In this document: piece by piece, positions 1 through 64,000 of the stretch
Position numbering within the stretch: position 1 is the stretch's first letter
Layout: every line of letters begins with the position of its first letter
Assembly: GCA_026026165.1 (NCBI GenBank)
Contig: JAPEUD010000044.1
Span: 1-64,000 of the forward strand
Source of the DNA: Sarea resinae
Lineage: Eukaryota
Direction of reading: 5' to 3'
Length of the DNA: 64,000 bases
Notes under the pieces: model-generated
What the model was told of the DNA's origin: nothing
Databases searched by the model: none
The model's input: the letters and a program-made list of their open reading frames with translations, nothing else
Translations under genes and position numbers: made by a program

Positions 1-23
1 CCCTTTCACTCTAAAACAACAAA

Positions 24-47
24 CCCCCCCCCCCCCCCCCCCCCCCC
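24..47. repeat. Poly-C homopolymer (~24 nt)
   Basis: Direct observation. Confidence 0.9.
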
Positions 48-524
48 GCCTTGCCCACTTCGAGGTTTTCTTTCGCGGTGTCGTGGTGTCGCGGTGTCGC
101 GGTGTCGTGTCCGCTTGTCATCTACTCCGTACATACTCAACTCGGCACTTTGTTAGTCGAGGGATCCGAGGGTTTTTTTCCTTTCGGTTGTTAGGCTTGG
201 TCATGATTACTGGTCTGGGTGATGTCTGCCCGGGTGATGGGCGCCAGTGATGGGCGCCAGTGGGCCTCGGGCGGGCACTACTCGTGCTTCCAGGTGGACG
301 ACGGGATGGCACGCGAGGCAATGGAATGGACGGGAAGGCCCCGCGATGAATGGAAGCGAGGCGAGGCGAGGTGAGGTGAGGCGAGGTGAGGAACGGACCG
401 AGGCCGAGAAGCGAACGAGCGAGCGAGCGGGACGGCGATGGGTCTACCTACAGGGCTACCTTAGGTAAGGTAGTGTAGCGTAGCGTATCTAGGGTAGTGT
501 CGCGTACGAATATCATACTTGACT

Positions 525-562
<38 letters not shown>
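525..562. repeat. (GCTT)n microsatellite, followed by (GAGGTGCCT) repeats
   Basis: Direct observation. Confidence 0.9.
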
Positions 563-563
<1 letters not shown>

Positions 564-3500
564 AGGTGCCTGAGGTGCCTGAGGTGCTTTTTTGTTTAGG
601 TTGCTTCTAGTAGTCTGTCTATCTGTCTGTCTGTCTACTGTGAGTAGAATAGAGTAGAGGAGCTTAGAGTAGAGTAGGCGTGCTGGGAGCGATATCCATC
701 CTATCCCATCGATTGTTATCCCTACGATCACCATCATCATCATCGTCGTCGTCGTTACGGAGCGTACTCGTGCCTTCAAGATCGGGCATACACCTACCTG
801 AGGTAGGTAGGTAGAGATGGGTAGATAGCAGGCGGGCAGGCAAACAGGCATTCATTCTACTCTCCTATGAGCAGAAATTCACGCGCGGCCGGTACAGTAT
901 CGCGTTGGATTCATCCATCCGGTTCATGAGCGATGGGATGCGGAAACGCCGTATGTCAGTAGTTAGGTAGCTAGCGGAGGAGAGCTCTCACGATGGATCG
1001 GAGTAGAATACTATGTACTCCGTAGGAGAGGAGAGTACGAAGTAGTTCGTCTCAGACTCTCGATCCCCCCGGGCTGGGGTATGTATGGTTGGGCTAGGTT
1101 GTGCTGTTGTGCTGTTGGGTCTATGGAGTATGTAAATCGAATCTCAAGTCTCTCTTGGTACGCAGTACGGATATCTACCTAAGGTACCTACCTACCTAGC
1201 CAGGGATACAGGACAGCCGGGATATATATTGTTAAAACTGCATGTACAAAGTAGCTCTTCTGATCAAGGTACTCTAGCGACCTAGCTAGGCTAGCTAGCC
1301 TCTCGGGGGTGATTTTCTTTTCTTGCTAGAGAGATTGTTCGAAGGGGTCGATCTTTTGGGAAGAATTTATCGGGTTCAACCCCCCTAGAAGCTGGGATGG
1401 GATGAGTCGCGACCTGACGATCAGGGCAAGGCGGGAGGGATTGTTGGAACGCTGGGTCCGGGGAGGGAGATTATGGGATCATCCGTAATACATAGATTAC
1501 AGAGAACGATGGTGATGGGGATGGGGGGTCCCAGCTGTTTGGGTCCCGCCGTCCTCATCCTCGTCCTTGTTCCTTTTTTCCTCTTACTCGTAGCTACGGA
1601 GTACTTGGCGCGCGCGGCATTATCCTTGTTTGGTGACAGGCAGAGGCAGAGGCAGAGGCAGAGGCGCAGAGGGGGAGATGAGGATCTGAGTGAGCACTAG
1701 CTAGCTCAGGTAGGGACTTGGTTCGTGGGTTCTGTTCCGTGTACGGAGTAGGTAGGCATGTAGCGGCTGGACAGAGACTGAGACTGGGACAACGGCATCA
1801 GCGGCGGCGAAGGCGGTCAGAGAATGGATGGATAGATGGATGGGTTCTTGGAGTGGGAATTGGAGTTGGATGCTGGGGAGCTTGGTAGCTTGGTAGGTGC
1901 TGTCAGCAGCTGGGCTTGGGCTTGATGCTTATGTTCGGCTCGGCAATGATGGGACAAGGTAGGTATGTAGGTAGGTAGGTAGTAAGGTAGGTAGGTAGGT
2001 TAGCTAATGTGGTATGGTGGGAATCGGGAATTTAATTGATATGATGGCTCGACAGGGCATGTTCTATCACTCGGCGTCGTACTGGCGCGGTGAGCGTTGG
2101 AGAGGACACGAGGCGGGCTTGTCTGGGATGGGATGGGCTGCCACGAGGGAGGACAGGGTCGAGGCAGCAAGGCAGGGCAGGGAAGGGAAAAGGGCTGGGA
2201 AAGGTTAGTGGGAGTATGGGGAGAAGAGAGACAGAGAGACTGGCTGGATGGATGTTCTACTACAGTACCGGAGTAGATGTCACACAGGGCGTTGAGGGCG
2301 TTGAAGGCGCGGCGTTGGCTGTGATACCGCACCGCGTGGTCTAGGAAGTCCAGGTCTGAGTGAAGATGGGGACGATGAGGTAGGTGCTCGTGCTAGATGG
2401 ATGATTGGACTTGGAGGTCAGGTAAGGGGTATGTTGGCGTGCTCTTGGACGATGCTGTTTGTTTTTGTTTTCTCCGTCTCGGTGCGAGATGAGGTCATGG
2501 AGATGGAGATGGGGGATAGGGATAGGGATTTCCGGGACGAAGCTACCTACCTACCCTACGGATACTGCATCATTCACATGCATGAGACAATCTCCATCCT
2601 CTCTTGGGGATCGAAGAAGGCAAAGGCCTTTTCGTCTTGCGCCATCAATGGATTCCAGCCATGCCATGCTCTGCTTTGCTCTGCTGGGAGCACGAGTATG
2701 CATTGATGTATGCGTGCCATGCCATGCAATGCCATGCTCTCCTCCCTCGGTACCCACGGTGCGATACCCACGGTACGATACCTCAGCACCGACCACGCCA
2801 CACGAATCGATGTCTCTCTCGCTCTCCCATTCTGTGGTTCGGCTTCATCGCCGTCCACTGTCTTCTCTGCATTCGTGCTCATGCGTGGCACTAAACCGAA
2901 CGGATGCGTTCTGGTGCTACCTCGCTCGCACCGCCCGAAGACAACTGGAAAGTGCGGCAGCTAGGCAGTATCTAGCCTTCCCTCTATCTATCGTACGTTG
3001 GTCGTCGTCCGAGTGCCTCCACTGGGAATAGAGGGGAGCACACCAAGTCGCATAGCTCGCGAAGATCGTTCCAGTGCGCCTCGTCCTTGGCCACCCGGGA
3101 AGATAGTGCACTGGAGGGCCAGTCGCGTACGCTCAGTCGAGGTACTATGTAGGCGTATGGGTGCAGCTTCCTTTCACCGGGATTGACCCCGGGACCGACC
3201 CCACCGTAGCCGTGGACGTGGCGGGCCCTTTATGCTTAATCGAGGCCAATGGCACGTCAAACCATGCCGCTTGGTCGCCAGTGCGCCGACCGAGCCGCGC
3301 CGTGGGGAGCCAGTCCTGCGCATCCCGCAGTAGCGGGTCCTACTACCTTCCTCTACCCAAGGGTCAAAGCAGCAGGGAACAAAGGAAGAGAAGACCCCAC
3401 GGACCCGTTTCCCTCGTCAGCTACAAGGTAAAGAGGCAAGCCCAAGACAAGGCCAGGCAGGACGAGGAGGACTACTACGTAGTAGAGGAATAGTAGGTGT

Positions 3501-3711
3501 GAGGCAATTGAACCGAAGAGGAAGGAAGAGAGGCACTACATGCGGAGAAAGAGAGAAAGACAAAGAGCAGAAACGGTTGCTGTCATCATTGTAATTTCGT
3601 CACTCTACTGCACTCGCTGCAGCCATGGATGTCGCTGCCCCATGAAACCTTCCCAGTTCCCATCCGTGGACGTTGATCCATCCATTGCTGCTGCTGCTGC
3701 TTGCTGCGGCT

Positions 3712-3746
3712 ACTCCACTCCACTCCACTCCACTCCACTCCACTCC
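3712..3746. repeat. (ACTCC)n microsatellite
   Basis: Direct observation. Confidence 0.85.
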
Positions 3747-4364
3747 CCTCCCTTGGCCACGATTCCACTCGTTCGAGCTACCACTGCCGTTGCTACTGCT
3801 GCTACTACTGCTGCTAATGCTGCTACTTCGACCACTACTGCCGCTACCGCGACAGCTCCATGTCTGCCGCTGCTTCTCGGGCGGTCTGCAGTCTGCGGTC
3901 TGCGGTCTGCGGTCTGCTGCAGCAGCGGCGGCTCTCTGACCGCAATCCCCCTCCTCCCTTCCTTCTCCTTCCCACCACTCTACTCTCGTACTCGACCACA
4001 TACGTACCTTACCCAGTGCAGCTGCTACTAAGACATCTGACATACTCCAGAGTAGATAATCCCATCTGCCATCTGGCTTTGATGCTTGCTTAGCTTCGGC
4101 TTCTCTGGCCTCCCTACGGCCTTTACTCCTCTTACCTCCGGCCTTGACATCCTAAACCGCTCTCTCTCCGTCACTCGAACTGTATCTCTCGATCCAATTG
4201 CCTCACTCGTACACCTCACTTCACTTTGCTCGACCTACCTTGATTCACCTGATTCGCATGCTGTACCAAATTGACACTTCTACTGAGAGCTGACCTCTGT
4301 TGATATTCCGCATGCGCAGTCGTCAGACTCTGACTGCTGCTTCATCTTTTACTTCCTATCCAAC

Positions 4365-6489
4365 ATGTCTTCATCACCTCGCACCCTGACCGACATCGCG
4401 ACCGAAATCCTCGCGCATGCTCGTGCCCTTGACGACTTCATTGCAACGAACAATCTGCCGCAGCCATCTTTCGCTCCCGATGCGCTCGCGACCCTGCCCA
4501 TCCCGCCGAGCAATGACTCCCTGCGCGAGTCCCGGCAGTCGCTGATGCAAGCGTCGCAAGAGATCTACCAATTGGCCGCCGGCCCGGCAGAGCATTTGCA
4601 CAGACTGTGCTGGCTAGTAAATAAGACACTTTTCCGAAAATGCTTTTTTTGTTCTGGCGGCAGCGCAGATTCTCACCCATCATTTTTTCATCCGATAGCA
4701 TGGCGACTCCCTGAGCGTGCGCGCCCTGACCCATTTCCGAATCCCGGAAGCCGTGCCCCTCGACGGAGAACTCTCCTTTGAGCAGATCGCCCGCGACTGC
4801 AATGTCGACTTGGACCGATCCCGCCGTGTGATCCGACATGCCATGACGAACAATCTGTTCCAGGAGCCGAGGCCAGGCTTCGTCGCCCATACCGCTGCGT
4901 CGGCGCTGCTGGTCAAGGATCAGGGACTGAGGCACTGGGTCCATATGAATGTGGCGGAGATCTGGCCGGCCATGTCGCGCGAAGTCGAAGCCATTGAGAA
5001 ATACCCGGGCTCCGAGGAACCCGATCAGACCGGGTTCTGTATCTCGAACAATACCGAGTCGGTGCTGTTCAAGGAGCTTGCCAAGTACCCGGAGCGGGCG
5101 AAGGTGTTTGCCATGGGCTTAGGAGCGTGGACCAATGGTGAAGGCTTCGAGCTTGACCATCTGATCAATGGATATCCCTGGGTACAGTTCGGAAAAGGCA
5201 CAGTCGTTGATGTAAGTCTTTTGCTTTGGTTAAAGGAATACCTCACTGAGAGTATATGGACAGGTCGGTGGCTCGCACGGCTTCGTGAGTGTTGCCCTCG
5301 CCGAAGCATATCCGGAACTTTCCTTTGTGGTGCAAGATCTCCCGCACACGGCTGATGAGGGCAATGCCTTCATCCCCGCTCACCTCAAGGACCGCGTCAC
5401 GACGATGGGTCATGACTTCTTTACGGAGCAGCCCGTCAAGGGTGCCGATGTCTATTTCTTCCGCTGGATCTTCCACAACTGGTCGACCAAGTATAGCATC
5501 AAGATTCTGCAGTCGATCATCCCGGCCATGAAACCGGGGTCAAGGGTCATCATCAATGATATCTGTCTCCCCGAACCCAACACGATTGCTCGACATGAGG
5601 AGAAGAATATTCGGTGAGTGATCCACACGACGTCGATTCAATGTTACAGTCTTGTTGATTGTGGTGGAACAGTACAATGGACCTGATGATGATGGCGCTC
5701 CTGAACGCACGCGAACGTTCCGTTGCCGACTTCGCCGAGCTTTTCGCGGCGGCCGATCCGCGCTTGAAATTCAGCCGCGCGATTCATCCCGAGAAGAGCA
5801 ATCTCTGGATCGTGGAAGCTATATTTGACCCCGAGGGTGCTTCTGACGCTATCATTGTGGACACTTTGGCTAGCACGCAGGACGCCGTGACTAATCATCA
5901 GGAGCCAGTTTCAGATGAGCCGGCGAAGGAGAGTGCGGGCGTTAATGGCGGGGTTGGAGCTGAAGTCAAGGCTGAGACGAATGGGTTGAACGTTCCGGAC
6001 AAGCCGGCTGCAGATAATCTTACTACGGAGCCTGCTACTTCGGAATCAACATTGCCTTTCATCCCACTTACCGCTCCTGCGGAATCGAAGCCGGAAACGG
6101 TGGAGCCGAAGTCCGCACCCACGACCACCTCAGAAGAGGCGAACCCAGCGATACAGGCCGAGACGGCGAAGCCTGCAGCTATCGCGCCAGAATTAGGAGC
6201 TCCCTCCGCAGCGTCGGCGGTCGATGATCACGCTTCAGCGGCACAGACAGAGCCGGTGGCGCTCGACGGTGCGCGCGTTCAGGGAATGGGGAATCAGGGG
6301 TCTACTGCTACTATGACGACTACGGCTACGACGACGGAACCGGTAAAGGTAGATGGATCGGAGGAGATACCCGCGATAGAGACCACGAACACGGAGAAGG
6401 AGAAGGAGGCGGCGCCGTCGGCGTCAGGACCGGCGTCGGAACCAGTGGTCAAGGCTGCCGAGAGCGTGGCTGGGGTGCCGGAGGTGTAG
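4365..6489 (+). CDS. SAM-dependent O-methyltransferase (Methyltransf_2 type) with long acidic C-terminal tail; exons 4365-4616, 4699-5211, 5264-5613, 5673-6489
   Basis: Spliced translation gives VVD|VGGSHG SAM-binding motif, GHDFFTEQPVKGADVYFFRWIFHNW and NARERS motifs of fungal OMTs; all three introns are GT..AG and keep frame. Confidence 0.92.
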
Positions 6490-6929
6490 TCTAGTCTGAT
6501 TCCGTTCTGGTTTTGTACTCGTTGCTTGCTGGCTTGCTTGCCCGAGCAGATCGAAAGTGTATTTAGTCCTCTCCCTCTTCCCCGTGTCATTGCTCTCGTC
6601 CCCATTTACCCGGGTTCTCGGAGCCAATTGATCGTGGCTTGCCAGACCAAACAAGCAGTCTCGCTCGCTCACTCACTCACTCACTCACTCGCGAGCTTCC
6701 TCGCTGCCTGTCTGTCTGCCTGGGCGATCTGACGAGTGATATTGATTTCTCCCTCCTCGCGATTCCGTGCAGATAGCTACGGTGTCTCCCGCCCTCATTG
6801 TGTTAGATAGCAATAGTCGTCACCTTGTTATTATTGTCTCCGCTGTAAAAATGGAAGGAAAAGAAATGAGACGAGAGTCGAAGAGAAGATAAGGGGAGGA
6901 AGGGGAGGAAGGAAGGCTATCTGAGTCCA

Positions 6930-6961
<32 letters not shown>

Positions 6962-6969
6962 CTCTCTCT
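6930..6969. repeat. (CT)n microsatellite
   Basis: Direct observation. Confidence 0.9.
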
Positions 6970-7882
6970 GCATCTCAACGTCCGAGCTCGGGGTAAGTGG
7001 GTGAGGTAATTGATATATCACTGGTCTGTCTATCTACCTGCCTACCTACCTACCTACCCGAGGTACGTTGGGCAGCTAGGCAAGCTAAGTCGACATGGCA
7101 AGACGAGACGAGACGAGTCGAGATGGCTCATGCGTGTTAGAGGACAGGGGGGGTGGGGGTGCAGAGTAGAGGGGTGATGATGATGATATTCCCAGGGAAT
7201 GCTCGAACATTAAATTATTTGATTCCGATATCGATGGCATGAGTGATGAATGATGGACCGACCCTGACTGAGCTGCCAGAAACCCAGGACTACTATAACT
7301 CGCACCAGCCGGACCATGTCTATTACATACATAGACAACACCTCTCCCAGACGGCCGAGCCCGGGATGTGAATCCTTGATTGATCGACTAGATGAGTGCC
7401 TACGACTGCGTCTACTGAGTGAGTGAGTGAGGGAGTGAGCGAAGTGCAATAGAGTCGGTAAGGTAGGTAAGTTGGTAGGTAGGTAGCTTGTGCTATACTA
7501 CCTACTTACCTAGGTAACGTACTGAGAAAGAGATTGGAAGCTGCCCTGGTTTATAACTACAGTACTAATGTATAATATTACAGATACGACTTGAGACCAC
7601 CTGGCTCAGACCATTATAATGCTGTCCGAGGAGGCTCTCGTGTCCAGACTCCAGTGTCCGTCCGTCGTCTCGAGCTTCTATTTTTGTGTTCCCAGTCATG
7701 CATGCTCGTGCCCTGCCCTAAACGCCTTGCCTGAATGGTGAAGCTGAACTCCGGACTGTGTGAGAGGAAAGAGGGAAGGGGGATGTCGGTCCAAAGTGAG
7801 GTGCGCGGGGTATGTGGGGGTATGACGAGGAGGATGATGATGATGAGAACGATGGTGATGTGATGGCAGAGCATAGCAGAAC

Positions 7883-9885
7883 TCATCGCTCTCTGTGAGC
7901 CGTGGGATTTCCGTCGCCGGTCCCATCTCCGTCTCCACTTCCGTTGTGACTATTGTCTCCGTTCTCGACGCCTGCCGTACCCCTTCGTGGCTGGTGAAGC
8001 CGCCTCTTCTTCTTCCTGCGCATCCGCAGTTTCAGCACCTCGCGGGACGACGAGTCGAGCTTCTCGCCCTCGTGCTCGCCCTCTGGTTCTTCTCCGTCCG
8101 GTCGCTCGCCTCCGGTTCGAGGAGCACCGTCTTTCGGGTCGGTGGGCCGCGTTGTCCAGCCAGCCGAGGTCCAGACTCGACGGACGCCTTGAAGGGGATG
8201 CGTTTGAGAATCGGGTGGAGATTGGGTTTGGGGTTGGGGATGGCGTCCGAGTAGGAGATCCCGTCGCATCTCCTGCACGAGTGGGCCAAACTCGAATTCG
8301 CCTTCCATGAAGCCTACGTCCTCTTCTCGTTCACCTTCTACTGCCTTGTCTCCTCTCCCTACTCCGTTACGTCGGCCACTACCATTACCACCACCGACAC
8401 CGTATCCTAGCGTACACGGCCCGTATTTGATCGGTAGGAACCAGTCGAGGTAATTTTCGCCGAGCACGGTCTTCAGGTTCGCCAGCGGCGAGGAGAGATC
8501 CCAGGGGTTGGTGCTAGGCGGCGTGGTAAGGAGGGCAAATGTGCGTGGCGCGGCCGACGGGTTGGACGGGTTGGGGAAGGTGACGGTTCTGAAAGGAGAG
8601 GGCGGTGGATTGGAGGTATTCGTGTTGGCATTGGCGTCATGGTCGGCATTTTGATCGGTGAGAGGGCCTGTTGGCGTAGCGGTATTGGGTGACGATGATG
8701 GCGGCGGTGAAGCCGTCGAAGCCGAGGTTTCTGGAGAGTGGATCGCAAAAGCAGAAGGTCGATTTAACGGATGCTCCGGATGGGTCTCCGGGATGAAGAA
8801 CGCAAGCGTATATGTCCTGCCGTTATGGCTTAGACTCTCAATCGTGGTCAGATTGCGGACTGCGAGCTGCGTGTTCGAGAGGACCATGCCCGCCGTGAAG
8901 AGCATGAACATTGCCGCGAAGCCCAATGCGACGCACCAGGTTGCTGGCGGTCTGTTACCCGTGTCTCTGCTTTTCTCTGCCAGGTACACGGCGATAACCA
9001 CGAGCACGTAGATGCAGTAGATGAGCGCGTAGAAAGTGAATTGCAGAAAGAATTTGTGGGTGGTGAGAGAGACTATGCCGCCGACCCTATCAGTCTCTCT
9101 ATCAGTATGTGGTAATCATCGAGGGGGAAAGGAATTGCGAGCGGGTCGAGAGAAGCTCTCGAGATGATGGAAAAGGGGCACTCACCACGGACAGAAATGA
9201 TCCATCTTGCGCACGCAACGGTCAACTTCGCTGCAGTGATGCGCACGGTCGGGCTTGAAGTTCTGGCATGTCGAGCACCAGTATGGTATGCCGTCGTCGG
9301 AGCAGACGTAGACATCACGCGTGTAGAATGGCGCACCCCCTGGGGAAGTGAGTATCGCATCCTTGCCACTCGGCGCTGGGACCGCATTAGCCCCTCCATT
9401 ACTTTCGATGCTTCCAGGTTCCTGCTCATCTGAGGAACCGCGCTTCTTCATCGCCGGAGAGTAAGGTCGCTTTTCATCCGAGGAAGTGGTAAGTCTCCAA
9501 TTGATACCGCGTGGCACGAACCCAGGATTCGTGACTACGGTGTAGAGCAGCCGAAAATATGTGATGGACATGAGGCACATCAGAATAAAATAGAACATAA
9601 GCAGCGGTATCGCTGCGCCGTGGCGGGGGCCATGAGGGATTGTTTGGGAGGGGTGCAGCAGGTAATTTACTGTATCACGAATACGATTGTCAGTTCCGTT
9701 CACGCATATCTGGCTCTCGCAATGCACGTCGAGAAAGGGAGGGATCGCATACCACAGATCAGGGCAACAAACACCCATGTCACATAGCCCACGATGCCAA
9801 CTAAGACCAATGGGATGATCCGCGATACCCAGATGTTCAGAAGTTTGTAGTCGCAGGGGGCGTTGGCGGCCGAGGGGCGGGCCAT
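7883..9885 (-). CDS. PFA5: DHHC palmitoyltransferase, Pfa5-like (3 exons)
   Basis: WCSTCQNFKPDRAHHCSEVDRCVRKMDHFCPW|VGG DHHC-CRD, NLTTIE motif, NPWDL..NLKTVLG..WFLP; N-terminal TM helix starting at ATG 9885. Confidence 0.88.
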
Positions 9886-12800
9886 GCTGCGAGAGGAGGG
9901 GAGAAGAGATGATGGCACGGAGGGATTAAGCCATATACTCTGATAGTCTATCTTGCCTTGGGGCGTCGAGGCATTGTGGCGAGAGTGGTAAAGATCGTGG
10001 CGATGGCAATACGGTGATGTGATGTGATGATGGTGTTTGTTGCTGCTGTCGAGAGAAAGTGCCCTTGATCGTTTGACGTAATCCGTTTTCCTCGGAGCCA
10101 TACGCTAATACGCAAAGGGACATTCTACCTCCTCGTACGGCGCTGTACTTAGGGTTAGTCGAGCATAAAGCAATCCATGATTGAGATTATTTGCATTTCT
10201 TTTTTTCGATTATTGAATTCCTTTTCTTCAACTCTATTTACACTTCCACGTATCGTCTCCATCCGATCCTCTTCATTGTGAGTTGCTACGTCCAATGGGA
10301 ATTGCGAATCGCCGTGGGAATTTGATCTCGCAAATGAACAGCTACCGCGCCATCTGTGATGCTCTCACTACAATCTACAGATTGACCCAGTCTTTCAAAT
10401 TCGACAAATGCGGATCCAAACATTTAACCTCATGCTCGCCCTCAATCCGATGAAGGAATCCGTCCCCGAGACATCCATTATTGAACCGCATTGGATCGCC
10501 CCGACGTCGCTCCACTCAAGGCATCATCGACTGGTACCATCTGCCTTGCTTCGCGCGTAGGCCACCCGCGGCAGCCTGCACTGCCGATTGAGCAGGCAGA
10601 CAGTAGACACTTGATTGCTGCAGTAACATTCGGAGCCCGTAGGCATCTGACGCTTCAACAAAGTCATCTCGACAGATGAGCGCCTAAATGAATGCCTTAA
10701 AGCGATGCACGCTTAGCGCGGTAGCCTGATGCGAACGGACAGGTTAGGCAGGATGTCCAAGTGACCACCTCAGCTTTCAGCACCGTCCAGCGTTGCTATG
10801 GGGGCCAAGCTCATGTGTCATGGGCCGCAAATACATCACTATCGTTTACGAAGACTACGAAGAACACCGTCACCTCTGATAGACCTTCCATCGCATACTC
10901 AGTTCAGCCGCTCTTCTACTCTGCCCGGAAGTCAACCATTTGCATGTCCTTCCAAACGATCTACGTTCAGGACTCTAGGGTCCCTGGTAATCAGGCAGCT
11001 GTCCGTCACAGAGTAGCATCTTTTAAGAGCCAGCGAATCCCAACTTTCCTCTCGAACGCGTCCATCAATCACTCAACAGACGATAGCTTACACCGCCTCT
11101 TTCAATCGCATCTTACATCGGCACTAATAATCTCTCATTCGTAAGAGCTCGTGCCAAGATCTGACTGTTCGCCGAGACGTGGGATCCGGGATAGGAAGGT
11201 ACGAGTCTGTCGACACACGGGCGGTCTTAAGTGCAAACTTCTGCCTCAGGTCAGTCAAGGTGTGGCAGTGTTGGTCCTGTTTGAGTAGGTCGCTTTCCGT
11301 CAGGCTGCGCAGGCCACTTTCAAGACTGAAAGCACGCTAGCGGGATATGCAGATCTTGACTGAACGCACTCGTGGTCCCTTGTTTCGTTTTGGTTTGAAG
11401 TGTACGGGCTTTGATGGTGCCTTTCCGCACAGAACGACTTCCGGCGTCCAGCGCACTTGGCCCATGCTCAATATGCTGGAAGAGGTAACGAATTGGGGCT
11501 TCCAGTAGCATTGAGGAGATCAGGCTAGAGGCGATGCGATTATGGAAACTTTGATTATATTTGATCAGGCCAGAACGATCGTTGTCACTTCTCGCCACCT
11601 TTATTCGCTCTCCGACGCATGTGCGTCGTGGGACGCGATCAGGCAAAGACGAACAGGCCCTTTTTGGTGGCCACCGATTGCCTTCTTCCGCCTTGAGGCA
11701 GACTTGCCGCCCTTTCCATTTCCCGGCCCGTCAAACTTTGACGTGGAGACAGCGTTAATCTACTGGCAGGTCTCTCGTTCCCTTCCAGATTTGCCCTGTC
11801 TTGTCCTGCCGTCCGTTGTGTCTTTCGGTCTTCTACTATGCTCTCTGCCTCCCGTAAAGCTCGCAGCCTAATCAATAATCGGCTGCGAAAGAATTCGTTT
11901 TGTATATGCTCTCACCTGCCAGCAGTCTGAGCTGGTCTTTCACTTCCTGCCTATCCTGCTCAATTACACGTCCTCTATCTCAAGAAGCTTCTCCCTTAAC
12001 CTTGCACTAAATACTCAGCGTCCAATGCGTGAGCTACTACGTCCTCTTCCTCCTTAATGCTGCTTTCCTTCGTCCCGCTCGCACAGCTTCACAGGAAAAA
12101 AGTCACTCCATGCAACTCTTGCCCACTCTGTTCCTCAGACTACCCAAGGATCATCAAGTCGTCTTCCAATAGACCTAGTGGAATGCAACTCAAACGACCC
12201 GAAAGTTGCCCTCAGGAAAACAGATTCATCTAGTCATTTTTGCAGTCACAACCGCCAGATTTTGGTATTGCTTTCAACCAGATTTCAAGTTCAACGGAGT
12301 CTATGATGCTTGTTATACGTCAAATGTCGAGGTTGTGGAAATGACGGGTTGCCAAGTGCAAGATTTGAGGAGCTGACCGTCAAGGCCACAAAACCCTAGT
12401 CCAGCCCGCTGAAGTCGGCTTCTATGTGTCTCTCATTCAGGGTTTTGTCTGCTTACAGACTTGGTTTGGGCCGAAAATGTTTGGCCCCATCATCTGTTGG
12501 AAAGCTGTCACCCTTGTAGTGTTTCACGCCGAAGAGAACTGTTCGCTTACATATGCGTTCGTTTTTCAAGGTGCATTTTCTTCTTGAAATGCAATCTCTC
12601 AGCTGAAGTATAAGGCTTTTTGGCTCGAGACAATCTCTACTCCCTTTCTAAGCGAGGCTGTTCATATTTAATCCACAAAAGGGATGGTGATTTGAGACAA
12701 TTTCAGGATCTCGAAAAACAAAGCGAGTTTGTCAACATTCACGAACAGTGGCATCAATGGTATTTTTCTCTTGTTTCACCATGTGCTAAAACAGTACTTT

Positions 12801-14311
12801 GCGTAGAAAGTCTCAGATCGGTTTGGAACTGATGAAGCAATACGGTGTTTTTCAGCCTTATGAGGCAAATCTCCATTAATAAGCTATTGAAGATCCTGGT
12901 TCGACAAGGGTAAGGTTGAAACCGTTGATTTGAAGTCAAGGCACAGATACAGACCCCAAATGCCGAGGCGTAAGCCTAGATCTGGGCTGAATTCGGAAGG
13001 AAGTGAGTACTCCTCCTAGGGGAATCAATCTTCTCTAGATTGATCACTCGCTTTCGAGAAGATTACGCATCATTTCATCCTCAGCAGCGGTCAGTGAAAT
13101 CATACCCACTAGGCAACATTAAGGCCTCCCGCGTCAGTCACGCGCTTTTGAGGCTGGAGCACGCATCTGATTGTTCTTAGGCTCATGCCTAAAAGGGCGC
13201 CTTTGCAAGAATATGTGAGAAGTGCGTTGAGATCGTACTGCAGTGGCAAACCTCTACATTACCTCACGGTCTATCCGTCGAATTGCCGAATTAGGCAGAT
13301 AAGTTCATCATTTTGCCTGTTCGATTGCCCGGACGTCCGCCTAGAGTGTGTCCAAGAAGACCAATATGACCTCTACACCTACATATGGTGTATCGCTAAC
13401 GCTAGCTTTTCCAGGGCACACAGCCCGTTCTCCTTACAACTTAGGCTCACTGCCTCAGGAGTTCCCAACGAATAAAGAAGAAAGAATGGCCAAAAGAGAA
13501 ATGGATCTATTGTTTGAATGGCCCAAGTCTGAACCTCAGACTAGAGCTTTGCTCTCTGATAGGCTTCCTCGTCTCGAACACTTCTCAACCTCACTGATTA
13601 GCAGATCGTCTTCTCCTGCCCAGCATCACCGCTTCCCCGACTTCATTCCCTTCCAATTGAATAACATCTCCGCTGTTACACACCTGAAATGACGTGGCAT
13701 CTTATCCTCTTTCTTGGTCATGTCCCAAGGATTGATCCACACTCTTGTATCTCGCTGCCACAATTAAGGCGCTGAACGGACCCAGCGGACCGCCTTGGGC
13801 TCGTCAAAACCCAGCAAACTGCCCCTCGGGTCCATAACCCTTGCGAAATGCTTCTTCCATCAGCTTTCTAGAAGCCTTGCCCTCGATCACACTCAGGAAC
13901 GATCGTGTAGGCCGAGACATAATGCCTATATCTGAGGGACATCTCCGGCTCAGCTTCTTGTTAATGGCCCCCAGTCAGCTTTTCCCCTAGCGGTCTGGAC
14001 AGTACGAGCCCGGTCCGCCCATCCTTCAATTCAAGGCAAATGATTAGAGGGCGTCAGATATTCAATATGACTCTGAAGGCAGCTAACTTGCACTGCCTCG
14101 GCGTTGCGTTGTTTTACGCCCGTTGCTGTCTTTGAAGCGTAATGAGTATTTCCATCTACTCACTCAATATATAAGTGATGGCTGTTGAACTTGAAATATT
14201 TCTTCATCAAATAAACCAGTCAGTCAAGCAATCTACTCTTGAGACTAAAGCATCTCTTTCTTGTCTTATTCTCAAAGCAACAATTCGTCACCACCGCGAA
14301 CGACAATCAAT

Positions 14312-14875
14312 ATGACGTCTTTGCCCACTTCGTTCTGTCCTTCCCTTATCTCAACGTCCCTCCTACATCTGCAACATAACCCTGCGTCCGCCAGACCCTA
14401 TGGCCCACAAGCCGACGGTGGAGACTCAACGGTCTGGTACTGTGGCCACTGCTCCGCGGGCGCGCCCAACGGACCATGGAATATTACTCTCGACGCTGCA
14501 TGCCAGAGCTGTGGCCGTGCTCGCGATAGCTACGCCAAGTACGAGACGGCCAAGAACTCTGCTTCCCTTTCATTCCCACTGTCGTCTCAAATTTGTCTGG
14601 CGTCGGCGTTTCACTCCTTCTCTTCTACATCCACCCACGTCGTCGCTGGCACGACTGGCGTGAAGATTCCCATGAACACCAACACTAACGTCAACACCTG
14701 GACTGGCCTCGCTTCCGACCTAAGTGTTCAGAGCTTTACAGATTTGGAAGGGGTCAACCACCACTCGAGTTCGTGGTATTGCTGCTCCTGTGGCGATGGG
14801 CCGCAGAGTATGGCATTGCAGGGCCGATGCCAGCAGTGTGATCATACGCGCTGTGGGACCTGCACTCTTGAGTGA
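14312..14875 (+). CDS. Small uncharacterised protein with two W-Y-C-x2-C..GP..C-x2-C (zinc-finger-like) modules
   Basis: Open frame with WYCGHC..GPW..CQSC and WYCCSC.DGP..CQQC..RCGTC; TATATAA at 14168; possible in-frame 63-nt intron at 14332-14394. Confidence 0.7.
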   Translation: MTSLPTSFCPSLISTSLLHLQHNPASARPYGPQADGGDSTVWYCGHCSAGAPNGPWNITLDAACQSCGRARDSYAKYETAKNSASLSFPLSSQICLASAFHSFSSTSTHVVAGTTGVKIPMNTNTNVNTWTGLASDLSVQSFTDLEGVNHHSSSWYCCSCGDGPQSMALQGRCQQCDHTRCGTCTLE

Positions 14876-17800
14876 TCTTTCTACCTATTTCTCTTTTGAC
14901 GGAGTTGAAAGGCGGTGGAAAAGGAGTTAGGCCGGTACAGGAAGACGAGGGAGACAATCACACAGAAAGGGCCAAAGCAAGGATTTTTTTGGACGACGAC
15001 GAACATGGTTTGAGATTCCATCGGAAAAGACCAAAAAAAAATTAAAGAAAACGGAGGCCCGAGTTCGGACTTGGAGGGGAGAAGAAAAGGAGGGGTATAC
15101 GTTGGCGCACACACACACACATACTCACACTTTTTCGGCTTGGCGCTGGCGCCGGCAATAGAAAAAGGGGCAGATTCAGCTTCGCTTCTGCGTTTGAGCC
15201 GGAGAATGGGAAACGGAAAACGGGATAGGGGGTGTTATTGGTCCTAATAATTTGCAATTTGGAAACTGGGACTTAGGACTTGGGTATGGGATGGGATCAG
15301 GATATAGATGGACACAAGAAGTGTCTCTCTTGATTTCTTATTTTCGTTTGTCCCTTGCATTAGAGAGTCGTGAGATTCTTTCTAGACGGAGCTGCAAAGC
15401 TAGATTTCTGATTCAGACCTGATTTCCTTTGTCTTCCTTTTACTCTTCTTGGTCCGTGTCCGATGTCTATTATTTGTTCTCGCTTATAGTCGTCGTCTTG
15501 TTCTTGTTCATTTTCTCTCGTTCACCTATGTTTCCTGCTAGAAGCTAGATCGGAAAGACTGTGTCAAATGAAACAAATCTCGGACTTTCTTTTTCCAGAG
15601 TCGGAACCTGCAAAGAGTTTGAATAGACATGAATAAACATATGCTTATGCTTGCAGTAATTTGACCTACGATCATGATTGTCGGATCAGCGATCAGCATG
15701 ATGGTAAATCATAGGAGGCGCCTTAGAGGCCAGTCTCGAATTTGTTCGAGGGCATTCTAGTGAAGGAGTGCTTAGATTCCTTTATGGAGATATGGTCGAC
15801 GGCATGGAAACCGACTCGATTAGGCTCCAGAGGATGCGCCAGTGAAGGGACATCGGTGAAGACATCCCATGCAGGACAGATGCCGCTACAGATACTGCTC
15901 TACAGCAGGAGCGCAGATTAGAGAGATCTTGGGCGTCAAATGTCCTCGGATCCTCGTCATCTTTCCTCGCTGCTGCAACTCTTGCAGACGGTGATGGGAG
16001 AGACTTCTGAAACGATACTTTAATGGACGGGAGACATGAGCGCCGTACTAGATAAGGGAGAGGGGGCATTATAGTCAGAACTCGGGTATGTAATTTGAAT
16101 GCAATCATGAAAACCACAGCACAGGCGGTAAAGGAGCCTTGCATAGTCCCCGGCCAGAGGAAGATGGTCTTGCACGACTCTTGGCACCAGAGAACCAACC
16201 CAACGTCCAACATAAACCACAGTGACCACAGTGAATACCCACCCGATCAATCACCCATAAAACGAATGATGACACGTTGGCGCCAAAGGTAATCCGGTGC
16301 CATCTGCCTGCGTAAATGAGTTCGAAGAAAGAAAAGCATCCCGCGTTCGAACCCTAGCAGGACGGAGTATGCTTTCACGCGCAACCACAATGTCTTAGTA
16401 AAGAGAAGGCAGCCTTTCGACTATCCCAGAGATGAACTTGTCATGTCTGATGAGATAGAATCCTCAAAGATTACGATGGAATTTTCGTAGGACCGCTCGA
16501 TAGGAGTGGTCTGAGCTTTTTTTTACTCTGGGGTTTGGACCACCGCAGATGTCGTCCGATTGCTCTCTTTTTGACCGCTTGCTTCTGAATGCGTGCGTCT
16601 TTCTTCTTTCCTCGATAAGCTTGCTTTTGTCCTCCGCAATCTGTGTCGTATCTGGATGTTACGTATACTTGGTAAATCAGGCTGGCAACTGCAGATTCAC
16701 AGTTTCATGGGAATCATTTCCAACGCCAGTCACTAGGACATCGTGAAACGAAGACGCTCTTTTGATAAAGATCGATGACTGGAAATGCCCCATAGTCTAG
16801 ACCAGGTCACACCAAGGCCGCCCGACAAGAATGTCGGCAGCCAAGGCATGGAGCACGGCCTAAGGCGAGCTCAAACAATCGGCTACACTAACAGAACCAG
16901 CTTCCTCGCCCATAAATGTTGTAAATTGAAGTTCTTTCCCCGAAAAATGGTTTCAAGATTGTTCAAATCACTGGAGAGCAGCGTCATTACGAAGCCAGAT
17001 CTATCAATGGCGAGTGCGGCCATGATGAGTTTGGCGGTCCCCAGGTCTATTCCGAAGGTCGGAACAGTCAACTGTGCCGTTTGCAGAAGAGACTGGAATA
17101 TCTTGGCCCTGATGGAAGTCAGGTAGCTGGCTTCCTGGTAGGCGTTGTCTGCGTACTTCGACAGCGTCCAGACAGTCCGGTGATTTATGTATGTGGGCAG
17201 AAACATAAGAGTAACTAACAGAAAGATGGAAGTCGACGGACGGGAAGTCGACTCTCCAACAACGTCCAAGTCAAATCAAGACACTTACTCACCAGCTCCA
17301 TCTCGTTATCAGCGCACACATCGCAGTCTACTTGAGGACATCACCTACAACACATTCATATTTGTTCGAAGACCGAGGAACTTCTGGGAAAGCCGATCAA
17401 CGGAAAGGGATCGAGAAAGCGAGCTCACACAGAGTTGTATCCAATAGAAGCTCAATAACGAGGTCGGGTATGACAGGCCGTATTCGAAGGAATGGCATGG
17501 ACATGCAGTGGCTGTATGCAAGGCGCAGGAAGATAAGCTGACTGCTTGACTGTCTGGCTGACCGTCTCGAGATTCTCATTCATTCATTTTTGCATGTTGC
17601 AATCGAAGGAAAAGAAAATAGTCGCATCAGAACCGCAAACCCGGCTGGCCAGGATAATTAAAATAAAACGAAATAACCTAGGGACCATCCCATTTGTTAC
17701 GTCTGTCCGGCAACTCAGGCGACGGAGATTCCTTCTACCGTTCATACCGTGCCAATCCGTTCAGATGATCCGAGCCGATCTCGTACCAAGATGAGAGGAA

Positions 17801-18754
17801 TTTTGACACCAGACATTGTTGCACTCCCTTGATCGAAAACACGGCTGGATATCTCGAGGTCCCTCTTCCATTGCATTTCACAGTGACGAAACGAAACCCA
17901 GGCAGACCATGAAATGGAAGCGCGGAGTGAAGAGATATATACACAGATGATCCATAGCAGCAGCCGCGGCAACAATGAAATTGCCACGGCCCTAATGAAA
18001 AAGCCAGAACCACGGGATGGTGGATATGAAGTCAGCTAGAGCATAGAAGACATGGAAAGCCAGCCAGGAGCATCCATTCGTTATACGGCCAGACAGCAAC
18101 AAGAGCAAGAGATCCAACTGGCCGTAGAGCAGGTGAGATCAAATCACATGCACACGCAAACGCACAGACGAACGCCGGGACCGATGAGACAGTTGAGAAG
18201 CGAGATATGGCCCAGGTAATGAAAACGTGGGAAACGACTTCCGGCAGATGAACCACTCCGAAGCAAGAACCAGGATACTTCTTTTTTGGCGAGAATAGGA
18301 AATCCTTTTCCCTTTCAAACCCGGAATATCGATCCTTCATTTCCCATCCGGAAGACTGATCTTCCTTTTCCATCCGGAATATTGGATTCCAACCAACTGG
18401 CCATCCGGCAAAAGGTCCATAAGTTTCCGGTTCGCAGCCCGTAGGTCCATAAAGTAAATGTTGATAAGAAGATGCCTCCCGGGAGAACTTGGACGAGAAA
18501 ATCCTCCCCAGTGGACATGGAATATCAAGGCAGCCATAAAACGTCAGGTCATTAATCCGGGTAGCAAAGGCATCCGCTAATAAGTTGAACGAAAAGAAAA
18601 TAAGAAAAGACGTGTTCGAGTACAAGGCCAGGGCCAGGACAGAGGTTTCAATGATCATCGTCGGCGGGCGTGTGATTCGTAAACTGATATGCCGCGTACT
18701 GCTTCCGGCAAGAGTCATTACAAAAGATCTCGAGTAGGAGAGACATTGAGTCGG

Positions 18755-19681
18755 CTATTGATACCCACCACGGCCATGAGGTTCCCTTGAGACAGAATTA
18801 GTTTTGACGCTGTCATGGAAATGGAGCACTCAATCTACCTGGAATGCGGTTGTTGGTACGAATACTGTGGGTACGGTTGACTCCTGCTCTGAACTGGAGG
18901 TGTCTGGGACGACTGGTAGTATCTTGCACTTTCCGGGGGTGCACTACGTTCTGAGACCACAGGAGGGGACTGGCCATATTGGTACTGGGCGGACCTTGGC
19001 TGGACCTGAGTGGCATATTCCGATCCCGGTGTGTATGCATATGATGAAGTTTGGGAACCATACGCGCTGCTTGGCGTTGCATATGAATCTCCTGATGGGG
19101 CATATCCTTGGGGTGGTCGGTCATAGGTATATGAACTGTGTTCGTATCCAATGGGCGAAGGTATACTTGCTGCTCCATAGGCAACGCTGGTGGGTGGAAG
19201 GCTACTTGAGCTGGTGGGACCGTGGTACTGACGAGACTGGTGAGTCTCGGACTTGGGGTATGGAACTACAACCACGTCAGGGTGACGAGCCAGAGGTAGA
19301 TCTCGCACAACTGTACTACCTCCGTAGCTTGCGGACGATTTTGAAGCCTTCTCGCTCTGCCATCGTTGTGAGTCTGCCTTCAAATCTGCTATCATTTCCT
19401 ATCGAACATCCGGCGTTGTCAGTAGACGCTCTGATGAGAAAGAACGCTGCTATTTACCGACGTGAGATTTCGGTACGCTGTGATAGAGTAGCCATGTCGG
19501 TCCTGGGGGAGGAGAGCTGTCAGATGCGGCTTCAAAGAACGAGTGGGACAAGGTAACTGACTTGACGGACACTGGGCTTAACGAGCGCATCATTTCCTAG
19601 ATATCGACATATGTCGGCCTGAATCACCTCTCGTGCGATGCCATCTGCAGGAATCCAATATGTGTTTTGTATCGTCGGCAT
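18755..19681 (-). CDS. rfeG: RfeG-like putative transcription factor (4 exons; first 19681-19562, second from 19502, last ends TAG at 18755)
   Basis: Spliced translation MPTIQNTYWIPADGIAREVIQADICRYLGNDALVKP..GYSITAYRNLTS|EMIADLKADSQRW matches the RfeG family signature as recalled; Tyr/Ser/Pro/Gln-rich tail. Confidence 0.85.
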
Positions 19682-22600
19682 CGTTGAAAGTAAATGTGAA
19701 GTCGCGATCAATTAATCTGTCAGAACGAAGGTCTAGAAGTAGCAGCGTCGACAGCAAATGAGAAACGATTGCACGCTTGACACTGTAAATGAAGAAAGTT
19801 CTGGGAAGAAGAAGGCTGAATGGGGATGGCAAAACGGCCTGATCCAGGGCAGCAAGACGATCTAGGCTGAACCGAAAACAGGGCAAGCGGAGAGATGTAT
19901 TATAATCGAGTGACGGGTGTGCGTGTCCAGTAGAAGGAACTGCGGGGGGTGGTGGGCTGTGAAGGGTTTGGAAGGGGGGGGCAAGAAGGTGTGAGAAGGA
20001 GTAAGAGGGATTCGGCTCGCGGATATAAAGGTCAGTCAGCGTCCACTCTGAGTCCTTAGTGGGCGGCTTGCGAGGGCGGTCATGGAAAGTCGGTCGAAGT
20101 CGATCTCGTGAGAAGACGGCGGGCAAAACTGATTTAGAAGCGGGAGGCGATCTCTTTCCGGACGACAGTGCGTTTCAACTGATGCATCCAACGAGGACGG
20201 GCACGGTCGATCACTCTATTGCTTGCACGCACTCCAGGGTAATTTACGCAGCACTCGTGCGCAATGATATTAAAGAACTGTCGCTTTCGATTATTGATTG
20301 ATCTGGAAGGTTCAGCATCGAGTGGGCAGCTTTGGGTACCAGAAAGCGACTCCATACAACGGCCCAGCATCCTGCCACCTGCCACCTGCCACCTGCCCAC
20401 CAGCCGGCTTTGCTGCCTCGCTACCTAACCTTGGCCATCATCGGTCTGCAAACGCTCTAAGAGGTGCATTGATGGGCCGTGGTACTAGTCACTAGTAGCT
20501 GCTGCTGTCGTATGGGAGGGAGTGGAGCAGGAGATTCGATTGGGCGGTGACGGAGTGGAATTGGGTGGGATGGCATAAGCGCGTCCTCTTCCGCCAGTGA
20601 ACGACTGGAGAAGGTCCATGGAGAGAGAGGGTCCCGGGGAGGGTCCAGAGGGGCAATGATACCCTACTACGACGTGGTGACCGTGTGACTGTACAAGGCT
20701 CGACGAGACAGGACCGAGTACGGCGCAGTACTCGTTACTTCATACTTCGTACTCTGTCCCCCCATGTCTCCCTCTCCCTCTCCCTCCCTTGCCCGAGACA
20801 GTCCTCCGCCCATGCCCATGCCCACGCCGGAGGCCCAAGCTCGTGCTGGCGTGCTCATCGATGCTCATCCATCATCTGCTCGTGGCCGAGGGGATGGACA
20901 CTTGCTCGTGGACTACTGAAGTACTCCGGACTAATCGATGGACGGTTACAGTACCTACTAGGTATTTGACCCACCTCCTACCTTACCTTACCTACATACT
21001 CCGTAGTAGTACGAAGTACTTCGTAACTACTCTACTTACTCCTACTCTACCCACTCTGCATTGATCTTGACGTGACGTCCGCCGCTCTACCTTTCCGAGC
21101 CACAATCTCAGAGGATCGTCGTCCACGCATCGGCGCCTTACAAGCCGTACCAGCCATCCAATAGCTTTTTCCTTTTCCACCGCATCCAATCGACTGCTCC
21201 ACAAATTTCCGATAATGAATGATCTTTTCCCATCGGAGCATGATGGCCATGAGAGATCATGCTGCTCGTGTTTCCTGTGGTCGTCCTTCGTGCTTATGCT
21301 TTGTGCTTTGTGCTGCGGTTGCATTCCAGGTTGATCCTCCAGTTGCTCAGTGTCGTGCTGCGGTGCGGTCCGACGGTCGCGTGGCGTCGATGCCATGCTG
21401 CATCAGGCATCAGGCATCAAGTCGCCTCTGAATCCGATTCCCGTAGCATCTCGATAACTTCAATGTTCTGGCAGGATACCTTTGAACCTCTGACAGGCAC
21501 GAAAAGGCTTTAGCACTCCCTATAGCATGGGGACTGATCTATCTTTTTCATTCCCGCTCCCAATTGATATCATTCGACAATGTAAATTCCAACACAAATG
21601 ATTCAAGTCCAATGGTAACCCCATCTCGCGCATTTACCGACCTTTTCGGCCGGAGCTTGGCCCAGGTCCTGTACTACACTCCCACCAGCTCCAGACCCTT
21701 CATCCATGTAATGCAATCTAATATCTACCTCTCATATGTATTGGACATACGAAGTGCTCTGCCCTCTCGAGGAATCACTTTTCTTAGAAACATCCCGAAA
21801 ATTTGCCAGTGCCTTCAAACAAGACAGATAAATGATGGCCGTGGCGCGACCAGCGCGCGACCGGCGAGTCCGGCGGGACCGGCTCCTCCAGCTCTCAATT
21901 TTCTTCGTAGCTCCATCAGGCAGCTCGGGCAGCAATGCGTCCGCGTTGGTGGGTGCCCGTGCCACCCAATTTCGCCCCAACAACGTAAAAGCATCCTATG
22001 AAGTACTGAGCGAGAGTCCGAACCACTTGCAGGCAAACAAATTATCTGAGGCCAATCATGTATTTCTGGGTTAAAATACAGGACAACAATCATTCGCGCA
22101 AGTCTGTCGTCCCTAGTAGTAGAGAGAGGTGGACTGGGGCGTTTTCTTTATCCTTCGTGAAATATAAGTTGAGATTATGCGGGCGCACTTTGAAGTATCG
22201 GATAAGATCTTGCTCGATCTATAAAATACCACGTAGTAATTTCTAACATTCGATTTACCCGGGTTATTTTAGAGAGAAAGGTTCTTTTTGTCTGACATCA
22301 ACACCAAATCAATCAAATCAAATCAAATGGAGGCCATAGGGAATGGAGTCCTACCTTGGCAAGGATCTATCAGGTCGAAGTCCCTCTCACACGCGCGGTC
22401 CATGAGACATTGGAAGTCGGCGTTATGGTAAAGATGGCTGCGCAATTAACCAAATGTGAGGATGCCCGAAGGAAGATTCAAAATAATATTGAAAATGTCT
22501 GGCAATAGTCCATTTATTGGTGCTTGCAATCATACCTGTTCGCTCATGGTATAGTGCGCAGTAGGCGTTCTCGGGCTGCTTTATCAAATTCTCCAACGCC

Positions 22601-23230
22601 GGTGATAAATCGGAACAGTGGTTGCGCCAGCCTAGTCGCCCCAGATATTGGTTGACGTGCGAGTCACCGAAACGGAATATCATTTTTGACAGCTGAAGCA
22701 TATGAAGGTTTTCTCGCATGATAACGGACGTTTCCGACGACAACGGGCTCCGAAGAACGGTACATGGTGCTGATAGGAACTTGACAGCCCTGAGTCCTGA
22801 TGAGTCTCATCAAAATTGAATTAGTGAGTTGAGTGATCCGTTCGGTAAGGTAAGGTAGTCAAAGGTCGGGGAACCTCAATTCGTCCAACTTAGCGTAAGA
22901 TACTTTAAAGTCATTTGTCGTGATGCGTTGCCTTGATCACTGGACTCAATCTTGAGGCGTCTCACGTGCATGATCTTCTATGGCAAAACCGCAACACAGC
23001 TCCGGTTGGTGAAAGTCATCACGTCAGCCTCGAAAGGGATTGATTGCGAATTCTTCAAAGTTTATATACAAGTTTATACATTGCTCAGCACCTTATTGAT
23101 CCAATCGAAGCGCTCCGCATAAGTTCCCCATTCAGAGATAACCAGTCTAGGACGGGGAATGGGATATCAAGATCCATCAGGGTGTGGTGACAGGAATACC
23201 GGGACGCTGAATGAACAGAACAATAGGCCA

Positions 23231-25393
23231 TCACCTCCCAAATGTTAGTCGTCCTTGTCCCTTTTCGACTTTACCAATTCCTTTGCCTCTGCTTCCAGCA
23301 GATGTCGGCCTTTTGGATTGGCGTGCTGCTGCTAATCCAGCTGGTCTTTGAGAGACTCGAGGAGTGGTAGTGGTAGGATGTCTCGAGTCAGAGGCATTTG
23401 CTGAATGCTCCATCGTCCCCGGAGAGCGTTCTTGTGCCTCGATATCTTTAGCAAAGTGCCAATCATCATGCTCTGCCTGTTCTGCTCTTTGTAGTTCATT
23501 ATTGCAGCGACTGCATATATATGTGTCTGTCTCTTCTTCCTTACTGCGTGATAGATCGTCAAGATTCGTCAACCCGGACTGCTTCTGTTGTCCACTTCCT
23601 GATGAAGCCATGTCCGCCTCCTTCTTGACATCAGCTTCTTGCTCAATACCTGATGAATCTTCACGCAGCAGAGCGCCGATTCCACCAGACGGGTCCTCAC
23701 TATCATGCGAACGTTTTCGCTGCTCTTCTGGTTGTTGGATCTCTTTAGACTTGGCAAGAAATCTTTGAATGCCGACATTCTCGACCTTCCTTTTCTTTTC
23801 TGGTGGGCCATCTTCTACATGCCACTGTCGATGCTGGGGTCCATTGCCAGCAGAGTTCATACCTGCCGCTTCATCACCTCGGACCAGAAATGCTCCTATG
23901 CCCTTATTACCGGTCACTCCGTCGTCAAATCCTCCTACACTTAGGGATAGGTTTGCACATGGCCAAGCCCGACCCTCCGCCATGATTTGGATAAGGAGGC
24001 TTTGAGCAAGGTCAAACAGGATGTTTTCGTCTATGGTCTTTCCTTGGGGTATAGGAGCCTGTCGCGATCTCATTTGGCCACTTTGGCGATGATGCAAATT
24101 AATTGTCTTCGGTCGTCTTCTGTGCTCCAGAACACCATCTTCTACCAGGCGGGAGAATATATCGGCCACAAAGATTCTAAGCCAACGAACAGCCTGTTCC
24201 TGAGTATTAATGCTTGGACGAAAGGACTTCGCCGAAAGCATAGATTTGATCTGTGTTCGCGAATTTACCTCGCTAGAATCTTCGCCGCGGATGGTCTGAT
24301 AAACCCAGGTACCAGTATCATCTCCGAGCTTCTTTCTGAGTTGGTCCATAGGTACGTCCAAGAGATCTTTTACGGTATCAGTATTAAAAAGAGCTACAAC
24401 CTGATCTCCCAGTTTCCCCCCAAGATTGCGGATCTTGGTAAATTTGAAAGACCCTAAGAAATTATACACGGCTCTGTTCCGTACTATTGTCTGCTGGTTT
24501 GGTTTTCGATGGGCAGAGCCGAGTTTCGCAATCATTTTGTTTCTTCCAACCCCAGCAGAGCATGTGTACTTGAGTCGCTCTCGGATACCGGCCCGGACGG
24601 AGGCGACTATTTCGGACCCGATAAGCATCGCAATGTCATCCCAATCCGGATCATCATCTTCGGTCTCCTTCTCGTCGAGATCGACTAATGCATCGGTTTT
24701 CCAGTCGAGAGCAGTGGATGGAGGTGGAGGCAGATTCTCGGTGGGGTCATCATAGGGTGGTGGACCACGAAGCTCATGGTATCGGTCAAGTAGAATAGAA
24801 TGCACTTGGGCGGACAGGTCCAGGAAAACTTCATCGATACTTGCTTTCTCTACTCGCTGCACAGGAGGTGCGGGCAGCACTTCCTTTATCGCAGCAAGGA
24901 TTCTCCTCGATTCCAGCCGGTACGGATCAAGGGAGACTTTATGAGTAGCAATGTGCTCGGCCGCATCATCGTGATAAGCCCACTTCTCGTCACCTTCCTT
25001 CCAGGTCGCCACATGCTGCATTATCAGCTCGGGGCATAGTTTCTTGGCCTCCGCAATGTTGACATGTCTGGACAAACCGAATTTGCGAGCGGGGTAATTG
25101 ATAGCAATGAGGCCCTGCCATTGCTTTTATCTTATCAGCCCAATATTTTGATATGTGAACATGGCACGCACCTGGACAGCTAGTGGCTGATCCTCGGAAA
25201 TACCCAGCCTAACCATCTCACATTGCGCATAGAAGGCGTCAAGATCTATGTGCGCGATTACTCGGAGAGGACATGTCGTCGAGGATAGTCCAAGTTGGGC
25301 GAGGTGCTTATAGGTGAAACGAGACTTGCGACGACGACTAGAGCTAGCAGTGAGCGAATGTGGTGATGAGACGAATGGCTGAGATGAAGACAT
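23231..25393 (-). CDS. RAD30: DNA polymerase eta (Y-family translesion polymerase); intron 25171-25124
   Basis: IAHIDLDAFYAQCE, LAVQ|QWQGLIAINYPAR, VEKASIDEVF motifs; C-terminal UBZ C-x2-C..EHDDWH. Confidence 0.95.
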
Positions 25394-25608
25394 TGTCACG
25401 GTGGCCGACGCTCATCCAGGAAACAATAAGAAAGTGGAAATTGTGGCCGTGATGCCATCACCGCTGAATTTAGAAGATGGTATCGTGCAGAGAAGACATA
25501 TTATGTTTCAGGGATGGTATTGAAGTCTCATAGAGCTATAACCTTGGAAAGCGATGATCACGTCTCGAGTCGCGAATCTCGTTCAAATCGAAGCGGCCGC
25601 ACGTGAAG

Positions 25609-25614
25609 ACGCGT
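25609..25614. promoter_or_regulatory. MCB-like element ACGCGT upstream of pol eta
   Basis: Exact ACGCGT ~215 bp upstream of the pol eta ATG, with CGCGAA at 25571; MBF-type sites are typical of replication/repair genes. Confidence 0.35.
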
Positions 25615-26277
25615 CGTATCGGTCTGACACTCGCACTCGCTTATCGAAGACCGGTGATACGAGGTATCTCCTACATGGTAAGGTGGTGGGAGGTGCTGCC
25701 AAATGGAAGGTATTTTTGGGTAGATGTAGCTCAACGGTAGAGCAATGTACTTTCAGGTACTTTTATTACTGGCAATCTGGCAGCACTACTACCAGTTCAG
25801 GAGATATTGGATGTGCGAAGTACTCGGCACAAGGTAGGGCGCCTAAGCCGAGGGTCTTAGAAGGCACCGGACCCCATGTCTATCGTTCTTCTATCGATTT
25901 TCTAGCAATGGATAAGACATCAACGGGTGTATAATCCTCGTGTATCACTTCAATATCGTTGTGATGCGGCGCCAGAATGCGGTGCCAAAAGAAAACATCA
26001 AGGTGGGGAGGCTGTGAGGCCCTTTGCCAGTGAGTAGAGTACTTGAATAGTACTCTTATGGCTCGATCGTTTCCCCGGACTACGGTTTGATCATGCGACT
26101 CCCTGACACCATGTCAGGCAAGACCTCGGGTTCCTCAGAGACACTCATTGATCTTGCTTCCAACGGCTCATCATCCTTCATTCTACTCAAGTGTCTTTCT
26201 GTCAACTAACATCGCGGCAATCGGCTGTTTCTCATTGAAATCTACCAAGGGCATTTCAACCATTCAGTCAATCAACG

Positions 26278-27403
26278 ATGGCTTCGAGCCAGGACATAGT
26301 CCTTTTCCATTACCCCGGGTCGGCGTTCTCTGTGCGTGTGATAGCATACCTTACTCTGCGGGGCATCAGCTACTCGGAATGCGTATGGCTCTTTTTCAAG
26401 ATTCGTCTCTAGGAAGGCTGACGGGGCCCAGATTCAACCATCAATGCCGCCACGCGACGATCTCCTCGCCTTAGGAGTGAATTATCGTCGCATCCCGGTC
26501 CTGGCCATTGGTAAAGATATATATTGTGATAGCCGATTAATCTTACAGAAGCTTGAAGAATTGTTCCCCGCAGGTGGTCTGTCTGCAGACACTCCAGAGC
26601 AGAGAGCCACAGAGAGACTTCTCCAGACATGGTCCGTTGAAGGCGGTGTGTTTTGGCACACTGCTTTCCTGGTACCCGCAGAAATTCCGCTGGATGAGAA
26701 ATTTCTCAAGGACCGGAAATCCTTCGCAGGTATCAATTTCTCACAAGAAGCCAGAAAGGAGCAAAGACCCGCAGCGATAGCTGGGATGAGAAGCTCTCTC
26801 CATTTCCTGGAATCCACCCTGTTGGCTGACGGACGAGACTTTATCTCAAAGACTGAGAAGCCTTCCTTAGCAGACATTGAATGTAAGAATTGGGGTTCCA
26901 TGAAAAGCATGAATGCATTTATTGCCCATTACCAGAATCATATTCGGGACAGAAGCTTATGCAAACACGCAGCTATTTGGCCCTTGTGCTTCATCTCCCG
27001 GGTCCCTAACGCTCTTCCTGAGGATGACATTTCGAGTGAGGAATTTCCCAAAGTTTTTGCCTGGCTCGAGCGGTTCAACACAGCACTCTCAAGCGCGGAG
27101 TCTGCGTTGGGTAAACCAACTACGCTGGCTGGGGCTGAAGCCATCAAAAAGATCGCGACAGCTACCTTTGCAGAGGGTTCACCAAATGTCGATGCAAATG
27201 ATCCATTGAGATTGAAGGCGTGCCAAGAAATCGAATTTTGGCCCACGGATACTGGCTCTACTCACCATGTTCGAGGCAAGCTGGTAAAGCTGACTGCCGA
27301 CGAAGTTGCGGTAGCCGTTCCGACGAAGAGTGGCGACGAGGAAGTCAGAATACACGCTCCTCGTCATGGTTTTCACATTGCAAAGGCGGATGTCAGTGGG
27401 TGA
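26278..27403 (+). CDS. Glutathione S-transferase-like protein; exons 26278-26382, 26432-26882, 26973-27403
   Basis: IVLFHYPGSAFS..YLTLRGI, PRDDLLALGVNYRRIPVLAIGKDIYCDSRLI, PSLADIE, RIHAPRHGF motifs of the fungal GST_N_3-type family. Confidence 0.88.
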
Positions 27404-29077
27404 GCGGGTTCGCCTTGATGAAAAATGGACGACATAATATCGCCTTCAGTAAAGTAGGGAGTAGTAAGGCTGCATTCGACGGCTATCGGGCAATAGTTCA
27501 GGCCGGGTGACTTAGGGTCAGGCACAAATGATTAGGGTAGATCGAGTACCCTAGTTGTACAGCTAGCCAGTCTGCTGTAAGCGCAAGAAATGTCGTCACC
27601 ACCGTACGTAGTACCGCCTGCGGTACTCTGAATTCGTGATGACTGCAGCGCCCTGGCCCAAATATTACCCCACTTCCTGGTAAAGTGGAGGTACGAAGGT
27701 TAGTACTTCCAGCTTGATCCGCTTGCCCACCACCTCAGCCACAAGGTGTTCGGGCCAGTACTGCGCTCTAGCAGGTGTTCGTGAGGAAGCAAAGCCGTGG
27801 CAGAGCGAGTCATATCTTGGAACCCACGGCGCAGTAAGAGGCTCGGAATATATTAGTCTTTGTCATGGCCTTGACGGGCAGGGTACCTTATATTGATCGA
27901 TCCGCACGTCACGTTTAATGAAAGCAGTCAGCCCCCCCAAGGTTCATGTTGGCTGGTACTAACCTATTGGCGGGTCGGAGTCAGGCTGAAGAGCTCCGGC
28001 CTTATTCTACCTGAGACCCTTGAGATACCCGTACATACCTCACCCTTTGAGCCGTTGTGATCCAGCCCAGGCCGGCCAGGGTCCATTCGACCAAATCAAT
28101 TCACTTGACTTGACTTCACTTCAACTTTACCTCACCCAAATGTGAATGGCTTGCTAAGTGCATACTCCGTAGTATTCCACTCTAGTGACATCGCCATGTC
28201 AGATCGAAGCCTTGTCAGAGGACGAATGGTCGTAATGATATGGATGTTCACCTCACTCGTGAGTTCGTGAGAAATTCACTTCACCTTGACTACCTACCTT
28301 ACCTTACTCTACTCTCTACTTCCCTAGTAGTAGTAGTACAGTAGGTAGGTCCTGGTTCTCCAGCCATCGACAGATCGGGCGAGACCTACCTCCTCTCTAC
28401 CTTGTCAGCCTGCTCTTTCGTTCAGCTGGCTTCTCGTCTCCCGCCAATCATCTTCTTCTCACCGACTTTATCCCCCCTCGAGTCACCTGCATGCTGCATG
28501 AAAGCAAGAGACCAAGAGACCAAGAGACCAAGAGAGGCCACAAGGCCAGAAGACCTGTTTTCCCGTCACTCATCCCACCCACCAGCCATCCACCATCACT
28601 CATCACCCATGGCCCATACTTCTTTCGTCTTCCATTTCTCGTCTCGTCCCTTCACCTCTTCCTTCTGATTTCGTCATCTCCACTTCTTGCCATCCTATCG
28701 TCCTTCCAGGCATCTCTTGCTCGCCAGAACTCGTCTACATTTGGAGCGAGTCTTGCATGTGCCTCACCCTGCACGCTTGCGTCAGAAGCGAATCCCATCT
28801 GTTTCGCACAAGCCACCCCAAGCACCAGTTTCCCCCTCCAATAATTTCGATAAGCCCCGCCAAGGCCAAGTCAAGTGTTGCTACCCGACTGGCGCCCACT
28901 TTCAGCCCCTCCATAACCTCACGACACCATTGCCACCAACGCCCAGATCTATCGTCGTGCGACAACAGCAGTGTTCCTCCCCAACGACACCTTCTCCTAC
29001 TCCGCAAGGAGTGACGATAATTCTCAGCAGAAGGGGAAAAGTGTTTTCATCTTGCTGCCACTTTATATTCGCCTACC

Positions 29078-30861
29078 ATGTCGCGTCGCTATCCTGTTAG
29101 CGAGATCTATGAGGAGCGGGAGCGTGACTACTACCCGGAGCGCCGAGGTCGGGAGTATGACGAAGTCGACGTCGTTCGTCGTCGCACACCTTCAAGGCGC
29201 CCTGAACCCGAGTTTCTACGCGAAGACTATGGCAGAACCTCTGCTGGTCCCCTCGTATTGAGGGAACGCAAAACAGAGGAATTCTCTGGGAGGAGGGAGA
29301 AACCGAAAGAACGTGATTACGAGAAAGAAGAAGTGATCATACGGCCTAGAGAGAGGGAAAGAGAGCGGCCCAGAGAGGTCGAAAAGGAGGAATTTATCTT
29401 CCGGCCGAGAGAGAGGGAACGACCAAGGGAGGTTGAAAAAGAAGAGATAAGATTCCGTTCGGGAGAGAGAGAACGGCCGAGGGAGGTTGAGAGAGAGGAG
29501 ATAACGTTTCGACCGCGAGAAAGGGAGCGGCCAAGGGAGGTCGAGAAAGAGGAGATAACATTTCGTCGTGGCGAACGAGAGAGGCCTCCGCCGCCAAGAG
29601 AAGTTGAGAAGGAAGAACTTGTGACATTCAGGCGAGGCGAAAGGGAGAGACCACCACCTATTGAGAAAGAAGAGATAGTTTCATTCAGGCGCCCGCAGAG
29701 ATCACCGCCGAAGGATTACGAAAAAGAAGAGATCATAATCAGACGAACCGAGGAGATGAAAGAGGAGAAGAAAGAAGAACCGAAAGAACCGGAAATCATC
29801 CGCGAGCCGACAATCCACCAGGAAATTGTGACGCATCATCGACATATTGAGCATGGTAAGGTCATATCAAGCTCTCATGGCTTAGGCCGCACAACTGATT
29901 GGGTTACGCATAGAACCGGAAAGGGCACCTGCACCTCGTCCTCCTAGAATGCCATCACCATCGCCATCACCACCTCCTCCCCGCAGCTACGATGAGATTG
30001 AGATACGCAGAAGGTATGTTCATCTATCAACACTGCTGAGTCATCAAGATCAAGAAATGCTGATAAACCTCGAAGGGGTACCCGAAACGGCCAATATTAC
30101 GATGATGACATCATCATCGAGCGTGAAAATAATCGAAAGCGATCAGAAGAGGAGGCCCCCCCTCGACGAAGGTCTATGAGTGGACCAAGGCTCCCTGAAC
30201 GGATTCCTGATTACGAAGACGAGGCAGACTACTACAATAATAAGGTTCAAGAACGTGCCTTTATCGGTGAAGCCTACAATGGCGCGACAAAGGACTGGGC
30301 TATAGTTGATGTACCGCCAGGGACTAATCGAGTGCAGATGGATGGGATTGGAGGGGGAAGTCAAGAAGTCACCTGGCAAAGATACAACGGCGTTCGAAGG
30401 GCCAAATTTATTCCTGATGGAGCAGAGCCCGTGCGCGGTGATGAGATTGTCGCCAAGGAGACGATAATAGAGCGCGAGCCGCCGCCACTGCCCATTGGGC
30501 CTCCGCCGCCGCCAAGAGCATCAGGCTTGTGGACTGAAATAACGAAAGATCTGGTAGTGAAGGAGGCCATCGAGCAGGTCGGATTTGACTACGAGGAAAC
30601 CGAATACTTTTTCTACATAATGGATTATCTGAGATACGTAAGTGCTCTCGCTGATTTGGTGCAGACAGGGAGTTAACCAGATTCTAGGAGGACGTTCTTG
30701 AGCTTGTGGAGATTTCAGAAGACATCCGCCGCGAACGTCGCGAACGCATTCGCGAGATTCAATGGGAGAGAGAGCGTGTCAACGAACGCAGGGACTTTCG
30801 CCCATACGAAGTTGAGAGAGAGGTGGTTTACGAGGGTAGAAGGCCTGGACGGTATAGATGA
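29078..30861 (+). CDS. Conserved fungal Glu/Arg-rich repeat protein with C-terminal WTEITKDLV..YEET..FFY..YLRY|EDV domain (4 exons)
   Basis: Spliced ORFs join in frame across GT-AG introns starting near 29856, 30014 and 30638; C-terminal motif recognisable as a conserved uncharacterised Pezizomycotina family. Confidence 0.85.
29310..29745 (+). repeat. Coding tandem repeat, ~54-nt unit (RPRERERPREVEKEEITF), about 8 copies
   Basis: Eight E[K/R]EE-hydrophobic-R units visible in translation and DNA. Confidence 0.85.
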
Positions 30862-31720
30862 TCACCGGCATGTTCGCACTCGACAGCCGTGGTTGAATAC
30901 CACGGATTTGCTTACACTTTGTGCGTCGGACTTGCGGTGGTTCTAAGATGACTACAGACATGACCAATGCCTTGCCGTGCTATTTGAAGGCTTTTTGCGG
31001 GCATTGCGAGCAACGACTGATGAGCATCGACAATAACGACTCTACGATTTAGATGAGCATTGCGAGGAACAAAATGAGGTGAAACACTTAATGTTGTCGG
31101 CCTTTCCTTCTGGTGTCGTTTTTTCCTATATTTCATTTTCCTAACTTTCTGCATGTTCATAATGAATGAGAGATCATGCTCTTGCTGTAGTGCTCACGGG
31201 TATTATTTTCCATAACAAAGTTGCAAAGATATGCTTCGTCGCCGATACGGCACGCCGTACATGACTTATATCTGACCCGATGCCGGATAAATGACTATCA
31301 AGTAGGCAGAGCAGAAGCAAAACCTCTTATGAAAAGAGTGAGGGAACTGAACGATACACGAGAAAATCGAGGGTCTTGTAATGGATTGTAAGAAGTCTGT
31401 AGGAATAATTGAATTCAGATCGCAACATGGAATAGGGGGGTGAAGCGACATATGGAGATGGTCCGGTCCGAGGCCATTTCAAGCACGTGACTCAATACGC
31501 TAGTGTCTTCAGTTGGACTTCACGACGAGAATTTCGAGCTCCTCGGGTTACAACAAGAATGACAACATCCCCATCAGCTCTCACATCAATAATAGTCCAC
31601 CTCTTTGATATCTTCTAAGATCTCCTTACTTACTGCTGGTTTCAGTGGGATTTCAGGCCACTGAGCCGCATCATACCCTCTCACCGCTCCCTCCGATTGC
31701 TTCAATATAGACCTCCAGCC

Positions 31721-32994
31721 ATGCCTCCACGGATAAGAAAATCTGCACTGCAGGTAATCGAATCTCAATCTTTGGTCCCAGCATCACAGTGCTTTTGCCA
31801 TTTTCCAATTCCTCCATCACGGTACTTCTCGGCATCTCCTCAACATGCCACTCGTCTGCGACGTACAATGTTCAGGTGGCTTCAAGGACCAGGCCAGAAT
31901 TTCTACGAACCTCTACCGGGCTCGACAAACTATCTGAGTGCATATGATGTTTCTGGACGACTCATTCGGACTAGAGACTATGATCGTCCAGAGGGTGGTG
32001 CCGACGTTTCTAGATCTTCGGAATTGCCCAAGGAAACCAGCAATGATCTTAGGCCGTTTCCGCTGAATAACGCTTTCAGGAGCCATAGAATACTAAGCGA
32101 TGAGCTGAGGGAGGAAATATATAGAAGAGTCGCGGTTGTGGGAAAGAGTGTGAAAGTTGTGAGCGCCGAACTAGGAGTCGAGATGAACAGAGTTGGGGCG
32201 GTGGTGAGACTAAAGACTATAGAGAAAGATTGGGAGAAAAAGGTATGTGATCTTAATAGTCCCAGCTTTTCGTCCTCCCCGTTTGCATGATGATCCTTAA
32301 AAAAATCGATTAGTCTTGAAGACAATTACATGGTTACAAAATCTACGCTTTGCGAGCCTCTCTGATAGCATCACTCTTTCTCACCTTTATATATCACAAA
32401 TGTTCACCAGGGAAATGACAACTGATCAAATTGTTGGCCACAATCTAGGGCAAGAAATTCCCTAAACCATACGCTCGTGCTGTCCTCTCGATGCTCCCCC
32501 AAACTCCCTTCAATCCAGACTCACCAATGTCGCACGAATCCATTAACGACCTCCCCGCCCACCCTGCGACCATGCAGCAGATCTTTTATCCAACATCCGA
32601 ATCACGACACTTCACACGGGCTGATGCGGGCAAAGTCTTTGACCCTACCCTCCTACCGGCAGACGACCGTATCCCACACCCAGAGCTCATCACGCTGGAG
32701 AGGGAGCGCCTCGAGGGCGTTCCCCGTGCAGAGCGCATCGCACGTCAACGCGAGCGTCTACGGCTTGAGGTTGCGCAGAAGACAGAGCGAGAACGTCTAC
32801 GTGCCGAGAATGAGGCTCGCGAGGTCAAAGCCGTGACGCCGCCTGGCGCTCGCTGGGAATTCCGCTTCCGCGAGATTAGCGTGCAGGATGTCGGCAAAGA
32901 TGGACGGGCCCCTGGAGGTGTCGGCTGGCGGTATGGAATTCCTCATGAGGACCGCAAAAAGGGTCAAGTCAAGATCCCGACGAGAGTTGCCTAG
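31721..32994 (+). CDS. MRPS35: Mitochondrial small-subunit ribosomal protein mS45 (Mrps35/Bot1 family); intron 32243-32448
   Basis: Arg/Ser-rich presequence, RPFPLNNAFRS..LSDELREEIY, RVGAVVRLK, SESRHFTRADA, VGWRYGIPHEDRKKGQVKIPT. Confidence 0.88.
32284..32370 (+). ncRNA. Candidate intronic box C/D snoRNA with two rRNA guides
   Basis: C box ATGATGA 32287-32293, D' TTGA 32316-32319, degenerate C' ATGGTTA, D box CTGA 32362-32365, terminal stem TGC/GCA; guides TCGATTAGTC and TGCGAGCCTC complement conserved LSU rRNA sequences as recalled. Confidence 0.78.
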
Positions 32995-33609
32995 GTGCCA
33001 TGAGTACAGCCTGCCCATATCATCATCCCTCATCATGCGTCTTGCTCCACTTCGTGCGACTACCTTATCCTGTATCACTATTCCTGTATACTACTTCTAA
33101 TCGAAAATATTCGAATAGAAAGATCGATCAAATCAAACTAAGTCACAATTCATCGGCCAAGTTCATTCTTGCCGAACTCATCGCATTCTTGACCAACGGA
33201 GTCTCATTAAGAGCAAGCAGAAGTGTCACGTAATTAAAGAATCAACATGATTCGGGCGAAAACGCTCGCGCTCCCGATCTATAGCAAAGACCTTTCTAGA
33301 GGCTGATCGGTGACTCCACCAAGCTTGATTTGGTATCGGAAATAGGATAGATATTTCTACAATAATGCTTGGAAAAAAAAGACCCCGAATGTGAGACAAA
33401 GAATTTACGTCAACGAATCCAACAATCCCTCAGAAAATCGACGGCTGAAGAATCGCAGGAACCCAGGCCGCCGTCGCTGGCCATCCGACATATGGGCCCC
33501 GCCTTCTGTATGATTAAGGTCATCTCTTCACATTGGGTACTGTCGCGGTTGGACACACGATATCGATTTCGTAATACGGCATTCACTTCACTGAGTCATC
33601 AGGGATATC

Positions 33610-34350
33610 CGTGACGCGAGTGCGTACCCGTTGCTTCCCCGGTTGCTTTGTTGTGTTGGAGACGGACAAGCCAATCAGAGCCACGGATAGAGTAAACAGT
33701 CAAAAGAGGACCGTCGGGGAGACGCGACGTGATGCCTCTGAGACGTTCGACGATTTTTGTCTCGAAATAAGGAGATAAGGTGGGTGGTAGGTTGGTAGGT
33801 GAATGGTTGAGCGGTGAATCCTGAACCATACCTTCACTACCTGCCTAGGGACTGAGTGATGGGAAAGGGGCCAATACGTCAATCGTGACGCGGGTGTCTC
33901 TTCGTTGCTTAGGTTTCGGTTTGTTTTGCTGAGCCAGGGAGCCAATCAGAGGTACAGAAGATATAATCAGTCAAGAGAGAAGGGCTGGGGAGACGCGACG
34001 TGATGTCTCTGAGACGTTCGATGATTTTTGTCTCGAAATGAAGAGATCAGGTGGGTGGGTGGTTGGGTGGTGAATCCAGAATGATACCTTCATTACCTCA
34101 GTGATAGCAAAGGCACCAAGACATCAACCGTGACGCGTTTGCCTTCTCCGTTGCTTAGGTTTCCATTTGTTTTGGTGAACCAGGAGAGCCAATCAGAAGT
34201 ATAGAAGATACAAACAGTCAAGAGAGAAGGGCTGGGGAGACGCGACGTGAGCCCTCTGAGACGTTCGACGATTTTTGTCTCGAAATGCATAGTCGAGGCG
34301 TCTGTTCGTCGGTAGGTAGATAGGTCCGGTGGACAGGCGGTGAATGCCAA
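33610..34350. repeat. Three tandem diverged copies of a ~245-274 bp non-coding unit
   Basis: CGTGACGCG at 33610, 33884, 34129; near-identical ~53-nt core GGGGAGACGCGACGTGA..CTCTGAGACGTTCGAYGATTTTTGTCTCGAAAT at 33716, 33987, 34234. Confidence 0.9.
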
Positions 34351-35179
34351 AGCATGGAAAGGCGTATGACGGTTCCGAATTAGAGACTATAGAACCTGCC
34401 CTGACCGTTGGATGATCCCAGCTCGGCTTGAATAGGAGATGATGCTGAGATATGCCAACAATCTGAGCTTTCAGCTTGCCGGCAATGGATTGCATTGTGG
34501 GAACTCAATCCAGCGGGCGTCTGTCCTGTTCATTTTTGTCTTTGTCAAATGGGCTGTGAGATAGAGGCAAAACGGAACGCAACAGGACGGACAGACCGAC
34601 CGCCTAGACAGATGGTCCTGTAATTCTTTGATAATCTTAGATTCCGGCTTTATCTTTTCCTCCATTTGATAGTCATAATCGAGTGGAGGATGATCCGTGC
34701 ATCATGGATGTCAAATAAAGTAAGCCTTTTGAGAGCCCATCTCACTGCTTCTCCACCCAAGCTCGGGCTTCAGCGACAACGGTACGATGATTTTGGTGGG
34801 TCGCTGGATGGGCCTCCGGGAGGGTAATCCAGCCATGGAGTCGCTATTCTAGGCTAATGGGAATTGTGTGAGCGATGAGTTGGTTGGTGGAAATTCAGGT
34901 ATAGATAGTTAAGGATAGTCAGCTAATCTATTTCTGTGCCACCTTTCCATCTCTCGCCAACATTGGTAGAGCCCATTATTCCAAATGTTTCAGAAGCCCG
35001 ATATACAGGAGCAACAGTAACGAACACGCAAGCCAGTGATTTTGAAAAACGGACAAATGAATCGTTCTAGAGAAGATGCCGCAAGAAGAGGGCAACTTGA
35101 ACAAAGGAGACACTGGAAGAGGAAAACCTAGGAAACTGGAACAAGCAGCTTGAAGCTCGTCGAGAGGCAACAAACATCT

Positions 35180-36869
35180 CTAAGCGCCCTTATCGCATCC
35201 GATCCGTCCAAGCAACTCTTTCCGATCACTATGATGACCGGGTAAGCTAACACCGCTCGCAGCACTGCCACCGCTCTTGCGGAACCGGCGTGTAGGACTA
35301 TTTCGGCCCTTGAGATTGATAGCCTCGACGCCGACTTCTTCCTCGAGTGGAGGGGCGACCGTGATAACTTCATCGACTTCGTAGACCTGGCCGTCTAAGA
35401 CATGCTCATCGGCGCAGTGATCATGGTGCTCGCCCTCATCTTCTTCGCCGTCGCTGCGCGAGTCCTCAGCGGCGCCACCATTGATGACGCGCCAGGCGAC
35501 GCGAACGATCATGCCGAACCACATGAGAGTGAGAACTTGAAGCAGCAGAAGCATAGACAGGAACATCCACTTAATACGGCGTGAGAAGCAGACTTGGCCT
35601 TCGGGGTCGTTGAACGATTGCATAAGATTAGTGAAACCGCCTTTTGAGGCGCTGGAGGGGCTGAGTCTTTCGCCTGTGTTCGCCTGGTAGCATCCGTAAG
35701 GTATGTAAACGGACATGTCCTTGTACAATGACCAGCAAACGATCAGATACATGACGTGCCGGGCTGCAACCCAGGTTACCATGAAGAAACCGAAGGCGAT
35801 GTCGCAGGCAAGGTGGTACCCTAGGTACTTGAGAATCTTCGCAACCTTTGAAGAATGGATTAGTGCCATTGTGAGGACGTTGCCTTGAGACTTACCGGTA
35901 GGGTTATGTCCACTATATCCATGATGCATAGGATGACATTTCCGACTTTGGTACAATAGAAGGCGTAACTCGAGAATATCAAAGCACAAGTAAGGATATG
36001 GTGCGTGAACATTTGGTAATAGTCCTTTCGTCGCTCTTCAATGTTGACCACGAGGATTTGTTGCAACCAGAAGGCAAACTGGACTAGGTAGTACCATTTA
36101 AACAAACCGTCCATCTCTCTATCTGGAAATCCTTTCCACAGTTCTGTGAAATCTTGCCAGTACCGAGAATTGTGCCAAAGATGCTAACAGAAAGGTTAGC
36201 TTAGCCATCGCATCTCATCGCCCAGAAGCCATTAGCATCGCGACTACACATACCATTCCCAAAGTCCAAAAAGCCGTATAGTAAATCAGGAGCCAAGCTT
36301 GCTCCGCAAATCTCGTCTTGTCTTTTCTCTTGTGAACCCCTCCACTCTCAGCCAAGGGTATCAATATATAATCCATGATCGCCGCCCGAACTCCAGTGAA
36401 TATGACAACCCAGCAAGTAACCAAGTAAAAATCGTCCCAGCCCCTGGTGTACCTTCCTGAGGATGAGTCGTGATATGAAAGTTCGATGAATTTGCGTGTG
36501 TGTCGTCTCATTGGCGGAAACCACATATGCACCAAGCAGAGGAGGAGAAGAAGATCGGTTGCGAGCCCTGAATTAATCAGTCAATAACACTGTAAACCGT
36601 TGATAGCAATCGGGGGACCAACCTATCTGATGCCTCACGATGAAAGCGCATATGCCCGTTGGGGCAATTACTTCCCTTCGTTTCACTCTTCTCTTCATCA
36701 CGACTGGCCGTCCCTTTGACTTTACTCCATCCGAATCGATTGTTGCCGAAGAGGTCTCGATTGTTTCTACTTGAAATGATTTTTCTATCAGTCCCCTCGC
36801 AGTATCATCTTGGCTGTCCACAACCCCAGACTCGGCCGCCGATGGATACTGAACATCTCTGACATCCAT
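35180..36869 (-). CDS. lag1: Ceramide synthase (sphingosine N-acyltransferase, TLC domain; Lag1/Lac1 family, BarA-like), 4 exons
   Basis: RFAEQAW, KWYYLVQFAFWLQQ, Lag1 motif RRKDYYQMFTHH..LCIMD..D, AKILKYLG, GAEDSRSD-like tail. Confidence 0.92.
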
Positions 36870-38908
36870 AACGCTGTGAATGATACGCCTGGTTCCAATT
36901 GAAGCTTCGATTGCTGCTCAATTGGCGGATACCTCAGTTGTTCGAGTCTCAGTCGGCGAACATTGACCCGTGAGTTGATAGGTGGAGGCCAGCACGATCG
37001 CGCGTTGGCGATTGCAATTCCAGCTCCTTGCCTACGGAGTGATGTATATAGGTCTGATGGGCGTCGCGGATGGAGGTTTAGAAAAATGAGCCTGTTTGCT
37101 GAAGCTCTTGAAAGCACTCCTCTGCCCTGCACTTGGCGAAGCTTCACTGATCCGACGTGAGTGCTCTGTTTTTCGGCGATCTTTTCATATAGTCAGTCAA
37201 GACGATGGAGGCGACGTTGGCAACAGTGAACGCTCTGTGCTCAACAATCAATGCGGAGGGAACTGACCTAAAGCGTCGATAGTCGGTCAAGAACTGAGGA
37301 GCAGCAACAGCAGACAGAGTATATTGTTGCAGAGAGAAAGCGGTATAGCCCTGGAGAAGTGACCTATGACCGGAAGTTGTACTTGCATGAAACGGAATTA
37401 TGGATTTCCCCTATGGATTGCACCCTATTACAGGGCTTGGGGCGGCTGGCAGGAAGTGAATTCGGCCCCCAGTGATCCTAGCAGTGCTATTGTTATTCCT
37501 GCCCACCTCGTTAGTCGTACGAGTCGATCAGGGCAAGGGTAAAACGTAGTGCCTACCTTAAGCTCGGTTGGGTACCGTAAAGGGTACTAGGTAGGCATGT
37601 GCGAAATAGGTGGAGGTGGAGATGCACGAAGTACCGTCTGTGCTCGGTACTGCATTTCCAGACTCCAGAGGACACGCACGAGGGGGCGCTTCGTACTCTA
37701 GTACTCGAAGTAAATAGGAGAGAGCATGAAGGCTCGACTCCGGAGTACCTACTTCCTACCCAAGGTAGCCCTACCCAAGGTAGGTACTCTGTACCTACGA
37801 AGGCCTCCACTGTGTCCGTACTGAATGCGAATGAGATACTCGAGCTCGCCCGGTCCTGAGGTAAGTACTACAGTAAGTGCCTGGGGCGCGCTACGCAGCA
37901 GGTGGGTCTGTGAAAGCGGTGGGCCGAGGGGCCCTGCTATGGTAGATTCCCCTGTCCACCATCCATATCCAATGTCTTCAAGGGCAAAGGAAAAGTATTC
38001 CGAGTACGCGTACTCCCTTGATACTTCGTACCCTGTACTCTGTCCATCCCTAAGCTCGATCCCTTACCCGTTCAGTCCAAGGGTCCAAGTATCCTGTGTC
38101 GTCAGTACCGTACCCTACCTAGACAGTACCTACCCAAGGTACTCCGTAGGTACTGTCTGAAGAGCGAAATCTCGAAGAAACCTTGCTTCGCCAGTAGCTT
38201 CAACTCTTCCTCCAACTATCGTCCATGTCTAATGTGGAGTACCGAGTACTTCAGATCTTCTCGACAGTCGCCCATCAGGCCAGCCACGGCACTCAATAGC
38301 ATCATTGCGACGGCCAACGTGCTCCTCCACAAATACTTCCCGCCGCACTACGAGTAAGGTACTCTGTACAGTACTCAACAATAATCTGAGGTACCTAGGT
38401 ACCTTGGGTCCTCTACCTGACTTTCTTCCGTCCAAGCAGCGCTGACCGCTGAGGTCAACTATCAAGGCCTGCCGAGTGGATCATTTTCTCACGTACGAAG
38501 CTTATCGCTCGATAAGAAGAGAACTTTGTATTTGCTTAGCTAGATTCAGTTTATCTTGATAGTTCCGAGGCAAGCCGCGGCACCAAAGGTGTTTCATAAA
38601 AGTGCTTTATTTTGAGGGCTGTAAATGTTCTGACACAACGATAAAGTCACAATCGTCTCATTCTAAAGAAATGGCGCTATCTCCAGGGATAAGACTACCC
38701 TGACACAAGGGGAGCAGACATTGTGCCCGCGACGGCTCCTCCTGAGCTCTGTAATCGTATATCGATAAGCCTATACCCGTCATTAATACCTATTATCGCG
38801 CCCAAGACTCCAAGGTTCCAAAATAATGAGCGGATAGCAAACTCCTCTCTCCCGTGGTCCTGACTCAATCATCCTAAGGCGCCGGACAGTCTCCATTATG
38901 CCATGCTG

Positions 38909-39909
38909 CTAGTTGTTCTGCTGACTGTTCAGGATACGGAGGATAGCAAGAAAGAGGTTGATGATGTCCAGATACAGGGAGATGGCGGCAGCGATCTCTT
39001 CCTCCACATGATAGTGTCGCATCACCAGCTGTGTATCCACGAGGATGTAGCCACTGAAGATCAGAGCCACAACACCTCCGTATATGAGCTCCACGGTGCT
39101 GTTGTATGGGAAAAAAGCCGCCATAAAGCCGAACATGATCAAAGCCCAGAGACTGCCAAAGAGATATGGAACCCATGACGTGAAGTCGTATTTGGTCTGG
39201 CAAGCGAAGAGCGTAAGAGCCACGAACATGCCCAGAGTCAATAGCAACGCTTCAATAACAATGCGAGTCTCGTAAAACGAAACTATAACGGAAATGGAGT
39301 AGGCCTCAAGTAAGGTAAAGCCACTAAGGAATATGAGATTGGTAGGATAGGATTTGCGTTTCCAGAAGGTAAGAAGCTGGAGGACTCGGATTAGTAGTAT
39401 TCGATGCAACTGTAAATCTCGATCACTTACCATCAAGCCGATGGCCCCGAAAAGGGAAACCCACATCATCCACTGATTAGATTGGATCCATTGCTTGTAT
39501 CCGGTGCTGAAAAAAGATACTGAACTGAGGATTGCCGTTGCCAGAAGTTGGACCGTCCTGCATCTAATGAGCAACCACTTCACCATAGGGAAAGCTACAA
39601 TACATACAGAATAGCATACACCTTCCTAACAAATTGCATTCGGATACTGATGTGCGCTTCCGATACGGATCCCCCGAACTAACCATTTCATCAGCTACAA
39701 ACCATGTACATTGTCTTGGGTTGGGAAGGATTTCCTCTGCGTACCTTGAAGTCATCGGGAAGGTTATCATCGCTGCTTCTCGGGGCACCGAGGATGGGAT
39801 CAGTGGCGTTACTGGCTTCGGCTTGGTAGGACGGCGGGGGTTGGGCATAATGCGAATCATCCAGAGAATCTCGCTGGGGAGCTGGCTCGTACTTTGTATT
39901 TGCAGCCAT
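38909..39909 (-). CDS. BXI1: Bax inhibitor-1 / TMBIM family membrane protein (4 exons)
   Basis: DDFK|FGGSVSEA..IRMQFVRKVYAIL|TVQL, YPTNLIFL, QTKYDF, LVDTQ, AISLYLDIINLFLAILRIL. Confidence 0.92.
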
Positions 39910-41025
39910 GTCGCAGTCCCCGGAGGCTATCAAGTGAGGTGTATAAGGAGGCGTGCGAGTATTGAAACGTGTTATGGCAATCCAAGAGCGTAGATATTAA
40001 GAAAGCAGTTGTATGTACGGTAGGTTAAGGCAGGTGGTAACCTCATAATAATATGGGAGGCGGCAATGTTCACTGGGGCGAGAGGAGTCAGATGATGCAA
40101 CCGGTCCGGATTGCTTTAGCGACGCCAGCTCATTGGGCCAAGAGCTCACCCCCAATGGGCAACGGCAACGAGGAACTTACCGACAAGACCATACTACGTA
40201 TTCGTAGTAGAGTAAGATGCCTAGGTACATAGGTAGGTTACCTTTACGCCTTAAACAATCTGGGCAGGGAACTGACTCTATGGGATAAATTTACGAAAGA
40301 TCGATATATGCAAGAACACGGTCTCTTCCTACATAAGAGTAGTATTCGTTAGGAGACTTCCTTCGGGGCGTGTGTCTTAGTGAGAACTTCAGCACGAGGC
40401 TTCCTGTATTGATGTCTCCTTTACAAAAATCTTGCATCATTGGAAATGTTATTGTGAAAGGCATAGAAAGGTGAGACTTGGCGAACAAAGGCAAACTCGG
40501 AGAATGATGGCCATTCAGCTCACTAGCACCAATTAAAGACGCCTACTACTTACCTGGGCACACTCCAAGGTTTTCTAATAGATACAAACCAATTGAACGC
40601 TAACCTCATTGTACAGTCTGCAACAACGCGACGCTGTTTGAGAAGCTCATCACTTGCACGGAACGAAATTGAGAAGAGGATGGTCAATTATATTAACAGT
40701 ATAATCGCTTCACCCAGTTCTTGGTACTACAAAGTTTTTAATAACAAAGGGGATATAGCCAGCAGGAATGTAGAATGTAATATGAAAACACCAAATCTCG
40801 CTCATTCAAACGGAACCCGCGACCAAAGGAGCAGTAGAGTTTCAGACTTTCATGAAGTGATGTTGCTGTAGAGTGTTTCTTGGTTGGGGACCCCCGAACC
40901 GTTGACTTAGCGTTAATTCGAGAGGCCTCGTACCACGACTCCGTTTCGATCCAGATACCACAAGCCTTCAATGACAAATTCATTTCATCCACTTAACACG
41001 GCTTCCAAGTACTTGATATTGATCT

Positions 41026-42610
41026 CTAAGCCGCAACCTCCCCATTCGTGTCGTCCAGAGTGGCCGCGCTCTGTTCTCTCTGCATCCTCGCTTCAATCTC
41101 CTTGAGTTGGCTCTCGCGGGCGAGCAGTTCTTGTCTCTTCTCGTTGATCTCTCTCTGCACCTTAAGCTCAATCTCCCTGAGCTTCTCTTCCTCGCGGCGG
41201 AGCTGCTCCTCCTTGAGGCGGACAGATTGAGAGGCGAGATCTTCAGGGTTCATGGACGAATCACTGGACATGCGTTGCACATTAGCAAAAAGACTACCGC
41301 GTAGACTATAAGGGAATATGACTTACGCAGCACCGCCCTCGACACCCTTGCTCAATTTCTCCGTTCGGTAATTCTCGTACAAGAAATCGTGGGTGATCTC
41401 CTTCAGGTCTGCGAGATGGCTGTGAAGAAGGGCGCTTCTGATGGCAAGAAAGTCGGAATGCCTTGGGTTGTCAACCTCCACGACACCCCATGGATACTGT
41501 CGCGCCCTGACTCTCCTACCGCCAATTTCCACAATATCCTCGGATCCAACAATGGCGAAAGGCATCAAGCCTCGCAATTCGGCGTTTTCCTCCACCGTGT
41601 CTTCATCGTCTTCCTCGATGTCATAAGGAAAGTTATAGACCGGGATACGGTAGTGCTCAATGTCTTCCATGACCAGCTTCTTTGACTCAGCAAGCTCGGC
41701 AGGTGTTAGAGAGTCGGCCTTGCCAATGACTGGGATGACGTTGACGCGAGGTGAGAGACGTTTCATGAGTTCGATGTCTAACTCACGGAGACTGCGACAC
41801 ACATTAGCAACTTGAGAAGATAGCTGCTCTTGATTGAGCTTACCCATGGCCAGTGGGGGTGATGAAGTAGAGCAGAGCGTGGACACGATTATCGTGAAAC
41901 CTGGGGTTACGCTTGATACGCGACTCCTCCGCGAGAATGTCATCGTACTGGCGCTCTAGATAGCCGACAATCTCCGAGAAGCTAACAAAGTCAGGATGAG
42001 CTCGTATGTAGGGATTCGAGTATCGAGTATTACCTTGCCTCGTTGTCGATCTGGTCGCCGAAGCCAGGAGTGTCGACGATGGTGAGAGAGATACGGGTCC
42101 CTTCCTCATCTAGCTCCAACTCTGAAAGGTACAGGTATCAGTAGATGGCTCAAGATCATCTAACGCATCTGTGATATAATTCTTACCGACTGTGACCGGC
42201 TTGATCCTGACACCTTCCTCAACATGCGCATTGCTGGCATCATCAGCATCCTTGTGCTGCAGCACTTTCTTGCCGCATAGTGTGTTGACAAAAGTTGTGC
42301 GGCCTATAGGAAGATTACATTTAGTGATTGGGAGCTCCAATTCCCGAAGCATGATGTAGGAGTCGTACCAGTCCCCGATACACCACAAACCATCATACAA
42401 AACTGGATTCCCTTCTTCACATTCTTCTTCCGGCGAAGCTTGATCTAATACAGAGAGGTATGTCAGCTTCCCCGATGCCCTTCATCTTCTGTAGTGCTCG
42501 TCCAAGGAGAGGCCGTTCATCACGGACACAATCAGACACGTGCTAGATTTGGTCGTATGGGAGAGTTCTCGAGGCGTTGGAGGACCTACCGCGCTGGCTG
42601 CAGACGACAT
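41026..42610 (-). CDS. CDC11: Septin Cdc11/AspA (7-codon first exon MSSAASA, several introns)
   Basis: KLRRKKNVKKGIQFCMMVCGVSGTG|RTTFVNTL (Cdc11-type P-loop with Arg), DTPGFGD, IGKAD, RQYPWG septin unique element, C-terminal coiled coil. Confidence 0.92.
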
Positions 42611-43745
42611 TTTGGGATACTGGCTGGAAGGACACCTGGCCAGAAAGTGAAGATGCTTTGATTGCGTGAGGAGAAGAGACGCCGGCAGCTTCGATGAGAA
42701 AAACGTCCGTCAAGCTCACAGTTCGACGTTTGGCCGATGGGAGAAAGAAAGTTGTGGACGGGGTAAGGGGCTGAAGCGAGATTCGGCAGGAGCCCCTTTG
42801 GGCGACGTCGACATGCTCGGACCAGCTAACTTCCACAGTGACTATGCATATACTTGTCACGAAGACAAAGTCGCTATGACTACGAGCGCAACAGGGCGGT
42901 TTGGACTGAGGTACTCTAGAGGTACCTTCCCCTGGCTATGTACCATACCGCGTGGACCTCTCTGCTCTACTCATAGTACCTTCAAGGATCGACATAAACA
43001 AACCAAGCCAATGAGTACGGTACATTACCACAGGTACCCACCTCTAAATGGACTGTGTTCAATAACATCAACAAGGTACGTAAGATGTTAGGAGATTGTA
43101 CAGACAATGGAATACAGAAACTCGATGAGAATAGAAGACATCTGAATCTTCGGCTGCCTGCATCGATCAAGGTAGGTAATGATAGCGAGCGATGTAGCCA
43201 TCCGATGCTCTGCAATGCATCTACTTTCTCCCATGTTAAGCTCGATATGAAAGGGGTCCTCTACTCACTGCACTCTAAAGAAAGGGTTCCGACAACTGCA
43301 GACCAAGATGACGATCCCAGCAAGCGTCCTCCTAGCTCAGGACTGTGCAATGTTGTACCGCTCTTGGCTTCCATTGGCTTCAGGGTACCTATCAGTCGGT
43401 AACGCATCACTCTCCAAGGAAAGGTACGAGGTACCGGGTATCTTCTTTAGGCATATGTGGACGGTCCCGGTCTCCGTATCTTGGAGGCGACGGGAAGCTC
43501 CAGGACTGCCAAGTAGGCACAAACTATAAGACGTAGCGATCGAAAGCTGACTGTGACGATATGGACACATGATAACATCTTCCGTAGATCTTTATCGCGT
43601 CTTATCATCATCATCTCTAACAAATCTTCGATATTTCATCAAGATGCGTTTCCCAAAATGCACATGAACATATATTTCATGCCTCATACAGTGGTCGTCT
43701 AATTTGAGGGACGCTCTGCGGTTTTCACCTCGCGCCCAAGTGAAC

Positions 43746-45179
43746 ATGAATACCCGGTCCGCCATTGATACATCAGCTGGGCCGGTGTCGCTCTCAGCGG
43801 CGTTCAACCAAGACAGCAGCTGCTTTTCAGTCGGTCTTGATAATGGCTTCTGTGGTAGGTGACTCTGGAGAAGAGTACCTTGCCGCTCTTATCACTTGCT
43901 CAGGTGCTGACCCAAGCCCGATAAGTGTTTAATGCGGATGCATGCGAATTAAAGGTATCGCGGGGTAAGCCAGACTCCCTCCAGCTACACCTCAACAAAT
44001 GAAGGGGCTAATTTAAGTATATGTTACAGATTTCAATGCCGGTATAGGTATAGTGGAGATGCTTGGTCGCGCAAATCTCATAGCTCTGGTAGGCGGCGGA
44101 CGGCGGCCAAAGTTCCCCCAGAATAAGGTCGGTAAGAGCAGGCCCATGATATAATTTCCATATTCTATGGTAGCACTGACAGAATTTCTCTTCCTTTTCA
44201 GGTTGTCATCTGGGATGATGCGAAGCAGAAAGCCGTTATCACGATCGAATTCCGTACCCCTGTTCACCGCGTACGTCTGTCTCGCACCCGCATCGTCGTT
44301 GCACTTCAAAACAGTATACATGTCTACACATTCTCGTCACCACCGGAGAAGCTTTCTGTTTTTGAGACCGCAGACAATGTACTTGGCCTCTGCTGCCTAG
44401 GATCTCAAGTGCTTGCCTTCCCAGGCCGAACAGCGGGGCAAGTGCAGCTCGTGGAGCTGGCAAATGGAAATGTCAGTATTATACCGGCACATAGTGCACC
44501 TCTGCGAGCCATGGATCTAAGCCCAGATGGCGAAGTTCTCGCAACAGCAAGCGAAACTGTGAGGATCCTATTTTTTGTCCACTGAGGCTCGAATTGACGA
44601 ACAATTGCCTTGTAGGGAACCCTAATCCGCGTCTTCTCGACGGGTAATTGTGCCCGTCTTGCTGAACTTCGCAGGGGCGTTGATCATGCTACCATATTTT
44701 CATTGGCCATATCCCCTTCGAGCGAGCTTTTGGCAGTCACCTCTGATAAATCTACCTTGCACATTTTTGATCTCCCCCATCCTTTCCAAGCAACCAAGTA
44801 CAAGGCTGCCGGAGCTTCACCTGTCTTAGGACCGGAAGATGAAAATCCAAGCCAGAAATGGGGCATTCTAGGCAAAATTCCCCTCATGCCACGGGTCTTT
44901 TCTGACGTATACTCGATTGCATCGGCGCACTTTGAAATTGGTGATGAGGCACAAGCTACTCTAGACGGAGGCGGCTGGCCCGCTTCGAAAGCCCCCATCC
45001 CCGGTCTGCCAGGCGGACATCCGCCAAAGGGGATAATTGGATGGTCGAGTAATGACACACTTTTAGTCATCGGTGCAGGTCGTGATGGCCGGTGGGAAAA
45101 ATTCGTGGTAACAGAGGGCGATAATGAAAGGAAATATTGCATTCGAGATGGCTGGCGAAGATATCTTGGTGGTCCATAG
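43746..45179 (+). CDS. HSV2: WD40 PROPPIN phosphoinositide-binding protein (Hsv2/SVP1-like, Atg18 family), ~5 exons
   Basis: [51 protein letters not shown] lipid-binding motif, SDKSTLHIF. Confidence 0.9.
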
Positions 45180-45722
45180 CTCAATATGAGTGGTACTTAC
45201 GGAAGAGCACGTCTAGGTGTAACCTAACCTTGGAATATCCACATCTGGCGAGCCACAATCCGACACCAAACCATCTCTCGCCTTGCGTTCCCAATGAATG
45301 CATCGCCAAATTCGGCATAGCGTGATAGTATTCTGATCTGATATGGTGCACACTCCTAACTCTCAGAGGAGAAACAGTGTAGCACTTGAGACGGCTATTG
45401 TGGTATGTTTTTCTTCACCGCAATGGTTACAATGACATAATTGCAACGGCTCGAGGTTCGAGGATCTGACTTTGGACTCAGATGCTGGTGGCAAAAGAAC
45501 ACTTAAGTTTGGATGCCCCAGAAAGAACCCAAAGAAATTTGGGATCCGGGCTCTTTCTGTATCCTTGGGGGCACAACACGTGACAGCATCTTCATGCCAG
45601 GTTGTAGAAGCCTGACTGTTCCAAATATTGGCGCCCAGTTGATAGTCCGCACCGCTTCAATACCTAGGTTTCGAAATCCAGAAATGTAACCTCGAAGGGA
45701 TGTCTGCAATAAGAGTATTAAA

Positions 45723-46601
45723 TCATCGATAATTCCTCTCTCTTGACAATGACTCTCTGTAATCCTGCGAGTCCCGACGATCTCGGCCCTTTTTGCTAGA
45801 TCGTTCAGCATGCATTTCTCGTGTCCTAGATCGGTGACGATGATGCTCTCCCCGCGCCCGATGCTGATCTTCATGACTGTCCCTCGTAGAGCGGTGATGA
45901 TGATGATGGCGACTCTTGCTTCTTTCATCATGCCGCTTGTTCGTTCTCGTTTTCAGTAACGCTGCTTCAACTTCCTCCCTTTTCTCTCTGATGAGGTACT
46001 CTTTCATCGGATCATCATCGTCGTGATCCCCAATCAATTTAGCCAGTTCCATCTCTTCTTTCAACATGGGCCTGTTCCTCTCCTCTTCACTGTCGCTCTC
46101 CGTGCTGCGCCGTCTCTTTGTCCTGTGTGCATCATACTCATCTTTATCTCCTGTGCCTCCGGTGCCGTCGAAGTCCTTGGTGTTATCCATGATTTCCTCA
46201 TCGTCCTTTCGCTTGTATCTAGTATGATCCACCCTCAGCACTCTACCCATAACGTTTGCCCCACCCAGGTTGTCCACGGCCAGATCTGTACTCCTTTGGT
46301 CTTCATATTTCAAGAATGCAAAGCCTTTGGACTTGCCAGTCTCTTTGTCGCGCACGAGATTGACGTGGACGGGCTCGCCAAATTGTGAGAATATTGTGAT
46401 GATGTCTCCCTCGGAGAGTTCGAATGGGAGGCCACCAATGTATATATATGCCGTATCTCGATAGTCTGTATGCCACGATGCCTCAGGTGAACTATGCAGG
46501 CTTTATATCAGCTGGGCTACGACAGCGGGCATAGGCTAGACTTACACTCCATTCTCAAGTTCGCGCTTGTTGAGCGCCTGTATCTGGCGAATATTGTTCA
46601 T
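45723..46601 (-). CDS. IST3: RES complex / U2 snRNP RRM protein Ist3 (RBMX2/Cwc29)
   Basis: MNNIRQIQALNKRELENG|..SWHTDYRDTAYIYIGGLPF, RDKETGKSKGFAFLKYEDQRSTDLAVDNL. Confidence 0.95.
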
Positions 46602-47060
46602 CTTGAGGAGGATTCGTCCAAAAGTGATTAAAATCCAGAGTCCATTGTACGTTTCCGGTTTATGGTGAAGATCCGACACGGTGTATCGTGTCTGATTGAA
46701 TATTTCAACGGTGCTCCTGCACTTGCATTGTGGTATGCGGATTTCGCGACAAAGCTACAGGCGACGAATGACCTTGCAACGTCGGCAGAACGCGGTGATC
46801 TACGCGGCTCCGCATAAACTTTCAGGAGGGAGCTTTCATTCAAAAACAACAACGACAACGATAATCCGTCAACCTTCTTCAAGCCACATTTGAAGCTCGA
46901 TTGCTTCGGAAGATAACTCTATGGTTCACAGACTCATTCGATACGAAATTATTTGAATCCTCACCCCTGATCTCCGAACTGGATACCCACGGGGACTGGT
47001 CTCACCCACTGGAAGCCGACATCCTTAATCCTTAGTCCGTCAAGCCGCAGATTCCAGGCG

Positions 47061-48999
47061 ATGGTCGACGTCGACGATCGTGCAGCAGCTACAAGGCACA
47101 CAACCCTCGCCGGTCAGCAAGACAGTACGGTTAGACCCAAAAGTAGCGATGGTGGAAAGCCAGATCTGTGGTCTTCGCTGCTCGATGGGGTTGCTAGTGG
47201 GAGGAGGTTACCTGAGAAGAATATACTAGTCCTTGGTCGGTTCCAATTTACTCGAATCCTAGAAGGATCATACTGACGTTCACTTCTTTTCAGGTGGCAC
47301 GCCAGATACCCAGAAAGAATTCTTGGAATCCTTATCCTACGATCCTTCACGGAAAACTCAGGACAGATATTCGACCAAGCCTCCTCCCATAGCCAACCAA
47401 TTTGCTCTAGGATACACATACCGTGATGTCCTTGATGCGGACCATGAGGGTAATGAGGGGATTCAGATATCACCAGGTGCGGCATTGTGCTAATAAGTTG
47501 CTCAGATATTCTTGCGCGCTTGTCACTCTATCTCCTGACTGATCCTTCGCCCTCATTCACGACTCTCTTGAGACCACTGCTCACACCTGCAGCTATTCCG
47601 AATACTGAAATTGTTATACTCCTCGACTGGACACATCCTTGGTCTTGGCTTCGACAGCTAAGGGATTGGGTTCGTTTATTACGATCCTTACTTGCTTCAC
47701 TCAGTGATGATTCGAAAGAGGCGATGGAAGAACTCATGATATCTTGGAGGGATCGGGGCCGGGGTGGAGGTGGTCTGGATAGCGGGGGCGGATCAAACGT
47801 TGCTGATGGTGATGTGTCTATTCCCCTGGGCCCAGGCGAGTGGGATGAAGCACTTGGTCTGCCATTATGCGTGGTCTGCCAGAATGTGGGTCCCAATCTG
47901 TCTTTTTGCGACCCTTTTGAGTCCTTGTTCTGTAGCAAGGAAGGCAACGCGCTAACGGCTTCCGGATGAGTAGGCCGATAAGATGGACACTTTGGAAAAG
48001 GAGCGGGGTTGGAGGGAAGAAGACTTTGATTTTGTATTACAATTTCTGAGAACTGTGTTGCTGAAGCGTGAGCATTTGTGATTCCATTCGTCATACTTTG
48101 ACCATGCTAATGATATTCGCAGATGGTGCCTCTTTAATATATACCACGCCCTCAACTTCTAGTTCACTCCAGACTCTAGTACATTCTTCTCTCGGTATTC
48201 AGTCGCTACTTAAACGCCGATCTCTGAAGCATAACGTCATTGACAGGGACAAGGTCTTGGTCCCACCTAATTGGGACTCGTGGGGCAAGATACGTGTTCT
48301 CAGAGAAGGGTTCGACGTCGAAGGTGTGAACGCAGGGTGGTCCGTCGATATACAGGGCCCTCGCGATTCTCTATCGGAGGACGATCACAATGCTCAGACT
48401 GTCAACAGTATACAGAACGAAGAGGACGAAGGATTACTGCAGGTCTACGAAACCACCATCCGCGATCCCAGAAGAGAGGCCATGCAAGCCCCTGGAAACA
48501 CTCTAGCACGAGTAAATGGCCATGACATTGAGATCGAGAGCCTGGATACGCAAGACTTCTTAACGGGTCAGCTCGACATCATTGACAAGATTAGATTTGA
48601 TGAGGAACAAAAGCAAGGAGCTAAGGATGGTAGGCGCGATACGAATCGCTATTCGAGCAACCAAGAAGACGACGACATTCGGGATGGAGAAAGTGGGGTC
48701 ATTGTTGAAGATCGCGGGCGTGTCAATGAGCATATAGGGCCGGTACAATTCAATGTAGGAGGTATCCAAGTGGATGCCGACGACATGTTGAAGCGGCTGA
48801 AGGTGAAGAAGCAACCCTTTTATTCGATGGCTTCCTTTTACTGATGAAGGTGTAGGACCGAGAAGCTAGTAGGACTCCGGACCGTGAGAACTCAGCAGTA
48901 ACATCTCCAGACGGGAAATCGCAGAACGAGGCGTTAGCATCATTTTTTGCAGGCTTGATGAAGAGGGGAGGCAACACAGCTTCAAATAGTCCTCGGTGA
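47061..48999 (+). CDS. Cytoplasmic dynein light intermediate chain (DLIC), ~6 exons
   Basis: LPEKNILVLG|G, ANQFALGYTY, ILLDWTHPW, FDFVLQFLRTVLLK|HGASLIYT, DKVLVPPNWDSWGKI, C-terminal LASFFAGLM. Confidence 0.92.
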
Positions 49000-51900
49000 A
49001 CGGGACAGAATAGCTTTGCTGGCCGCACTTCCATCATGCCTGCGTGCTTAGTGAATCATCTCTGTCGGATTTCTGCTTCTTGGTCTGGCGTTTGCGGAAC
49101 CAGTCCCACCAAGAGCATATTTCTCCGATCGGTGGGCCATATCGTCTTCGCCCTTCCGTTTTTCCCCCGCTTTATACCCGATAGACATTTATGTGCTCTC
49201 GAGCGTTAAAGGCGTCGAAATAATTCACATGTATCAAATAACCTTTCGAAGAAGCTCGTTAAATAATCTTCAATTCACTGAAACTATTCCTATGGCTTTG
49301 AATCGTTGTGGTGTCTAATGAGATTCGAACGAAGTTGCAGAGCATATATTCTACCTACTTCTTTACCCCTTCGACCGTTTCACGTACCTCGGATCAGACA
49401 CCTGTCGCAGCAAGTATAGTCTCTCCCGATCCTTCTTGCACCGCCTTCGCGTGGCGGAAGTGCAGGAGATGGCCCAGGGCTCCAGAGTTGCTTGTGATAA
49501 CGACGGGAATATCTGCTTCCCATTGGCTTCGTGAGCCCTTCAGCATCGGCCAATCTCGAACGACCACGTACCGTCGTCGTCCACTCAATACATTCTGGAT
49601 AATCCGACAGTCTCTGGGAGTAACAGCAGGACCGTCCGAGAGAACATCTGCACGATACCTTCTATTCCAGCGAACAACAAAGAGATGCTCACCCATCTGG
49701 AAACAGGAATCTCCTATGGCTCCGTAGGTGAAGGGACCAGACAGTACTGACGGAAGCTTTGGCCAACGCTGTATCTGTAAATCATGCCGGCCGGAGTTTC
49801 TCAAGCGCCAAGAATCCATAGTGGACACATTTTCATGCAACGCAGCCTCGAGGCACGGACGGGACGGGGCGGACCGTACGATGAGCATAATTCTGCACAG
49901 ACGATATACTACCGTCGTCGTCTGCAGGTCAAGTATTTCTCTCTGTCTGCGTGGGATCTGATTGCTGTTTTGGAATCACAATGCATGGAGAAGCGTCCAA
50001 AGATTGTCGCTGTAAGTCTGCGGCGCGCTCTGATCAAGGTAGGGTAATATTGGACCACTGAGGGAGATTTCCTTGTGGCAGACAATGGAAATCAAAGCAA
50101 TCACGATTGACAGAGGCATACCAGAAGGGCAAAAGGCAAAAAAGAAGGCGACGAGCCTTTGATATGTCGTTCATGCTGCGCTTAATGGCTTGTCATTCGC
50201 AAGGAGATGGCCATGAGCTATATCGCGCGTGTTGAGTGGGGCGATCATGCTCGAACCAACCGTCACTGTAGATCAAGGTGTCCTATGTACGGAGTAGAAA
50301 GGGGATCCATGGGTAGCCGTTGCAGCAGCAGCAGCTACAACAAGCTGCAGACCATCAGAGGTCGAGGACCTGAGTGGAAGGTAAGGTAGGTCATGGCGAT
50401 TGACTGCCTCTGGGGATGATGGTCCATTACTCGTAGGTCAACAAGGTAACAGCAGCAGCAATGCTCTATTGGATCTGCAGCTGCTAATCCTCGATCCTGT
50501 GCATCATTACGTATCGAATGAGACGATATATTCAATACGTAAAAGATCACTCGCCGAGGGTTCGTCGACTGTCGACTCCCGTCGTTGCAGCACTGAAGAT
50601 TCCGAAAGGTGACCCCAGCAGTGGCGCACATGTCTTGGAGCACACACGCCCCACCGAAGTACGAGGTACTTTGTACTTTGTACGGAGCGACCTGAGGCAA
50701 GGTACCTTAGGGTCCGGTACCTTATGCATGGCCTGCTAAGGATTCTACTGCATACGTCGTCCAGTATGGACCTTCACCTTTGAACCCTGATCGATGATCG
50801 CTGCTGACTCGCTTTATGGACGGGAGCTGCGATTACCTTCCTTCCTCTTGCGTCTTAAGTCCTCAGACTGACACAGTGCCTACCAGCGGCCATCAAAACA
50901 GTTCGTCGCCGGCAGAGCTGGAATGGACCAAGGTATCTTCATAGATGGTTGACCATGGTGGTATCCCTTGGAATACTCTCGAACAGAAGAGAAGGATGAA
51001 GGTCATCAATAGCGAATCCTGCATCGCCCTCTGCATCGTAATTCGAGCACCGATGAGGGACGCAACTAACTTCAATGTTATGGTCATGTTCCTCCTCTTC
51101 TTCTCACAAGCAGCATCAGCTTTGAGACCCACTAATAGGTCCGACCGCCTCCGAGGGACCCACTTACCATTTCTGGTTCTACCTCGTCCGGCAATCGCGG
51201 TTAACTCGAAAATCAGAGATCTTTTGCGCAGAATTGACATCTTGGATAAAGGTTTCTTGCATGTCAATCGAAACCGGGGCGAGATGGAAATCGGTCATAC
51301 CGACAGGGTCGTCGACCCTCTCAGCAGCAACACATTGTCGGCCTATATGATTTGCAGATCCTGCAGGTGGATGGCTAAACCCTAGATTTAGCCCTAGTAT
51401 GTAGGTGTACGAAAGGGAAGAGACCCCTCCCATCAAGCGAAGAGGAAGTTTGGGAAGGGCAGATATTGGGTGAAGTCTTTAGTGTAGTGGCTAATTACGA
51501 GTAGTAAACGTGGGCCGACGGACAGCACGCGATCAGAGCTTCCAAGCGAAACGGTTTAAGCTACGACGATGGCGCAGGGGAATTTGCCTTAGGCACATCG
51601 GGGAAGCAGACGATGCCGCCAACGTCCTGACACATAGATCAGGAAGGTTCTTGAGGGGCCGCACGAGGCAGTGATGGCGCGCCTCAATTGTGTGGCTGCC
51701 AATCGTCTCTTGGATGTCTCGTTGATCGTTTCTCAATTCCTCAAGGGGAGTTCCTACTAAAGAAACCCGGCAGTCTCCTAGTCGTCCCCGCATTAGCCGC
51801 TGCATGCACGAGGCTAGTCAGATCCCCCAGGTTGTCTGGTCTCAATCGAATGCCCTACTAACGTCGACCGCTGCTTACTGGAGATGACGACGGTTGAATC

Positions 51901-52502
51901 AAGTTTACTGTATGGGTCATAGGCCCGTCTGTCTTTTGGATCATGAATGGCGCTTTCCCTCTAGTACAACGACCATTTGCATTTGACTTTGAGACGGCTG
52001 GTGACAAGACCCTTATGTTCGGCCATGAGAGGGCAAAACTTGCGATGAAGCATGGATGTTGAGAGACAGTCACGCCAATGGTCTGTCCATGTTCGAATCA
52101 TGGCCTTATCTACGGTCCCGGCGGTCTCCAGCCCGCCACCCCCGCCGCCGCACTAACCTTTTTCAATCACATGTCTTCATCTTCACTCCTTGACTGTTCT
52201 AAGATCGTCGAATGTGGATATAGATGAATCTGTGTGATTAGGTCATTATCCTGCCGAGAGCGGCCCTGCTTGTCTGCTATGGGATCGTGACAAATATTCA
52301 CCACTAAAAGTTCCAGCACAGCCTATATGTTCTTCACCTACCGGTCAATCCTGAAGCGCTTCTTCCTTCTCACGCTATTAGCTTTTCATCCTTCTCTTTG
52401 TTGATGCTCCCAACTGATAGAGTCCTCAATTTTCACCCTCCCGGGTCATCTTATAAAATCGTTCTGTCTTCTCTTACTATCAATTAGCGTTTTAAAGTCG
52501 AA

Positions 52503-54060
52503 ATGACAAATAATTCCGTAGTAAGTGTGAATGCCCATCACTTCAAGAGTACCCGCTAATCCCTCGCTTTGAAGGCTGCGAACGTTCTAGGGGTATGACT
52601 ATCCAATATGCCCAGAACTTGATAATAGCTGACAGCAGTTGCTATAGACTATTGGGACAAGTAAGTCTACGCACAACTCTAATTACTAGTGACATCAATT
52701 GCTGACCTAGGCTAGTGTACGCTCTTCTAATAGCCTTATTATTGCAAATTTGCTAACCTCTGACTGTCATGCAGCTGTTGGTGTATCCAGGTATGAGTAC
52801 TTTGGTTTTCATATGGGATGATATTAGCTAACCGCGGCGGTAGCTTTTTCCTCAGTACGTTGGATCAAACGTTAGACGTCCGATGTTTGCTCATCTTATA
52901 TAGAATATGGTCCAACTACCGTAGGAAGAACACCGAGGGGCTGCCTGGCGCCATGTTATTTCTCTGGTCTATCTGTATGCCACGGCAATCCGTTGGTTGA
53001 TGCGGCAAATTTCGTACTAATCAGATATAAAAGGCGCTGTCCCATTTGGAGTCTATGCGGTCGTCCAGGTATGGAATATGCTTTTTTGGGGAAGCGCCAT
53101 TTCTAACCAGTGACTCAGAAATTCAATATTCCGATGCAGGTGCAGCCACAAGTGTTTTGTGCTTTATCGCTCGTCAGCTGGGCGCAGACCCTAGTATACC
53201 ATAGGTATTATGCTGTGTTTCACAGTCATTCATAAGCCTTCTAATTGGACTCTAGTCATAAAACCCCTATGGTCGCAACGCTCATAGCTGTCGTCACTGG
53301 CCTTGTCTTTGCAGGTGTCGAGACACTGTTGATCTTAACGCTTCGGGTGAGCAGCTCTCTCTAACCCTCTTTGCTTGTGGCTGATACCTTTCAAGGGCCC
53401 ATACAACCGTGGAACAACTTGGCCTATCACCTTCATTGGCGTCATTGCGGCGGTACTCCTGGCCGCGGGGTTGATCCCTCCGTACTTTGAGATTTGGAAG
53501 CGCAAGGGCAGAGTAGTCGGGATCAGTACGTTTGTTTTCTTTTTCCAGAGGTACAGTCAGATACTAACATGCCCCATCAGACCTTCTCTTTCTAACAGTA
53601 GACTTTTCGGGTGCATTCTTTTCTCTCATAGCATTAGGTAAAGCAGCCACGACCACCTTCTAACATCAATCTGCTGAACGTCTCGCAGCTGTCCAAAATC
53701 ATTTCGATGTCCTCGGAGGCATCCTTTACATCATCTGGTAAGGACTTTATCATCTCCTGCCATAACATTTTCCTGATCAGAACATGCAGCCTTTTTCTAG
53801 AGCTCGGGATCTTCATCTCTCACTGGGTGTGGCTGCTTAGGACCCGCAAGGTTCGAAAGGAAGCAAAATGTGCCGGCCTGAGTTATGACGAGTATGTCGA
53901 GAAAGAGTCGGCAGATTGCCCATCCGGCAGCGGTCTCGCGGACAGCAAGAAAGCCACGCCATCGTCCTCTCAAAAATCTTCCCCCTCATCCTCCGATCTC
54001 GAACTCGGCAACTCCGGAGTTCAAAAGGCGGATAAGGACACGGAAAAGGAGACTGGCTAA
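52503..54060 (+). CDS. PQ-loop repeat membrane protein, 288 aa, 14 exons: 52503-52520, 52575-52592, 52648-52660, 52716, 52775-52790, 52844-52854, 52904-52974, 53034-53068, 53119-53204, 53256-53346, 53396-53525, 53581-53637, 53689-53737, 53790-54060
   Basis: Exons sum to 867 nt and translate MTNNSVAANVLGTIGTICWCIQLFPQIWSNYRRKNTEGLPG..IPMQVQPQ..LIPPYFEIWKRKGRVVGIN..VDFSGAFFSL; all introns GT..AG with branch-like motifs. Confidence 0.88.
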
Positions 54061-55227
54061 AGGTCTAATCCTTACCCAGTCGCAGGGGATGCAGTCAGAC
54101 TTTTTTCTCTGCCATGTTTCTCGACCCCGGTGTTTGATCGTCGACTTTATACCCCTCGGACCTCGACTTCGACCTCGCCCTTGACCAGTCATTTGTACAC
54201 GATTTACGAAAAGCATCGGATGAATTCCTCGTATCTACGATTCCCGGACGGTATTTCGTGTTTCTGTAGCCTACCTAGATATCCTGCACCCATTCTTGCT
54301 CTTGTTCTCCTATTCCCCCATCGAAGAGTCGGCATTGTTTTGGATGGGCATTTTACGGTTCGGTCATTTTCTTGATCGTGGGCACTATCAAGTAATACCT
54401 GCTACTGACGACTTATGAGAGAATGCATCACTACATCGCTGTTGCCTTTCTCTTACCCTGACTCACTAGCTCCTTTCTTTTTGATCAAATTGGCTGACAG
54501 CTACCTCCTCCTGTTGTGCCTGCCTACTAAATCTCAATCTGCTCTTCCGGCATCTTCCCGGAAAGTGAACATGATATATGGCTGTTCGGCCTCTGTGCTT
54601 CGCCATTTCATTGGCGGCGGGGAGGGACGTCCGCCGCTGTAAGGCATGGGCTAGCGATTTCTACGTGAAGGACACACAACACAAAAAGCCAATCTTTCAT
54701 ATCACCAATGTCTCACCCAAAAAGAAAAAAAAGACACAAGGCCGCTGCCACTAGAGTGAGGTGATATCTTGTTGAAGCGAGGAAGAAATAAGGATCTCGA
54801 AAATAATACAGGACATATCGAAAATAGGACAAGGGAACACACCTCTTGGGCTGTTGTATATAAAGAAACCTTTCCTAACTAACGCCAGAGGACACAAGTC
54901 ATGTCCAATCCACCACGCGCGCACAGATCGCGCTCAAATAAATTCCACGATATAATATGCCCGATATTGCAGAGTGAGACACGAGAGAAGAAAAATTTCC
55001 TCGAGAAAATGCGCGCCTCGCTTGAAACGCTGAGGTGGGGACGGGCAGCTGAAGGAAAAGTCCCTATATTCGAAAACCAAATGTGAAGACGAAAAGATGA
55101 TGGCATCGCAGGCCATATCCTCACCACGGGCGATGACCAACCTCCGCAGGTGATGGCCACGGACTGACAAAGAAAAGGCATCAAGACGTGAAGCATAGTA
55201 CAGTAAGATGTCGGAGCAAGCTGGAGA

Positions 55228-56409
55228 TCATAGTAAGATCAAGTAATTCGAGGGCGCTATGCCTGTTTCGCCCGTTTCCTTCTTCGCCTGCCACCAGCGG
55301 CCGCTGACATCTGAGACCTCGAGAACCTCGTGTTTCGAGAAGCTGATCTCATTCGCATCGTCCGGGTTGGCCTCGTATGAATAAATGGCTTTCGCCCGGT
55401 ACGGGTACTCCATAGCCGGTGTTGCATCTTCCTGCGCGGTGTTTCCACCAATGCCCCCCATGGCACCAGGTATCGTATTTTGCACAGGCGTGTGCGCCGT
55501 CGGCGTCGCCGTCTGACCGAGGAATCTGGGTTGAGACGAGTTCCGTTGTTCCGCACCCATGGGTCCACCGGGATATCCAGAGACTGGAGACGAGGTTTCG
55601 AATCCGTTGAGCTGCGCAGAAGTGTACATTTGCGGAGCCTGGTTCGATGAGAGTCCAGTGTTCGGTCTGCCACTGCCAAAGGGAGTCGACATTGGCCTGC
55701 TGGTTCGCGAAGATTGGCGATGATCCTTATGTAGGGCGAATGAGTCGACGTAAGTTCGATAGCTGGCCTGCGGGGCTGAGCCAAAATAGAAGATCCATAC
55801 AATCTATACATTCATATTAGAGGAAGTCCACCAGCCCATAGAGTAAGGATGACATGGAGCGTACCGCGACCATGGATAGCAAGATATGACCAGCCGCTGC
55901 AGCTTCCTTAGAGCCTTCTGGAGAGTAGACCAATGTATTTACTGATGATGTTGTGAAGACCATTCCGGCTGCTAAGAAACCCACAATCTGCGAGGCCGTC
56001 AGCGAGTTTGCAGACTGACGGGGATGTCCTGAAGACGGTTGTTCAACGTACAGCGACGCTGAAAGTTGCGACCGAATCTGAGGCAATCACCACCACCACC
56101 CCAAGGATACAGAAGAACATGTAGACAATTGCCCACCAGGCGAAGTTGGGGAAAGGAGATTTGATGGCGGCTACAATTGACGCGACGAAGGCGATCAACC
56201 AGGCGAGCTAGAACAAGTAATCAGACTCGAACATTGATGACGATGGCAGATCGAAGGGTCCTTACGATTGCGACGGAAATGGTTCCAAGTGCCCACGGAT
56301 CGCCAATGACATGTCCAAGGCTAAAGCGATTCGCGCCAGCGCGTCGACGGACATCCATGTTACCATTCATTTTGCGAAGAGAAGGAGAGTGGAGCGTGCC
56401 GTAAGGCAT
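55228..56409 (-). CDS. SHO1: High-osmolarity signalling protein Sho1 (4 TM + SH3), 4 exons
   Basis: [33 protein letters not shown]-terminal SH3 [33 protein letters not shown]. Confidence 0.95.
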
Positions 56410-59400
56410 GGATCCGTGTTTCCGGAAGGAAGTGAGGTAACGGGGACTTGATCGTCGAACCAGACTGGAATAATCAGAGTCGAACTGGTAAGGAAGAACG
56501 GTAGTGGAGGAGCACAGCCAAAAGAGTGAATTGCCGGGTGAAGGTCGCCGGCCGCCAGAGAAGAATGACCCTGTCAGAAGCGACGGCGCTTCAACAATGC
56601 TACCTTGGCTTTACCAACATGTACCATAGGCCGCGAGAGAGACAAAGAAAACAGATAACCAAGTCGTTGGAGCAGAGTCGACCGGAAACGGATATGTTCG
56701 AGGCAGTTCGATAAGACGAGGGAAAAGCGACCGTGGGAGGATGAGACTGGACTGTGTTGGTGGTGGTGAAAGGTGAAAGGTGCAGCAGGTATGGATGAAT
56801 GGAATGGGTAAAGTTTGATTACCCTAAGCTGAGGTACAGGGCACTGGGTACTGGTACTACCACCGCACGAAGTACGGCGGAGACAGTGCACCGATCTGGC
56901 CGTGGTAGAAGAGCGTGCGGGACCAGATTCGTCGCTTTCTTCAGGGTTCGGGAGATGTGCGTGTTCTTTGTGTGTAGGGGAGATGGGGTCCGAGGGGTCC
57001 TCTGTTGGTCCTGCGACACAAGGGGTTTCAAGAACTTCCCACAAAGTAGACGGAGCATCAGGAGTATCAGGAGTATCAGGAGTATAAGGAGTGAAGCCAA
57101 CGGTTGAACCGCTGCGACCCTAAGTCAAGCTCGAGAGAGGTGCCTAACCTCCTTGGGGCTTCGAATAGGGACAATAGGGACATAGCGTAAGGTACGAGGG
57201 CGCCGTGAGTACGTGTACTCATAGTACGATGCCGGATGTGTGATAGTGAGGAGTAATAAGGTAATCATTAGCGCCTCGAGACCTTTGAAGCCGGTACTCG
57301 AGTAGGGTATCTGAGGTACTCGAAGATACTTTCAGTGAAGACGTGCAGACGGGGAGCGAGCGGCAAAGGAAATAGGCATTGTATTGTACGGAGTGCAGTA
57401 GTATTGCCTTACGTCCAACCTCTCAGATAGAGGCTGTGATGATCGCCGTCGACGCTGTCTTCTAGGTCTTCTCACACCAGGGATTCTACCGCGGCTGTGA
57501 ATGTGCGAAGGGAGCATTGGAGGCTATCGCTACAGGATACTGCACTGAACGTGTCAACCGCATTTCAAGTGACTAGCTGTGATGTTCTGACTCTGGTGTT
57601 GTAAATGTTATTCGGCAGCTCGGTTCTGCGTATTGCTCTCTTCAATTGGCGCGGATCTTTCACTGACCACTGGTTTGCGCCAGACCCTGCTGCTCCTTGG
57701 ATTTACCTTTTGAACTGTATACACTTTATACAGACCACAGCGTGGCGGCATCAAATTGGGGGTCCTAGCATATCCGAGCTTTGTGTGACATACTGCGTCT
57801 AGTCTTGCAAGAGCAGTTCGTGAGGATGAGGGAGAGGCAATCGTGTTACTGCGGGCAGAGAAGCCTATTGTTTGTGTTGCTGCTGCTCTTAAGAGAGCTA
57901 GCCGTACTTCTACTAAAGCACATCCGCTTTTCCTTCTGCTTCGGCTGAGGCTGAAGCCATGAACAGCAGTAGGGATACGAACGACATAGAAATAGACACA
58001 AAGAGTATAAACGAAGAAGGCTACATCAACATTAACCCAGTCTGCAATATCAGTAGCGGAAGCTCTACTCCCCGGGGGGCATCCCTAACGATAGCCATCT
58101 ACGCCGGCGCTCCGATCCTCCGCGCCTCAAATAAACTGCAAATAAATTCGAAGCTGGTAGCCCTTGCTCACATGAAAATGACAACGATGATACCAATGAT
58201 GACGCAGCTACCGATGAGTCTGAGCGCAGTAGAGCCAAAGGAAACGATATCACTACACCGGCTCTTGGGCTTGGAACTGACCTAGTCTCTGCTGCGAATG
58301 CGAGTCTTGATCCTGTGGTAGACTTCTCCGACAGGTTGGGCCCAAGCCCTGGTGATGAATTGTGTGAGACTGTCGAGGGTGGCGAGGATATCAAAATTGC
58401 ACACGGTAAGGGAAACAAGAATAGCCGCGGGAGCAAGGACGAGTCTCCCGCTAGATAGAAAGGAGCTGCAACACGATTCCAGCTTTATTCTCTGCGACAT
58501 AGAGCTCGGCATTTCCGGGAGCAGCCGCAAAATAGAGCCGATCTCTCATGGCTCTGCCGGGGTTTCTTAACATATTCGACCTGCCAAGTCGGAGTCTGCC
58601 CGAGAGGCGATGCTGGAGGATATTCGCATCGATTGGTGTAACAATTGCGTCCTCGGAAATCCACATTACAACACGCATAAACCAGTCGTAGCTCAATAGA
58701 GGACATTCCCCGAATCATTGTCCCGTTGGCTGTGAAAATGGATTCATGACCGATGAACCCTCGATGTGAGATCGGATCGCACTCAAGAGCTTGTAGGTCA
58801 TCCGAAAAAAACGTCAGAGCCTGTATCGTTGGCAATGACGACATAAATGATTTTATCAGAATTCCCGCCAGGTGGAAAGGGTACTCGAAATTCGGCAAAA
58901 TTCTGGAGAGAATGATCGTCCAAGTGCACTGGCAGATACTGTCGAGAAGGTTAAGCCTTCACATTCAAGGTAGACATAGTGTGAGGAGCACTGCGCTGTA
59001 TAGTAGGCAATTAGGCATCACACGGAGGAGCCGGGTTATATAAGTTCTTCTGGCGCACGTAGGAACAGGTTTGCCTATTTACTGTACCTTACAGGTAGCT
59101 CTCTTCTCTTTCGAAGACGCTGCCTCGGGCTGCGGGCGGTATTGAATCAACTGATAATGGAGACCCTGCATCTCAGATTCATACCAAATAGATATATATC
59201 TGTCTAGCTTTCAGGTCAAATCTCTGACCACAACGCCGCATTATCGGGAAGAGGGTTGGGCAAACAGTCGACAGCAGAGCCGCTTAGAAACCAGGCACGG
59301 TTCGGCTTCGGCAGGTCCCCGCTTTCGTATAGACCAAGGGCCAATTCATGTTATAAAGCACCGATAATCCGATAAGGGTCTGTGGAGCTCGCCCTCACGG

Positions 59401-60526
59401 AACTGTACGACCTGTACTGTGAGATCTGGTCCTGGTATCGCCGGTGAAAAGACGATCGGTTGGCAGGGTGCATTAGCCATGACAAATTGATCTTGCAGGA
59501 GATATCTTTGATCCGTGAGGTGATGTAGTGAAATGGTGTCGGACAACAAGCGAAAAGGGTAGCGCCCTCTTAAGGACTTGATCGTAATTCGTCTACATAT
59601 TGTATTCCGACAGACGGTGATGCGGTGATGAGGTGAGTTGATGATGCGAGTACGAATGATACTTGTTCTTATACTCCGGGAGTAGTTGCCGGATTAAAAT
59701 TCATTAGAAAGCTCGGGAAAGTACTATATGTAGGACCCTCGCCATTTCAGCAGGGTTGGAACGCCAAACATGGCGCTCACAAATATCAGGTACGATTTAA
59801 CTCGGGGTAGCCGCTCAGGCATCGAGGATCTGAGCGTCAAGCTAAGGCACTAAGGACTCACAGCTTCACTAAGGTACCTTAGTGATCTCTGGGACAAACC
59901 CTTAAGACTCTCGGTCCCGACAACGAACAACAGATTGATATTCATTATCTAGAGAGACTTGATGTTTTAAAGGACATTCTAACAGAGGCTCCCTTCAACT
60001 GTCTTGGCTTTGTTACTCGACATGCAAAATGAAAAATCAATAGGAGCTGCCTGCCAGGGGTATATCAATAACCCTACGTAGTCGTTTGGATACGAGTCTG
60101 CTTAAGCAAGTCTGACAATGGTCGAAAAAGACTGGAATATGGAATTTCTGTAAATGCTCGGGAGCAATCAATCCATCCACCCAGGACTTGCCAAGCAAGG
60201 CACAATGAAAAGCTCTTGCTGAAAGCGGCACACAAGGGGGCATTGGCAGCCTACCCTATTATCACGCTTGACCCAACTACGATCTTTGGCCGCTGCCGCA
60301 AACAGAATATTGGCTGCGCGACTGACAGTCTTATGACTGAAGCACTGGAAAGATTGCGAGGCTCTGCGGTGATCAGTCCGATCGCCAGAGCTGGGAAATT
60401 CGCTGGAAGGCGATATACCAGCTTTTGCTCCGTCTGGTTTCTTCTTGCCTCGTATGAAACTCTCCAAACGTGATGAGCGCACTCACATCTGCTATTGATG
60501 CATTTCTCACAGGCCTGGGCTGGGTA

Positions 60527-61213
60527 TCAAATAGTATTTTCGTCATGTAATCGTTTTACTTCCTCTCTCTTTAGAGAACGATCAATCTGGGCCATTCTCC
60601 CTTCCCATTCAGTCCAGCATTCTCCTTCGCCCAAGACACTCAATTGATACCACCGCTGTAGTACCGCTGCACTCCTCTCCCTTAGTTTTGCCAACTCCTT
60701 TGCTTGTGCGGCTTGTAGAATTTCCAATCTGGCTATCCGTGGCCCTAGAGCAATCAACTCGGTTGACATTTCGGCAGGTGGTATTGGTGTGTCGCGGAGA
60801 GATGTCAAGCGGGACGCTGTCGTTGGATAGAGCGTTGCGAAAGACAAGACGATAGAGAGGATTTGCGATGTAGTCAGGGTGCTCGGAGGCTCCTTTGAAG
60901 GTAGGGATTGGAAGAGATCGGGGTGGTGAGCGACTGCGACAGCATTAGCCGCAGTAGATCAAGAAAGGAGCATTTTCATCCTACGTAGACTCAAGATGTC
61001 TTGTGCTACCCTTGATCTTGATGTGAGGGAGCGAAGAGAGCCCTCAAGTCGGGAAAGTCGAGCAGCGACTGAGCGTTCTGCTGGAGGATCCGCAGATTGT
61101 TCGTTGGAAAGCAGACTTTCATTGTTCCCCGTAAGAACGAATTCTATTCTTTGTAGCCTTGATTCGAGAAGTTCGATGGTGTCTAGAGCTGTTTGATCGA
61201 AAGGGCCCTCCAT
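60527..61213 (-). CDS. ro-10: Nuclear distribution protein Ro10 (dynactin p24-like); intron 60984-60934
   Basis: TIELLESRLQRIEFVLTG, HPDLF, YPTTASRLTSLRDTPIP, ECWTEWEGR; coiled-coil character. Confidence 0.8.
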
Positions 61214-61671
61214 TTCTACTCCGTATGCTCCGTAGGTCGCTGGGGACCTGGCTGTTGAAATGATGGTGGTAGTGGTGAAGGGGCAGCATTAGTGCTGGTG
61301 ACGGAGGTAGGGATTGTTTATAGCTCCCGCAACGCGAGCAGGGCTCTCTGAACCTCAATTGTACTCCGTGGGTAGTAGTGCTGAAGTAAAGATGCGTACG
61401 CAGGTCTCTGTACCGAGCTCACAGGCAACGTTGATCCAGCACTAAGGTACCACTACTTGACTCACTACCGTAGCGCTTAGAAGCATGTCAGATGGCGCGA
61501 GAACCGGGGTCGCTTTGCGCCAAATAATGTGTGTCTGTTCTTATCAGTCATCCACTCTCTCAGTGACCTCGGGACCAACCTTTCCAACATCGCCTTCGAC
61601 TTTGTCCTCGATAATCTTCGCACATGCCTTTCCAGAGCTGAAGGTGATTGTTATCTTGGAAGAGCTCGGGA

Positions 61672-63536
61672 ATGTCCACCTATTCCGCTATCAGTTCTCA
61701 TGCGGAGGATGATGGCAGACGCTTCAATAGCCCCAGCCCCAGCCCCGGGTTGAGCGTTCGCAGGCAAGTTGCACGCTCTCGTACCTTTGACTATTGCTAG
61801 ATTCCGCCCAAAATACACCGGCCTGAGCTGACTCTATCTTTTTGCTTTAGAGAGCGCTCGGCTCGCGGCAGGAAGGAGATTGGCATTATCGGCCAAGCCA
61901 GCTGGATTAGCAGCGTCATCAATCTAGTCAACACGAGTAAGTTATAAAGCACCCCCAGCAAATCTCAGCTCGCTCACAGCACTTTGTAGTCGTCGGGGCT
62001 GGAGTGCTGGCCATGCCATCTGCTCTCTCACATATGGGCATACTCTTGGGCATATTCATCATACTCTGGGCGGGTGTCACTTCGGCCTTTGGGCTATATC
62101 TCCAAGCTCGTTGCGCAAGGTATCTGGATCGAGGTTCTGCTTCATTCTTTGCTCTATCTCAAATCACCTATCCGAACGCTGCAGTTATCTTTGATGCAGC
62201 TATCGCGATCAAGTGTTTTGGCGTCGGCGTTAGCTATCTGATCATCATTGGGGACCTCATGCCTGGCGTTGTGCGGGGTTTCAGTGAGCAAGCCAGCAAT
62301 ATCGACTTCCTGGTCGATCGACACTTTTGGGTAACGGCCTTTATGTGAGTTCCAGCATTCGCCCTTGCAGCAGCCGAACGTTTACTGATAGAGACCAAAA
62401 TAGGCTCGTCGTTATCCCTCTCTCTTTCCTACGACGTCTTGATTCTCTTAAATATACCAGTGTCATTGCCCTCATATCGATCGGCTATCTTGTGATCCTC
62501 GTTGTGGCTCATTTCGTCAAGGGTGATACCATGCAAGAGCGAGGACCAATCCGTGTTATCAAATGGGAAGGGCCAGTTCCCGTGCTCAGTGCATTTCCCG
62601 TCATCGTATTTGCTTATACGTGCCATCAAAATGTGGGTCGGAAGGATTGGAATCACTACCTGAAGCTTTCTATTACGTTGCTGACTATGCAATCTAATAG
62701 ATGTTCTCAATACTGAATGAAATCCACGTCAACTCGCATTTCCGGACGACGGGCGTTATCTTCGCAAGTATTGGATCGGCTGCTGCAATTTACGTATTGG
62801 TAGCCATTACTGGTTATCTTTCCTTTGGCAACAATGTTGGTGGGAATATCGTTGGCATGTGTAAGATACAACCACATTGATCCCCGACTCTATTGGACTC
62901 GCAATACTAACAAGTCCCACAGACGGTCCCTCTATCGCGTCGACGATTGGTAAGGCAGCAATTGTTGTCCTGGTGATGTTCTCATATCCGCTTCAGGTGC
63001 ATCCCTGCCGAGCGTCTGTGGATGCTGTGCTAAAGTGGCGACCTATCAAAACAAACCGCCCGCCTCGGTCGGCCGATCCATCTCCCTCGCGATCCTTGCC
63101 TCTATTATCGACCCCCAGGGCGAGCAGCCAGCCTAGGCGGGATGTTATGGGCGAGACCCGATTTGCTGCCATCACAACAGCAATTATCGTGCTTAGCTAC
63201 GTCGTAGCAATCACCGTCTCCTCTCTCGAGACGGTGCTCGCGTACGTTGGGAGTACTGGTAGCACGAGCATAAGCTTTATCCTGCCGGGCCTGTTCTACT
63301 ACAAAATATCATCTCCAGACTCAGCCCACCGGCAGAGATTGATGAAGGAGGATGACGATGACGAATTCGACCCAAGTGAAGAGCACGATGACGGTCTTCA
63401 CAGTACGGGCGGGACTAGGTCTTCGGTCTGGCGAACGAAGCTGCTCAGGCGTTTGAGTCTTGCGTTGGCAATATATGGGTTTGTGGTCATGGGCGTCTGT
63501 CTGATTACGAACACTTTTTTCGTTGCGGCGCACTAG
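61672..63536 (+). CDS. Vacuolar amino-acid transporter (Aa_trans, Avt5/Avt6-like), 6 exons; first intron GC-AG
   Basis: GQASWISSVINLVNT|IVGAGVLAMP, AIAIKCFGVGVSYL, FAYTCHQN|MF, FSYPLQVHPCR, VGSTGSTSISFILPG. Confidence 0.92.
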
Positions 63537-64000
63537 TATACCATTTATCACCAAGCTTATATCCAGAAATTATATCACTCGTGATATATGTACTACACAC
63601 CACTCCAATAGTCCGTAAGGTGACAGTTCCTGTCCGCACCCTTGTATAGAGGTAACTTCAGAGGGCGACAATAGCTACACGGTGCAGGAAGCACAGATGA
63701 CCCAAGTTGCTCGGCGTCTCAATGTATACTGAAGCCCTTCCGTCTGTCCCGGACAACGAATCCACCTATCTCTATCATACAAAGCCATCTTTAGATGGCA
63801 ATCAGAACGCCGATGCACCATGCAGGTATGAACATCCTCCAATGCTTGGGGCGGAATAAATGAGATCAAGGAGATTTTGGAGTCGTCGGATCAGGTTGCT
63901 TGACGCCGGGTCGATATTTGGGCTCTAACAGGCCGATCTGGAAAGGCGTTAGTAGGCTCTCGAAAGGAAGCAGCCAGCACTCCGAAACGTGGGATCGGGA

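Follow-up and report, generated by a model that had tools for sequence, protein, structure and literature searches.

A CD39/snR83-family box C/D snoRNA in the mS45 intron of Sarea resinae, with a guide to LSU A917 and a predicted guide to G860

An intron in the gene for the mitoribosomal protein mS45 of the fungus Sarea resinae contains what appears to be a small guide RNA with two guides for cytosolic rRNA. Which RNA is this, which nucleotides would it modify, and are both guides shared by other fungi? We studied a window of 64,000 nt (the whole stretch analysed, contig JAPEUD010000044.1, positions 1 to 64,000 of the forward strand; all features below are on the plus strand), the rDNA of the same genome and related loci from metagenomes. 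As the best explanation of the whole, we consider it quite probable that the element is an orthologue of CD39/snR83 in a long-conserved mS45 intron, guiding A917 and, by prediction, G860 of the LSU rRNA (yeast numbering).

The host gene and its intronic snoRNA

The host gene encodes mS45 (MRPS35/Bot1p). Exon 1 (31721..32242) is open from its ATG, and exon 2 (32449..32994) runs through the stop codon. Both exons match the Pfam family Bot1p (PF12298; E = 5e-24 and 1e-19, respectively), and exon 2 also matches the Neurospora crassa mitoribosomal mS45 in PDB 6yw5 (E = 1e-41). The closest named proteins, among the matches listed, come from Xylona, Toensbergia, Geoglossum, Candelina, and Pycnora (65-67% identity). 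Between the exons lies the spliceosomal intron of 206 nt (32243..32448) that the original prediction had described, which starts with GTATGT, ends with CTAG, and joins the frame in phase 0. A branch-point candidate, CTGAT with its A at 32425 (32422..32426), was recognized by motif match only. The prediction had also set this length against about 50-60 nt for most other introns; a rough motif survey of other intron lengths gave the same result as shuffled sequences and did not confirm that norm.

The snoRNA occupies 32284..32370, is about 85 nt long with putative mature ends, and was assigned by its identity with published CD39 and snR83. Box C (ATGATGA, 32287..32293, of the RUGAUGA form) lies near its 5′ end, 44 nt downstream of the 5′ splice site, and box D (CTGA, 32362..32365) lies near its 3′ end, 83 nt upstream of the 3′ splice site. 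The internal boxes are non-consensus, AAGA for D′ (32319..32322, in the published register) and ATGGTTA for C′ (32330..32336); they covary with each other and can form stem II. The C′ box is of the RUGGUUA type, which stands about 7-10 nt 3′ of D′ in the CD39/snR83 family. In addition, the terminal stem comprises 3 bp (32284-32286 with 32368-32370) and ends about 55 nt upstream of the branch-like CTGAT. At least 10 nt directly before both D and D′ are complementary to the organism's own rRNA. The motif check thereby agreed with the predicted boxes C, C′, and D, the short stem and its distance from the branch point, and an intronic double-guide snoRNA aimed at two sites of LSU domain II stands as originally proposed.

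The original prediction had suggested an Rfam search as one check. Rfam 15 gave no match at the gathering score over the whole window (the highest score was 18.4 bits, where the cut-off is 70), and no Rfam model detects the snoRNA at 32284-32370. The gene is single-copy, with no further copy in its own genome, where neither of two other matches to the G860 guide has a C box or CTGA.

Downstream of the mS45 gene, two similar non-coding stretches (33640-33760 and 33920-34000; CCAATCAGAG ... GTCAA ... GGGGAGACGCGACG) were seen by eye about 290 nt apart. They might represent a promoter or regulatory module present twice.

Pairing with rRNA, family membership and the D′ register

Pairing was tested against the organism's own rDNA, whose LSU gene is on locus L001. 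The D′ guide (32306..32317) pairs with L001:2386-2397 by 12 of 12 Watson-Crick pairs, and its target is A917. The predicted pairing thus holds on the organism's own LSU rRNA, with a guide of 12 nt instead of the 10 nt first given. The D guide (32351..32361; 32350-32361 as paired) pairs with L001:2328-2339 by 10 Watson-Crick pairs and 2 terminal G.U pairs, and the +5 rule leads to G860, which is the predicted target. Furthermore, a CGC element (32346..32348) may provide extra base-pairing, adding 3 bp to the D duplex beyond a 2-nt bulge (-25.4 kcal/mol with this extension vs -21.9 without). The two targets, expected about 60 nt apart, are 57 nt apart in the organism's own rRNA; the yeast number of the D target was obtained from this spacing (855, 912) and an offset of 20 between N. 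crassa and S. cerevisiae sites. A917 corresponds to Am949 of S. pombe and Am897 of N. crassa. In chance controls with 1000 mononucleotide shuffles against the same rRNA, the D′ guide's score was never reached and the D guide's was reached 22 times. Thus, the D guide is alone only modestly above chance, and its support comes from conservation.

The same LSU gene carries a 1530-nt group I intron (L001:2403-3932 in G000:C72; Rfam RF00028, 113 bits) with a sense-strand frame for a His-Cys box homing endonuclease (2558-3349, PF05551 over the cut-off) and an internal guide at 3524-3535. Its P1 uses the 5′ exon at 2398-2402, which adjoins the D′ duplex and does not overlap it. We take the insertion site to be L798.

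As judged by sequence, the snoRNA is a member of the known family that includes Neurospora CD39, S. pombe snR83, and Candida CD39. The Candida host gene orf19.3559 is, we assume, MRPS35. Compared by eye, 19-22 nt are identical across the D′ guide and D′ box: 19 consecutive nucleotides over guide and D′ with N. crassa CD39, which also shares 12 nt over C′, and 22 consecutive nucleotides with S. pombe snR83. N. crassa CD39 (EU780962) is a cDNA-library clone with the D′ target 26S-Am897 and is listed as the homologue of snR83 (Liu et al. 2009, PMC2780460). It resembles our snoRNA in box C, the guide with its AAGA D′ box, the C′ region, the target, and its intronic position; however, its U-rich D element is predicted for Am375, and it has no G860 guide. 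S. pombe snR83 (AJ617351) is intronic as well, has an AAGA D′ box and an RTGGTTA C′ box, and is assigned to 25S Am949, the same target (Diao et al. 2014, PMC4138321; PMC4605285). It differs in having no G860 complement before box D (PMC4138321), and the consulted part of the S. pombe modification table lists no modification at the G860 equivalent (Taoka et al. 2015, PMC4605285). Meanwhile, Candida CD39 shares the family name and the intronic location, in orf19.3559, and is present in 4 of 4 Candida-clade species examined and absent in S. cerevisiae (Donovan et al. 2016, PMC5033589); orf19.3559 is listed among ribosomal proteins (PMC9241596). CD39 is not mentioned in the parts of Lim 2021 and Luo 2013 consulted.

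The original prediction had read the D′ box as TTGA (32316-32319) and the target as A920. TTGA is indeed closer to the CUGA consensus and stands directly after a 10-nt complement. With AAGA as the D′ box, the target becomes A917 instead. In the published CD39 duplex, D′ is AAGA, one base past the longer guide, with 13/0 pairing to Am897 (PMC2780460). Mass spectrometry in S. pombe maps the methylated A within GAAAGAmC to 949, equivalent to S. cerevisiae 917, with 98.6% modified (Taoka et al. 2015, PMC4605285). Across the related loci described below, the C′ box covaries with the AAGA position: among the distinct sequences with a parsed C′ box in the matches listed, stem II is Watson-Crick at D′1:C′6 in 90 of 96 and at D′2:C′5 in 95 of 96. 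Two-sided changes of D′ and C′ occur in the mS45-hosted loci L024, L027, L086, L096, and L066, and the compensatory pairs in mS45-hosted loci include CAGA facing RTGGTGA and ATGA facing ATGGATA. In addition, only 40 of the 118 sequences have the TTGA register (35 if the 102 distinct ones are counted; matches listed plus the window), a frequency that is not independent, because the scan pattern imposed GA at the AAGA register, whereas the covariation and the mass spectrometry are independent of it. We conclude that the D′ guide addresses A917 rather than A920, and regard the TTGA register as almost certainly wrong. The D′ mark had also been proposed as possibly specific to filamentous fungi; for A917 this does not hold, as S. 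pombe has the mark and Candida has CD39.

The guide slot before box D in related loci

The metagenomes were scanned with a pattern of box C, the 12-nt D′ guide and GA, the D guide being left out, and at least 117 related loci were found, a biased and partial sample. An mS45 exon stands at the identical intron position in 94 of the 117 listed loci, with exons on both sides in 68. Box C has a median position 47 nt after the donor (88 of the listed loci), and box D one 70 nt before the acceptor (74 of the listed loci). That a mitoribosomal protein gene hosts the snoRNA had been called notable; this wide occurrence of the mS45 position, and the precedent of SNORA58 within MRPL3 (PMC3511168), make it less so.

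In 23 of the listed loci no mS45 exon was called; Pfam searches of 55 of their 60 candidate frames found Bot1p in L040, L060, and L106, and RRM in L073, L080, and L113. No D box could be parsed in L009, L013, L044, L069, and L090, which may be chance matches. In L057, L073, L080, and L113, the family member follows a different exon end, and the RRM-domain frames of the last three lie downstream of it. The different exon end and these frames make a host switch from mS45 in one lineage likely. Furthermore, L031, L056, L039, and L071 have a consensus CTGA D′ box and lie where no mS45 gene was detected; L056 is located immediately 3′ of a frame for a DEAD-box helicase. L036 is complete as a double-guide snoRNA and carries the G860 guide, and neither an mS45 exon nor a Pfam match was found in its frames tested; its host is possibly non-coding.

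The elements before box D in the 117 listed loci and the window were scored against the rRNA of Sarea resinae, not that of the loci themselves, at a threshold of at least 8.5. Among these 118 sequences, 36 (35 listed loci and the window) point to LSU G860, 11 to U143, 5 to A781 (11 at score 8), 4 to G988 (6 at score 8), and 2 to G2098, the last four in own-LSU numbering; 6 point to 18S C49 and 1 to 5.8S A42. No such target was found for 48, and 5 have no parsed D box (matches listed throughout). Among the matches listed, all 36 carriers share the G860 10-mer and its register, 1 nt from CTGA; they have 21 distinct spacers, of which 20 keep a GC 1-2 nt 5′ of the guide. Going by these sequences alone, the A917 half (C box, D′ guide, and C′/D′ motif) stays constant, and the slot ahead of box D varies or is empty.

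The distribution of the second guides was examined on a host tree (MAFFT and FastTree, 72 de-duplicated locus fragments, 177 columns, weak backbone) and against 71 named host proteins taken from the best 120 of 327 matches. Among the matches listed, G860 guides have hosts near Lachnellula (up to 93% identity) and Sclerotinia, near Hortaea and Rachicladosporium, and near Xylona and Pycnora. They were also found in a long-branch group (L088, L035, and L115). We take the carrying hosts to be Leotiomycetes-like (Lachnellula), Dothideomycetes-like (Hortaea, Rachicladosporium), and Lichinomycetes-like (the window and L097). The A781 guides are, among the matches listed, confined to one clade, which we presume to be Pleosporales-like. 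The U143 guides have hosts near Lecanora and in two further groups, and the 18S C49 guides are in distant hosts with 35-43% identity (matches listed). Because the tree has 177 columns and low backbone support and the named proteins are a best-scoring set, we claim a wide spread and a clustering of the guides and no order of events.

Several single cases in the D slot were also recorded. The 18S C49 guide was found in L007, L010, L020, L037, L072, and L121, of which L020 was not placed; the others are the distant hosts. In N. crassa, a guide for this site sits before the D′ box of CD4 (PMC2780460), and a hand-over of the target between snoRNAs is likely. L105 has a 10-nt guide for 5.8S A42, and L031 and L056 have in common the 9-nt guide to G2098. 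Pattern searches of the Sarea resinae genome for the D guides of other lineages gave 2 matches for A786 and 4 for C49, none near a C box; the two remaining patterns had no match.

Function of the two guides and significance

For an orthologue of CD39/snR83, general box C/D biology suggests that the mS45 pre-mRNA would be spliced, and that the lariat would be debranched and trimmed to the RNA of about 85 nt, on whose C/D and C′/D′ motifs Snu13, Nop56, Nop58, and Nop1 would assemble. Pre-25S rRNA is complementary to the D′ guide over 12 of 12 nt, and AAGA as the D′ box would direct the methyl to A917, whose modification has been measured in S. pombe. Upstream of this site, the D guide and its bulged 3-bp extension would pair, and box D would put G860 at +5. 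On established box C/D biology, both A917 and G860 would then be methylated in Sarea resinae, and G860 would be 2′-O-methylated in the lineages that keep the D guide.

It could be that only the D′ half methylates, and that the stretch ahead of box D has no catalytic role and serves as an extra docking pairing to domain II, aiding A917 methylation or rRNA folding and leaving G860 unmodified. The two sites are merely 57 nt apart, extra base-pairing near targets lifts yeast methylation up to five-fold (van Nues 2011, PMC3116282), and Gm860 was found neither in the consulted part of the S. pombe table (PMC4605285) nor in literature searches. However, the spacing to CTGA is equal in all 36 carriers listed, and a fixed spacing is required for catalysis and not for docking. 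In addition, other listed lineages use the same register for guides to distant sites, among them 18S C49 and 5.8S A42, which are predicted targets of N. crassa CD4 and CD29 (PMC2780460). Docking is thus unlikely in our judgement. It is still less probable, indeed very improbable, that this gene, though kept by the family, is silent or decaying in Sarea resinae. In one metatranscriptome run (share 0.19), contigs covered only parts of the exons (31754-31904 and 32680-33127), and neither a splice junction nor the intron was covered; the terminal stem has just 3 bp, and the D guides of the relatives L075 and L081 are decayed. Against this, each of the four boxes and each guide agrees exactly with the family and the organism's own rRNA, this copy is the sole one in the genome, and terminal stems are reported to be absent from the C/D snoRNAs of Aspergillus fumigatus (PMC2377427). 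We therefore retain the reading of a double-guide CD39/snR83 orthologue.

The family and Am917 are known already, and so are lineage-specific second guides as a pattern; the second guide to G860 is the part that may be unreported. Fungal snoRNAs with a lineage-specific second target and target switches include snR87, snR53, and clan CD_5, cases that likewise combine a conserved D′ guide with a lineage-varying D guide (Canzler et al. 2018, PMC5824354). The CD39 D targets do not appear in the sections of that paper examined. The original prediction did not recall either site as an S. cerevisiae methylation, and both are absent from the mass-spectrometry table rows searched (Taoka 2016, PMC5062969). 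G860 is also absent from Table 1 of Liu et al. 2009 (PMC2780460) and from the part of the A. fumigatus table examined (PMC2377427), and the consulted S. pombe table has no row between Sc817 and Sc917 (PMC4605285). Our literature search found no report of a G860 target, which Supplemental Table S14 of Canzler et al. 2018 could hold; a search by site name missed even the known Am917, because papers use species numbering, so that it is weak evidence of absence. Among the literature matches listed, there was no rRNA methylation map for any filamentous fungus.

A wider reading is that the D position is an exchangeable guide slot on a scaffold that most of the fungi sampled have kept in one mS45 intron. 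The unreported G860 guide, probably old in Pezizomycotina, would in separate lineages have given way to guides for at least four other rRNA sites, and some of the replacement guides would address sites that other snoRNAs guide in N. crassa. All of these, G860 included, would be real methylations so far unpublished. We offer this tentatively, as a possibility whose chances we put somewhat below even.

A snoRNA missed by every Rfam model is now annotated, and its target is corrected to Am917, which is measured in S. pombe; no new mechanism is indicated. The G860 guide predicts methylation of this nucleotide in several classes of filamentous fungi, and varied second guides at one fixed locus make a compact system for studying the turnover of rRNA modification. 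If the exchangeable-slot reading is true, the D-slot guides would mark lineage-diagnostic rRNA methylations, and the locus would be a natural experiment in the gain and loss of rRNA marks and in their transfer from one snoRNA to another.

What the first reader, a model, noticed from the sequence alone, without database searches (positions are those of the whole stretch)
52648..52790. Single-nucleotide exon (T52716) required in the PQ-loop gene
Seen: exon 3 ends ..ACA A|GTAAGT. A 55-nt intron (52661-52715) has branch GCTGAC and acceptor CTAG, then one base T, then a second complete 58-nt intron GTACGC..GCTAAC..GCAG (52717-52774). Only A+T+C = ATC (Ile) restores TIGTICWCIQLFPQIW, the PQ-loop signature. 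Treating the two as one intron, or using the upstream AG (6-nt exon), frameshifts the protein. It does not fit the [D1,2] stwintron pattern because the base before the first GT is A. Established: one-nt exons are very rare and are missed by gene predictors and read aligners. Inference: the two introns are removed sequentially, and skipping could act as an off switch.
Basis: partly seen in the sequence, partly recalled or inferred. Interest (0 to 1): 0.85.

Follow-up and report, generated by a model that had tools for sequence, protein, structure and literature searches.

The report
One-nucleotide exon in a PQ-loop gene
A single T that lies between two complete short introns must be spliced into the mRNA of a fungal membrane-transporter gene to keep it in frame, and distantly related fungi keep the same odd arrangement, which gene annotations routinely get wrong.

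Summary
T52716 lies between a 55-nt intron (52661-52715) and a 58-nt intron (52717-52774). Both have normal donor, branch and acceptor signals. It sits in a 14-exon, 288-aa PQ-loop gene (52503-54060, + strand).

A spliced aligner of my own that allows any exon size recovers the 1-nt exon. Thirteen of 15 fetched homologues have exactly one residue (V or I) at this spot.

The same AG|T|GT architecture, with the same run of micro-exons (18, 13, 1, 16, 11 nt), occurs in 10 metagenome loci, 8 of them distinct. One of them codes an exon 100% identical to Alternaria alternata proteins. Within the two introns only the splice signals are invariant.

In Plenodomus lingam, ORFs on Logan contigs have one codon at the site, whereas the genome annotation reads 15 nt of intron.

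The deposited protein model for this window, and dozens for Dothideomycetes, go wrong at this codon.

No RNA run exists for the window's organism, so splicing order and any switch role are untested.

One-nt exons are already described in Arabidopsis, Fusarium and Coprinopsis. This is a new, unusually widely conserved member of a known kind.

The parts
52503..54060 (+). PQ-loop membrane protein gene: 14 exons, 13 introns of 49-59 nt, 288 codons plus stop
   Evidence: Manual model. My spliced aligner reproduces it against P0002 and P0009. The deposited model P0001 matches PF04193.
52503..52520 (+). exon 1 (18 nt, start codon)
52575..52592 (+). exon 2 (18 nt)
   Evidence: An 18-nt exon stands at the same place in 9 related loci.
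52648..52660 (+). exon 3 (13 nt); its last base A is codon position 1 of the split Ile codon
   Evidence: The 13-nt exon is conserved in 10 loci.
52661..52715 (+). intron A (55 nt): donor GTAAGT, branch GCTGAC (A at 52705), acceptor TAG
   Evidence: Donor, branch and AG are invariant columns in alignment A3.
52716..52716 (+). single-nucleotide exon T, codon position 2
   Evidence: T is invariant in all 9 distinct sequences.
52717..52774 (+). intron B (58 nt): donor GTACGC, branch GCTAAC (A at 52756; second candidate CTGAC, A at 52763), acceptor CAG
52775..52790 (+). exon 5 (16 nt); its first base C is codon position 3
   Evidence: The same 16-nt exon occurs in 8 loci.
52844..52854 (+). exon 6 (11 nt, carries most of the PQ motif); left out of the deposited annotation
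   Evidence: The same 11-nt exon occurs in 8 loci.
52904..52974 (+). exon 7 (71 nt)
53034..53068 (+). exon 8 (35 nt)
53119..53204 (+). exon 9 (86 nt)
53256..53346 (+). exon 10 (91 nt)
53396..53525 (+). exon 11 (130 nt, second PQ-type loop)
   Evidence: 100% identical to P0001.
53581..53637 (+). exon 12 (57 nt)
53689..53737 (+). exon 13 (49 nt)
53790..54060 (+). exon 14 (271 nt including the stop codon)
52665..52670 (+). rival donor GTCTAC (+4): in frame with the acceptor of intron B, gives two residues instead of one

Best explanation
T52716 is a real, constitutive one-nucleotide exon of a PQ-loop membrane-transporter gene. It is the middle base of an Ile codon in the first transmembrane helix, a few residues before the PQ motif. 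The codon is split over three exons (A / T / C).

Two ordinary short U2-type introns abut the T, and each has its own donor, branch point and acceptor. Fungal introns of about 50 nt are recognised by intron definition. The donor site of intron B also overlaps the acceptor of intron A. The two introns must therefore be removed one after the other, in an order not yet known (inferred, not shown).

If the donor of A is paired with the acceptor of B, the T is lost, the frame shifts and a stop follows after 85 codons.

The arrangement is part of a run of six micro-exons (18, 18, 13, 1, 16, 11 nt). It is inherited, because the same intron positions occur in core Pleosporales, a different class of fungi.
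For: Shown by the sequence:
- The coordinates and splice signals are as described.
- Only the model with the T gives a full 288-aa frame with one residue at the site.

Homology:
- 13 of 15 fetched homologues have exactly one residue (V or I) between the motifs GTIGT and xWC. The two exceptions are the window's own deposited model P0001 and P0004.
- 58 of 79 related loci encode this stretch uninterrupted, with one codon there.
- A spliced aligner that allows any exon size picks the 1-nt exon in the window against two targets and in 8 of 8 distinct related loci. With the T masked, the score falls by 5-11 and the +4 donor is used instead.

Conservation:
- 10 loci (8 distinct) each have a unique AG|T|GT parse. 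Intron A is 49-57 nt with its branch A 11 nt from the 3' end. Intron B is 55-64 nt.
- In alignment A3 the invariant intron columns are the two donors, the two branch motifs, the AG-T-GTA-G core and the final AG.
- Exon lengths in the window are 18, 13, 1, 16, 11, 71, 35, 86, 91, 130, 57, 49. In L064 they are 18, 13, 1, 16, 11, 71, 35, 86, 221, 57, 49.
- Locus L008 codes an exon 100% identical to Alternaria alternata proteins.

Transcript-like evidence:
- P0163 and P0166 are ORFs on Logan contigs. They are 99-100% identical to the Plenodomus lingam genome model P0161 over the whole length. The exception is five extra residues in P0161 right after the V, which match a read into intron B.
- P0041, P0044, P0069 and P0177 are full-length ORFs on contigs of 1322-1828 nt, and they also have one V there.
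- L001, an intron-free relative with fragmentary upstream ORFs (so it looks genomic), has one codon (ATT) at the site.

DNA check: one contig of the probable source DNA shows 0 differences over 52450-53050.
Against: - No RNA run is listed for the window's organism, so no read shows the junction in this species.
- The library type of the Logan and JGI contigs behind P0163, P0166, P0041, P0044 and P0069 is not known to me. L001 shows that intron-free genomic copies exist in this group.
- I hold no genomic DNA of Plenodomus lingam, so its intron A is inferred from relatives.
- The +4 donor alternative is in frame in the window and in 7 of the 8 distinct loci. The score gaps come from my own arbitrary scoring scheme.
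- The bare pattern is expected 0.4 times per window by chance under loose criteria.
- One genome-derived model, P0174 (Didymella sp.), already has the correct residue, so that species may lack the introns.
Confidence: 0.88

Rival explanations
1. One 110-nt intron runs from the weak donor GTCTAC at 52665 to the acceptor at 52774. Exon 3 is then 17 nt and the protein has two residues (S, N) where homologues have one.
For: It is in frame with no stop. It is the best path when the T is masked. The same +4 option exists in most related loci, because GTRAGT donors carry GT at +5.
Against: - None of the 13 intact homologues, and none of the 58 uninterrupted loci, has an extra residue there.
- The +4 hexamers share no consensus across loci, and in L024/L025 the +4 site is GC.
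- The residues it would give vary (SN, GN, GY, GS, GD, GH).
- The internal branch motif and the AG-T-GTA-G core would have no reason to be invariant.
- A 110-nt intron would be twice the length of the gene's other 11 introns.
- The transcript-like ORFs show one V.
Confidence: 0.04
2. The T is skipped: one 114-nt intron runs from 52661 to 52774, and the frame is restored elsewhere, as in the deposited annotation P0001, which also drops the 11-nt exon.
For: P0001 is built this way. Fourteen deposited models carry the same frameshifted signature.
Against: - The product loses the PQ motif. P0001 matches the Pfam PQ-loop profile only from profile position 21, against position 2 in P0002, P0009 and P0044.
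- The five residues it reads instead match no homologue.
- Skipping the T alone gives a stop after 85 aa.
Confidence: 0.03
3. A single intron with boundaries shifted by one base (non-canonical TA-AG or GT-CA) borrows a G, giving Ser in the window and Gly in the Pleosporales genes.
For: Seven deposited models have G or R, residues with G in codon position 2, as the single residue (P0033, P0077, P0089, P0096, P0160, P0162, P0228).
Against: It needs non-canonical splice sites. The transcript-like ORFs have V, not G. G or R at this helix position is found only in genome-derived models. That these models borrow an intron base is my inference.
Confidence: 0.02
4. The gene is a pseudogene, or the T region is an assembly error.
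For: The window appears to come from a metagenome-assembled genome (source name of P0001).
Against: A second assembly of the probable source DNA is identical at depth 350, though it may come from the sample that the window was assembled from. All 13 introns are canonical and the frame is open for 288 codons. The same architecture occurs in 8 other distinct sequences.
Confidence: 0.01

Closest known systems
Single-nucleotide exon of Arabidopsis APC11 (Guo and Liu 2015, PMC4674806; passages read)
   Same: One base flanked by AG and GT, required for the frame, missed by the annotation. The authors also argue for intron definition with one-after-the-other removal.
   Different: That exon is an A inside a 422-nt former 'intron' and was proven by reporter mutagenesis. 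Here the base is T, both introns are about 55 nt, and the evidence is comparative with no experiment. Both rice APC11 genes lack the intron, whereas this case is shared by two fungal classes.
One-nucleotide exon of Fusarium CYP621A P450 genes (Nelson and Syed 2026, PMC12940212; parts 1 and 2 of 3 of the text read, through the start of the references; supplements not seen)
   Same: A fungal nuclear gene in which the middle base of a codon in a conserved motif is a 1-nt exon. It was inferred from a phase mismatch, conserved among orthologues, mis-annotated in nearly all records, and supported by an intron-free relative.
   Different: That case is AG|G|GT within one genus and is backed by 18 SRA reads. 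The authors suggest G is favoured because it fits both splice-site consensus sequences; here the base is T. This case spans Sareomycetes and Dothideomycetes and sits in a run of six micro-exons. Their claim of the first fungal case is not matched by the Coprinopsis annotation below.
Thirteen 1-nt exons in the long-read annotation of Coprinopsis cinerea (PMC12230235; passages read)
   Same: Shows that 1-nt exons occur repeatedly in fungal genomes and break gene models if they are missed.
   Different: A basidiomycete. The passages I read name neither the genes nor their conservation. Supplements were not seen.
[D1,2] stwintrons (spliceosomal twin introns; abstracts seen in the listing)
   Same: Two introns in direct contact that must be removed consecutively.
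   Different: In a stwintron the inner intron splits the donor of the outer one and no exon base is left between them. Here both introns are complete on their own and one base stays in the mRNA.
Recursive splicing at AG|GT ratchet points (recalled; mentioned)
   Same: An acceptor directly followed by a donor, with stepwise removal.
   Different: A ratchet point leaves zero bases; here exactly one coding base is kept.

Membership tests
Constitutive single-nucleotide exon | One base flanked upstream by a complete intron ending in AG and downstream by a complete intron starting with GT, each with its own branch site | tested here: met
   Both introns fall within the length and signal range of the gene's other 11 introns.
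Constitutive single-nucleotide exon | The base is needed to keep the reading frame and a conserved residue | tested here: met
   Homologues have one V or I there.
Constitutive single-nucleotide exon | The base is present in the mature mRNA | not testable with these tools
   No RNA run is listed for this organism. Indirect support comes from ORFs on Logan and JGI contigs of Pleosporales.
Constitutive single-nucleotide exon | The arrangement is kept in orthologues | tested here: met
   10 loci, 8 of them distinct, with invariant AG-T-GTA-G.
[D1,2] stwintron | G directly before the inner intron, so that its excision creates a new GT donor that is then used | tested here: not met
   The window has A before GTAAGT. 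The orthologues have G, but using the new donor would remove two coding bases and break the frame (sequences).
Recursive-splicing ratchet point | AG directly followed by GT with no base between them | tested here: not met
   One T lies between AG and GT in all 9 distinct sequences.
PQ-loop repeat proteins (Pfam PF04193) | Match to the PQ-loop profile above the curated cut-off | tested here: met
   P0001, the deposited model of this gene, scores 51.3 bits against a cut-off of 22, starting at profile position 21. Homologues P0002, P0009 and P0044 score 71-78 bits over profile positions 2-60. The corrected spliced protein itself was not sent to the tool.

The most novel reading that the evidence does not exclude
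This may be the most widely conserved one-nucleotide exon so far described. On this reading it was inherited, with its run of six micro-exons, from the common ancestor of Sareomycetes and Dothideomycetes (near the base of leotiomyceta). It has since been kept or lost only as a pair of introns: 10 loci have both, 61 have neither and none has just one. That would make it a natural system for studying obligatory ordered (recursive-like) splicing by intron definition. Skipping of the T would give a built-in frameshift and early-stop isoform that the cell could use to turn the transporter down.
Probability: 0.4. Interest if true: 0.75.

Novelty: new member of a known kind. Interest (0 to 1): 0.62.

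Why it matters
- It adds a further nuclear one-nucleotide exon to the few in print, in a different gene family. The base is T, which fits neither splice-site consensus.
- It is shared by two fungal classes, so a 1-nt exon can be stable over long evolutionary time and is not just a short-lived accident.
- The protein models for this gene are wrong at this codon in the window's own record and in many published genomes of Alternaria, Pyrenophora, Parastagonospora, Plenodomus, Bipolaris, Exserohilum, Ascochyta, Diplodia and others. Most of these models lose or garble the first PQ motif, and many carry no precomputed Pfam PQ-loop hit.
- Gene predictors and protein-to-genome aligners that cannot split a codon over three exons will keep making this error.
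- The run of six exons of 1-18 nt within 77 coding bases is a useful test case for such software and for splicing-order studies.

Tried and rejected
- Whole genome: none is held for this window.
- RNA evidence: no RNA holder is listed for 52400-54150. The only holder is a DNA run that may be the source. Laying it gave one identical contig and no joints. Runs X2 and X3 laid nothing.
- Genomic and spliced pairs of one species among the 79 loci: blastn and tblastn with 16 ORFs, mostly on short contigs, found none. The best identity was 90% over only 108 residues.
- A third protein search, aimed at transcript-derived Alternaria proteins, gave no separate cluster. Such proteins, if they exist, would lie inside the 97-member cluster of P0029, of which only 15 members were listed.
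- Earlier findings of this scan: nothing by place, words or sequence.
- Literature on this gene: no paper holds 'PQ-loop' together with 'microexon' or 'micro-exon', and the 15 listed papers hold no PQ-loop term. Searches for other wordings of a 1-nt exon gave only the cases cited.
- 6-nt exon reading (acceptor at 52710): rejected. It leaves 8 nt and an in-frame TAG.
- [D1,2] stwintron reading: rejected (see membership test).
- Pattern count against random sequence: my intron-like criteria do not separate real from random sequence (253 segments against 266), so this test says little.
- The careful tree did not finish. Only the quick tree is reported, and its deep branches are weak.
- In one search (tallied) L014 appeared to have only one of the two introns. 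This is an artefact of forcing a target onto a contig that starts 42 nt before exon 3. With a trimmed target it has both.

Full report
**What is in the window**

The stretch 52503-54060 (+ strand) is a fungal gene with short introns. Reading it by hand gives 14 exons and 13 GT-AG introns of 49-59 nt, and a 288-codon frame.
- Exon 3 (52648-52660) ends in A.
- Intron A (52661-52715, 55 nt) has donor GTAAGT, branch GCTGAC and acceptor TAG.
- T follows at 52716.
- Intron B (52717-52774, 58 nt) has donor GTACGC, branch GCTAAC and acceptor CAG.
- Exon 5 starts with C.

A, T and C make an Ile codon. The first six exons are 18, 18, 13, 1, 16 and 11 nt long, so six introns fall within 77 coding bases. 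Introns A and B look like the other eleven. A second assembly of the probable source DNA covers 52450-53050 in one contig at depth 350 with no difference. It may come from the sample that the window was assembled from, so it is not independent.

**The organism and the deposited model**

Exon 11 is 100% identical to P0001, which its source names as a protein of a metagenome-assembled Sarea resinae. That species belongs to the class Sareomycetes. P0001 has 284 residues. It treats introns A and B as one, skips the 11-nt exon, reads five wrong residues and loses the PQ motif. Pfam matches it only from profile position 21, whereas homologues match from position 2.

**Is one base really needed?**
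- Of 15 homologues fetched, 13 have exactly one residue (V or I) between the motifs GTIGT and xWC. The two exceptions are P0001 and P0004 (Candelaria), which departs from the family at the same codon.
- I wrote a protein-guided spliced aligner that lets a codon be split over any number of exons. Against P0002 and P0009 it returns my manual model, including the 1-nt exon.
- With the T masked, the best path uses the GT at 52665. This gives two residues (S, N) and scores 8 lower.
- Skipping the T gives a stop after 85 codons. Retaining either intron gives an early stop.
- The bare pattern is not rare. By loose criteria 0.4 such pairs are expected per window in random sequence. Position and conservation carry the argument.

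**Related loci**

A scan of metagenome contigs with an 11-protein alignment returned 79 loci. One of the two search patterns required the stretch to be uninterrupted, so the sample is biased against split forms.
- Ten loci have the same architecture: L008, L014, L024, L025, L036, L040, L045, L064, L065 and L070. L024/L025 and L064/L065 are near-duplicates, so eight are distinct.
- In each, a 13-nt exon ends in G. Intron A is 49-57 nt with its branch A 11 nt from the end. A single T follows, then intron B of 55-64 nt. The next exon begins with C or T, which gives Val.
- In the alignment of the nine distinct sequences, the invariant intron columns are GT and G(+5) of donor A, the CTxAC of both branches, the core AG-T-GTA-G and the final AG. 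The rest of both introns has diverged.
- The aligner finds the 1-nt exon in all eight, with a score loss of 5-11 when the T is masked.
- Exon lengths in L064 (30, 18, 13, 1, 16, 11, 71, 35, 86, 221, 57, 49) match the window's (18, 18, 13, 1, 16, 11, 71, 35, 86, 91+130, 57, 49). Twelve of the window's 13 intron positions are therefore shared.
- Over all 79 loci, 10 have both introns, 61 have neither, none has only one, and 8 lack the N-terminus.
- Other positions of the window's introns are kept in 21-33 loci of other lineages. These are the positions after residue 43 (phase 1), residue 55 (phase 0) and residue 83 (phase 2), counted from the conserved AAN start. This fits an intron-rich ancestor with differential loss.

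**Who these relatives are**

An exon of L008 is 100% identical to Alternaria alternata proteins. The next hits are Pleosporales (Dothideomycetes): Pyrenophora, Parastagonospora, Plenodomus, Bipolaris, Exserohilum, Ascochyta and others. In a quick tree the 1-nt-exon loci fall in a clade with 100% support together with such proteins. The window's protein sits far away, near Xylona and Cryomyces, and is 52-57% identical to them. The deep branches of that tree are weak and the careful search did not finish.

**Transcript-level hints**

I could not obtain RNA reads for any of these species. The protein collection does hold ORFs called on Logan and JGI contigs.
- P0163 (17 contigs) and P0166 (4 contigs) are 99-100% identical to the Plenodomus lingam JN3 genome model P0161 along the whole protein, including the variable tail. 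The one difference is five extra residues in P0161 directly after the V.
- Those five residues are what one reads if translation continues from the T into GTATGTAAAC…, the start of intron B as seen in Alternaria locus L008.
- P0041, P0044, P0069 and P0177 are 316-319 aa ORFs on contigs of 1322-1828 nt. They also read one V.
- That these contigs are spliced RNA is my inference. L001 shows that an intron-free genomic copy exists in this group. It carries one codon (ATT) at the site, as expected if both introns were lost precisely around an exonic T.

**Annotation errors**

Among 115 fetched proteins that carry the motif, 43 deviate right after it.
- Two of these are mismatches of my pattern (P0083, P0113).
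- Two have one residue but F in place of C (P0225, P0227).
- Fourteen show the skipped-T frameshift signature, as P0001 does.
- Eight read into intron B after the T: P0047, P0063, P0090, P0097, P0147, P0150, P0161 and P0192. The predictor therefore chose the acceptor just before the T.
- Seven have G or R as the single residue, as if a G of the intron border had been borrowed.
- The rest read into intron A or skip the whole micro-exon run.
- The affected species include Botryosphaeriales (Diplodia, Lasiodiplodia). This hints at a wider spread, but I hold no DNA for them.

**Mechanism**

Shown:
- There are two complete introns, one coding base between them, and conserved signals.

Inferred:
- Recognition is by intron definition.
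- The introns are removed one after the other, because the donor site of B (positions -3 to +6) overlaps the acceptor of A. Guo and Liu reasoned the same way for Arabidopsis.
- Either order leaves a usable substrate, and I cannot tell which is used.
- The T is held by the protein, since only T in codon position 2 gives V, I, L, M or F. It is not held by splice-site preference, because T fits neither consensus.

Not shown:
- Any regulated skipping.

**What is known, and novelty**

One-nucleotide exons are in print for three cases:
- Arabidopsis APC11, proven by mutagenesis (PMC4674806; passages read).
- Fusarium CYP621A, from comparative work plus 18 reads (PMC12940212; parts 1 and 2 of 3 of the text read).
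- Thirteen genes of Coprinopsis cinerea (PMC12230235; passages read).

No paper in the library links a PQ-loop gene with micro-exons. This is therefore a new member of a known kind. What is new is the gene family, the base (T), the setting in a run of six micro-exons, and conservation across two classes.

**Verdict**

Splicing order and the switch role remain open. Interest is moderate to high for people who work on splicing and fungal genome annotation.

Noticed in passing
window 52503-52974: Six consecutive micro-exons (18, 18, 13, 1, 16, 11 nt) lie within the first 77 coding bases, one intron per 13 nt. The same series is kept in 8 of the related loci.
   Followed up: yes
L003, L004, L077 (about 3105-3107 in each): Three contigs of one lichen-type relative carry an in-frame TAA where relatives have a Gln codon, inside the otherwise well conserved first exon. 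This could be a pseudogene, a strain variant or stop read-through.
   Followed up: partly
L001 2989-3825: An orthologue with no introns at all (278-aa ORF) in a relative of the 1-nt-exon clade. A short conserved element upstream suggests the same locus, so all introns seem to have been lost precisely.
   Followed up: partly
proteins P0048, P0199-P0211 (JGI contigs up to 109 kb): In some Pleosporales genomes the ORF runs uninterrupted from the Met just before the WSIC motif to the stop. All 3' introns are therefore gone, while the ORF cannot extend upstream. This is consistent with 3'-biased intron loss that spares the 5' micro-exon run.
   Followed up: no
proteins P0236, P0244, P0245, P0246, P0215: Pleosporales carry a second, well-annotated paralogue of this PQ-loop family, which forms a separate clade with 99% support. 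Its gene structure was not examined.
   Followed up: no
P0137, P0142: Two deposited models fuse a PQ-loop protein to a response-regulator receiver protein (1082 and 1169 aa). These are probably merged neighbouring genes.
   Followed up: no
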